Assembly: GCA_016934895.1 (NCBI GenBank)
Contig: JAFGRZ010000169.1
Location: 1-32,557, forward strand
DNA length: 32,557 nt
Source of the DNA: Candidatus Aminicenantes bacterium
GTDB taxonomy: Bacteria; Acidobacteriota; Aminicenantia; Aminicenantales; UBA8522
Direction of reading: 5' to 3'
Part shown: positions 1-32,557 of the stretch, in pieces
Layout: every line of letters begins with the position of its first letter
Numbering within the stretch: position 1 is the first letter of the stretch
Made by a program: the position numbers and the translations under genes
Notes under the pieces: model-generated
Told to the model about the DNA's origin: nothing
Database searches by the model: none
The model's input: the letters and a program-made list of their open reading frames with translations, nothing else

Positions 1-62
1 CTGAGAAGTAATCCTTCTCATGGGCGGCGCTTTCTGATAAAATTTGAGAGGTTGCCGGATTC

Positions 63-488
63 ATGAATGCCATGAGGGTCCAGAGTGAGCTCAAAGAGCT
101 GGACAAAGTCCGCCGGTTTCTGAAGGCCAATTTAGAGAACCTGGAGCTCAGCGAAGAGGATATCTATAAAATCGAGCTCTCGCTCGTCGAGATGTGCACC
201 AATATCATCCGCTACGCCTATCCGCGGGAGAAAGGGGAGATCGCGATCAAGGCCTGGCATGAAAAAGGCGTTTTTTCCCTGGAAATCCGGGACAACGGCG
301 TCCCCTTTGATCCCCGCCAGGTCAAGAGGCCGACCCTCAAGGAGATGATCAACCGGGAGGAAATGGGCGGCCTCGGGATCTTTCTCGCCCGGAAGCTGAT
401 GGACCGGTTTGCGTACCGTCGCGAGGACGGTCAGAACATCTTGACGATGTCCAAGAAAGCCCACGAAAAAAAGGCGAACCGTCAGTAG
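63..488 (+). CDS. RsbW/SpoIIAB-type anti-sigma factor serine protein kinase (GHKL ATPase fold)
   Basis: 141-aa ORF of typical size. N-box-like ELSLVEMCTNIIRYA, G1-like IRDNGVPFD, G2-like GGLGIFLARKLMD. GAGAGG lies 11 nt upstream of the ATG. Confidence 0.8.
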   Translation: MNAMRVQSELKELDKVRRFLKANLENLELSEEDIYKIELSLVEMCTNIIRYAYPREKGEIAIKAWHEKGVFSLEIRDNGVPFDPRQVKRPTLKEMINREEMGGLGIFLARKLMDRFAYRREDGQNILTMSKKAHEKKANRQ

Positions 489-1303
489 AGGACTTCGGCC
501 TCGCTGCTTTTCCCGATCCGCTTGTTGATGTGGTCGATGATCAGGTCTTTCCTCGCCAAAACGGCGTTGATTTCGTCATCCGTCAGATAGCTGCCGATAA
601 AACCTTTGATCTCATCGAAGGTGAGGGCCTTCATTTTCTCGAAGATCTCACGGGGCATGTCCTTTTGCATGAGGCCTTCTTTGTTTTTTTCTCCGTAAGG
701 GATCTGCGTCGTCCATTTCTTTCCGGTCCGGAAACTGCGCGAATGGTCGATCAAGAGGATTCTCCAGTCTTCGGTGATGAGATAGTTGTTCTGGTGGCGG
801 TCCTCGTTGCCGATGAGGTTGTCGAAAAAGCGTTGCAGATTGAGCGCCCTATTCCAGCCGAAAACCTTGATCGGGGGGGTCTTGATCTTTTGCTCGAACT
901 TGGTCTTCATCGTCATTTTGGAGGGAACCCAAAGCTGGCAGGAACCGGGGTTGTTGTGGAATCTTTTCTCGACCGTCGGCGGAACCATGTTGAGACCCAG
1001 GCGCTTGTCGAAGAGGTAGGCGGCGATCTCGTACTTCCAGCCCTCGATATAGCCTTTGACGCGGCCCTGCACATCTTTCCAGAGGGCGTCGTTGGTGATG
1101 CCGTCAAGCTCGAGGGTGAGACGCCAGGGATTGGTAACGGCTTCCGATTTGATCTGCTCATCTTTGACAATGTCGGCGTTGATGAGAAACTCCTCCCACT
1201 TCGCCCTCTCGGCGATTTCCTCGGGTGTGAATTGGGCGAAACAGGGGACCAGCGAGGCGAGGAAGATGATCCCGAACGATGCAACCTTCATTCTCTTTTT
1301 CAT
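482..1303 (-). CDS. Exported PI3/PI4-kinase-fold protein, paralog 1 (catalytic motifs intact)
   Basis: 273 aa with SD AAGGAGG before ATG 1303. Signal peptide MKKRMKVASFGIIFLASLVPCFAQ|F. Motifs ALWKDV, WKYEIAAYLFDKRLGLNMVPPTVEKR, GSCQLWV, IGNEDRHQNNYLI (DRHxxN catalytic loop) and LLIDHSRSF (DFG-equivalent). Paralog of 1337-2173 and 3264-4058. Confidence 0.75.
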   Translation of the reverse strand: MKKRMKVASFGIIFLASLVPCFAQFTPEEIAERAKWEEFLINADIVKDEQIKSEAVTNPWRLTLELDGITNDALWKDVQGRVKGYIEGWKYEIAAYLFDKRLGLNMVPPTVEKRFHNNPGSCQLWVPSKMTMKTKFEQKIKTPPIKVFGWNRALNLQRFFDNLIGNEDRHQNNYLITEDWRILLIDHSRSFRTGKKWTTQIPYGEKNKEGLMQKDMPREIFEKMKALTFDEIKGFIGSYLTDDEINAVLARKDLIIDHINKRIGKSSEAEVLY

Positions 1304-1336
1304 GATCCCTCCTTTCTTTTCCGGGCCTCGGCGGCC

Positions 1337-2173
1337 TCAGTAGAGGACTTTGGCTTCGCCGTTTGCTTTGATCATCCCTTCGATCTCGGCCAAGAGAAGC
1401 GCTTTGCGCTTGATAACCGCCTCGATCTCTTTGTCGGTCAAGTAGGGGCCGACGGCTTCCTTGACGGACTGAAAATCGAGTTTCTTCACGTTATCGACGA
1501 ACCAGCGGGGAAGCCGCCGGAATAAAATCGCCCTGCCGTCAGACCCCCTTTTGAGTCCGTTGGCTCCGAACAAGAGTTTATCGGTATATTCTTTGCCCGA
1601 ACGGAACGCCTGGGAATGGTCGATCAGGATCATCCGCCAGTCCTTGGTATAGAGAACGTTTTGCTGGGTCCGGTCGTCGTTGGCGACCAGGGAGTCCCAG
1701 GCCCTGGTCAGGTATTTCGTGTTTTCGGTCTGGAGGCGAGCGCTTTCCGGGATCTCGATCCCTTCTTCCACGATCTCGAGAAGGCTGTGCTCGCTGGTGA
1801 CCCAATAGACGAGGGCTCCGGGCTTGCCGTTGAATTCCCTCTCCACGGCCGGAGGGACCATATTGATCCCGAGGAGTTTATCCAGCCTGTAGGCGGCGAT
1901 TTCGTATTGCCAACCTTCGAGGAAGCCGTCGCGCAAACCCTTCGGGTTTTTCCAGCAGGCTTCGGCTTTGGTGTTGTTTCTCTGAAGATAGAACTTGAAG
2001 GGCTTGGTGACGCCCTCTCCGATCTCCTCGGACCGGAGGATTTGGGCCGTTTGCAGGAATTCCTCCCAGAAAGGCCGTTGGGCCACCTCATCCGCCGTGA
2101 ACTGGGCGTCCAGCGGAGGGACGGAGACCATGAAAACGACGAGAAATGGCAAAAGCGCGTTCAGGCGCTTCAT
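1337..2173 (-). CDS. Exported PI3/PI4-kinase-fold protein, paralog 2 (catalytic His replaced: DRTQQN)
   Basis: 278 aa with SD GAGGGAG 6 nt before the ATG. Signal peptide MKRLNALLPFLVVFMVSVPPLDAQ|F. Motifs ACWKNP, WQYEIAAYRLDKLLGINMVPPAVERE, VANDDRTQQNVLY, ILIDHSQAF. Lies 33 nt upstream of paralog 1 on the same strand. Confidence 0.75.
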   Translation of the reverse strand: MKRLNALLPFLVVFMVSVPPLDAQFTADEVAQRPFWEEFLQTAQILRSEEIGEGVTKPFKFYLQRNNTKAEACWKNPKGLRDGFLEGWQYEIAAYRLDKLLGINMVPPAVEREFNGKPGALVYWVTSEHSLLEIVEEGIEIPESARLQTENTKYLTRAWDSLVANDDRTQQNVLYTKDWRMILIDHSQAFRSGKEYTDKLLFGANGLKRGSDGRAILFRRLPRWFVDNVKKLDFQSVKEAVGPYLTDKEIEAVIKRKALLLAEIEGMIKANGEAKVLY

Positions 2174-2223
2174 GATAATCTCCCTCGACAGCCCATTTTT
2201 CCCGAAGTCCTCAAGCGAATCCT

Positions 2224-2252
2224 ATGATATTCATATTGCCCCCAAAAATCAA
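2224..2252 (-). promoter_or_regulatory. sigma70-like promoter for the paralog2-paralog1 operon
   Basis: On the minus strand: TTGATT (2252-2247), 17-nt spacer, TATCAT (2229-2224). It sits about 50 nt upstream of ATG 2173. Confidence 0.45.
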
Positions 2253-2264
2253 CAGCGAAATATT

Positions 2265-2292
2265 TTGACAGAAATCCTGTCGATGTTATAAT
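2265..2292 (+). promoter_or_regulatory. Consensus sigma70 promoter for the beta-propeller lipoprotein gene
   Basis: Perfect TTGACA (2265-2270), 16-nt spacer, perfect TATAAT (2287-2292). It is back-to-back with the minus-strand promoter at 2224-2252. Confidence 0.6.
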
Positions 2293-2378
2293 TTCCGCCT
2301 TCATGCCCCCCGGTGTTGACGGATTGTGGGAAAAGAGAGATTCGGGGCAAAAGGCCCATCTCAAAGAAAGGCGCACAG

Positions 2379-3224
2379 GTGAGATCGAAAAGGTTCGTTG
2401 GGGTGATCCTTCCGTTGATTGCTCTTTCATTCTGTTCGGGTCCGCAGCGCGCGCCGCGCATCCGGTTTCCCTATCTGTGGCTGGATGTCCAGGGCTTCGG
2501 CGGGGATATCGACAGGCAACACTTGACCGAACCCTCGGGAATCTCGTACCACCGGCAGAGGGATACGCTTTTTGTCGTGAGCGATGAAGGGGAGATCGCC
2601 GAGATCAGGAGAGACGGGACCCCGGTCGCCAATACCAAGGTCAGGGGGGACCTGGAGTCCGTCGCCGTCGTCCCGGAAACGGGACTTGTCTATATCGGCA
2701 TCGAAGGGGATGATGTCATTCTCGAGTTCGATCCCGTCAAGGGGGAGGTCACCCGGCGCTTTCCCATCAACCGGAGCTTCGATGGAGATCCCGATCTCCT
2801 GAAGAAAAAGACGGACGATTATGACAACGGCATCGAGTCCATGGCCTTCGTGCCCGATCCCGCGCACCCGGAAGGCGGGACGTTCTATGTCGGCAACCAG
2901 TGGGACCCGCCGATGATCATGGAGGTGCTCTGTCCCCTGAAATCGAGCCGGGCCGAGGAAGCCGAGGCCCGGATCATCCGGGTCCTGCCGTTCAGGATGG
3001 ATGACCCGGCGGCCATGTATTACGACCCGGTCACGAAGCTTCTCAACGTCGTCAGCGATGCCGATAACATTCTGGTGGAGATCACCCTAGAGGGCAGGCT
3101 GGTCAACGAGTACGCCTTTCCCGGCGACAACCAGGAGGGCGTATGCCGGGATGACGAGGGGTATCTTTACATCGCCCAGGATTCGGGCGGAATCCTCAAG
3201 GTCAAAGACCTGCGCCGGCGCTGA
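2379..3224 (+). CDS. SdiA-regulated / phytase-like beta-propeller lipoprotein
   Basis: The track ORF begins at GTG 2313. I prefer the in-frame GTG at 2379, which has GAAAGG 7 nt upstream. That start gives the lipoprotein signal MRSKRFVGVILPLIALSF|C. The body has SdiA-regulated-domain-like blocks (ISGISYHRQRDTLFVVSDEGEI, GDLESVAVV, GIESMAFVP, GYLYIAQDSGGI). Confidence 0.65.
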   Translation: MRSKRFVGVILPLIALSFCSGPQRAPRIRFPYLWLDVQGFGGDIDRQHLTEPSGISYHRQRDTLFVVSDEGEIAEIRRDGTPVANTKVRGDLESVAVVPETGLVYIGIEGDDVILEFDPVKGEVTRRFPINRSFDGDPDLLKKKTDDYDNGIESMAFVPDPAHPEGGTFYVGNQWDPPMIMEVLCPLKSSRAEEAEARIIRVLPFRMDDPAAMYYDPVTKLLNVVSDADNILVEITLEGRLVNEYAFPGDNQEGVCRDDEGYLYIAQDSGGILKVKDLRRR

Positions 3225-3263
3225 GAACGCCCTCCGCCGCCCGGCTCTCTTCGGAATTCCCGG

Positions 3264-4058
3264 TCAGAAGAGCACCTTCTCCGAGCCCTTCTCAGCGATT
3301 AGGGCCTCGATCTTTTCGAGAATGAGTTTCCTGCGGATGAGGCAGGCCTCGATCTCCTCATTATTGAGGTATCGACTGAGCGCCGCCCTGGCCGCCTCTT
3401 CATCGAATTCGTTGAGACCCTGGTAGAGCTTTTTGGAGCAGGCGGTCAAGGGGCAGCCCGGCAACAATTCGGGGACGGGAGCGAACGCTTCGGAGAAGTC
3501 CACCCGCCAAACCCGCCAATCCTCCGTCTGGATATAGGTGTCATCGAAATTATAACACTCGTCATAGGCGAGGCTCTCGAACACCTTCAACTCCTCCATG
3601 GCGTTGGCGAACGCTCCGGCGTCCGGCGGTTCGATTTTCTTCCGCTTCCGGTCCTTCTCGCGGATGCCGTTTTCAAGGTAGATCTGAAGAGTGCCCTTCC
3701 GCCCGTCGATTTCTCTCTCGACGACGGGAGGGATCCATTCGATGGAGAGAAGCTTACTGAGCTCATAGGCGGCGATGTCGTATCTATAGCTGTCGGCCAT
3801 GGGTTGAGGCCTCGGCCTATCCACATATCTGAAGAGGGCACGTCGGACGGCGCACTCCTCGGCGAATGTGATGATCCAGGGGCTCGTCCGCCCGGGTTCA
3901 TCCTTGCGGATTCCGGCGATCCGGCATTCCCGAAGGGCGGCCTCGATCGCGGTCCATTTGTTCTTCTCTTCAGCGGGCGCCTGGAACCGGGCGGAAATGC
4001 CCGATCCCAGGACGAAAAAGAGAAGAGCGAGAAGTATCGGAGTCGGTGCGGTCTTCAT
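3264..4058 (-). CDS. Exported PI3/PI4-kinase-fold paralog 3 (degenerate catalytic motifs; probable pseudokinase)
   Basis: 264 aa. Signal peptide MKTAPTPILLALLFFVLGSGISAR|F. It keeps YRYDIAAYELSKLLSIEWIPPVVERE, TEDWRVWRVDFSEAF and the C-terminal YLNNEEIEA...KVLF. The Lys motif is ALFRYV, and the catalytic loop is replaced by AYDECYNFDDTYI. Confidence 0.7.
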   Translation of the reverse strand: MKTAPTPILLALLFFVLGSGISARFQAPAEEKNKWTAIEAALRECRIAGIRKDEPGRTSPWIITFAEECAVRRALFRYVDRPRPQPMADSYRYDIAAYELSKLLSIEWIPPVVEREIDGRKGTLQIYLENGIREKDRKRKKIEPPDAGAFANAMEELKVFESLAYDECYNFDDTYIQTEDWRVWRVDFSEAFAPVPELLPGCPLTACSKKLYQGLNEFDEEAARAALSRYLNNEEIEACLIRRKLILEKIEALIAEKGSEKVLF

Positions 4059-5118
4059 TTTCTAGCCCCCATACGTTGAAATATCCGTTTTCAATGATCA
4101 GAGCCGCTGCGGGTCCGCCGTAGGCCTCGGAAATGCCCGTGTCCACGATCCAGACTCTGCCTCCGAAGCGCTGCATTTCCGTGGCCGTCTTGACCAGCTT
4201 GGGTGTGTGGGCGATGATCATTGTCTTGGCGCCGAGGTTACTCAGCGTCGCGTTCAGTTCGTCCTCAAGGTCCTCCTCGGGGACGGTCGCCAGCTCCCGG
4301 TACCAGAGGGGACTGTCCCCTCGATAGATGATCGAGGGCTGGACGATCCTGGGCGGCTGTGAACGCCGATAAGCGTGCCAATAGTCGGCGATTTCCAGGC
4401 GGTAGCGGTCGTTGATCTCCCGGAGCCCCCACCTCGAGTATTTTTCACTGATTCCGCCGTGGACAAAGACGACGTCATTGATTTTGATGGCGACGTTGAG
4501 CCGGCGCAGCCAGTCTCCGTACTCATCGTTGAGATGGATCACATACTTACTTTGGGCGGCCCGGGTTTTTCGGAGCGATTTCCAGAAATCGTCGATCACA
4601 TCTTTCGGCCTGAAGGAGCGGCCCCGGGAGCGAAGCTTGAGAATCTTCTCGGCCAGTGCATCCTCTTGCTGCTTTCGGTAGTCGTCGGGGAGGAAAGAGA
4701 TGAATTGATCGAGCGTAACGGCCTCGGCCATGGTGCTGAAAACGACGCCTGTGAGGTTCATTTCCTCGTGGTTGCCGAGAAGGACGTGGACCTTTCCGCC
4801 CGCCGCCTCCGCCTCTTCCTCCAATCGGCGCAGGAGGTCGAAAATTCGCCGCGCTTCGGGACCGCGGTCCATGACGTCGCCCGTCTGGACGAGGTGGACA
4901 TCTCCGGCGGCCCAGTGGAGATCGCGATCGACAAGGCCGGTGCCCTTGAGGATCTTGACAAAGTTTCTATAGTCGCCGTGAAGGTCGCCGACGACGGCGA
5001 TCCGCTCGACGTCGGTCCATTCATAAGGAATATCGCGCGACGCCGAAAGCCCTGATAAAACAAGCCATAATAACGAGAAAAGACAAAACAGCAGCCGCCT
5101 GGTCCGCGCAGAACGCAT
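3970..5118 (-). CDS. Exported PPP-family Ser/Thr phosphoprotein phosphatase (calcineurin-like metallophosphoesterase)
   Basis: 382 aa. Signal peptide MRSARTRRLLFCLFSLLWLVLSGLSAS. PPP motifs GDLHGD, GDVMDRG, GNHE, VHGG. The last ~31 codons overlap the start of 3264-4058 by 89 nt and look non-native, so the true 3' end may be near 4062 (see finding). Confidence 0.8.
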   Translation of the reverse strand: MRSARTRRLLFCLFSLLWLVLSGLSASRDIPYEWTDVERIAVVGDLHGDYRNFVKILKGTGLVDRDLHWAAGDVHLVQTGDVMDRGPEARRIFDLLRRLEEEAEAAGGKVHVLLGNHEEMNLTGVVFSTMAEAVTLDQFISFLPDDYRKQQEDALAEKILKLRSRGRSFRPKDVIDDFWKSLRKTRAAQSKYVIHLNDEYGDWLRRLNVAIKINDVVFVHGGISEKYSRWGLREINDRYRLEIADYWHAYRRSQPPRIVQPSIIYRGDSPLWYRELATVPEEDLEDELNATLSNLGAKTMIIAHTPKLVKTATEMQRFGGRVWIVDTGISEAYGGPAAALIIENGYFNVWGLENEDRTDSDTSRSSLFRPGIGHFRPVPGAR

Positions 5119-5126
5119 CTCTTTTT

Positions 5127-5154
5127 ATACTAGACTATCCTGAGGATTAGTCAA
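5127..5154 (-). promoter_or_regulatory. Possible sigma70-like promoter for the phosphatase-paralog3 operon
   Basis: On the minus strand: TTGACT (5154-5149), 16-nt spacer, TAGTAT (5132-5127). Only 8 nt separate the -10 element from ATG 5118. Confidence 0.3.
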
Positions 5155-5168
5155 GCCGGACCCTGGAT

Positions 5169-5197
5169 TTGACTCTCAGAAGACGAACTGCTATGCT
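5169..5197 (+). promoter_or_regulatory. sigma70-like promoter for the ABM-fold gene
   Basis: TTGACT (5169-5174), 17-nt spacer, TATGCT (5192-5197). Its position argues against the track start at 5169. Confidence 0.4.
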
Positions 5198-5234
5198 TGC
5201 TTTGATGCGCAAAAGGATGAAGGAGGGAGATCAT

Positions 5235-5528
5235 ATGTACGCACGCGTGACCGTGATCAATGTCAAGCCGGACAAGGTCGACGAGGCCATCGCGCTCTAC
5301 GCGAACAGTGTCGTTCCCGCTGCCAAGTCCCAGCAAGGATTTATCGGGCTCTACCTCCTCTCGGACAAGCCGACGGGAAAGGGCATGGCCATAACCATGT
5401 GGGAGTCGGAAATGGACGCCCTGGCCAATGAGCGCAGCCGCTATTACCAGGAGCAGCTGGTCAAGTTCATCGAGTTTTTTCAGTCCCCGCCGATCCGCGA
5501 GGGTTATGAGATCAGCGTCCGGGCCTGA
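5235..5528 (+). CDS. Antibiotic-biosynthesis-monooxygenase (ABM/Dabb) fold protein
   Basis: AGGAGGGAG at 5221-5229 precedes ATG 5235. The 97-aa product MYARVTVINVKPDKVDEA...MAITMWESEMDALA has the ferredoxin-like ABM pattern. Confidence 0.65.
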   Translation: MYARVTVINVKPDKVDEAIALYANSVVPAAKSQQGFIGLYLLSDKPTGKGMAITMWESEMDALANERSRYYQEQLVKFIEFFQSPPIREGYEISVRA

Positions 5529-5573
5529 ACCGCGCGCGATGTCGAGGCCGCGAAAGAACCCGGGCGGGCGGTA

Positions 5574-5602
5574 TTGCCTCTCTCTCTGAATTGGATTATA
5601 TT
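5574..5602 (+). promoter_or_regulatory. sigma70-like promoter for the NYN-LOTUS gene
   Basis: TTGCCT (5574-5579), 17-nt spacer, TATATT (5597-5602). The track start at 5591 lies inside this promoter. Confidence 0.35.
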
Positions 5603-5641
5603 GAGGGACAGCACAAAACATCATCCTCCAGGAGAATCACC

Positions 5642-6409
5642 ATGGTCGAACAATTCGGCGACAGCCAGGCGGCCAAGATCGCCATGCTCATCGACGGGGA
5701 CAACGCCCAGCCGACTCTCATCGGCGGGATCATCACCGAGACGGCCAAGCACGGCGCGATCACGATCCGCCGGGTTTACGGAGACTGGACGACGGCTAAT
5801 ATGGCCGGCTGGAAAAACGTCCTGAATAACTATGCTATCCAGCCCATCCAGCAATTTCGCTATACCGTCGGAAAAAACTCCACGGACAGCGCCATGATCA
5901 TCGATGCCATGGATCTCCTCCACAGCCACCTCGTCAACGGATTCTGCCTCGTTTCGAGCGACAGCGATTACACCCGCCTGGCGACGCGGATCAGGGAAGC
6001 GGGTGTTTTCGTTATGGGGATCGGAAAAACGACCACCCCCAAGGCCTTCGTCAACGCCTGCAACATTTTCATCGTCACCGAGAACCTCTCTCCCAGGCAA
6101 ATCCCCCGCCGGGGAAAAGGGCCGGCCAAAGCGGCCCCTCCTAAAGAGGACAAGCCCAAGGAGCTCGATCCGCTGCCCCTGCTCCGGGGCGCCTATGAAA
6201 TGGCCGTCCAGGAGGACGGCTGGGCGAACCTGGGAACCCTCGGATTCTATCTCCATCAGCTCGACCCGAGCTTTGATCCCCGCACGTACGGCTTCAAACA
6301 GTTGTCTCAGCTCATCAGGAAGCATTCCAACTCGTTTGAGCTCAAGTTCCGGGAAGAAGGCGGGACGACCAACGTCTATATGAGAAGCAAGGAATCGCCC
6401 GCACCCTAG
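5642..6409 (+). CDS. NYN-domain (LabA-like) protein with C-terminal OST-HTH/LOTUS domain
   Basis: AGGAGA lies 6 nt before ATG 5642. NYN blocks: [46 protein letters not shown] basic Pro/Lys linker follows, then a LOTUS-like stretch [33 protein letters not shown]. Confidence 0.75.
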
Positions 6410-7962
6410 GGCTGGACTTCTGAGAGGAAAGAGCGGAGCTTTCCTCCCTTGCTGAAACTTTCCAGCTTCCGGAGCGCCTTGGCTTCGATCTGGCGGATGC
6501 GCTCACGGGTCACCTTGAAGACATCGCCCACTTCTTCCAGAGTGTGCTCCTTGCCGTCAATGAGGCCGAACCGGAGCTTCAGCACCTCGGCCTCTCTCTC
6601 GGTGAGACTGTCCAGAGCCTGCTCGATCTGTTCCCGAAGGCTGCGATGGATCACCGCTTCTTCGGGAGAAGGACCGGTCTTGTCTTCGATGAATTCGCCG
6701 AGCCGGCTGTCCTCTTCGTCCCCCACGGGCGCGTCGAGCGAAACGGATTCCTGGGCGGCCTTGATGATCTCTCTCACCTTGGCGACCGACAAGCCCATTT
6801 TGCGGGCGAGTTCTTCGTGGGTCGGCTCACGTCCTCTGTCCTGGACGCTCGTCTGGATGAGTTTCTTCAGCCGATTGATCGTTTCGACCATGTGCACGGG
6901 GATGCGGATGGTCCTGGCCTGGTCGGCGATCGAGCGCGTGATGGCCTGCTTGATCCACCATGTCGCATAGGTGGAGAATTTGTATCCGCGCCGGTAATCG
7001 AATTTTTCGACCGCGCGCATGAGCCCGATATTTCCCTCCTGGATCAGGTCGAGGAATCCCAGGCCGCGATGGGTGTATTTTTTGGCGATGGAGACCACCA
7101 GCCGGAGGTTGGCCTCAACGAGTTCTTTTTTGGCACGGTCGCTCAACTGTTTCCCCAGGCTGATCTGCCGGAGGATGTCCCCGGACTGCCGGCACGTGAT
7201 CCCGAGCTCATCCCGGCCTTTTCTCAAATCCTTCTTGACCTCGGCGAGCTTCTTGAGGAGTTCCGCGCGTTTCTGCCGGTCCTTGATGCGGCGCAGGCTC
7301 GTCTCCAGTTCCTCCCGGGCTTCGGCCAGTTCACAATAATGCTGGAAGCGGGAACGCATCCGCTCGATGATCATTTCCAGGCGCGTCGGCCAGATGCTGA
7401 GCCGGCCGATGAGCTGGATGATCTTAACGACCAGGCGTCCCCTGGCGAAGACATTCTTTTTCCGGGCCGGGATCTTTCCCAGGACGGAATCGATCTGTTT
7501 GATCTTCCTGAAGACCTTGATGGTGTCCTTTCGCCGGATCTCCAGCCTGTCTTCATCAAGGTCGTCGCCGCAGTCGAAGATATCGGGCATGGCCATGAGA
7601 TCCCGTTTGACCGCCTCTTCCAAGGCAGACATCTCGGTTAAAAGCAGGCGGGTGCGGGTCAGCGCCTTGAGGATGGTTTTCTGACCCTTTTCGATCTGCT
7701 TGGCCAGCCCGATCTCTCCCTGTCGGGTCAAAAGGGAGATGCTTCCCATGTCCCGCAGATAGAGCTTAACCGGATCCGTCGTGATATCGTCGCCTTCGGG
7801 CGGAAGCAGCGCTTCCAGATGTCCGCGAGGTTTGGCGATATGCCGGGCGTCATCCTTGAATAGGCTGGATAATCTTTCGAAATCCGCCTCGATGGATCTC
7901 TTCGTTCGCGAGGACGCCGTCCGGCGTCCTCCTCGGGAAGAGCGTCGTTTCAGACCGGCCAA
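6406..7962 (-). CDS. rpoD: RNA polymerase primary sigma factor (sigma-70)
   Basis: 518 aa. Region 1.2: [21 protein letters not shown]. Region 2: [63 protein letters not shown]. Regions 3 and 4: [30 protein letters not shown] start with GAGG 7 nt upstream. Confidence 0.92.
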
Positions 7963-8089
7963 GTCAAAACCTCATTTCTTGTCGAGTTTCCCATGGCTAT
8001 CGCCCGTAATGAAGAACATCCGCGACCCTTGGAAAACGACTATTTTCATTTTCCCAAAATTCCTAAAAAAAAGCAAAATCTTTGTCTGG

Positions 8090-8119
8090 TTGACATTCCT
8101 CCCCGTCTTTTGATATTAG
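8090..8119 (+). promoter_or_regulatory. sigma70-like (extended -10) promoter for the STAS gene
   Basis: Perfect TTGACA (8090-8095), 18-nt spacer ending in TGa, then TATTAG (8114-8119). It lies in the AT-richer rpoD-STAS divergent region. Confidence 0.4.
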
Positions 8120-8157
8120 CTGGAAGGGAAGGCCCGCTTGAGAGAGGACGGGACGAC

Positions 8158-8499
8158 ATGAAGATATCGGCGAGAGACAGGAACGACATCGTCATCTTCG
8201 ACATGGAGGGGGAGATCAAGCGGTCGGATGTCGCCGAGGTGACCCTCCATCAGCTCGTCAAAGAACAGCTCGACTCGGGCAAGAGGAAGATCGTCCTCAA
8301 TTTCGACCGGGTGGAATTCATCGACAGCTTCGGAGTGGGGGAGATCCTGGCGAGCTACATTTCCACCCACAACCTGGGGGGAAAACTCAAGCTGGTGAAG
8401 ATTTCGCAGAAACTGTATCTCATCTTCCAGGTGACGATGTTGACCAAGGTCCTTGATATCTTCGATGATGAAGAGGCGGCCGTGAAGAGTTTATCATGA
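8158..8499 (+). CDS. STAS-domain anti-sigma factor antagonist (RsbV/SpoIIAA-like)
   Basis: The track ORF starts at 7993, upstream of the promoter. ATG 8158 gives a 113-aa STAS protein, MKISARDRNDIVIFDMEGEI...VEFIDSFGVGEIL. The phosphorylatable Ser sits in the DSFG context. Confidence 0.8.
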   Translation: MKISARDRNDIVIFDMEGEIKRSDVAEVTLHQLVKEQLDSGKRKIVLNFDRVEFIDSFGVGEILASYISTHNLGGKLKLVKISQKLYLIFQVTMLTKVLDIFDDEEAAVKSLS

Positions 8500-8608
8500 G
8501 GGTCAGCGGCCGCCTGGCAGCCCAAAAAAGCCATTGCCGCGCAAGCCGCCCGATCCGGATGGGCGACGAAAAGCATGCCCGGGCGCATGGCCTGATGGCT
8601 GTCCCGGT

Positions 8609-8637
8609 TTGACTTCCGCTCAGCGTATTGATAATTT
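8609..8637 (+). promoter_or_regulatory. Possible promoter directly abutting the transporter start codon
   Basis: TTGACT (8609-8614), 17-nt spacer, TAATTT (8632-8637). An alternative is a 15-nt spacer with GATAAT at 8630-8635. ATG 8645 follows with no SD. Confidence 0.3.
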
Positions 8638-8644
8638 TAATCCA

Positions 8645-11140
8645 ATGAAGCTTGTCGGTATCCGGCCCGGTGAAGAGAAGCTGGCCTTTCTGCTGTTCGG
8701 CTATTTTTTTTTGATCACCACTCCCCACACTGTTATCAAGGCCCTGCGCACGACGGACCTTTTGGTCAAGATGGGGGCCGGGGCTCTCCCGCTTGCCTAT
8801 CTCAGCGCGGCCGTGGTCACCGGTTTGGTCGTCGTCTTTCATTCTAAAATCCAGTCCAAGATTTCCATCCGGATCCTGATCATCGCCAGCCTTGTTTTCT
8901 TTGCCGTCTCCGGGCTGGCCCTGCAGTTCATCCTCCAGACGGAAACCGGCCGGAGAAGCGCCCTCCTTCCTTACATCTATTGGGTCTGGGCCGCCGTCCT
9001 CATCGTCGTGCTCATAACCCATTTCTGGATGACCGTCAACGAGATCTTCAACCCAAGGGAAGCCAAGCGGCTGATCGCCTTTATCAGCAGCGGCGGGATC
9101 CTCGGCGGCATCCTCGGAGGGCTGCTGGCCGGCGTCCTGACCCGGGCGAACCAAGCCGGCCTGCTCCTCCCCCTGGCCTGCGCTCTCCTCCTGGCCTGTA
9201 TATTTGTGGTCCAGGCCGTTTTCCGGGACCGGCAAAGACTCCCGGTGATTGCCAAACCGGTTCCGCCCGGCAAAGTGCAGCCGGAGGCGTCCAAGGTGGG
9301 TTTTAAGGACAGCTTCGATGCCGTCCGCAAGAATTCCTATCTCGTGCTGATCGCCGCCGTCGTCGCCATCGGCGTTATTGTCTCGACCCTCATAGAATTC
9401 CAGTTCTTTTCGGCGGCTTCCGAGAGATACGAGCGCGCCAACGAGATGCAAGCCTTTTTCGGTTTCTTTTTCGCCGGCCTGACGGTCTTTGCCTTTTTCC
9501 TGAACGCTTTTTTGACCGGGAATTTCATAAAGAAGCTGGGTGTCAAGCTCACCGTTCTCCTGACTCCGGCTGTCCTCCTGCTCTGTTCCGTCGGAGTTCT
9601 GATTGCGCCCTTTGGCCTGATTCCGGCGCTCATCATCAAGGGCGGCGATGAAAGCCTGGCCTTCTCTCTCAATCAGACGGTCAGGGAGATTCTTTACATA
9701 CCGGTGGCATCGGCGTTGAAATTCAAAGCCAAGCCGTTCATCGACATGTTCATCAGCCGGGCGGCGAAGGTCGTGGCGGCCATCATCCTTCTCGTTTTCG
9801 CCCTTGTCCTCAACAAGGATGTGGATTATCTCACCCCGATTTTCGATCCCGGTCTGGCGAAGCAGCTGAGCTGGATGGCCATCGCGTTCCTGATCGCCTG
9901 GGGGGTGTTCAGTTTGAGAATCGGCAGGGAATACGTTGACACCATCAATCGGAGCATCAAGTTGAAATGGGACCGGGTTGACCAAAGCGTGATGGAGCAG
10001 ATCGACGTCGATTCCGCCAAGGAGATTTTCGATGCCGTGGAAAGCCGGAATCGAAGCGCTGTTCTCTATGCCATGCACGTGTTTGACCTGTTGCAGCGGG
10101 ACAAATTGACCCCGGAAATCAAGAACATGATTTCCGAAAAGGCCGGGGAAGTCCGGGTTTCCTCGATCAGCGACCTGTTCAATGCCGAAGGGGCGCCCGG
10201 AGTTCCGGAAACCGATGAGGACATTCGGCAGGAAGATCTCGTCACCGATATCCGGGAAATCATGTCGCTGGACGCTTATCAGAAGCTGATGGAAGGACAC
10301 GCGGGAAAGGTTTTGGCGGAAAGCCAGAAATCCGAGGTTGAAAAAATGGAGCTGGCGAAGGCGATCGGGTTGATGAGCCCCGATGCCCCTCTGACCGATC
10401 GCCTCGTGACGTTGATCGATGATCACTCGCCTGATGTCTCCGGCTATGCCCTGAAAAGCGCGGCCAGGCTCAAGAAACAAAACTACCTCCCGGCGATCAT
10501 CCGCAAGCTGGGCAATCCTTTGACCCGGGAAGATGCCGCGAGCGCCCTTCACAAATACGGCCCGGCGGCCATGCCGGCTCTGGAAGGGAGCCTCACGGAC
10601 AGCCGCCAGGACCTGAATTTGAGAAAAGCTGTGGTTGAGACGCTGGCCCGCATCGGGACGAAGGAGGCGGCCTTCGCTCTGGCGAGAGAACTCGATCAGG
10701 GGCGTGGGGAGCTGGACCCGGAAATCATCGACGCCCTGGATCGCATCCGGACGCAAAAAGGAGACGTCCAGTTGCCGGCCCGGTCGGCCAAGAGAAAAAC
10801 CCTTTCACTCGTTCATAGATACTGCCGGATTTTCCTCGACATCCAAGATCTCGGGCCGGGGGAGGACATCGAGACCGCCCGCCGACGGATGGAACGCGAG
10901 CTGGAGATCCTTTTCTCGGACATCTTCAAGTTGCTGGGGCTTTATTATCCTCAGGAAGAGATCCGCAAGGCCTATCAAAACATAGAAACCGGAACCCGAA
11001 ACTCGATCGCGTACGCCATCGAATTGCTCGACAACACGCTGAAAAGAGATATCCGGGACGTTATCATTCCCCTGGTCGAGGACCTGTCTCCTTCGGAAAG
11101 ACGGCGGAGTTTTCAGAAGATTCTCAAGAACTCCCCGTGA
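8645..11140 (+). CDS. TLC/NTT-like (ATP/ADP-translocase family) membrane transporter fused to a C-terminal HEAT-repeat domain
   Basis: I prefer ATG 8645 over the track's TTG at 8534, because the extra 37 aa are Pro/Gly/Arg-rich. The N-terminal ~470 aa are polytopic, with a TLC-like start EEKLAFLLFGYFFLITTPHTVIKALRTTDLLV..GAGALPLAYL. The C-terminal ~350 aa are helical repeats including PBS-lyase/HEAT-like LGNPLTREDAASALHKYGPAAMPAL...RKAVVETLARIGTKEAAFALAREL. Confidence 0.7.
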   Translation: MKLVGIRPGEEKLAFLLFGYFFLITTPHTVIKALRTTDLLVKMGAGALPLAYLSAAVVTGLVVVFHSKIQSKISIRILIIASLVFFAVSGLALQFILQTETGRRSALLPYIYWVWAAVLIVVLITHFWMTVNEIFNPREAKRLIAFISSGGILGGILGGLLAGVLTRANQAGLLLPLACALLLACIFVVQAVFRDRQRLPVIAKPVPPGKVQPEASKVGFKDSFDAVRKNSYLVLIAAVVAIGVIVSTLIEFQFFSAASERYERANEMQAFFGFFFAGLTVFAFFLNAFLTGNFIKKLGVKLTVLLTPAVLLLCSVGVLIAPFGLIPALIIKGGDESLAFSLNQTVREILYIPVASALKFKAKPFIDMFISRAAKVVAAIILLVFALVLNKDVDYLTPIFDPGLAKQLSWMAIAFLIAWGVFSLRIGREYVDTINRSIKLKWDRVDQSVMEQIDVDSAKEIFDAVESRNRSAVLYAMHVFDLLQRDKLTPEIKNMISEKAGEVRVSSISDLFNAEGAPGVPETDEDIRQEDLVTDIREIMSLDAYQKLMEGHAGKVLAESQKSEVEKMELAKAIGLMSPDAPLTDRLVTLIDDHSPDVSGYALKSAARLKKQNYLPAIIRKLGNPLTREDAASALHKYGPAAMPALEGSLTDSRQDLNLRKAVVETLARIGTKEAAFALARELDQGRGELDPEIIDALDRIRTQKGDVQLPARSAKRKTLSLVHRYCRIFLDIQDLGPGEDIETARRRMERELEILFSDIFKLLGLYYPQEEIRKAYQNIETGTRNSIAYAIELLDNTLKRDIRDVIIPLVEDLSPSERRRSFQKILKNSP

Positions 11141-11185
11141 ACGCCGCCCTTATTTCAGGTCAAGGCCCCGGGAAATGCGCGCAAC

Positions 11186-11215
11186 TTGAAGAAACGCCCG
11201 CGACAATAGTATAAT
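11186..11215 (+). promoter_or_regulatory. sigma70-like promoter for the FHA-GAF-PP2C gene
   Basis: TTGAAG (11186-11191), 18-nt spacer, perfect TATAAT (11210-11215). GGAGAG then precedes ATG 11233. Confidence 0.45.
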
Positions 11216-11232
11216 TGTGCGGAGAGAACAAG

Positions 11233-12909
11233 ATGCCCAGGCTGTTTGTCTATCCGAAAAAGGGGGATTCTTTTTGGCACACGCTGAAAGGGGAAAAAGT
11301 CTCGATCGGCCGTTCCGAAGACAACGACCTGGCTCTTCCCGATCCCTTTTCCTCCGGGCACCATGCCGTCATTTCGCCCGCCGACGGGAACTATGTCCTG
11401 CGCGACAATGGAAGCAAGAACGGGACTTTTCTCAACGCCAAGAAGATCCAAGGAGAAATCGAGCTCAAGAGAGGGGACGAAGTGCTGGTGGGTTCGACGC
11501 GCATTATCTTCGACAAAGAGCTGTCCAGCAACGTCGAGGTCACTGAAATTATTCAGGGCGCGCGCAATATCAACACCGTCATTCCGCTCAAGGACATCCT
11601 GAAAAAACAGGACATCGATACGACCATCCAGTCGTTGGCCACACCGGCCGACTTTATGAAAATTAAGAGCGATTTCCGATCCATGGCCGTACTCAATGAG
11701 GTGAGCAAGGCGCTCGTCCTTCATCAGCCGCTCAACGAGCTGCTGGAGAAGATCATGGACCTGATATCCGAGTATCTGCCCTTGGACAGGGGCGTCCTAT
11801 TGCTCAAAGAGGGAAACCCTCCCCAGATGATCGCCAAGGTCCCGCGCATCAACAACAAAAATCTCCTCCGCCAGAAGATCCTGGTCAGCCAGAGCATCAT
11901 CAATCTTGTCATGGACAATCACTCTTCGGTCCTGACCGGCGACGCTCAAACCGACGACCGCCTGAGGATGAAAGACAGCATCATCAAGTCGAACATCCAC
12001 AGCGCCATGTGCGTCCCCCTTTGGAACAACCGGGAGATCATCGGCGTCATCTATGCCGATCGCATCTCGCTGCTCGAGCAGTTCACCGAGGACGATTTGA
12101 GAATGATGACGCTTCTCTCCAACCTGGCGGCGGTCAAGATCGAGAATGCCCGGGCCATCGAAGCGGCCATCGAGGTCGAGAAGTACCAGAAAGAACTGGC
12201 CCTGGCCGCGCAGATCCAGAAGGATTTTCTCCCCAAGAAGAACCCGGTCTGCGACCGGCTCGATATCGCCTGGACATTCATCCCCTGCAACCAGGTCGGG
12301 GGCGACTACTATGATTTCATCTCCATCGACCCCGGCCGTCTGGCCCTCATCGTCGCGGATGTTTCGGGGAAAGGCATCAGCGCGGCCCTGCTCATGGCGT
12401 CTCTCCGGGCCGCGCTCATCGCCGAGGTCGGGCCGCAGTTCCGGCTCGAAAGCGTTGCCGCCAAGCTCAACAATTTCGTTCACGGGAGCTCGGCCTCCAA
12501 CCGTTTCATCAGCTGTTTCGTCTGTGACCTGAACATGACGACAGGGGATCTCCGCTACGTCAACGCCGGGCATAATCCGCCGATCGTCGTCGCCAAGGAC
12601 GGCAAGGTGCGGCGTCTCGAGCCGACGGGTTTCTGCCTGGGGATGTTTCCTTCCGTTTCTTATGAGGTCAAAGAAATCGTGGTGGATAAGGGCGAGACGG
12701 TCGTATTGTTCACCGACGGGATCACGGATACCCGCAATCCCTCCAACGAGGACTTCGGCGAGGACAAGCTCATCGGCCTGCTCAAGAAAAGCGCCAAGAA
12801 ACCGGTGGAAGAGATCATCTCCAAAGTGAACGCCGAGCTGTCTGCTTTCTCCAAAGGCGTCGATCCCTTCGACGACATGACCTTGATCGTCCTCAAGCGG
12901 ACCGGCTGA
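11233..12909 (+). CDS. FHA-GAF-PP2C (SpoIIE/RsbU-type) serine phosphatase
   Basis: FHA: VSIGRSEDNDLALPDPFSSGHHAVI...LRDNGSKNGTFLN. The central GAF-like region includes DRGVLLLKEG...IHSAMCVPL. PP2C/SpoIIE: GGDYYDF, LIVADVSGKGISAALLMASLRAAL, NAGHNPP, LFTDGITD, DDMTLIVLKR. Confidence 0.85.
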   Translation: MPRLFVYPKKGDSFWHTLKGEKVSIGRSEDNDLALPDPFSSGHHAVISPADGNYVLRDNGSKNGTFLNAKKIQGEIELKRGDEVLVGSTRIIFDKELSSNVEVTEIIQGARNINTVIPLKDILKKQDIDTTIQSLATPADFMKIKSDFRSMAVLNEVSKALVLHQPLNELLEKIMDLISEYLPLDRGVLLLKEGNPPQMIAKVPRINNKNLLRQKILVSQSIINLVMDNHSSVLTGDAQTDDRLRMKDSIIKSNIHSAMCVPLWNNREIIGVIYADRISLLEQFTEDDLRMMTLLSNLAAVKIENARAIEAAIEVEKYQKELALAAQIQKDFLPKKNPVCDRLDIAWTFIPCNQVGGDYYDFISIDPGRLALIVADVSGKGISAALLMASLRAALIAEVGPQFRLESVAAKLNNFVHGSSASNRFISCFVCDLNMTTGDLRYVNAGHNPPIVVAKDGKVRRLEPTGFCLGMFPSVSYEVKEIVVDKGETVVLFTDGITDTRNPSNEDFGEDKLIGLLKKSAKKPVEEIISKVNAELSAFSKGVDPFDDMTLIVLKRTG

Positions 12910-12939
12910 TCCCGATTCATTATCGTTGAGGCGGTCCCC

Positions 12940-12958
12940 GGGGAGGAGATGACTCCCC
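12940..12958 (+). terminator. Weak hairpin downstream of the PP2C gene
   Basis: GGGGAG (12940-12945) pairs with CTCCCC (12953-12958) around a 7-nt loop. There is no U-tract, so this is not a canonical intrinsic terminator. Confidence 0.2.
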
Positions 12959-13048
12959 AATGAATCGTGATTGGCGAGGGACGAACTGTTCTGGCCCTAT
13001 TCATGAATAGATCAAGCTCAGGTTGAAGAGCGAGGAAAGGATGGAAAT

Positions 13049-14401
13049 ATGATACGCCGCCGGCCCTCTCTACGGTCAACCGTCATCATCATGGGTCTTT
13101 GGCCATTTCTCGTCGGTTCTTTCTTCGGCTGCCGCGGCGAACCCGCGAAACCCGCTCCTGCCTCCTCCCGTGTCAAGCTCGGCATCGAGGTCCTGCTGGA
13201 AAGCCGGCTCGATCTGATCATGGGAAAAAAGGTCGGGCTGATCACCAACCCCACCGGCGTGGACGGCCGTCTCCGCAGGGACATCGATCTTCTCCTCCAG
13301 GCTGAGGGAGTGAATCTTGTCGCCCTTTACGGGCCCGAGCACGGCGTGCGGGGAAATGCCCAGGCCGGCGAATACGTCCCTTTTTATTTCGATGACAAAT
13401 ACAAGGTCGGGGCCTGCCAGATCCCTGTCTTCAGCCTCTACGGACAGTCATTGAAACCGGAGGCCGGGATGTTCAAGAAGATCGATGAATACATGCGCTC
13501 GTTCGACACGACGGCTTCGGGCAAGATTCCCGAAAGCGCGATGATCGAGGACGTCGATATCCTGGTCTATGATATTCAGGATGTCGGGACCCGCGTCTAT
13601 ACTTACGTGGCGACGATGGCCTATGCCATGCCGGCGGCCGCCGAAAGCGGAATTCCGTTCGTCGTGCTTGACCGTCCGAATCCGGTCAACGGCGTGGATA
13701 TGGAAGGCCCGGTACTGGATTATCCGGAGTACAGCTCTTTCATCGGGCTTTACCCCGTGCCGGAGAGACATGGCATGACGGTCGGAGAGCTGGCCCTGTT
13801 GATCAATGACCGGTTCCTGGAGAAAAAAGTCGACTTGACGGTCGTGGCGATGGAAGGCTGGCGACGGGAAATGGGATTTGACGAGACGGGCCTTCTCTGG
13901 GTCATTCCCTCGCCGAACATGCCCACGCCGGAGACGGCGATCGTCTATCCCGGCCAGGTCTGTCTTGAGGGAACGAACGTCTCCGAAGGGCGGGGAACAA
14001 CAAGACCGTTCGAGCTCTTCGGCGCTCCCTGGATCGACGGCTTTGAACTTGCCCGGGAGCTGAACGCATTGCGTCTCCCCGGCGTCCTCTTCCGGGAGGC
14101 CTGGTTCACGCCGAGCTTTTCCAAGTTCTCGGGCGAGGTTTGCGGCGGCGCGCAGGTTCACGTGACCGACCGGAAGGCCTACCGCCCTTTTGAGACCGCC
14201 CTGCATATCGTCAAGACGGTCAGGGATCGGCATCCGGACAGGTTCGAGTTTCATGCCGACTATTTCGACAAGGTTATGGGGACGGCGAAAATCAGGGAGG
14301 GACTGAAAGCCGGCCTGAGTATCGCCGAAATCGTCAGGGGCTACGAACCCGGGCTGAAAGAGTTCGCCGAGCTGCGCCGTCCCTACCTTTTATACGAGTA
14401 G
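13049..14401 (+). CDS. DUF1343-family lipoprotein (NamZ/YbbC-like exo-beta-N-acetylmuramidase family)
   Basis: AAAGGA lies 7 nt before the ATG. The lipobox is in LVGSFFG|C. DUF1343 blocks: KVGLITNPTGVD, LYGPEHGVRG, ILVYDIQDVGTRVYTY, VLDRPNP, SPNMPT. Confidence 0.8.
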   Translation: MIRRRPSLRSTVIIMGLWPFLVGSFFGCRGEPAKPAPASSRVKLGIEVLLESRLDLIMGKKVGLITNPTGVDGRLRRDIDLLLQAEGVNLVALYGPEHGVRGNAQAGEYVPFYFDDKYKVGACQIPVFSLYGQSLKPEAGMFKKIDEYMRSFDTTASGKIPESAMIEDVDILVYDIQDVGTRVYTYVATMAYAMPAAAESGIPFVVLDRPNPVNGVDMEGPVLDYPEYSSFIGLYPVPERHGMTVGELALLINDRFLEKKVDLTVVAMEGWRREMGFDETGLLWVIPSPNMPTPETAIVYPGQVCLEGTNVSEGRGTTRPFELFGAPWIDGFELARELNALRLPGVLFREAWFTPSFSKFSGEVCGGAQVHVTDRKAYRPFETALHIVKTVRDRHPDRFEFHADYFDKVMGTAKIREGLKAGLSIAEIVRGYEPGLKEFAELRRPYLLYE

Positions 14402-14455
14402 TCCGCTCTTTCCTGCCGGGACGTGATACCCCCGCCGCTATCATTCGGGGCAGGA

Positions 14456-14484
14456 TTGAAAAGTCCTTCCTTATTCCGTAGAAT
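14456..14484 (+). promoter_or_regulatory. sigma70-like promoter for the GS-family gene
   Basis: TTGAAA (14456-14461), 17-nt spacer, TAGAAT (14479-14484). It lies inside the track ORF that begins at 14423, so it excludes that start. Confidence 0.5.
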
Positions 14485-14548
14485 GAGGATTCCGTTCCGT
14501 CCCCTCATGCCGAAGGGACAGGCTCATCGGATCAAAGGAGATTTCGTC

Positions 14549-16117
14549 GTGCCCAAGAATTCTCTCGCTTATGCCCTGGCCAACCCCCTGGCCGTCATGC
14601 TCGACAAGGATCCCCGGGATTTCACCCGGGCCGACTTCCTCAAGGTGATCGCCGAGAAGCGGATCGAGCGGATCACTTTCCATTACACCGGCCTTGACGG
14701 CAAGCTCAAAGAACTCAAACTCCCCGTCTCCGATCCCGATCAGGCGGAATCCATCCTGGCCGAGGGAGAGCGGGTGGACGGCTCATCCCTTTTCAAAGGC
14801 ATGGTGGACGCTTCGCTTTCCGACCTCTATGTCGCGCCCGTCTACAGCACGGCGTTCATCAATCCCCTGGACGAGGGGAGCCTCGATTTCATCTGCCGCT
14901 ACCTGACCAACGACGGAGATTTCGCCCCGTTCGCTCTCGACAGCATCCTGGCCAAGGCCTGCCGGGTGTTCCGCCGGAATTCCGGGCTGGAACTCCAGAT
15001 CATGGGCGAGCTTGAATTCTTTCTGATCGGAGACCACGGTCCCCGCCTTTATCCCGCCCAGAAACAGCAGGGGTACCACGCCGCCGCGCCCTATCTCAAG
15101 AGCGGCCCGATCCTCAATGAGATCGTGCGCTCGATCACCCAGATCACGGGAGCGGTCAAGTATGCGCACAGCGAAGTGGGGTATGTCGAAAGCGTCCATT
15201 CCGACCTTGAGGAAATCAGCGGCAAACAGGCCGAACAGCTCGAAGTCGAGTTCACACCCCGGCCGGCAGAAGAGATGGCCGACGCCCTCGTCCTGGGCCG
15301 CTGGCTCATCCGGAACATCGCCTATCAGCACGGCTGTGTCGCCACGTTCACGCCCAAAATCGAGGAAGGGATCGCCGGGAACGGCCTCCATTTTCACATG
15401 GAGCTCCTCAAGGATGGGAAAAACATTATGGCTGACAATAAGGGGAAACTCACGGCCCGGGCGCGGCGTCTGGTCGGCGGCCTGTGCGCCTATGCCGATT
15501 CGTTGACCGCCTTCGGAAATACGGTTTCGTCGGCCTATCTGAGGCTTGTGCCCCACCAGGAAGCGCCCACGCGCGTCTGCTGGAGCGACCTGAACCGGAG
15601 CGCCCTGATCCGCGTTCCCCTTGGCTGGGGAAACCTCCGGGATCTCGGCAAACGGCTCAATCCCCGGGAGAGGGGCGATTTCTCCGCCGACCAAGGCCGG
15701 CAGACGGTCGAGCTCCGGAGCCCCGACGGCAGCGCCATCATCCATCTCCTGCTTGCCGGGATCGTGATGGCCGCCGATTGGGCCTTCCGGGAGGGCGAAT
15801 CGGCGGCCCGGAAAAACCGGCCGCTCGAACTGGCCGATAAACTTTATGTTCAGGGCAACGTCTTTGACGACCAGGCGCTTCTTCAGAGGCTTCCCGCTCT
15901 CCCGCGGAGTTGCGTCGAATCGAGCCGGGTCCTTCTCGAGAAGCGGGAACTCTATGAAAGGGACGGCATCTTTCCGCGAAGCGTCATCGATTACATGGCC
16001 AGAATGTTGCAGGGCGAGGACGACGAAACCATGAACCAGGGGTTGGCCGACCTTCCGGCCGACGACCGGCTCCATGAGACACGGAGGATCATGCACAAGG
16101 ACCTGCACCGGCACTGA
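14549..16117 (+). CDS. Glutamine synthetase-family ligase
   Basis: GTG 14549 has AAAGGAG 8 nt upstream; ATG 14507 is an alternative start. GS catalytic-domain blocks: GELEFFL, KYAHSEVG, QLEVEF, ATFTPKIEEGIAGNGLHFHMEL, NRSALIRVP, VELRSPD. Confidence 0.8.
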   Translation: MPKNSLAYALANPLAVMLDKDPRDFTRADFLKVIAEKRIERITFHYTGLDGKLKELKLPVSDPDQAESILAEGERVDGSSLFKGMVDASLSDLYVAPVYSTAFINPLDEGSLDFICRYLTNDGDFAPFALDSILAKACRVFRRNSGLELQIMGELEFFLIGDHGPRLYPAQKQQGYHAAAPYLKSGPILNEIVRSITQITGAVKYAHSEVGYVESVHSDLEEISGKQAEQLEVEFTPRPAEEMADALVLGRWLIRNIAYQHGCVATFTPKIEEGIAGNGLHFHMELLKDGKNIMADNKGKLTARARRLVGGLCAYADSLTAFGNTVSSAYLRLVPHQEAPTRVCWSDLNRSALIRVPLGWGNLRDLGKRLNPRERGDFSADQGRQTVELRSPDGSAIIHLLLAGIVMAADWAFREGESAARKNRPLELADKLYVQGNVFDDQALLQRLPALPRSCVESSRVLLEKRELYERDGIFPRSVIDYMARMLQGEDDETMNQGLADLPADDRLHETRRIMHKDLHRH

Positions 16118-16170
16118 GGTATCGGAAAAAAATCGACCGCCGGCCGGGGTGGGCCCGTCCGCAGGGATCG

Positions 16171-17235
16171 ATGGTGATGCCCAAAGAGACGATGACCCCC
16201 AAAGAGAGATGGCTGGCTGTTCTCGGGCGCCGGAAACCCGACCGGGTGCCGATGGATTACTGGGGGACCGCTGAGACCTCGGCCCTTTTGAGGAAACATC
16301 TCGGGTGCCGGACGATCGGGCAGGCGCTGGCCAGGCTCCACGTCGATTACGTCGTCCGTGTCCGGCCCGAATACCGCGGTCCCCGGCTTCCCCGGCGGAC
16401 CGATGTCTTCGGACGGAAATACGCTACGCTTGGATACGGGACCGGCTCCTATGATGAGTGCGTTCATCATCCCCTTTCCGCCTATCGTTCCGTCGAGGAA
16501 ATCGGCCGGCATTATCAATGGCCGAATCCGGACTGGTGGGATTACAGTGTTCTCCGCGGCCAGATCAGGGGACGGGAGATGTATCCCATCCGGGGCGGCG
16601 GCTCCGAGCCTTTTCTGATTTACAAGGATTTACGCGGCCAGGAACAGGCCTTCGTGGACCTCGTCGAAAATCCCGAGATCGTCCATTACTGCTTGGACCG
16701 GCTTTTCAGCCTGGCCTATGAGGACACCGTCCGCACCTATGAACAGATTCCGGGAAAGATCACGCTGACATACGTGGCCGAGGACATGGGCGGACAGAAC
16801 GACCTGATGATCTCGCTGGAGCACATCCGCGAGTTCCTTCTGCCGCGCATGAAGAGGATGATCGATCTGGCCCGACAGGGAGGGGCGGTCGTTTTTCACC
16901 ACAACGACGGCAACTGCCGCCGGGCCATACCGGACATGGTCGAGGCCGGCATCGACATCCTCAATCCCATCCAGTGGTGGAATACGGGGATGGACCGGGC
17001 GGAGCTCAAACGGGAGTTCGGTTCAAAAGTGGTCTTCCACGGCGCCATGGACAATCAGAACACGCTTCCCTTCGGCCGGCCGGACGATGTCCGCCGCGAG
17101 GTCCGCGAGAACCTGGATATCCTCGGGAAGGGGGGCGGTTACATCCTGGCACCGTGCCACAACATCCAGCCGATCACCCCGGTCGAGAATATCATCGCCA
17201 TGTATGAAGCCGGGTATGAGTTCGGCCGGACCTGA
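16171..17235 (+). CDS. Uroporphyrinogen-decarboxylase (URO-D) family protein, MtaA/CmuA-like
   Basis: 354 aa. N-terminus MTPKERWLAVLGRRKPDRVPMDYWG. Further blocks ITLTYVAEDMGGQN, VVFHHNDGNCR, GIDILNPIQ, GGGYILAPCHNIQP. The start is uncertain among 16171, 16177 and 16192. Confidence 0.7.
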   Translation: MVMPKETMTPKERWLAVLGRRKPDRVPMDYWGTAETSALLRKHLGCRTIGQALARLHVDYVVRVRPEYRGPRLPRRTDVFGRKYATLGYGTGSYDECVHHPLSAYRSVEEIGRHYQWPNPDWWDYSVLRGQIRGREMYPIRGGGSEPFLIYKDLRGQEQAFVDLVENPEIVHYCLDRLFSLAYEDTVRTYEQIPGKITLTYVAEDMGGQNDLMISLEHIREFLLPRMKRMIDLARQGGAVVFHHNDGNCRRAIPDMVEAGIDILNPIQWWNTGMDRAELKREFGSKVVFHGAMDNQNTLPFGRPDDVRREVRENLDILGKGGGYILAPCHNIQPITPVENIIAMYEAGYEFGRT

Positions 17236-17252
17236 GAGGCGCGGCCCGGATT

Positions 17253-17269
17253 GAGGCCCCTTCGGCCTC
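17253..17269. terminator. GC-rich hairpin between convergent URO-D-family and xylB genes
   Basis: GAGGCC-ccttc-GGCCTC forms a perfect 6-bp stem. It overlaps the xylB stop codon by 2 nt. Neither strand has a U-tract. Confidence 0.3.
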
Positions 17270-18776
17270 ATCGCGTCATTTCCCGGTGGTCCCTGAATTC
17301 TTTGGACAGTGTCTTCCAGAGGGAGTTGAACCTCTTCTGCAGCGAATCGTAAAGAGCGAAGTTCTTGTTCTGCGGCTCGACGGCGGGCTTCTCCGTTTTG
17401 ACCCTTTCGGCCGCGACGGCGGCGATGGAGATGCTCCGGCCTCTCTCATTCTCGAAGCTCCAAATCGACTGAAGGGCGGCTCCATAAGCCGCCGCCTCCT
17501 CTTCGGCGAGGGTGACGACCGGTGTTTTGAACACGTCGGCCGCGACCTGAAGCCAGAGCGTGCTTTTGGCCCCTCCTCCCGTCGTCCTGATCTGGTCCGG
17601 CTTCAGACCGAGCGCCCGCATCCGGGAAAAACCGTACCCGAGATTGAGGATCGCCCCTTCCATGACCGACCGGGCCAGGTGGGCGGCGTTAAAGGTCCTC
17701 CTGTCGAGCCCGAAAACGACCGCAGTCGAAAAGGGCAGGACGGGAACCCTTTCGCCGTCGATGAATGGAAGAAAGACCAGACCGTCCGCGCCGGCGGGGG
17801 CCCTGGAGGCGAGCGCTTCCAGCTCCTGGTTGGAAAGCCCGTGCATGGACTTGAAAAGCTCCGTGGTGTTGGTAACGTTCATGGTGCAGAGAAGAGGAAG
17901 CCATCCGCCGGTGCTGTCGCAAAAGGCCGCGATCTCCCCCTCGGGGTCGATAAACGGCCTGTCGAAGTAGGCGAAGATCGTCCCGGACGTGCCCAGACTG
18001 AGGGTGCAAACGCCGGGCTTGACGTTGCCCGTGCCGATGGCCGCCATCATGTTGTCTCCTCCGCCGCTCGAGACAAGAACGTCCTTCATCCCGAACCGTT
18101 TGGCGATGTCCTTTTTGAGCATGCCGAGGGGTTCTTCCGGGTGACGAGGCACGGGAAGCTTTTCTTCCAGGGAGGGATCGATGAGAGCCAGGGCATCTCG
18201 ATGCCAAACTCGTCGCTTGATGTCCATCAGTCCGGTTCCGGAGGCGTCGCCGTATTCCATGGCGGCCCTCCCTGTAAGCCAGTAGTTGAGGTAATTATGG
18301 GGAAGAAGCACGGTCTTGAGGCGCTTATAATTTTCAGGTTCCTTGCGCTTGAGCCAAAGGATCTTGGAGGCGGTGTACCCCACGGCCGGATTGATGCCGA
18401 GCTTCCGGATGACGCTTTCTTTTCCCCCGAGCGCCTTGACGATGAAGTCGGTTTCAGCGACAGTCGATGTGTCGTTCCAGAGCTTGGCCGGACGGATCGG
18501 CTTTCCTTTCCCGTCCAGGGGAACGCAGCCGTGTTGCTGACCGGAAAGGCCGAGAGAGACAATCTTTTGAGGATTGACGCGGGCCGCGGTCAGCGCCCTG
18601 GCCAGCGCTTTTTGCAGGGCCTCGACCCAGACCCGGGGTTCCTGTTCGCTTTCTCCCGGTTTCAACCCGACAACCGGGCGGTGGGGGGCGGCGCCGCGGC
18701 CCCTGACTTTGCCCTTGAAATCGACGATCAAGGCCTTGGTTCCCTGTGTTCCCGAGTCAATTCCGACGGCATACAT
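17268..18776 (-). CDS. xylB: Xylulokinase (FGGY carbohydrate kinase)
   Basis: AGGAGG lies 5-6 nt before ATG 18776; the track start at 18794 lacks an SD. N-terminus MYAVGIDSGTQGTKALI. FGGY blocks GLSGQQHG, LSLGTSGT, TTGGGAKS. Confidence 0.85.
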   Translation of the reverse strand: MYAVGIDSGTQGTKALIVDFKGKVRGRGAAPHRPVVGLKPGESEQEPRVWVEALQKALARALTAARVNPQKIVSLGLSGQQHGCVPLDGKGKPIRPAKLWNDTSTVAETDFIVKALGGKESVIRKLGINPAVGYTASKILWLKRKEPENYKRLKTVLLPHNYLNYWLTGRAAMEYGDASGTGLMDIKRRVWHRDALALIDPSLEEKLPVPRHPEEPLGMLKKDIAKRFGMKDVLVSSGGGDNMMAAIGTGNVKPGVCTLSLGTSGTIFAYFDRPFIDPEGEIAAFCDSTGGWLPLLCTMNVTNTTELFKSMHGLSNQELEALASRAPAGADGLVFLPFIDGERVPVLPFSTAVVFGLDRRTFNAAHLARSVMEGAILNLGYGFSRMRALGLKPDQIRTTGGGAKSTLWLQVAADVFKTPVVTLAEEEAAAYGAALQSIWSFENERGRSISIAAVAAERVKTEKPAVEPQNKNFALYDSLQKRFNSLWKTLSKEFRDHREMTR

Positions 18777-18916
18777 CGCGTCCTCCTGGATCATTGAACA
18801 CGGCTTGTCTCAACTCATGAACACAGAAGACATGAGAGGTGATTATTTTTCTATCAAAATCCCGGGCCAATAGCAACAAGGAGAACGCTGATGCGCATCC
18901 GTAGAACTTCAAATGA

Positions 18917-18945
18917 TTGCGGCGGGGTATGGCGATTGCTATAAT
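18917..18945 (+). promoter_or_regulatory. sigma70-like promoter for the ornithine cyclodeaminase-family gene
   Basis: TTGCGG (18917-18922), 17-nt spacer, perfect TATAAT (18940-18945). Confidence 0.45.
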
Positions 18946-19044
18946 AGGCCCCTCCTGGCGCGTATTATTGATTTTCGAAGTCAATCAGCAGATATTTGAA
19001 AGGGATGCTCATGACTGGGACTCGATAAATTTTGGAGGCGTTCG

Positions 19045-20016
19045 ATGGAACGGAAAATACTGTATCTCTCGCGGGCGGATGTGGAGGCGGCCGCCGTGCC
19101 GATGGACCGGATCATCGCCGCCGTCGAAACGATGTTCAGGGAAAAAGGGGAGGGCCGGGTGGAGATGCCGCCCAAGCCCGGTATCCACCCCCGGCCCGAT
19201 TCTTTCATCCATGCCATGCCGGCTTATATCCCTGCCCTTCATTCTGCCGGGATGAAGTGGGTGAGCGGGTTCCCTGAGAATATCGGAAAGGGCCTGCCCT
19301 ATATCAGCGGAGTGATCGTTCTGAATGATTCCGAGACGGGAATTCCCATGGCGATCATGGACGCAACCTGGATCACCGCCAAACGCACGGGTGCGGCAAC
19401 GGCCGTCGCGGCCAGGTACCTGGCCCGGGCGGACTCCGGGTCGGCCGGGATTCTGGGTTGCGGCGTTCAAGGAAGAAGCAATTTGGAAGCCCTGAAGACG
19501 CGATTTCCACTCCGCCGGGTCAAGGCCTATGACACCGATTTCCAGACACGCAGCCGTTATGCCCGGGAAATGTCCCTTAGGCTCGACCTGGATGTCATCC
19601 CTGTTGATACTCCAAAGGACGCCGTGGCCGGCGCGGATATCGTGATCACGGCCGGCCCCCTCCTCAAGACACCCCATGCGACCATCCCGCCTGGCTGGCT
19701 GGCCGAGGGAGCGTTCGCCTCGCTCGTGGACTATGATTCTTACTGGAGCCGCGCTGCCCTCAAGGAAGTGGACAAGTTCTGCACCGATGATGTTCCCCAG
19801 CTTGAATACTCCAAAACGCTCGGCTATTTCCAGGATATCCCGCCGGTCTATGCCGAACTGGGCGAACTCGTGACAGGCCGCAAGCCGGGCCGAGAGAACC
19901 CGTCAGAAAGGACCCTGACCTGCAACCTCGGCCTGGCCCTTGACGACATAGCGGCGGCGCCTTTGGTCTACCGGGCCGCGGTTGAAAAAGGCCTCGGGAC
20001 TTGGCTCCCGCTTTAG
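19045..20016 (+). CDS. Ornithine cyclodeaminase / mu-crystallin family enzyme
   Basis: GGAGG lies 6 nt before the ATG. Blocks: WITAKRTGAATAVAARYLAR, GILGCGVQGRSNLEAL, ADIVITA. Confidence 0.8.
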   Translation: MERKILYLSRADVEAAAVPMDRIIAAVETMFREKGEGRVEMPPKPGIHPRPDSFIHAMPAYIPALHSAGMKWVSGFPENIGKGLPYISGVIVLNDSETGIPMAIMDATWITAKRTGAATAVAARYLARADSGSAGILGCGVQGRSNLEALKTRFPLRRVKAYDTDFQTRSRYAREMSLRLDLDVIPVDTPKDAVAGADIVITAGPLLKTPHATIPPGWLAEGAFASLVDYDSYWSRAALKEVDKFCTDDVPQLEYSKTLGYFQDIPPVYAELGELVTGRKPGRENPSERTLTCNLGLALDDIAAAPLVYRAAVEKGLGTWLPL

Positions 20017-20040
20017 GGTCGCTTGAGTGTATTTCTGCGC

Positions 20041-20088
20041 CCGGAGATGGCTTTGTCACTGCGTTTCTCGCAATGACACATTATCCGG
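20041..20088. terminator. Possible composite hairpin between convergent genes
   Basis: Outer stem CCGGA/TCCGG. Inner stem GTCACTGC (20055-20062) pairs with GCAATGAC (20070-20077) with one mismatch. No U-tract. Confidence 0.2.
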
Positions 20089-20098
20089 TCCGTCTCGA

Positions 20099-22225
20099 TC
20101 AGTAATCCACCGCAAAGCCCATGTTGAAAAACATGAATGACCAGGCGTCCGTCAGTTGCTCGATGGCCTTGGTCACGTTGCTGGCGCCGTGCCCGGACTT
20201 CGTGTCGATCCGGATGAGCATGGGATTCCGGCAACCCTGCTTCTCCTGAAGCGTCGCCGTGAACTTGAAGGAATGGGCCGGCACCACGCGGTCGTCATGG
20301 TCGGCCGTAGTCACCAACGTCGCCGGGTAGCAGACGCCGTCCTTGATGTTGTGTAGCGGCGAATAGGTATACAGATACTTGAACTGCTCGGGGTCGTCGC
20401 TCGAACCGTACTCCACCACCCAGCCCCAGCCGACTGTGAACTTGTGGAAGCGCAGCATGTCCATGACGCCCACGGCCGGGAAGGCGACTTTGTAGAGTTC
20501 CGGCCTCTGGGTCATGCATGCCCCGACGAGCAAACCTCCGTTGGATGCGCCGGCGATGGCCAGCCTCGCCGGGGAGGTGTATCTTTCCCGGATCAGGTAT
20601 TCCGCGGCGGCGATGAAGTCGTCGAATACGTTTTGCTTGTTCTCCAGCATTCCCGCCTTGTGCCAGGTCTCGCCGTATTCACCGCCTCCTCTCAGGTTGG
20701 CCATGGCGTAGACGCCGTCATTCTCGAGCAGGATGATGTTGGAGACGTTGAAATAGGGTGTCGAACTGGCGTTGAAGCCGCCGTAGGCATAGAGATAGGT
20801 CGGCCGCTTCCCGTCGAACTCAAGACCTTTCTTGTGGACGATGAACATGGGGATCTTCGTCCCGTCCTTGCTGGGATAGAAAACCTGCTTGGCTTCGAAC
20901 ATCGCCGGGTCGAATTTGACCTCGGTTTTGCGGAAAATCTCGGAAGTCCCCGTCGGAATGTCATATTTGTAGATGGTCGGGGGATAGGTGAAAGAGGTGA
21001 ACGTGTAGAAAGTCAACGGGTCCTCTTTTTTGCCGCCGAATCCGCCGGCCGATCCGAGCGCCGGGAGCTCGATCTCCTTTTCCAGATTCCCGGCGAGGTC
21101 GTGCTGGTAGATGTGCGTGCTGGCATCTTTGAGGTAGGAGGCGAAGATCTTGCCGCCGACGATGCCGGCTCTGTTCAGGACCTCGGTTTTTTCCGGGAGG
21201 AGGACCTTCCAGTCTTCTGGAGCAGGGTTGGCGGCCTCCGCGATCACGACCTTCCAGTTTGGAGCGTCCATGTTGGTCATGAGGACGAGCCTGTCCTCAA
21301 GGTTGTTGACGACATAGGTGTCGAACTCGAAACCCTGCACAAGCGGCACGAACTCGTCTTTTTTCGCTTTCAAGTCCTTGAAAAAAAGCTCATTCCCCCG
21401 TGTCCCTTCCGAGATGTTCAGGAAAAGGTAGCGTTCGTCCTCGCTCACATCCACATTGAAATAGCGGCGGGGGTTGGCCGGGTCGGCATAGATGAGTGGG
21501 TCCTCGCTTTGCGGGGTGCCGAGCCGGTGGTAGAAAATTTTCTGGTTTTCGTTGGCGGCGGTGAGCTCCTTGCCTTCTTCCGGCTTGTCGAACCCGGAGT
21601 AGTAGAACCCCTCTCCGTGCCAGGCCGCGCCGCCGAACTTCGTCCACTGAATGCGGTCTTCGAGCTCCCGGCCCGTCTCGATCTCCATGACCCGGATCTC
21701 GGTCCAGTCCGACCCTCCTTCCGAGCGGGAATAGCAGGCGTAACGATCGTCGTTTGAAAACCCGCTCAAAAAAGCCCGGGTCGTCCCGTCCGGCGAGAGC
21801 GTGTTGGGATCGAGAAAAACGCGGGGCTCGCCGTCCAGCCCCTTTTGGATATAGATAACGCTTTGGTTTTGGAGGCCGTCGTTCTTGGTGAAGAAATAAT
21901 ATTCTCCGACGCGGAACGGCGCCGAATAACGGGGATAATTGTAGATCTCGGTCAGCCGGGCTTGGATTTTGTCGCGGAACGGAATTTTTTCCAGATAACC
22001 GAAGGTAACGGCGTTCTGGGATTCCACCCATTGTTTGACGTCCTCCGCTTGGTCATCTTCAAGCCAGCGGTAGGGGTCTGCCACCTTGGTCCCGAAGTAG
22101 TCATCCACCACGTCCCCCTTCTCGGTGACGGGGTAGGTGACCTCGGGCTGTTTTTCCTGGCAGCCGAATGGGGCCAGCAAGAGCAGGATGACCGGAATCA
22201 GGCCGAACAATTGTCTCTTACGCAT
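20099..22225 (-). CDS. Prolyl oligopeptidase (S9A serine peptidase), lipoprotein
   Basis: 708 aa with SD AAGGAGAG. Lipobox LLAPFG|C. N-terminal blocks DPYRWLED and VKQWVESQN. Catalytic region AGASNGGLLVGA, TADHDDRV, SGHG. Confidence 0.9.
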   Translation of the reverse strand: MRKRQLFGLIPVILLLLAPFGCQEKQPEVTYPVTEKGDVVDDYFGTKVADPYRWLEDDQAEDVKQWVESQNAVTFGYLEKIPFRDKIQARLTEIYNYPRYSAPFRVGEYYFFTKNDGLQNQSVIYIQKGLDGEPRVFLDPNTLSPDGTTRAFLSGFSNDDRYACYSRSEGGSDWTEIRVMEIETGRELEDRIQWTKFGGAAWHGEGFYYSGFDKPEEGKELTAANENQKIFYHRLGTPQSEDPLIYADPANPRRYFNVDVSEDERYLFLNISEGTRGNELFFKDLKAKKDEFVPLVQGFEFDTYVVNNLEDRLVLMTNMDAPNWKVVIAEAANPAPEDWKVLLPEKTEVLNRAGIVGGKIFASYLKDASTHIYQHDLAGNLEKEIELPALGSAGGFGGKKEDPLTFYTFTSFTYPPTIYKYDIPTGTSEIFRKTEVKFDPAMFEAKQVFYPSKDGTKIPMFIVHKKGLEFDGKRPTYLYAYGGFNASSTPYFNVSNIILLENDGVYAMANLRGGGEYGETWHKAGMLENKQNVFDDFIAAAEYLIRERYTSPARLAIAGASNGGLLVGACMTQRPELYKVAFPAVGVMDMLRFHKFTVGWGWVVEYGSSDDPEQFKYLYTYSPLHNIKDGVCYPATLVTTADHDDRVVPAHSFKFTATLQEKQGCRNPMLIRIDTKSGHGASNVTKAIEQLTDAWSFMFFNMGFAVDY

Positions 22226-22263
22226 CGTCTCTCCTTTTCTGGACGGTCGCCGCCAAAGAGGGC

Positions 22264-22292
22264 ATTGTATTAATAAGGGTCGTTCGGTTCAA
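22264..22292 (-). promoter_or_regulatory. sigma70-like promoter for the prolyl oligopeptidase gene
   Basis: On the minus strand: TTGAAC (22292-22287), 17-nt spacer, TACAAT (22269-22264). Confidence 0.4.
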
Positions 22293-22384
22293 GAAAAACG
22301 AACCTCCGGAACAAACCGTTTTCGAGCGCTCATTAAAACCATTGCGGCCATCTCCCTATTGAAAGCGCTTCCGGAATCCTTCAT

Positions 22385-22564
22385 TCATTCGACCGGTTGA
22401 AGAAATTCCTTGTTACAGGTGAAGCACGTGTAAACGAAGAAGCGCCGGCGCGGAGATTCGGAGATCGTGACGGGATGAGCCCACAGCCCTCCCTTCTTGA
22501 TGACATATTCCGAGCGGCAGAAGGGACAGCGGCCGTCTTCGGAAATCGGCCGCGGCTCATTCAT
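22385..22564 (-). CDS. Small (59 aa) zinc-ribbon protein, not in the supplied ORF track
   Basis: My own translation is MNEPRPISEDGRCPFCRSEYVIKKGGLWAHPVTISESPRRRFFVYTCFTCNKEFLQPVE, with a CPFC...CFTC pair. Its ATG lies 3 nt after the methyltransferase stop (TGA-TCG-ATG). Third codon positions are mostly G/C, as in neighbouring genes. Confidence 0.5.
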   Translation of the reverse strand: MNEPRPISEDGRCPFCRSEYVIKKGGLWAHPVTISESPRRRFFVYTCFTCNKEFLQPVE

Positions 22565-22567
22565 CGA

Positions 22568-23395
22568 TCATCTTCTGTAAACGAATATTGTATGCTCCTG
22601 TCCCGTTCCATCCTGGAGGGTGACGTAATCGACTTCTTTTTCTTCCCACCCAGGGATCGAGTAGTTATGGGACACGACCGGCGTGCCGGATTTGAGTTGG
22701 GCTTCGAGAAGGGGCCGGAGCAAAGCATTGGATTCAGGGAGAAGGTAGATCGTGACAACCGTGGCCGTTCTGATTTCGGCTTTCATGACGTCCTGGAGCC
22801 TGAATTCGACCAAGGACCCGACTCCCGCCTCCTTGGCTCCCCGGATGGATTCGTCGATCCGCTGGGGATCGATATCAATGCCGACGCCCCGGGTGCCGAA
22901 TTTCCGCGCGGCCGTGATGACGATCCGGCCGTCACCGCAGCCGAGATCAAAAAGGAAGTCGTCCTCGCCGACTCCGCCCAGCTCAAGCATCTTATCGACG
23001 ACGACCATCGGCGTGGGAACGAACGGAGCCAGGTCGGCGACGCCGAAGAGGCCGTGCGAACCGCTGTATAGCTCGAGATTGTCATCCGCATCATAACGGA
23101 ACGTGTAGGGAAGCCCGCACTCGAGCCGGTAATCGATCTGTTGGCCTGGCCGATCAAACGTGATGTCCAGGGGAGTTTCACAGGGCCAGCGGTCGAGAGC
23201 ATTCGGCTTGAGATATCGGACGGTCGGCTGGCTGTCTCGGATAAGCCGGCGGATCGTATAGCGGACTGTCTCTTCGGTCAGATTGCGGATGGTCGTTTCT
23301 TTCCGGGTGGGCGATACGCCCGAGACTTGTCCTTGAGCGATCGCCGCGGCCAAAACCGCCTGAACGAGGACGAGAGCGAACGCTTTTCTTCTCAT
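22568..23395 (-). CDS. Class I SAM-dependent methyltransferase with N-terminal signal peptide or anchor
   Basis: 275 aa. N-terminus MRRKAFALVLVQAVLAAAIAQGQ. SAM motif I FLFDLGCGDGRIV, followed by GVGIDIDP, VVTIYLLPE and VVSHNY. Its start overlaps the upstream stop (TGATG). Confidence 0.75.
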   Translation of the reverse strand: MRRKAFALVLVQAVLAAAIAQGQVSGVSPTRKETTIRNLTEETVRYTIRRLIRDSQPTVRYLKPNALDRWPCETPLDITFDRPGQQIDYRLECGLPYTFRYDADDNLELYSGSHGLFGVADLAPFVPTPMVVVDKMLELGGVGEDDFLFDLGCGDGRIVITAARKFGTRGVGIDIDPQRIDESIRGAKEAGVGSLVEFRLQDVMKAEIRTATVVTIYLLPESNALLRPLLEAQLKSGTPVVSHNYSIPGWEEKEVDYVTLQDGTGQEHTIFVYRR

Positions 23396-24798
23396 CAGAA
23401 ATGAACCACCAGGCTCGCGTCAAATGAAAAAAGGACCTTGGTCTCGAGATATTTCCAGGAAGTCGTCACGTAAGAAACTCCCATGGCGCCGCAAAGACCG
23501 AATCGTCCCTTGCGGACCTCGACCCCGGAGAGAAAGGACGGACCGTAGAGGGACTTTTGTTCGCGGCTGATAACATAATCGTAATCCCAGATGCCGATGA
23601 CCGCCTGGGCGGCTTCCACCCTCAGGCCGCCGTATTGGACATCCACGAAAGGGTATAAAAGGGGAGATTTCACGGGAAGATAGTACTTCAGGCCGACGCT
23701 CCACAAAGTCTCGTTGTTTACCCAGTCCGTCTCCGAATAGATGAGTGTGGTCGGAAAGATCCCGGCTCCCGCGTGAACTGCGATTCCTCCCCCAGTGGAA
23801 ATTTGGAGGCAGGCTCCCGCGCCGCCGAAGGACGATCCATAGCCGAGCCCGATAGAGACACCACCCGGTCCTTTCCTTGAAACCAGGATCCGGGCAGGCT
23901 TGATGATCTGAGGCGGGGCCGGTTTTTCTTCGGGCTCGGGCTTTTCAACTTCCTTTTCTTTCGGGGTCGGTTTCGGAGCCGGGACTTCCCGGGGCTCAGC
24001 TTTCTTTTTCTCAACCGGAGGGGGCGCCGGTTCAGATTTTTGCACAACCGGAGGCACCGGCTTCTCAATCACAACCGGAGCGGCCTTTTCAACCTTCCAG
24101 GGAGGCTCCAGGAGAGGCGCGGCCCTGCGGGGAATGGCATATTTTTTGCCCCCGGGGAGTGAAGTGGGGATAATAATTTCGCTGATCCGGGGAGGCTCCG
24201 GGGGGATGGGCTTGACCTCGACCGGTTTTTTTTGAGTTGGAGTCTTTTCCGGCGTCGGCCAAACCGGCTCTTGGAGGGGAGAAATTTTCCGGGGAAGGGG
24301 GATGGGCATATTCTGCGGAAGAGACGTGGCTATTATGGACGCCACTATCGCCGGAGCCGGCGGGGGTTCCGGCCTGAATTCCTTCCCGGGTTCGGGCTTG
24401 GGCGGAACCGGAACCGGCGGTTTCACTTTTGCTTTTGCGGAGGCCGGTTTTTCCTCCGGGGCGACCGCGGGAGTCTCGCCGACGGGCTCCACGGCGGAAT
24501 CTAAGACAAATCCGGAGATCCGCGCTCCATAGCGCGGGGAGGAAAAGCTCACATAAAACCAGATTTCTTTGATCTTCTTCTGCTGAAGGAGATTGAGCAG
24601 GGTTCCTTTGCCGACGATATCGATCCGGGTGCTGCCGCGGCTTGGCTCGATATAAACGCTCGTCCTTTCGGCGGTCACTCTGACCTGCCTGATGTTTGTC
24701 GTCTGAGCCGAAATTTGTGCCGCGCAGAGCCCCGGAACGATCAGCCAAGACAGGACCGCCGCCCGGAGGCTGCATCTCTTATCCATCAACGTTTCCAA
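23395..24798 (-). CDS. Exported SH3b-like / proline-rich repeat / C-terminal beta-barrel-like protein
   Basis: 467 aa. TTG start at 24798, or ATG at 24786. Signal peptide ...AAVLSWLIVPGLCAAQ. The SH3b-like N-domain includes VRVTAERTSVYIEPSRGSTRIDIVGKGTLL. A ~200-aa Pro/Lys/Glu-rich linker follows. The ~160-aa C-terminus has alternating Gly/aromatic beta-strand character and ends ...FDASLVVHF. Confidence 0.7.
   Translation of the reverse strand: METLMDKRCSLRAAVLSWLIVPGLCAAQISAQTTNIRQVRVTAERTSVYIEPSRGSTRIDIVGKGTLLNLLQQKKIKEIWFYVSFSSPRYGARISGFVLDSAVEPVGETPAVAPEEKPASAKAKVKPPVPVPPKPEPGKEFRPEPPPAPAIVASIIATSLPQNMPIPLPRKISPLQEPVWPTPEKTPTQKKPVEVKPIPPEPPRISEIIIPTSLPGGKKYAIPRRAAPLLEPPWKVEKAAPVVIEKPVPPVVQKSEPAPPPVEKKKAEPREVPAPKPTPKEKEVEKPEPEEKPAPPQIIKPARILVSRKGPGGVSIGLGYGSSFGGAGACLQISTGGGIAVHAGAGIFPTTLIYSETDWVNNETLWSVGLKYYLPVKSPLLYPFVDVQYGGLRVEAAQAVIGIWDYDYVISREQKSLYGPSFLSGVEVRKGRFGLCGAMGVSYVTTSWKYLETKVLFSFDASLVVHF
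24085..24366 (-). repeat. Two ~40-aa degenerate tandem repeats inside the proline-rich linker
   Basis: PPPAPAIVASIIATSLPQNMPIPLPRKISPLQEPVWPTPEK (24244-24366) aligns with PPEPPRISEIIIPTSLPGGKKYAIPRRAAPLLEPPWKVEK (24085-24204). Confidence 0.6.
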
Positions 24799-24904
24799 TT
24801 CCTCATCCTAGAATGTAGACCATAACGCCCCGACCGTCAAGTTTTTGCTATTGGACCGGATCTGTGATAAATAAATCCTTCTGAATTTCAGTTCGGATGA
24901 CGCC

Positions 24905-25933
24905 ATGAAGACGATCGCCGCCTTTGGGGAGATCATGCTCCGCCTTTCACCTCCGGGTTCCGAGAGGCTCTTCCAGACTCCGGCTCTGTCGGCCCGCTTC
25001 GGCGGGGGAGAGGCCAATGTGGCCGTTTCATTGGCCATTCTCGGCCACCGGGTCCGATATGTTTCGATCTGTCCCGCCAACGAGATCGGCGACGCCGCGG
25101 TGGCCGCGCTCCAGGCCTGGGGCGTCGAGACGGACCACATCCTCAGGCGGGGAAAAAGGCTGGGCGTCTATTTCGCCGAGAGAGGCTCCAACCAGAGGGC
25201 CGGCAAGGTGATTTACGACCGCGGCCACTCGGGCCTGGCAGAGGCCGCCGCGGGTGATGTCCACTGGGACGCCGCCCTGGCCGGCATCGATTGGTTTCAT
25301 ACGACGGGCATCACTCCCGCTCTCAGCGAAGGAGCGGCGGAGCTGACGGCTCAGGCCATCCGGACGGCCAGGGAAAAGGGGATAATGGTTTCGCTGGATC
25401 TCAATTTCCGGTCCAAGCTCTGGAACTACGGCCGGACGGCCCCCGAAGTGATGGCGGAGATCATGCCTTATGTCGATCTCGCTGTCGGCAACGAGGAAGA
25501 CTGTCAAAAGTCGCTGGGAATGGAGATCGATGCCGATGTCGAAAGCGGCTCGCTCCCGGCCGCCGCGTACGAGAAGCTGACCGCCGCCTTGCTCGACCGC
25601 TATCCCAACCTGAGACTCGCGGCCATCACCCTGCGCGAAAGCCGGAGCGCCGATTGCAACGTCTGGTCGGCCGTTCTCAGGAGCAGGAAGGGATTCTATC
25701 GGGGCCCGCGGTACGACATCACCGATATCGTCGACCGGATCGGCAGCGGAGATGCTTTTGCCGCCGGTCTGATCCACGGTCTGGATGCGCTCGGGGATGA
25801 GGAACAGGCGCTGGCGTTTGCCGTGGCCGCGTCATGCCTCAAGCATACGCTGCCGGGCGATTTCAACCTGTTCACCGAGAGAGAGGTCCTCGCCTTGATG
25901 GCGGGTGAAAAGTCGGGCCGGATCAAGAGATAG
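24905..25933 (+). CDS. kdgK: 2-dehydro-3-deoxygluconokinase (PfkB family)
   Basis: 342 aa. N-terminus MKTIAAFGEIMLRLSP. GGGEANVAVSLA, and the PfkB C-terminal motif GSGDAFAAGLIHG. Confidence 0.85.
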   Translation: MKTIAAFGEIMLRLSPPGSERLFQTPALSARFGGGEANVAVSLAILGHRVRYVSICPANEIGDAAVAALQAWGVETDHILRRGKRLGVYFAERGSNQRAGKVIYDRGHSGLAEAAAGDVHWDAALAGIDWFHTTGITPALSEGAAELTAQAIRTAREKGIMVSLDLNFRSKLWNYGRTAPEVMAEIMPYVDLAVGNEEDCQKSLGMEIDADVESGSLPAAAYEKLTAALLDRYPNLRLAAITLRESRSADCNVWSAVLRSRKGFYRGPRYDITDIVDRIGSGDAFAAGLIHGLDALGDEEQALAFAVAASCLKHTLPGDFNLFTEREVLALMAGEKSGRIKR

Positions 25934-25942
25934 GGAAGGGCG

Positions 25943-26593
25943 ATGTTCGGTGGAGACGCCATGAGTGCCCAAAAGGTTCTCGAGATCATCCTGGCGACGA
26001 AAGTCATTGCCGTCATAAGGATGTCGGACCCGGGAAAGCTGGCCGAGGTCAGCGAAGCGATCAGACGGGGAGGTGTGCGGGCCATCGAGATCACGATGAC
26101 GACACCGTCCGCTCTGAGGATCATCGCCCGGATGGCCGCCGCGAAGCCGGCCGGAACGCTTATCGGCGCGGGGACCGTCCTGGATGGCCGGAGCGCAGAA
26201 CAGGTCATCGGGGCGGGCGCTGATTTTGTCGTCTCGCCGGTCACGGATGCCGGGATGATCGCCGCCTGCAAGCGGACCGATACATTTGTCGCGCCCGGCG
26301 CTTTCACGCCGATCGAGATCCTGGCGGCCTGGGAAAAGGGAGCGGACGTGGTCAAGGTTTTTCCCGCGAGTTCGGTCGGGCCGCAATATTTCCGGGATCT
26401 CCGGGGTCCCCTGCCGCAAATCCGGCTGATGCCCACCGGAGGTGTGAACCTCCAAAACGCCCGGGAGTTCATTCGCAGCGGCGCCTGTTGCGTGGCCATC
26501 GGCACGGCTCTCCTGGACAAGGAGATCATCGCCGCCGAGGATTGGGAAGGGCTGGTCGAGAAGACCAAGGCCCTGGTGGAATCGCTGTCTTGA
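25943..26593 (+). CDS. eda: KDPG / 4-hydroxy-2-oxoglutarate aldolase
   Basis: Blocks VIAVIRM, RAIEITMTTP, GAGTVL, FVVSPV, VKVFPA, PTGGV. The alternative start ATG 25961 has GGTGGAG 5 nt upstream. Confidence 0.85.
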   Translation: MFGGDAMSAQKVLEIILATKVIAVIRMSDPGKLAEVSEAIRRGGVRAIEITMTTPSALRIIARMAAAKPAGTLIGAGTVLDGRSAEQVIGAGADFVVSPVTDAGMIAACKRTDTFVAPGAFTPIEILAAWEKGADVVKVFPASSVGPQYFRDLRGPLPQIRLMPTGGVNLQNAREFIRSGACCVAIGTALLDKEIIAAEDWEGLVEKTKALVESLS

Positions 26594-27807
26594 CCCTCGC
26601 AGAACCCAAGACCTTCTGGACCAGGGATTTCATCCTGGCCATCCTTGGCTACTTTTTTCTGTTTATGAGCATCAGCCTGTTTTTTCTCTACCCCCTTTTT
26701 TTTGAAAGATTCGGCGCTTCGGAAAGCCGGGTCGGATTGATCATGGGGATCCACAGCCTGATGGCCATCTTCATCCGTCCTTTCTTCGGCCGGCTGATCG
26801 ACGTCCGTGGGAGGAAGAGGGTTTCTCTTTCCGGGATCGGTCTTTTGATCATCATCGTGCCGCTTTTCCATCTTGTCCGCGACGCCGGGATTCTTCCTCT
26901 GGCTTTGAGAGGGCTGACCGGGCTCGGGTGGGGGATCAGCATGACCGCCACCATCACGATCTGCTCCGATCTGGCGCCCGTTGAAAAACTGGCTCACTCC
27001 ATGGGCATCATCGGGGTGGCCGGCCTCGTGGCCAGCGCATTGGGTCCGCTTGCGGCCGAAGAGACATTGCGCCGATTGGACTTCTCCGGTCTCTTTACCC
27101 TCAGCTCGATCTTTCTGGGGGCGGCTTTCTTGTTCATCCTGGCTACGCGCGAATCGCCCCGGGCCGCTCCTGAGCAACGACAAGCCCGGAGCTCCATCTT
27201 CAGGCGTCTCTCCATCCCGACGATTCTTCTCATCGCGGCTCTTCCTGTTTTCCACGGCGCCGTCCGGAGCGCGGTTGTTTATTTCATCGCTCTTTTCGGC
27301 CGGTCCATCCCGGTCGGCCGCGTGGCCCCCTTTTTTTTCAGTTTCTCGGCCGCCGCTATCCTGACCCGGCTCTGGATCGGCGATATCTCGGACCGCTACG
27401 GCCGCAAGCAGGTCATCTTTCCGGCCGCCGGAATCATCAGCCTGAACTGCGTCCTGATCTCATCCGTTCAAAGCCAGGGGATGTTCATTTTGACGGGTTT
27501 CATAGGCGGATTCGGACAGGGCCTGATCTTTCCGGCGCTGAGCGCTTATATCATCGATATCCTGGGTCGCGAAAACAAAGGGCTGGCGCTCAGCTTGTAT
27601 CTGTCGCTGTTCGATGTCGGAATGGGCGTGGGTTCCCCTTTTTTCGGCTGGATCTCCGATCTTGCCGGCTACAGGACGATGTATGTTGTCGCGGGGGCAA
27701 TCCTCCTGATTTCTTCGGCCCTTTTCTCCCTCAAAGCTCCGCCTCCCCCCCGGGCGGATGTGTCGCGGCCGCGGATTCCGGAACATGAAGATCAGACGAC
27801 GAGGTGA
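26590..27807 (+). CDS. MFS transporter
   Basis: The track ORF starts at 26488 inside eda, and that extension is Arg/Gly-rich. TTG 26590 overlaps the eda stop (TTGA) and precedes TM1, FILAILGYFFLFMSISLFFLYPLF. About 12 hydrophobic segments; MFS loop motif GRLIDVRGRKR. Confidence 0.75.
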   Translation: MTLAEPKTFWTRDFILAILGYFFLFMSISLFFLYPLFFERFGASESRVGLIMGIHSLMAIFIRPFFGRLIDVRGRKRVSLSGIGLLIIIVPLFHLVRDAGILPLALRGLTGLGWGISMTATITICSDLAPVEKLAHSMGIIGVAGLVASALGPLAAEETLRRLDFSGLFTLSSIFLGAAFLFILATRESPRAAPEQRQARSSIFRRLSIPTILLIAALPVFHGAVRSAVVYFIALFGRSIPVGRVAPFFFSFSAAAILTRLWIGDISDRYGRKQVIFPAAGIISLNCVLISSVQSQGMFILTGFIGGFGQGLIFPALSAYIIDILGRENKGLALSLYLSLFDVGMGVGSPFFGWISDLAGYRTMYVVAGAILLISSALFSLKAPPPPRADVSRPRIPEHEDQTTR

Positions 27808-27813
27808 ATCCAT

Positions 27814-28398
27814 ATGACCGAGAGCGTTCTCGACATCATTTTGTCCCGGAGGACGATCCGCCGCTTCGAACAAAGGCCTGTCGACCGGTCGATCCTTCAG
27901 GATGTGATTGAGGCCGGCCGGCTGGCTCCCTCCGCGGCGAACCTCCAGCCCCTTGAATTCGTGTTGGTCGATAGTCGGGCGGTCGCCCGGCGGATCTTCC
28001 CATGCTTGCGTTGGGCGGCCGCCATCGCCCCGCGTGGGGATCCCCGGCCGGGCCAGAAGCCGGCCGCCTACGTCGTCACTCTCGTCAACCTCAGCGTCCG
28101 GGAGAAAGGGTTCGAATACGATGTCGGAGCGGCCATGGAAAATATGATCCTGGCCGCCCGCGGGGCGGGGCTCGGGACGTGCTGGCTGCTCTCCATCGAG
28201 CGAGAAAAGATCGCCGAAATCCTCGGCGTCCCTTCGTCCCGCTGGATCGATTGTGTTCTGGCCCTGGGCTATCCGGCCGAAAGCCCGGTGGCGGAAGAGA
28301 TGACGGATTCCTTCAAATACTGGCAGGATGAGAAGGGAGTTCTTCACGTCCCCAAAAGACCTGTCCGTTCGGTCTGCCACTTCAACCGTTTTGGCTGA
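27814..28398 (+). CDS. Nitroreductase-family flavoprotein
   Basis: 194 aa. ILSRRTIRRFEQRPV, AGRLAPSAANLQPLEF, AAMENMILAARGAGLGTCW. GAGGTG lies upstream of the ATG. Confidence 0.8.
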   Translation: MTESVLDIILSRRTIRRFEQRPVDRSILQDVIEAGRLAPSAANLQPLEFVLVDSRAVARRIFPCLRWAAAIAPRGDPRPGQKPAAYVVTLVNLSVREKGFEYDVGAAMENMILAARGAGLGTCWLLSIEREKIAEILGVPSSRWIDCVLALGYPAESPVAEEMTDSFKYWQDEKGVLHVPKRPVRSVCHFNRFG

Positions 28399-28400
28399 AT

Positions 28401-29747
28401 CTACTCGCCGGCCACCGTCAATTCGCCGACCCGGACCGTCGGCCCACAGACCGCCGCCTGGAAATCAAGATCGTTCCCCACAACCTCGAGTTGATTCAGG
28501 AGCTGTTCCAGGTTGCCGGAGATGGTCACCTCGGAAACTGGATATGCGATCTCGCCTTTCTCCACCCATAATCCGAAGGCGCCTCTCGAAAAATCGCCGG
28601 TCACCGGGTTGAGGCCGTGCCCGATCGTCCGGGTGAGAAGGAGTCCCTTTTCGGTAGAGGCGATGATCTCCGGGGGCGTCGCCGCGCCGGGAGAAAGATA
28701 GAAGTTGTTGGGACTGACTCCGGTTCCCTCGGAGTTTCCGGTCGAGGGATGTTTCAATTTGCGGCCGGAGTAGCTTCCGCAGAGGAAATGACGGAGAATC
28801 CCGTTTTCGATCACTACGGTCTTTCGGCAGGGGACACCTTCGCTGTCGAACGGCCTCGAGCCGAGCTTTCCGGGCATCAATCCGTCGTCGATCACGGTGA
28901 TGTTCGCCGCTCCGACCCGGGTCCCCAGGCGCTCCGCCAGGAAGGTGGCCTTCCGGTAGACGGCAACCCCGGACACACAGGCGCACAAAAAGCCCAGGAT
29001 CCAATTCGTCATCCCCGGCTCAAAAATGACCGGGACGCGCTGGGTTTTGATCTTCCTCGGGTGGAGCTGCCTGACCGTCCGTTCAACCGCCTTTTTGGCC
29101 ACACTTTCGGGTGTTTCCAGGTCCCGGAAATGCCGGACGACCGAGGTCCAGTCGTCCTCGACCTTGTCGTCCGTGCCGCCGGCCTGGAGACCGACGCCCA
29201 GACTGCAGAAGGTTTGCTTGTACGAGCCCAGAAATCCATGCGAGTTGGCCAGAACGGTCGTGACCTCGGCGCTGTTGAAACTGGCCCCATGAGAGTTGGT
29301 GATCCGTGTGTCCTCAAGGGCGATCCTCTCTGTCTCCAGGGCGAGCCTGATCTTCCGGGAGGTTTCAAGATAAGAAATGTCGGGATCATAGAGCCTCAAA
29401 GATGATACGTCGATCTCTTCCGCAGCCGGGGGAGGCAGGCCGGAGTGGTCGTCCCGGCTGGCCAATCCGGCGCGGGCAACGGCGTTCCGAATCAGTTGGT
29501 GGACGGTCTCTTCAGCCAAGTCCGAAGTTGTCGCATAGGCCGTTTTCATGTCCTTGATGACCCGGACGCTAAGGGATCGAGCGGCGGCTTCGACCAGGCT
29601 TTCGACCTCTCCCAAGCGAACGTCCACGCTGAAGTCCCGGCCATCGATCAAGGAGATCTCGACCTCGTCCGCTCCGCAGGCCCTTCCGAAATCGACGAAC
29701 CTTGCCGCCCCTCCCAGGAGGGAATGATCCCGGACTGTCTCTGTCAT
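28401..29747 (-). CDS. pmbA: PmbA/TldE metalloprotease subunit
   Basis: 448 aa of the PmbA_TldD family, lacking the HExxxH motif. Its start overlaps the tldD stop (ATGA). Confidence 0.8.
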   Translation of the reverse strand: MTETVRDHSLLGGAARFVDFGRACGADEVEISLIDGRDFSVDVRLGEVESLVEAAARSLSVRVIKDMKTAYATTSDLAEETVHQLIRNAVARAGLASRDDHSGLPPPAAEEIDVSSLRLYDPDISYLETSRKIRLALETERIALEDTRITNSHGASFNSAEVTTVLANSHGFLGSYKQTFCSLGVGLQAGGTDDKVEDDWTSVVRHFRDLETPESVAKKAVERTVRQLHPRKIKTQRVPVIFEPGMTNWILGFLCACVSGVAVYRKATFLAERLGTRVGAANITVIDDGLMPGKLGSRPFDSEGVPCRKTVVIENGILRHFLCGSYSGRKLKHPSTGNSEGTGVSPNNFYLSPGAATPPEIIASTEKGLLLTRTIGHGLNPVTGDFSRGAFGLWVEKGEIAYPVSEVTISGNLEQLLNQLEVVGNDLDFQAAVCGPTVRVGELTVAGE

Positions 29748-31159
29748 CTTCGGCCTCCCACGGTCATACTCGAGATCTTGATTGTCGGGCAGCCGTCGGT
29801 GACCGGCACATCCTGGCCCTCTTTGCTGCAGGTCCCTGTCTGGAGCCCGAACTCCAGGTCGCAGCCGACCATTTCGATCTTTTGGAGGATGTCGATGTTT
29901 GTGCCGATGAGGGTGGCCTGCTTGAGGGGGGCGGTCAGGCGTCCTCCTTCGATCAGATGCCCGGCGCTGATCGAGAAAGTGAATTTGCCGGAGTCCTCCA
30001 CCTGTCCGCCTTCGAACCTTTCGGCGTAAATCCCTTTTCCGACGGACTTGAGAATCTCCTCGGGATCGTCCCTGCCCCGGTCGACGTAGGTGTTGGACAT
30101 GCGGGGAAGGGGAATGCAGGTGTAGTCCTGCCGGCGGCCGTGCCCGGTGAGTTCCCGGCCCATGATCCGGGCCGAGAGCCTATCCTGGAGAAAGGAATGG
30201 ACGACACCGCGGTCGATGAGCAGGGTCCTCGTAGGGCGGGTGCCTTCGTCGTCAACGGCGTAGGAACCGCGGAAAGAAGGCCGGGTGGGATCGTCGTAGA
30301 TCGTGAGCAGGGGAGAGCCGATCTTCCGGCCGAGCTTGTCCCAAAAGATCGAGGTCCGCTTGCGGTTGAAATCGGCCTCGAGCAAATGGCCGACCGCCTC
30401 GTGCACAAGAACACCGGCGTGACCAGGGGCGAGGACGACGGGAAACTCGCCCGCCGGCGAGTCGACGGCTTCGAGGAGCCGCACGGCCTCGTCGGCGGCT
30501 TCTCGGCCGATCTGCTCCGGAGTCATAACCCCCTCGAAGTATTCCATGCCGACGCGGCCGCCGCCTCCCGAAAAACCGAACTCTCTCCTCCCGTCCTTCT
30601 CGGCGACGGCCGTGCAAACGAGTTTGATCTGCGGCCGGGCGTCCTCGGCGGTCCGGCCTTCAGAATGGGCTATGGAAACATATTGGACATGGTCCTGGAA
30701 GAGGACTTTCACTTTCCGGATCCTGGGGCTGAACTCCTGACAGGATTCATATGCCCTCCGAACAAGCGTGATTTTGTCCTCTAGAGAAGCCTGCCGGGCG
30801 GGCCGGCGCACCGGGTAGACGTCCCCGCAGGCTTTGGTCCGCCGGAACCTCGGGATCGTCGCCGTCCCGGCGTTGTGCGCGATCGCGGCGGCCGTCAGGG
30901 CCGTCTTCTTGATATTCTCGAACGACAGATCATTGGTGTAGGCATAGCCTGTTTTTTCTCCCGAGATCACCCGTATCCCCAGGCCGAGGCTGACGCTTTC
31001 GGCCGTCTCCTTGATGATGTCTTCCTCCATATTGATGAAATTGAAGAGGCGGTATTCGGCATAGATCTCGGCGAAGTCGCCGCCCCGGGAAAGGGCCAGA
31101 GAGAGGATCTTTCTCCGTTCGGTGCTGGTGATGTCGAAAGAATTCTCGATCGGGATCAT
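29744..31159 (-). CDS. tldD: TldD metalloprotease subunit
   Basis: Contains the HEAVGHLLE zinc motif and GRRQDYTCIPLPRMSNT. I prefer ATG 31159, which has GGAGA upstream and an ATGA overlap with the upstream gene's stop. The track start is TTG 31189. Confidence 0.85.
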   Translation of the reverse strand: MIPIENSFDITSTERRKILSLALSRGGDFAEIYAEYRLFNFINMEEDIIKETAESVSLGLGIRVISGEKTGYAYTNDLSFENIKKTALTAAAIAHNAGTATIPRFRRTKACGDVYPVRRPARQASLEDKITLVRRAYESCQEFSPRIRKVKVLFQDHVQYVSIAHSEGRTAEDARPQIKLVCTAVAEKDGRREFGFSGGGGRVGMEYFEGVMTPEQIGREAADEAVRLLEAVDSPAGEFPVVLAPGHAGVLVHEAVGHLLEADFNRKRTSIFWDKLGRKIGSPLLTIYDDPTRPSFRGSYAVDDEGTRPTRTLLIDRGVVHSFLQDRLSARIMGRELTGHGRRQDYTCIPLPRMSNTYVDRGRDDPEEILKSVGKGIYAERFEGGQVEDSGKFTFSISAGHLIEGGRLTAPLKQATLIGTNIDILQKIEMVGCDLEFGLQTGTCSKEGQDVPVTDGCPTIKISSMTVGGRR

Positions 31160-32175
31160 TTTTCTCTCCGTTTCCAGAGGTAAGGCCAAACAAGGATCAG
31201 GATGGAGGCCAAGCCCAGCGAATACTCGAAGAAGTTGGTCAGAAAGTGGACTCCGATTCCCGAGACAACGGCCATTTTGGGATCGAAGCCCAGGAGCTTG
31301 AAAGTCAAGGCCCAGCCGGTTTCCCAGGTGCCGAAGCCGGCCAGCCCTTTGATCGGCAGGATTGAGGTCATTTCCGCACCGCTGAGGCCGAGGATAAAAA
31401 CCCAGAAGCTGAGTTGTTGGAGCGTATACCCCTGGCCTTTTAGAAACGCATAAAAAAGGGCATAGAGGGAGATATACTTGGCCAGACGAATCAGAAGAGA
31501 GAGGATGAAGATCGGGATGGACCGTCCTCTCTGCCGGATGCCCTCCAGGCTCTCTATGGTGAGCTCAAACTTCGCGATGACGATCCGGGAGCTTCTTTTC
31601 TCTTCGATCCCGGCGGCCCTCAAAAGACGCCGGAAGACGCCCAAAACCAGCCCGGCGATCGGGGTGATCTTCCAGTATACAATCCCGACCAGGAGTAAAA
31701 AAGCGGCGGCGATGGCCAGAAGAAGCGGCGTGGATATGGAGGCGGTGCCCACCCCGACGGCCAGGAGCGAAACGATCAGAAAGGGGCTGATGGTCAGAAA
31801 ATCCAAGACGAAGGCCAGAACGAAACTCGATGTCGCCGTTTCGAAGCGGAAGCCAAGCCTCTTATTCAGGATGTAGATGTAAGAAAGCGAGCCCAGGCGG
31901 GCGGGGAGCAGGTCGATCAAGCTGTTCCGGATGAAGGTGACCAGAAGGATATTTCCCCAACTGATCGGCTGAGGCATGAGGAGCCATTTATATCGCCAGG
32001 CGCGGAGCCAGGCGCCCAACAGCGCGACCGCCGCATAGACGGCCAGAGCGGGGACGAAGAGCCGCGAGAAAGCGAGGGCCAGGTCGGAGAAATCGATCTT
32101 TGCAAACAGGAACCAGAGGAGAACGGCCGAAACGGCGCCGGAAAGGGCGATATAGAGCAGCCTATTCCTGAACAT
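31156..32175 (-). CDS. UPF0104 / lysyl-phosphatidylglycerol-synthase-TM-like (flippase-like) integral membrane protein
   Basis: 339 aa with ~8 hydrophobic segments. The N-terminal pattern LLWFLFAKIDFSDLALAF...LGAWLRAWRYKWLL is typical of this family. Confidence 0.7.
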   Translation of the reverse strand: MFRNRLLYIALSGAVSAVLLWFLFAKIDFSDLALAFSRLFVPALAVYAAVALLGAWLRAWRYKWLLMPQPISWGNILLVTFIRNSLIDLLPARLGSLSYIYILNKRLGFRFETATSSFVLAFVLDFLTISPFLIVSLLAVGVGTASISTPLLLAIAAAFLLLVGIVYWKITPIAGLVLGVFRRLLRAAGIEEKRSSRIVIAKFELTIESLEGIRQRGRSIPIFILSLLIRLAKYISLYALFYAFLKGQGYTLQQLSFWVFILGLSGAEMTSILPIKGLAGFGTWETGWALTFKLLGFDPKMAVVSGIGVHFLTNFFEYSLGLASILILVWPYLWKRREK

Positions 32176-32283
32176 GTGCCCCTATTCTATGCCCGGCCGG
32201 ATGATTGTCAATCCGGACGCTTCCCACCGGCCGCGCCGGTTTGATAGAATGTCGCCGTGATCCTGAATTGGAGGAGGGAATCG

Positions 32284-32557
32284 ATGCGATCGAAATATTG
32301 GAAGGGTATTCTGTGTCTGGTGTGTCTCGGGCTTGCCGGTCTGCCGCCGCTTTCCGGAGCCCAAGAGATATCGGGGCCTCGGCCGCCGAGCGGACTGCGC
32401 TGCGAGCACATGATCGATCCCATGGGAGTCGACACGGCGGCACCGCGGTTTTCCTGGATCCTTGAACACAGCGAAAGGGGTCAAGGACAGTCGGCCTACG
32501 AGATCATCGTTTCCTCCCAAGCCGGCGGCGAGAGCGGAGAGGCCTGGTCGAGCGGCA
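32284..32557 (+). CDS. Alpha-L-rhamnosidase (GH78), 5' fragment running off the window
   Basis: My own translation is MRSKYWKGILCLVCLGLAGLPPLSGAQE...PSGLRCEHMIDPMGVDTAAPRFSWILEHSERGQGQSAYEIIVSS. It shows the characteristic rhamnosidase N-terminal signature. GGAGGAGGG lies upstream. It is absent from the track because it has no stop codon. Confidence 0.75.
   Translation, partial: MRSKYWKGILCLVCLGLAGLPPLSGAQEISGPRPPSGLRCEHMIDPMGVDTAAPRFSWILEHSERGQGQSAYEIIVSSQAGGESGEAWSSG

Follow-up and report, generated by a model that had tools for sequence, protein, structure and literature searches.

How might a bacterium use kinases that it has sent into a compartment lacking ATP? The question is raised by a 32,557-nt stretch of DNA (the window) from an uncultured sediment bacterium of the Aminicenantes, in which three kinase-fold paralogs (K1, K2 and K3), a PPP-family phosphatase (PPP) and a propeller lipoprotein are encoded side by side, apparently all for export. 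ATP-driven phosphorylation outside the cytoplasm is, to our knowledge, generally thought to lie beyond bacteria. The initial annotation could name no characterised bacterial system of such architecture, and none is described in the literature that we searched. A conserved homolog of NTT/TLC nucleotide transporters encoded in the same neighbourhood is a candidate answer to this puzzle.

All five proposed open reading frames were confirmed at their coordinates. K1 (482..1303, minus strand, 273 aa) and K2 (1337..2173, minus strand, 278 aa) are separated by 33 nt, K2 lying upstream, a spacing that indicates that they probably form one operon; a K2 ortholog directly precedes K1 in 55 of 73 loci. 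Upstream of this pair, a consensus scan returned a promoter-like site (TTGATT-17-TATCAT; 2224..2252, minus strand) that is a pattern match only, as is the site upstream of PPP and K3 (TTGACT-16-TAGTAT; 5127..5154, minus strand). The propeller gene, divergent from K2, is preceded by a perfect extended sigma-70 consensus (TTGACA-16-TGnTATAAT, 12/12; 2265..2292, plus strand). Its open reading frame spans 2313-3224, and a GTG at 2379, preceded by an AGAAAGG motif, is a likelier start than 2313, placing the candidate beta-propeller lipoprotein at 2379..3224 on the plus strand. The end of PPP (3970..5118, minus strand, 382 aa) overlaps the start of K3 (3264..4058, minus strand, 264 aa) by 89 nt in a different frame, an overlap absent from the initial annotation. 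An RsbW-type anti-sigma factor or serine kinase (HATPase_c_2, Pfam PF13581, 110.7 bits; 63..488, plus strand) is encoded by a gene that runs towards K1 and overlaps its 3' end; the gene adjoins K1 in this convergent arrangement in 51 of 75 loci.

The paralogy of the three K proteins extends over their full length (41% identity between K1 and K2, 25% between K1 and K3) and includes the blocks by which it had been recognised, namely YEIAAY..DK.LG...VPP.VE[KR], T[EK]DWR...[IV]D[HF]S..F, YL[TN]..EI.A and a C-terminal VL[YF]. The GNEDRHQNN catalytic loop read in K1 has the counterpart ANDDRTQQN in K2 and is degenerate in K3. An AF2 model of K1 (pLDDT 92.9, pTM 0.89) adopts a protein-kinase-like fold, and a Foldseek search of the PDB with this model returns Fam20C as the best match (5yh0, E 1.5e-8, TMq 0.65), followed by PI4KIIa (E 5.6e-8) and then Vps34/PI3K; prediction and structural search therefore agree on the kinase fold that had been claimed. 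A profile built from 88 family sequences likewise recovers FAM20A (1e-13), Fam20B (1.9e-10), Fam20C (1e-9), C. elegans Fam20 (9.5e-7) and PI4K2B (3.6e-5), in alignments that cover the beta3 Lys, the EIAA[FY]xLDxxLxxxxVPP motif, the GNxDRH loop, the metal Asp and the C-terminal helix. The proposal of a PI3/PI4-kinase-type core thus holds for the fold, but the closest characterised relatives are Fam20 proteins rather than PI3K or PI4K proper. Matches to the Pfam models PI3_PI4_kinase (18.5 bits, cut-off 27.1) and Fam20C (15.5 bits for K1, cut-off 26.8) stay below the cut-offs, and weak matches to PI3_PI4_kinase and Kdo kinase are found in 30/88 and 12/88 family members, respectively.

The active-site residues divide the paralogs into two kinds. 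K1 carries the signature KEDND (K76, E92, D168, N173 and D186, all intact), which is also present in 64 of 69 K2 orthologs, including the K2 of the window, and both proteins look catalytically competent from their sequences. Across 158 domains, the catalytic Asp, the Asn and the metal Asp are retained in most, while the metal-binding Asn position is Gln in 47 of 81 K1 orthologs and the beta3 Lys/alphaC Glu pair is R/E or Q/N in many family members. K3 has the signature RDCDD, in which the beta3 Lys is replaced by Arg, the alphaC Glu by Asp and the catalytic Asp by Cys. As the catalytic Asp was found in no K3 ortholog (signatures KECDD, KERDD, RDCDD and KGSDD), K3 is predicted to be a conserved pseudokinase, and in every case it either accompanies PPP or is joined to it in one protein.

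Export was called throughout with a crude sequence heuristic. By this measure K1-K3 and PPP each begin, as had been noted, with a signal peptide comprising a charged n-region, a hydrophobic h-region and a small-x-small cleavage site, with predicted cleavage at VPCFA|QFT in K1, PPLDA|QFT in K2, GSGISA|RFQ in K3 and LSGLSA|SRD in PPP. The same heuristic is negative on the cytoplasmic controls of the window (the RsbW-like, RpoD, NYN and STAS proteins), and it is positive family-wide, in 116/139 representatives and 97/109 fusions. Separate K3 genes encode their own signal peptide in 44 of 46 cases, and K3 domains fused behind the PPP signal peptide contain no internal one. The propeller is a candidate lipoprotein by virtue of an h-region followed by Cys (LSF|C), the Cys being kept in 33 of 34 orthologs.

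PPP contains the GDLHGD, GDVMDRG, GNHE and VHGG motifs of a PPP metallophosphatase and exceeds the Pfam Metallophos cut-off (50.3 against 21.5 bits). Its match to the Shewanella protein-tyrosine phosphatase (2z72/1v73, E 2.7e-31) assigns it by sequence to the Shewanella-like (Shelph) phosphatases; the Ap4A hydrolases ApaH (1.7e-7) and PrpE (1e-4) match weakly. Of the 47 well-flanked Aminicenantes loci, 42 have PPP no more than 10 kb from K1, and in seven Aminicenantes loci it is fused to a K domain. Such Shelph-kinase-like fusions number thousands of proteins in Acidobacteriota and Myxococcota: eight of ten long family members have the order signal peptide, Metallophos, K domain, and one fusion used as a query (P0225) matches 3254 clusters at E <= 1e-10, the best 120 of which are mostly ~700 aa long with at least 95% query coverage. 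In Acidobacteriota, the catalytic Asp, the Asn and the metal Asp are all retained by the K domains of these fusions, whose signatures are REDND and KEDND, and a structure model of a fusion has a flexible linker between two domains that are each well folded (pLDDT 91, pTM 0.63). Among 80 loci from other phyla (L086-L165), PPP is present in all and a K or TLC gene in most. In one complete genome, neither a PPP nor a TLC gene is found within 10 kb of the K2-K1 pair. The kinase fold, the signal peptides and the linkage of homologs, on which the initial annotation had staked its proposal, are hence each found, with the phosphatase linked and often fused in other genomes, but with a weaker link to the propeller that is confined to Aminicenantes.

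The third conserved partner of the module, missed by the initial annotation, is an ATP:ADP-antiporter homolog of the NTT/TLC family. In the window it is encoded at 8534..11140 (plus strand, 868 aa) and matches Pfam TLC (64.9 bits, cut-off 21), a solved ADP,ATP carrier (9j3n, E 6e-11) and chloroplast NTT1 (2.8e-5); eleven hydrophobic segments between residues 50 and 463 are followed by a soluble C-terminus with a HEAT-repeat domain (HEAT_2, 31.8 bits, above the cut-off). The gene is 3.4 kb from PPP, with four unrelated genes (ABM, NYN, RpoD and STAS) in between. Of 57 Aminicenantes loci, 36 have a short TLC gene immediately behind K3 and in the same orientation, a gene that the window lacks, and in loci L082 and L085 a TLC gene is the direct neighbour of the fusion gene. 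When metagenome loci were chosen by PPP or fusion alone and those flanked by 3 kb or more on each side were counted, 21 of 26 had a TLC gene, 23 a K gene and 21 both, in at least five different gene orders. Conversely, three of five NTT-HEAT-cNBD genes picked by transporter similarity only have a Shelph gene immediately downstream and the other two have none, while a K-family gene is found within 6 kb of none of the five; transporter and phosphatase may accordingly be the tightest pair. The STAS-domain protein (anti-sigma-antagonist type, Pfam STAS 44.1 bits; 7993..8499, plus strand), a candidate cytoplasmic regulator, is encoded 35 nt upstream of the window transporter, and in Aminicenantes 26 of 31 long TLC-HEAT genes have a STAS gene directly in front of them on the same strand. 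The RsbW-type protein may be the partner with which the STAS protein works.

From the observed fold, catalytic residues, heuristic export signals, gene fusion and three-way linkage across phyla, we infer a mechanism to which we assign a probability of about 0.45: the NTT would swap cytoplasmic ATP for periplasmic ADP and Pi, and thereby feed an exported kinase/phosphatase cycle. The five genes would then be part of a larger conserved envelope module of three kinds of protein, the kinase-fold proteins, the Shelph phosphatase and the NTT/TLC antiporter. K1-K3 and PPP, the latter translationally coupled to K3, would be exported via Sec, and the transporter would reside in the inner membrane with its HEAT domain in the cytoplasm. 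Operating in export mode, the transporter would release ATP and take up ADP and Pi; K1 and K2 would spend the ATP on phosphorylating a periplasmic or envelope substrate, protein or glycan, and the Shelph phosphatase, with K3 as the partner that targets or regulates it, would take the phosphate off. NTT-type carriers exchange ATP against ADP plus Pi 1:1 (PMC2606016). The net products left in the periplasm would be just this ADP and Pi, which characterised NTTs use as counter-substrates, and the cycle of three activities would thereby be closed. The HEAT domain could allow cytoplasmic control of the ATP supply, exerted in Aminicenantes by the STAS/RsbW pair and in Acidobacteriota by a cNMP-binding domain, and the propeller lipoprotein would be a lineage-specific accessory, possibly a substrate or scaffold. 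Against the export of ATP counts that periplasmic ATP would be expected to leak through outer-membrane porins, and the mechanism as a whole is also weakened by the mixed outcome of the search that started from the transporter, the distance between transporter and PPP in the window, the substitutions at K-family active sites and the genome in which the K2-K1 pair stands alone.

The direction of transport also bears on an alternative that we regard as unlikely, in which the locus serves nucleotide processing or salvage: the NTT imports, the Shelph protein acts on periplasmic nucleotides or dinucleoside polyphosphates, and the K proteins bind or convert nucleotides rather than acting as protein or glycan kinases. 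Every functionally characterised NTT is indeed an importer (PMC5381601, PMC1951785), and PamNTT1, the sole NTT examined for direction, strongly favours ATP import, the opposite ATP exchange being negligible (PMC1951785). Salvage would also accommodate the Ap4A hydrolase matches of PPP, the transporter-phosphatase pairs without a nearby K gene (three of the five reverse-test loci) and the persistence of K3 and other subgroups without catalytic residues, as in a binding module. Yet PPP is far closer to the protein-tyrosine phosphatase than to ApaH, the charged nucleotides that are NTT cargo would be lost to a phosphatase, and the loci contain no recurrent nuclease or nucleotidase genes. Mere binding would not need the catalytic Asp, Asn and metal Asp that most K domains have, and a periplasmic kinase would still need a phosphodonor. 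Somewhat less probable again is that ATP is exported but spent on other chemistry, AMPylation or glutamylation as in SelO and SidJ, or phosphorylation by lipid or LPS-sugar kinases acting at the outer leaflet or outer membrane, with the Shelph protein reversing or editing the mark. Protein-kinase-like folds are known to catalyse non-kinase reactions (PMC10870513), Fam20B is a sugar kinase (PMC7948968), and both the weak PI3_PI4_kinase and Kdo kinase matches and the change of the beta3 Lys to R or Q in large subgroups, akin to atypical kinases, point the same way. The canonical K, E, D, N, D set of K1 and K2, however, fits plain phosphotransfer, the partner is a PPP of phosphomonoesterase type, and the conserved neighbourhood has no lipid- or LPS-biosynthesis genes.

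An improbable further reading holds that no extracytoplasmic phosphorylation occurs, the K domains being non-catalytic targeting or regulatory subunits of a phosphatase whose substrates are phosphorylated before export or in the environment, with the NTT recovering Pi or nucleotides. The constant association of the pseudokinase K3 with PPP and the two flexibly linked domains of the fusion model would suit such subunits, and Pi is also NTT cargo (PMC2606016). This reading leaves unexplained why the partner is an ATP:ADP-type carrier and not a phosphate transporter, and it is countered by the catalytic residues kept in the fused Acidobacteriota domains and by the fully canonical K1 and K2, which are transcribed apart from PPP. 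Very improbable, in our judgement, is the processing of inositol phosphates or phytate through the propeller, which the initial annotation had offered as an alternative. The propeller does belong to the SdiA-regulated/phytase-like family and passes the Pfam Phytase-like threshold (PF13449, 46.9 bits, cut-off 27.6), and inositol lipids are substrates of PI4K-type kinases. Its SdiA-regulated score is equally strong (PF06977, 47.8 bits, cut-off 21), its matches among solved structures are generic designed propellers, it is found at only 23 of the 47 well-flanked Aminicenantes loci and never among the 80 from other phyla, and there are no inositol-metabolism genes nearby; the proposed role thus finds no support.

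Several known systems resemble parts of the proposed exported kinase/phosphatase cycle. The GNxDxHxxN loop of HipA-type kinases resembles that of the K family, as had been remarked, and 19/88 family members match Pfam HipA_2 weakly, but only one, P0123 (29.8 bits), reaches the cut-off; HipA-type proteins are cytoplasmic toxin kinases, and K-family loci have no antitoxin partner. The closest curated sequence model is that of the SCO1664 family (NCBIfam TIGR03843), uncharacterised PI3/PI4-kinase-like proteins with a single incidental mention in the searched literature. The suspected resemblance is present in 87 of 88 family members (best 6e-19; K1 2.3e-11, over model positions 54-234 of 253), all scoring far below the 172.4-bit cut-off (K1 43.5 bits). 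SCO1664 proteins are actinobacterial and, as far as we know, lack signal peptides. Type II PI4K and PI3K/Vps34 share the fold class and catalytic-loop logic of the K family, but match it less well than Fam20 does and, unlike it, are cytosolic, membrane-associated eukaryotic lipid kinases.

Fam20, a family of secretory-pathway kinases that includes the protein kinase Fam20C, the xylosylkinase Fam20B and the pseudokinase Fam20A, is the best structural and profile match among solved proteins. Common to both families are a beta3 Lys in an xFK motif, EIAA[FY]xLDxxLxxxxVPP, a GNxDRHxxN loop, a D-x-[GS]..F metal site, a C-terminal helix, a signal peptide that delivers the protein to a non-cytosolic compartment and a pseudokinase among the paralogs (Fam20A and K3). 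The lumen in which Fam20 acts receives its ATP through a dedicated transporter, the ER ATP/ADP exchanger AXER/SLC35B1 (PMC6113206). The K family differs in being bacterial, whereas Fam20 has been described as animal-only (PMC9758233, PMC7948968), in its smaller core (~250 against ~400 aa), in its linkage or fusion to a Shelph phosphatase and in a linked transporter of the NTT rather than the SLC35 family. With the cold-active protein-tyrosine phosphatase (1V73/2Z72) and other Shelphs, the window PPP shares the GDxHG, GDxxDRG and GNHE motifs and an alignment that spans the two halves of the catalytic domain, and a Toxoplasma Shelph is reported to reside in the ER (PMC9769683). Neither coupling or fusion to a kinase-like domain nor linkage to an NTT is described in the Shelph literature that we searched. 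The window transporter has the same TLC plus HEAT_2 architecture as the NTT-HEAT fusions of Major et al. (2017), and Acidobacteriota transporters contain a cNMP-binding domain or are accompanied by a separate cNMP gene, matching that report (PMC5381601). Free-living bacteria widely encode NTT-HEAT(-cNBD) fusions of no known function, and the same report gives no phosphatase or kinase-like link for them (PMC5381601), unlike the linkage described here, which offers these fusions a candidate function.

All five genes of the cluster described in the initial annotation were recovered as open reading frames: on the reverse strand, the kinase-like paralogs K1 (482-1303), K2 (1337-2173) and K3 (3264-4058) and a PPP-family phosphatase gene, PPP (3970-5118), and on the forward strand a β-propeller ORF (2313-3224) whose start is probably the GTG at 2379. 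The sequence motifs by which the paralogs had been related to one another are all present, with full-length identities of 41% between K1 and K2 and 25% between K1 and K3. The phosphatase motifs GDLHGD, GDVMDRG, GNHE and VHGG can likewise be read in the PPP translation, which matches Pfam Metallophos (PF00149) at 50.3 bits against a cut-off of 21.5, and the assignment of the propeller to SdiA-regulated/phytase-like proteins is borne out by two matches that pass their Pfam thresholds (PF06977, 47.8 versus 21 bits; PF13449, 46.9 versus 27.6 bits). Among PDB sequences, the propeller matched designed propellers and a PQQ-like protein, which gave no functional lead. The window derives from an Aminicenantes-type MAG, and the closest homologs share 82-87% identity. 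Pattern matches to promoter-like sites lie upstream of PPP (5154-5127, reverse strand), K2 (2252-2224, reverse strand) and the propeller (2265-2292, forward strand, with a perfect extended consensus), and their placement suggests three transcription units, namely PPP-K3, the propeller alone and K2-K1.

Export was judged with a heuristic based on charge and hydrophobicity. The N-termini of K1, K2, K3 and PPP each score positive, combining a charged n-region, a hydrophobic h-region and an AxA-type cleavage site, and the window's RsbW-like, RpoD, NYN and STAS proteins, which serve as cytoplasmic controls, are negative. The propeller, a candidate lipoprotein, keeps its lipobox cysteine in 33 of 34 orthologs, with an atypical Phe at position -1. 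PPP and K3 overlap by 89 nt (3970-4058), the PPP stop codon lying inside K3 in another frame. We considered and rejected a single frameshifted gene in the window, since K3 possesses a separate ATG and a predicted signal peptide of its own, the latter found as well in 44 of 46 separate K3 orthologs; two genes are therefore the better reading. Where K3 is fused behind the PPP signal peptide, no internal hydrophobic segment is present, and from this pattern of predicted signals K3 and PPP would evidently both need to be outside the cytoplasm. Across loci, PPP and K3 seem to alternate between one joined gene and two separate ones. PPP ends in a C-terminal tail of approximately 30 residues with many Arg, Ser and Pro, possibly read-through sequence that is not conserved. 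In both K1 and K2, a glutamine (residue 24; window regions 1235 and 2105) directly follows the predicted signal-peptidase site, with cleavage between A and Q of AQFT; it is invariant in A3, a tighter alignment of K1, K2 and 10 relatives, and many family representatives have AQF or AQL. This residue resembles the N-terminal Gln/pyroglutamate 'Q-rule' that has been reported in Bacteroidetes SPI substrates (PMC5837995).

The proposed kinase fold of the paralogs is supported by a two-lobed AlphaFold2 model of K1 (pLDDT 92.9, pTM 0.89), for which the top Foldseek match is Fam20C (E 1.5e-8, TMq 0.65), followed by PI4KIIa and, below it, Vps34 and PI3Ks. This model has 234 PDB matches at E <= 1e-3, and the best 50 of the 234 are all Fam20C, PI4K or PI3K-type lipid kinases. 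At the level of sequence, the best PDB match of K1 alone is already Fam20B, and Pfam matches of single sequences are below threshold (E 0.002 to 0.02) and scattered over PI3_PI4_kinase, Fam20C, HipA_2 and FAM198. Such searches are too weak to classify the paralogs, and a family profile was therefore needed. Exhaustive profile searching defined a family of 4143 clusters at 50% identity (E <= 1e-3), 651 of them at E <= 1e-30. Searched against solved proteins, a profile of 88 members matched FAM20A (E 1e-13), Fam20B (E 1.9e-10), zebrafish Fam20C (E 1.1e-9), human FAM20C (E 9e-9), C. elegans Fam20 (E 9.5e-7) and PI4K2B (E 3.6e-5), and its alignments to these kinases span from the β3 strand to the C-terminal helix.

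The resemblance to the SCO1664 and PI3/PI4-kinase families that had been suggested for the paralogs holds in part. At E <= 0.01, 87 of the 88 relatives match the NCBIfam SCO1664 model (TIGR03843) and 30 match PI3_PI4_kinase (PF00454; best 2e-7), but K1, K2 and K3 all fall below the thresholds of these models and no relative comes near the TIGR03843 trusted cut-off of 172.4 bits. Against this model K1 scores 43.5 bits (E 2.3e-11, clear but sub-threshold), K2 32.7 and K3 19.5, and K1 scores 18.5 bits against PF00454, under its gathering threshold of 27.1. Pfam Fam20C (PF06702) gives 15.5 bits for K1, under its gathering threshold of 26.8, no match for K2 or K3, and matches at E <= 0.01 in only 11 of 88 relatives; one relative (P0123) exceeds the threshold at 29.4 bits; HipA_2 is matched by 19 of 88. 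Because almost all members lie below the curated cut-offs of the four models, none of these curated families holds the paralog family, which instead represents an uncurated lineage within the PI3/4K-Fam20-HipA part of the kinase-like superfamily, to which they also belong. Its nearest characterized family is Fam20, described as restricted to animals (PMC9758233, PMC7948968); Fam20 is also the known system whose working the bacterial family would most resemble, although the latter falls short of the Fam20C membership threshold. A HipA-like toxin was rejected in view of the predicted export, the lack of an antitoxin and the better Fam20 and PI4K matches. Twelve of the 88 members weakly match Kdo kinase (NF002475; best 4.7e-6), possibly a hint of a sugar substrate or else generic kinase-fold similarity. 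Some members carry two kinase-like domains in tandem, such as P0123 (671 aa) and P0139 (898 aa); the latter is arranged as a PPP domain, a degenerate kinase-like domain (KESDD at the β3 Lys, αC Glu, catalytic Asp, Asn and metal Asp positions) and a second one with an intact Asp-Asn-Asp triad (KDDND), a predicted pseudokinase-kinase pair in one polypeptide.

We mapped these same five positions, the β3 lysine, the αC glutamate, the aspartate and asparagine of the catalytic loop and the metal-binding aspartate, across the orthologs. K1 and K2 possess the canonical set (K76, E92, D168, N173 and D186; KEDND), and in the 80 Aminicenantes genomes KEDND is found in 64 of 69 K2 orthologs, the K1 orthologs dividing into 34 with KEDND and 47 with KEDQD. 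The Gln thus stands in for the metal-binding Asn in 47 of 81 K1 orthologs (loci L002-L081); the window K1 retains Asn. In K3 of the window the positions read RDCDD, and the catalytic Asp is absent from every K3 ortholog (KECDD, KERDD, RDCDD or KGSDD), which excludes K3 as an active kinase and marks it as a predicted conserved pseudokinase. Its position beside K1 and K2 parallels that of the pseudokinase Fam20A alongside Fam20C (PMC5865150). In soil lineages, separate kinase-like genes are mostly QNDND and PPP-fused domains are REDND or KEDND, so that the Lys/Glu pair changes jointly while the Asp-Asn-Asp triad is retained.

The best solved relative of PPP is a Shewanella protein-tyrosine phosphatase (E 2.7e-31), with weaker matches to ApaH (E 1.7e-7) and PrpA/B (E 5e-5), and on this similarity we assign it to the Shewanella-like PPP phosphatases ("Shelphs"). 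Eighty Aminicenantes species genomes, retrieved with K1-like sequences, show a recurring order, PPP > K3 > (TLC) < propeller, K2 > K1 > < RsbW, in which TLC denotes a nucleotide-transporter gene; in 55 of 73 loci K1 is directly preceded by K2. The linkage expected across genomes was upheld for the phosphatase, with PPP no more than 10 kb away in 42 of 47 Aminicenantes loci, but much less so for the propeller, present in just 23 of the 47. PPP and K3 form a single fused ORF in seven Aminicenantes loci, and in other phyla a signal peptide, a Metallophos domain and a kinase-like domain follow one another in 8 of 10 long family members. A search with one such fusion (P0225) returned 3254 clusters at E <= 1e-10; the best 120 are mostly ~700 aa, and the named fusions among them come from Acidobacteriota (Terriglobia, Thermoanaerobaculia) and one Myxococcota and are labeled only "metallophosphoesterase". 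The kinase-like proteins and PPP are probably functionally tied. An AlphaFold2 model of P0225, a natural fusion, has two confident domains (pLDDT 91, pTM 0.63) joined by a disordered linker (392-411), which suggests tethering of the domains and not rigid packing; a fixed arrangement is not supported at this pTM, and the model gives no sign that the active sites face each other. The module seems to have expanded locally on one metagenome contig (L106:1412-10627), where three PPP-kinase fusions occur together with two TLC genes.

A third partner emerged at two independent fusion loci, where a gene of the TLC (PF03219) ATP:ADP-antiporter family lies directly upstream on the same strand; both TLC genes are fused to HEAT repeats, with a cNMP-binding domain either fused as well or encoded by the next gene. 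The window contains a homolog at 8534-11140 on the forward strand (TLC, 64.9 versus 21 bits; HEAT_2, 31.8 versus 27.7 bits; phmmer E 4e-56) that matches solved ADP,ATP carriers (E 6e-11) and has ~11 hydrophobic, presumably membrane-spanning, stretches ahead of a ~400-aa soluble C-terminus, and we assign it from these features to the NTT-HEAT clade of the NTT/TLC nucleotide-transporter family. Four unrelated genes separate it from PPP, and the window lacks the shorter, TLC-only gene (~475 aa) that is the next gene after K3, in the same orientation, in 36 of 57 Aminicenantes loci; a TLC homolog lies within 10 kb in 52 of 81 loci. The same linkage is seen when metagenome loci are picked solely for their resemblance to PPP or to a fusion: of 80 such loci, 53 have TLC, 50 within 800 bp of PPP. 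In 26 of the 80, the sequence extends 3 kb or more to either side of PPP; of these 26, TLC is present in 21, a kinase-like gene in 23 and both in 21. At least five different gene orders occur in these loci, and linkage that survives such rearrangement argues for function rather than inherited synteny.

Several further features of these neighborhoods were recorded. Window positions 5169-7962, between PPP and the STAS-transporter pair, encode an ABM-domain protein, a NYN/OST-HTH (LabA-like) protein and an RpoD-type sigma factor, an insertion shared with the closest relative (L003) and not found in most other loci. A NamZ-type exo-β-N-acetylmuramidase with a lipoprotein-like N-terminus (13049-14401), an envelope-recycling enzyme, is probably unrelated to the kinase-phosphatase module. 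Beside the fusion P0286 (L083/L084:3536-4820), a TLC homolog on the opposite strand is split into three short called genes, reflecting either a decayed gene or assembly frameshifts.

These transporters appear in databases as "Npt1/Npt2 family nucleotide transporter" or "AAA family ATP:ADP antiporter". NTT-HEAT and NTT-HEAT-cNBD fusions, the latter with a cyclic-nucleotide-binding domain, were reported in 2017 by Major et al. as widespread in free-living bacteria with unknown function, and the NTT-HEAT clade has no characterized member (PMC5381601). We also approached the linkage in reverse, from five NTT-HEAT-cNBD genes chosen only by transporter similarity. An exported Shelph is encoded immediately downstream in three of the five and neither partner is found in the other two, and no gene of the kinase-like family lies within 6 kb in any of them. 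The failure to recover kinase-like genes counts against a strict kinase-phosphatase-transporter triad, and the presence of Shelphs without them means that the transporter-phosphatase pair may be the core. Downstream of the pair, all three Shelph loci encode two conserved predicted lipoproteins of ~300 and ~415 aa that have no Pfam match (L167:10917-13069, L169:10763-12900, L170:10595-12801), followed in L169 and L170 by a Hanks-type Ser/Thr kinase gene and in L167 by a TPR/PEGA-like gene instead. The remaining two loci (L166:9514-14112, L168:9607-15191) are a second conserved context of NTT-HEAT-cNBD transporters, in which the transporter is followed by a 67-aa Cys-rich (zinc-ribbon-like) protein, a ~920-aa protein with HATPase_c_3 and a transglutaminase core, and a ~510-aa unannotated protein, none of these downstream proteins having an obvious signal peptide.

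We consider it highly probable that the kinase-like, phosphatase and transporter gene types form a functional module. Characterized NTT carriers exchange ATP for ADP + Pi at 1:1 (PMC2606016, 2008). An exported kinase followed by a phosphatase would turn ATP into ADP + Pi, and because these net products are what an NTT takes in exchange for ATP, a transporter working in export mode would both feed and clear an exported kinase/phosphatase cycle. We put the probability of such an NTT-fed cycle at roughly 0.45. Counting against export mode is PamNTT1, which has a strong bias to ATP import and for which Pi co-transport has been argued against (PMC1951785, 2007). In one complete genome, moreover, K2-K1 is accompanied by a propeller fragment and an RsbW gene, with no PPP or TLC gene within 10 kb. 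The main alternative, that these genes serve nucleotide processing or salvage, gains from the reverse search, in which a transporter-phosphatase pair stands without nearby kinase-like genes and may be the core; we nevertheless regard it as unlikely.

If the NTT-fed cycle operates, it may be regulated from the cytoplasm. A STAS gene (7993-8499, forward strand) lies directly upstream of the window NTT-HEAT gene, an arrangement shared by 26 of 31 long TLC-HEAT genes in Aminicenantes, window included; a cNMP-binding domain is found at the corresponding position in Acidobacteriota. An RsbW-type kinase gene (63-488, forward strand) is convergent with K1 in the window and in 51 of 75 Aminicenantes loci overall. 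From these neighbors we infer, more loosely, that the cytoplasmic HEAT domain might be a regulatory platform.

The periplasm is routinely said to lack ATP, a view under which neither a kinase nor an energy source is available to go with reported envelope-protein phosphorylation and exported PPP phosphatases; the module holds candidate genes for kinase, phosphatase and ATP supply in one neighborhood. Our broader proposal is a tentative one: that several free-living phyla (Aminicenantes, Acidobacteriota, Myxococcota and others) carry out periplasmic ATP-dependent phosphorylation, in which export-mode NTT-HEAT(-cNBD) transporters feed exported kinases that are sisters of, and possibly ancestral to, Fam20, and Shelphs undo the modification. 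Were this so, the textbook picture of an ATP-free periplasm would be contradicted, NTT-HEAT transporters of free-living bacteria would have their first function, and lumenal/extracytoplasmic phospho-signaling would prove older than eukaryotes. Linkage to exported kinase-like and phosphatase proteins yields a concrete hypothesis for NTT-HEAT(-cNBD) transporters, to which no function has been assigned since their description in 2017. The origin of secretory-pathway kinases is recast by an exported family in bacteria, numbering over 4000 clusters at 50% identity, that is significantly similar to Fam20 at the profile level. Thousands of proteins annotated "metallophosphoesterase" or "hypothetical protein" carry this unannotated kinase-like domain.

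In the literature searched, we found no bacterial or prokaryotic Fam20, no periplasmic protein kinase with an ATP supply or ATP transporter, and, for Shelphs, no kinase or NTT partner; among bacterial systems the module has no precedent there. We would rate it as most comparable to lumenal Fam20-type phosphorylation supplied by an ATP/ADP exchanger. The exported bacterial Shelph can be likened to apicomplexan Shelphs, which are reported to sit in the ER (PMC9769683), and the proposed bacterial cycle would mirror eukaryotic cells, in which lumenal Fam20 kinases depend on ATP delivered by the ATP/ADP exchanger AXER (PMC6113206).

Follow-up and report, generated by a model that had tools for sequence, protein, structure and literature searches.

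Among solved structures, the nearest relatives of the protein family considered here are animal secretory-pathway kinases, namely Fam20C, Fam20A and Fam20B, and Fam20 has been treated in the literature as specific to eukaryotes or metazoans (PMC9758233). The roles of Lys271 and Asp478 in Fam20C have been described (PMC5413348), and in Hydra Fam20B the equivalent of the His that follows the catalytic Asp-Arg, His301, hydrogen-bonds the sugar substrate and is non-catalytic (PMC5865150). A second relevant system is the NTT-HEAT proteins, which Major et al. (2017; PMC5381601) described without a function and without a link to kinases or phosphatases.

We analyzed a window of 32,557 nucleotides from a Candidatus Aminicenantes bacterium (contig JAFGRZ010000169.1), in which three minus-strand open reading frames, paralogues of one family, fall exactly within the span 482-4058. 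These and the neighboring features are as follows:

482-1303, minus strand: paralogue 1, 273 aa, predicted exported Fam20-like kinase-fold protein with all canonical residues
1337-2173, minus strand: paralogue 2, 278 aa, predicted exported Fam20-like kinase-fold protein, canonical residues kept
2224-2252, minus strand: promoter-like site, upstream of the paralogue 2-paralogue 1 pair (9/12, consensus match only)
2313-3224, plus strand: SdiA-regulated / phytase-like beta-propeller protein, flanked by paralogues 2 and 3
3264-4058, minus strand: paralogue 3, 264 aa, predicted exported kinase-fold protein without the catalytic Asp-Arg
3970-5118, minus strand: Shelph-type PPP-family metallophosphatase, 382 aa, predicted exported, with GDLHG, GDVMDRG and GNHE
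5127-5154, minus strand: promoter-like site, upstream of the phosphatase-paralogue 3 pair (9/12, consensus match only)
8534-11140, plus strand: TLC/NTT nucleotide-transporter-like protein, 868 aa, with C-terminal HEAT repeats

Paralogues 2 and 3 are 41% and 25% identical to paralogue 1, and a search with the family HMM recovered paralogues 1, 2 and 3 (E-values 6e-122, 5e-117 and 6e-98) and no further family members in the window. Paralogues 1 and 2 form an operon pair, and in 73 of 81 genomes the gene immediately upstream of paralogue 1 is paralogue 2. Signal-peptide-like N-termini, called with a simple heuristic rather than a dedicated predictor, occur in 116/119, 108/115 and 42/54 full-length orthologues of paralogues 1, 2 and 3, respectively, and all three proteins are thus predicted to be Sec-exported to the periplasm.

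The first-pass annotation of this DNA had read the three genes as a graded series running from an active kinase to pseudokinases, and its assignment of a kinase fold is well supported. AlphaFold2 models reached a pLDDT of 90.2 for paralogue 1 and 89.9 for paralogue 3. In Foldseek searches the top 23 matches of paralogue 1 were all Fam20C, Fam20A or Fam20B and the best matches of paralogue 3 were Fam20C and Fam20A, with Fam20 matches at TM 0.60-0.68 normalized to the query, ahead of PI3K/PI4K. A profile search against the PDB agreed (Fam20A 1.9e-6, Fam20C 2e-4, Fam20B 4e-4) and aligned the proteins from the Lys to the C-terminus. As modeled, the paralogues are minimal kinase-fold proteins of about 250 residues. 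They belong to a large, uncharacterized bacterial family of 5393 clusters, whose consensus reads A-x-F-[KRQH] ... [ED]xAAY ... PPxVxR ... NxDR[NHT]xxN ... IDH[ST]RAF.

All of the motifs quoted in that annotation were found at aligned positions, as were the scaffold blocks IAAY...PP.VE and DWR in all three paralogues, and the residues that it named as the Lys, the catalytic Asp and the metal site are homologous to Lys271, the catalytic Asp and Asp478 (DFG-like) of Fam20C:

1070-1087, minus strand: paralogue 1 beta3 Lys motif ALWKDV, aligning to Fam20C ALFKPM
785-811, minus strand: paralogue 1 catalytic loop GNEDRHQNN, aligning to Fam20 GN(M/A)DRHH
731-754, minus strand: paralogue 1 metal-site (DFG-like) motif LIDHSRSF, aligning to Fam20 HLDN(G/A)
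1943-1960, minus strand: paralogue 2 Lys motif ACWKNP
1658-1684, minus strand: paralogue 2 catalytic loop ANDDRTQQN, with Thr replacing His after DR
1604-1627, minus strand: paralogue 2 metal site LIDHSQAF
3540-3566, minus strand: paralogue 3 loop YDECYNFDD, catalytic Asp-Arg absent
3483-3506, minus strand: paralogue 3 metal site RVDFSEAF

Paralogue 1 carries the whole canonical set (K76, E87, E92, N166-x-D168-R169-H170, N173 and D186-H187-S188), and its ALWKDV sits at the end of a predicted strand (69-76). The motif pattern holds beyond this genome, in 110-121 orthologues per paralogue. In paralogue 1 orthologues the Lys, the D-R-H and the D-H are each present in 120/120. The same holds in paralogue 2 for the Lys, D-R, final Asn and D-H (121/121 each), and across these orthologues K, E, E, N, D, R, N and D-H-S are all invariant. 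The His-less DRTQQN of paralogue 2, which had been taken as a sign of decay, is strictly conserved, with Thr in 117/121 orthologues. The loop D, R and N recur family-wide, so that the DRHxxN of paralogue 1 is not coincidental, but the residue after DR varies: Asn is commonest, and His and Thr also occur, with the motifs otherwise intact. Paralogue 2 therefore looks fully competent, because its DRT is fixed, the His is not invariant in the family and the Fam20B equivalent contacts substrate, and it is not an intermediate in a series. Its dN/dS (0.14-0.19) differs little from the paralogue 1 value. Since both proteins keep the Lys, both acidic residues (one ahead of the alphaC-like helix and one within it), NxDR...N and D-H-S, we predict that paralogues 1 and 2 are active phosphotransferases, probably kinases, and the His or Thr fixed in each orthologue group points to different substrates rather than partial decay. 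Family chemistry as a whole may not be classical phosphotransfer, however, because in a large sister clade that retains DRN...N the Lys is replaced by Arg, His or Gln.

Paralogue 3 is a different case. Judging from a crude neighbor-joining tree, on which the clade relations rest, it comes from a separate, old and widespread clade without the catalytic Asp-Arg, and it is predicted to be inactive as a phosphotransferase. The one-residue insertion reported in its loop depends on the alignment, and in the large one it falls after the loop. Its Lys position reads ALFRYV, and this Arg had been counted among the losses, but the change is not simple decay. R77 pairs with D94, and the two positions covary among the orthologues (R+D in 72, K+E in 36 and K+D in 2; 72 Arg and 38 Lys overall). 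Because Arg/Lys covaries with Asp/Glu in this way, the ion pair is being kept up and the Lys-to-Arg change is compensated. Arg is likewise usual here in a large clade whose DRN...N and IDH motifs are intact. The catalytic-Asp position is Cys in 109/110 orthologues and the VDFS Asp is present in 110/110. Among residues of the former loop, Asp166 (109/110), Cys168 (109/110) and Asp173 (105/110) are kept in Aminicenantes, an Asp occupies the catalytic-loop Asn position under selection, and Asp187 is kept in 110/110. The conserved Asp166, Cys168 and Asp173 could support a non-canonical activity instead. A dN/dS of 0.15-0.25 indicates purifying selection on paralogue 3 despite the missing Asp-Arg, the outcome of a check that the earlier reading had itself proposed.

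The most degenerate copy is indeed the one tied to the phosphatase, as had been noticed, and the proposed co-transcription is supported: the 3' end of the phosphatase gene and the start of paralogue 3 share 89 nt, and for this pair a promoter-like site was found only upstream of the phosphatase gene. The two genes adjoin in 53 of 57 loci, with overlaps mostly of 4-150 nt. They are fused in frame in 11/58 genomes, where the second signal peptide is absent, and at least 15 of 150 family representatives are phosphatase-kinase-like fusions, all with signal peptides. The phosphatase (Pfam Metallophos, 5e-13) has a dN/dS of 0.19-0.24, like that of paralogue 3. Given co-production and frequent fusion, paralogue 3 is most likely a partner domain of the phosphatase, which may bind a ligand or nucleotide without phosphotransfer and target or regulate the exported enzyme, much as Fam20A does with Fam20C except that the partner is a phosphatase. 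Alternatively, paralogue 3 may be active through a relocated or different apparatus, with the Asp at the Asn position or Cys168 serving in an AMPylation- or glutamylation-like reaction. Its conserved Cys168, Asp166, Asp173, Asp187 and ion pair favor this idea, as does the existence of SelO and SidJ, which are cited in PMC7948968 as pseudokinases with alternative chemistry. We consider it unlikely, because paralogue 3-like proteins at large differ widely in the loop and share only its final Asp and the VDFSEAF motif, not the Cys or Asp166, and because fusion to a phosphatase suits a partner role.

Other genes extend the cluster. The beta-propeller gene (PF06977, 1.4e-12; PF13449, 4.5e-12) lies at the same place in 32/57 loci and shows the strongest constraint in the cluster (dN/dS 0.10-0.17). 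The TLC/NTT-HEAT protein (Pfam TLC 7.9e-18, HEAT_2 1.7e-7) has a conserved place near the kinase-like/phosphatase cluster in Aminicenantes; TLC/NTT(-HEAT) genes directly adjoin phosphatase-kinase fusions in distant lineages, and homologues also lie near such modules in metagenome loci. The cluster often includes an ATP/ADP-transporter-like gene. Fold, residue patterns, selection, gene coupling and fusion, and synteny are together consistent with the reading that we hold to be probable, namely that predicted-active paralogues 1 and 2 and a non-phosphotransferring paralogue 3 partnered with the phosphatase make up an extracytoplasmic module. Paralogues 1 and 2 would phosphorylate distinct, presumed substrates outside the cytoplasm, and the cluster as a whole would carry out both phosphorylation and dephosphorylation there. 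The periplasm is generally taken to lack ATP; canonical kinase activity in that compartment would therefore need a nucleotide supply, itself conjectural, and the cluster suggests an extracytoplasmic phosphorylation system that may have its own.

The substrates of paralogues 1 and 2 could be envelope glycans or lipids rather than proteins, with the propeller and phosphatase acting on the same substrate. Fam20B (xylose) and type II PI4K (lipids) are among the structural neighbors and a propeller of the phytase-like/SdiA-regulated type is conserved in the cluster, but the evidence does not discriminate between substrate classes and the nearest characterized relative of the phosphatase acts on phosphotyrosine; we regard this version as rather improbable. 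Quite unlikely, in our judgment, is a nucleotide scavenging or signaling system in which extracellular nucleotides are hydrolyzed by an ApaH-like PPP esterase, bound or phosphorylated again by the kinase folds, and taken up through the TLC/NTT protein. All characterized NTTs import nucleotides (PMC5381601), TLC genes adjoin, and the best NCBIfam match of the phosphatase is bis(5'-nucleosyl)-tetraphosphatase (1.7e-7, far below cutoff); however, its best PDB relative is far closer, a Shewanella cold-active protein-tyrosine phosphatase (E 3e-31), the kinase fold is nearest to protein and glycan kinases, and periplasmic rephosphorylation would still require a phosphate donor. The graded series, with paralogue 1 as sole active enzyme, paralogue 2 a partly decayed regulator and paralogue 3 dead, has in its favor the Thr of paralogue 2, several altered motif residues in paralogue 3 and the precedent of an active Fam20C with its pseudokinase paralogue Fam20A, but is very improbable in view of the family-wide variation after DR, the substrate-binding Fam20B His, and the invariant catalytic residues and low dN/dS of paralogue 2.

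Among known systems, the proposed extracytoplasmic module resembles Fam20C/Fam20A. Both have the same kinase-fold variant (profile E 2e-6 to 2e-4), collinear ALFK, ExxxxEIAA(F/Y), PPV, GNxDRH and (L/I)D(N/H)(G/S) motifs with C-terminal helices to the end, signal-peptide export from the cytoplasm (here predicted), and an active copy (again predicted here) beside a catalytically impaired paralogue with a nucleotide-site-like pocket. In contrast, the mature bacterial proteins have about 250 aa against a kinase core of at least 350 aa, TM normalized to the target is just 0.40-0.54, identity is 13-16%, and the window proteins fall under the Pfam Fam20C cutoff. The residue lost from the impaired copy is the catalytic Asp here but a Glu in Fam20A, and the partner is a phosphatase here but the kinase Fam20C in the case of Fam20A. 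Fam20B (glycosaminoglycan xylosylkinase, 5xom/5xoo) is the best single-sequence PDB match of paralogue 1 (E 0.027), aligned over EIAAF...PP and FDxLIGNxDRH...(L/I)Dxx(K/R)SF, but is a much larger eukaryotic Golgi enzyme with a defined sugar-binding site. The best curated-family match is TIGR03843 SCO1664, an uncharacterized set of actinobacterial PI3/PI4-kinase-like hypothetical proteins (2.3e-11, 4.5e-8 and 4.8e-4 for paralogues 1-3, over residues ~90-257), but 43.5 bits fall far short of the cutoff of 172.4 bits for that family. PI3_PI4_kinase (PF00454), type II PI4K and HipA-like (PF20613) proteins share a DRxxxN-type loop and a DxG/DxS metal motif. All of these are second-tier Foldseek matches (TM ~0.35-0.5), and 25/150 and 17/150 family representatives have sub-threshold Pfam matches to PF00454 and PF20613, respectively, but they are cytoplasmic lipid or toxin kinases, and the window proteins lie under their Pfam cutoffs.

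The phosphatase shares GDxHG, GDxxDRG and GNHE with the Shelph and Shewanella enzymes (1v73, 2z72), which stand alone, whereas here translational coupling or fusion joins the enzyme to a kinase-fold domain. Finally, the TLC plus HEAT architecture of the 868-aa protein, and of neighbors of the distant fusions, is that of the NTT-HEAT fusions (PMC5381601), and one locus also holds the cNMP-binding gene described there. The association of NTT-HEAT proteins with phosphatase and kinase-like modules is new relative to that study.

The locus carries three related genes for kinase-fold proteins resembling Fam20, which we refer to as paralogues 1, 2, and 3, together with a phosphatase gene coupled to the third. 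The genes discussed first are these:

482-1303, minus strand, paralogue 1, an ORF of 273 aa
1337-2173, minus strand, paralogue 2, an ORF of 278 aa
2313-3224, plus strand, a beta-propeller ORF between paralogues 2 and 3
3264-4058, minus strand, paralogue 3, an ORF of 264 aa
3970-5118, minus strand, the phosphatase ORF, with an 89-nt overlap with the start of paralogue 3
6406-7962, minus strand, rpoD

In a MAFFT alignment of the three proteins, paralogues 2 and 3 are 41% and 25% identical to paralogue 1, and a family HMM searched against the six-frame translation of the window returned exactly three matches (E 6e-122, 5e-117, and 6e-98). The motif strings that the first-pass annotation had quoted for the three proteins were all found at aligned positions, confirming the observation from which it started. 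Long antisense ORFs lie opposite real genes at 530-1525, 1616-2227, and 4375-5055 on the plus strand (331, 203, and 226 aa); because they have no family matches and are typical of GC-rich DNA, we take them to be non-coding.

Judged by sequence against the families' own cutoffs, the paralogues fall outside Pfam Fam20C, PI3_PI4_kinase, HipA_2, and TIGR03843. Matches to Pfam were sub-threshold only, with E values of 0.002 for PI3_PI4_kinase, 0.009 for HipA_2, 0.014 for Fam20C, and 0.018 for FAM198. Paralogue 1 reached 15.5 bits against PF06702 (Fam20C; E 0.014, gathering cutoff 26.8) and 18.5 bits against PF00454 (PI3_PI4_kinase; gathering cutoff 27.1), with no match to either model from the other two, while paralogue 2 reached 15.8 bits against PF20613 (HipA-like kinase; gathering cutoff 27). 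TIGR03843, the SCO1664 family, gave 43.5, 32.7, and 19.5 bits for paralogues 1-3 against an NCBIfam cutoff of 172.4, the best E among them being 2e-11. Because all of these matches are sub-threshold, no existing curated family can take the three proteins.

A relationship to Fam20 emerges from profiles and predicted structures. A single-sequence search of the PDB gave only a marginal match to Fam20B, and significance needed the family profile: built from 147 homologues, it matched PDB sequences of Fam20A (1.9e-6), Fam20C (2e-4), and Fam20B (4e-4) in alignments spanning ALFK, EIAA(F/Y)...PPV, GNxDRH...(L/I)Dxx, and the C-terminal helices as far as the final residues. When AF2 models of paralogue 1 (pLDDT 90.2) and paralogue 3 (pLDDT 89.9, pTM 0.84) were compared with the PDB by Foldseek, the top 23 and top 10 matches, respectively, were exclusively Fam20C/A/B, at E values near 1e-8 and TM scores of 0.60-0.68 normalised to the query, followed by PI3K/PI4K at lower TM. 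The Fam20 kinase core is about 100-150 residues longer than the bacterial proteins, and the TM score normalised to the target is 0.40-0.54. In the model of paralogue 1, Lys76 ends a beta strand, Glu92 lies in the first turn of the next helix, a long helix precedes the DRH loop, and a short strand precedes the IDHS Asp, a predicted order that is the standard kinase topology. As modelled, both paralogues 1 and 3 have a Fam20-type kinase fold.

Equivalents of human Fam20C Lys271, Glu306/Glu311, the DRH Asp, and Asp478 are present in paralogues 1 and 2, the Glu306 equivalence being drawn from spacing only; paralogue 3 has Cys168 in place of the catalytic Asp and Arg in place of the Lys. In Fam20C, Lys271 and Asp478 bind ATP and metal (PMC5413348), and in hydra Fam20B the DRH Asp is the catalytic base, while the His two residues on hydrogen-bonds the xylose substrate (PMC5865150). 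By this literature the residue assignments made at first pass are essentially right, except for the role given to the His.

That exception bears on the interpretation then proposed, a graded series with stepwise loss of catalytic residues from paralogue 1 through paralogue 2 to paralogue 3. The middle step is not borne out, because paralogue 2 keeps K, E, E, N, D, R, N, and D-H-S, without exception in 121 orthologues, and the family varies at the position that follows DR, which is His in paralogue 1. K, D-R-H, and D-H are invariant in 120 orthologues of paralogue 1; those of paralogue 2 share an invariant K, D-R, final N, and D-H, with Thr after DR in 117. A catalytic role for the His of DRH is ruled out by its family-wide variation and by the Fam20B structure paper (PMC5865150). 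We likewise rejected paralogue 2 as a pseudokinase, since it is missing no canonical catalytic residue and the lost His is not family-invariant. Because Asn is the post-DR residue in most family members with otherwise complete motifs, and because the Fam20B counterpart binds substrate, DRT in paralogue 2 would represent a fixed, specificity-type difference and not decay. Against the closest genomes, dN/dS is 0.09-0.14 in paralogue 1 and 0.14-0.19 in paralogue 2; these values, and those below, come from the closest pairs only (dS 0.5-1.1), most pairs being near saturation with a median dS above 1.1. Both proteins are thus predicted, by inference from sequence, to be active enzymes. In 73 of 81 Aminicenantes genomes, the gene immediately upstream of paralogue 1 is paralogue 2. 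Paralogue 2 is present as two tandem copies in Saccharicenans-like genomes (loci L016, L018, L024, L026, L027, and L029), and at four further loci (L042, L052, L055, and L069) the phosphatase, paralogue 3, and paralogue 1 are consecutive, with paralogue 2 several kb off on the other strand.

What remains of the original reading is a contrast between kinase and pseudokinase that is linked to the phosphatase. Across 110 orthologues of paralogue 3, 109 have Cys where the catalytic Asp would be and 105 have Asp in place of the Asn; the Arg and His positions vary, and the VDFS Asp is invariant. Residues of the former active site rank among the protein's better conserved positions. At the Lys position, 72 orthologues have Arg and 38 have Lys; Arg always occurs with Asp at the EIAAY position, and Lys with Glu in all but two (R+D 72, K+E 36, K+D 2); the copy in the window has the R77+D94 form. 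The Lys-to-Arg change had been taken as decay, a misreading in light of this covariation and of an Arg-type clade with intact loops. Arg-Asp for Lys-Glu is instead, by the covariation, a predicted compensatory swap that preserves an ion pair. The suggestion that paralogue 3 be checked for purifying selection despite its lost motifs proved well founded, with dN/dS of 0.15-0.25 in the closest pairs, similar to the 0.19-0.24 of the phosphatase gene. Because dN/dS is low, the former active site is conserved, and the swap is compensatory, paralogue 3 is not decaying; it appears to have lost the phosphotransfer loop and kept a selected pocket.

A catalytic Asp relocated within paralogue 3 is argued against by the wider paralogue 3-like clade, in which the loop is variable, conservation in this region is confined to the final Asp and VDFSEAF, and the loop holds no other conserved Asp than the one at the Asn position. 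Alternatively, the nearly invariant Cys168 may have a lineage-specific role. We favor paralogue 3 as a predicted pseudokinase, with the fold kept and a canonical residue missing without a conserved replacement elsewhere. Its orthologues have five conserved cysteines, at residues 131, 168, 184, 202, and 207, of which C168 takes the place of the catalytic Asp, and C202 with C207 makes up a CxxxxC motif; no more than one Cys is conserved in either paralogue 1 or paralogue 2. C131 and C184 occur together in 90 of the 110 orthologues and are both absent from the window copy (G131 and W184), which suggests that a C131/C184 disulfide was lost there as a pair.

These proteins belong to a very large family. 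An exhaustive profile search gave 5393 clusters (50% identity) at E<=1e-3 and 863 at E<=1e-30; among the homologues listed, no source name gives a characterised function, and a few names are generic automatic labels such as phosphatidylinositol 3- and 4-kinase. The best 150 representatives on the family HMM yield the consensus A-x-F-[K/R/Q/H] ... [E/D]xAAY ... PPxVxR ... L-I-x-N-x-D-R-[N/H/T]-x-x-N ... [L/M]-I-D-H-[S/T]-R-A-F. The genome-collection scan gave only Aminicenantes orthologues of paralogue 1, and the distant clade was taken from a metagenome scan. From a rough neighbour-joining tree and motif states, we drew four clades:

K-type clade: K, E, DR[H/N/T], N, and DH; includes paralogues 1 and 2
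R-type clade: Arg for Lys (or His with Gln for Glu); DRN...N and DH intact
Q-type clade: Gln for Lys and Asn for Glu; DRN intact
Paralogue 3-like clade: Lys/Glu mostly kept; variable loop without DR; Asp for the final Asn; VDFSEAF

Across the family, the state of the Lys position covaries with that of the EIAAY Glu (K-E, R-E, H-Q, Q-N), as expected if the two residues touch each other. In the Q-type clade (P0422-P0508), where the beta3 Lys is Gln and the helix Glu is Asn, DRN...N is kept and IDF often stands for IDH; by its motifs this would be a second, different non-canonical active-site state in the family. Matches to Pfam Fam20C at E<=1e-3 occur in 9 of the 150 representatives, among them P0361 at 29.4 bits. 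In this 671-aa protein, which exceeds the Pfam cutoffs of both HipA_2 and Fam20C, three stretches match the family profile, suggesting tandem kinase-like domains.

The phosphatase has a signal-peptide-like start, the PPP motifs GDLHG44, GDVMDRG80, and GNHE115, and a Pfam Metallophos score of 50.3 bits (cutoff 21.5); among solved structures, the Shewanella cold-active protein-tyrosine phosphatase is its closest relative (E 3e-31). The first-pass annotation was right to tie the most degenerate paralogue to this gene. Of 57 Aminicenantes loci whose flanks were long enough, 53 have the phosphatase just upstream of paralogue 3, usually with an overlap of 4-150 nt, and in 11 of 58 genomes the two form one uninterrupted ORF. 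A gene-calling artefact of the overlap is ruled out by the uninterrupted frame and by a linker in place of the paralogue 3 signal peptide in these 11 genomes. At one locus, L002, tblastn of the 16.8 kb that hold the paralogue 2-paralogue 1 pair found neither paralogue 3 nor the phosphatase. Of the 150 representatives of the wider family, at least 15 have an N-terminal Metallophos domain fused to the kinase-like domain, all with signal peptides, and the fused domains include both paralogue 3-like and R-type. That the genes are fused and translationally coupled argues strongly that the kinase-like domain and the phosphatase work as physical partners; for the kinase-like domain we infer a role in targeting, allosteric control, or ligand sensing.

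The N-termini of all three paralogues are basic, then hydrophobic, and end at an AxA-like site, and the AF2 models of paralogues 1 and 3 show disorder there. By a simple heuristic, signal-peptide-like N-termini are present in 116/119, 108/115, and 42/54 full-length orthologues of paralogues 1, 2, and 3. Because such N-termini are found both in the window and in orthologues, the three proteins are most likely exported.

Several neighboring genes deserve mention. A HATPase_c_2 gene (anti-sigma-factor-type serine kinase; 63-488, plus strand) is convergent with paralogue 1, overlaps its stop by 7 nt, and holds this place in 59 of 81 genomes. The beta-propeller gene at 2313-3224 (SdiA-regulated/phytase-like) is the most constrained in the cluster (dN/dS 0.10-0.17), and at its N-terminus a hydrophobic segment that ends in LSFC may be a lipoprotein signal. 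Twenty nt 5' of this ORF is a perfect sigma-70 consensus (2265-2292, plus strand; TTGACA, 16 nt, TATAAT, extended TG), back to back with a weaker promoter-like site of paralogue 2. An ABM-domain monooxygenase-like gene (5169-5528, plus strand) and a NYN + OST-HTH/LOTUS gene (5591-6409, plus strand) separate the phosphatase from rpoD, and their synteny is limited to the closest genomes.

A search of 80 Aminicenantes genome loci by tblastn with the window's proteins gave the conserved order TLC-HEAT, STAS ... phosphatase, paralogue 3, a 464-aa TLC/MFS transporter, beta-propeller (opposite strand), paralogue 2, paralogue 1, and convergent HATPase_c_2. Of 57 loci, 38 carry the 464-aa gene between paralogues 3 and 1, with paralogue 3 on one side and the propeller or paralogue 2 on the other; the window (gap 3225-3263) and its nearest relatives (L003, L004, L006, and L050) do not have it and keep TLC-HEAT. 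By Pfam cutoff, the 868-aa product of TLC-HEAT (8534-11140, plus strand) is a predicted TLC/NTT nucleotide transporter (PF03219 64.9 bits, 8e-18, cutoff 21; HEAT_2 31.8 bits). A STAS-domain gene (7993-8499, plus strand) precedes it in the same direction with a 35-nt gap, and most Aminicenantes loci retain the two as a pair. Together with the RsbW-like HATPase_c_2 next to paralogue 1, they resemble a partner-switching module, which might control the transporter.

The transporter association extends beyond Aminicenantes. A TLC(-HEAT) gene directly adjoins four of five distant phosphatase-kinase fusions examined, one of which also has a cNMP-binding gene. For R-type genes in metagenomes, 23 loci had 1.5 kb or more of flanking sequence on either side; 12 of them carry a phosphatase, 10 a TLC gene, and 9 both, usually in the order phosphatase, kinase-like, TLC. 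Locus L086 (723-6214) has NTT-HEAT, a cNMP-binding protein, and a phosphatase-kinase fusion consecutively, matching the NTT-HEAT + cNBD arrangement of Major et al. 2017 (PMC5381601) and adding the fusion gene.

The best-supported reading of the cluster is an exported kinase/phosphatase module. Paralogues 1 and 2 would be two competent kinases of different specificity, and the Shelph-type phosphatase would have paralogue 3 as a partner domain, a putative pseudokinase keeping an ion-paired pocket. The structural neighbors would fit protein, glycan, and lipid substrates alike. The association with transporters suggests nucleotide transport across the inner membrane in service of the module, and ATP/ADP exchange is one possibility that would solve ATP supply outside the cytoplasm. 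The main alternative is a nucleotide-scavenging role for the cluster. Returning to the kinase/phosphatase module, a broader and speculative proposal, which we consider rather unlikely as a whole, is that many free-living bacteria carry out extracytoplasmic ATP-dependent phosphorylation and dephosphorylation by exported Fam20-like kinases and a Shelph-type phosphatase with a (pseudo)kinase domain, fed by an adjacent TLC/NTT(-HEAT) antiporter that trades cytoplasmic ATP for periplasmic ADP. The ATP/ADP-exchange step is its least supported part and, taken singly, doubtful.

Our findings extend the Fam20 fold and its catalytic motifs beyond animals to probably exported bacterial proteins, whereas Fam20 has been described as eukaryote/metazoan-specific and its secretory kinases have so far been treated as an animal/eukaryotic invention (PMC9758233). 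If the broader proposal is true, the origin of the fold would be placed in bacteria, and a first function would be given to NTT-HEAT proteins, which are widespread in free-living bacteria with function unknown (PMC5381601). The recurrent TLC/NTT(-HEAT) adjacency offers a testable function for these transporters, a question open since 2017 (PMC5381601), and the transporter hypothesis challenges the idea of a periplasm without ATP-dependent chemistry. Our literature searches, whose coverage was incomplete and in which absence is no proof of novelty, found no description of a bacterial Fam20-like family or its transporter link, no pseudokinase-phosphatase partnership of this kind, and nothing relevant on periplasmic kinases in Aminicenantes or on NTT-HEAT function. 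The family also offers a natural experiment in pseudoenzyme evolution, in which one clade appears to have lost its catalytic loop, kept an ion pair through Lys-Glu to Arg-Asp, and become tied to a phosphatase. More generally, calling pseudokinases from one motif difference (DRH vs DRT, K vs R) is unsafe without family-wide context.

Like Fam20C and Fam20A, the bacterial proteins would be exported kinases of Fam20 fold beside an impaired paralogue; unlike Fam20A, the impaired bacterial copy has another lesion and another partner. Should the proposed ATP supply prove true, such a bacterial system would be the counterpart of Fam20C with the ER/Golgi ATP/ADP exchanger.
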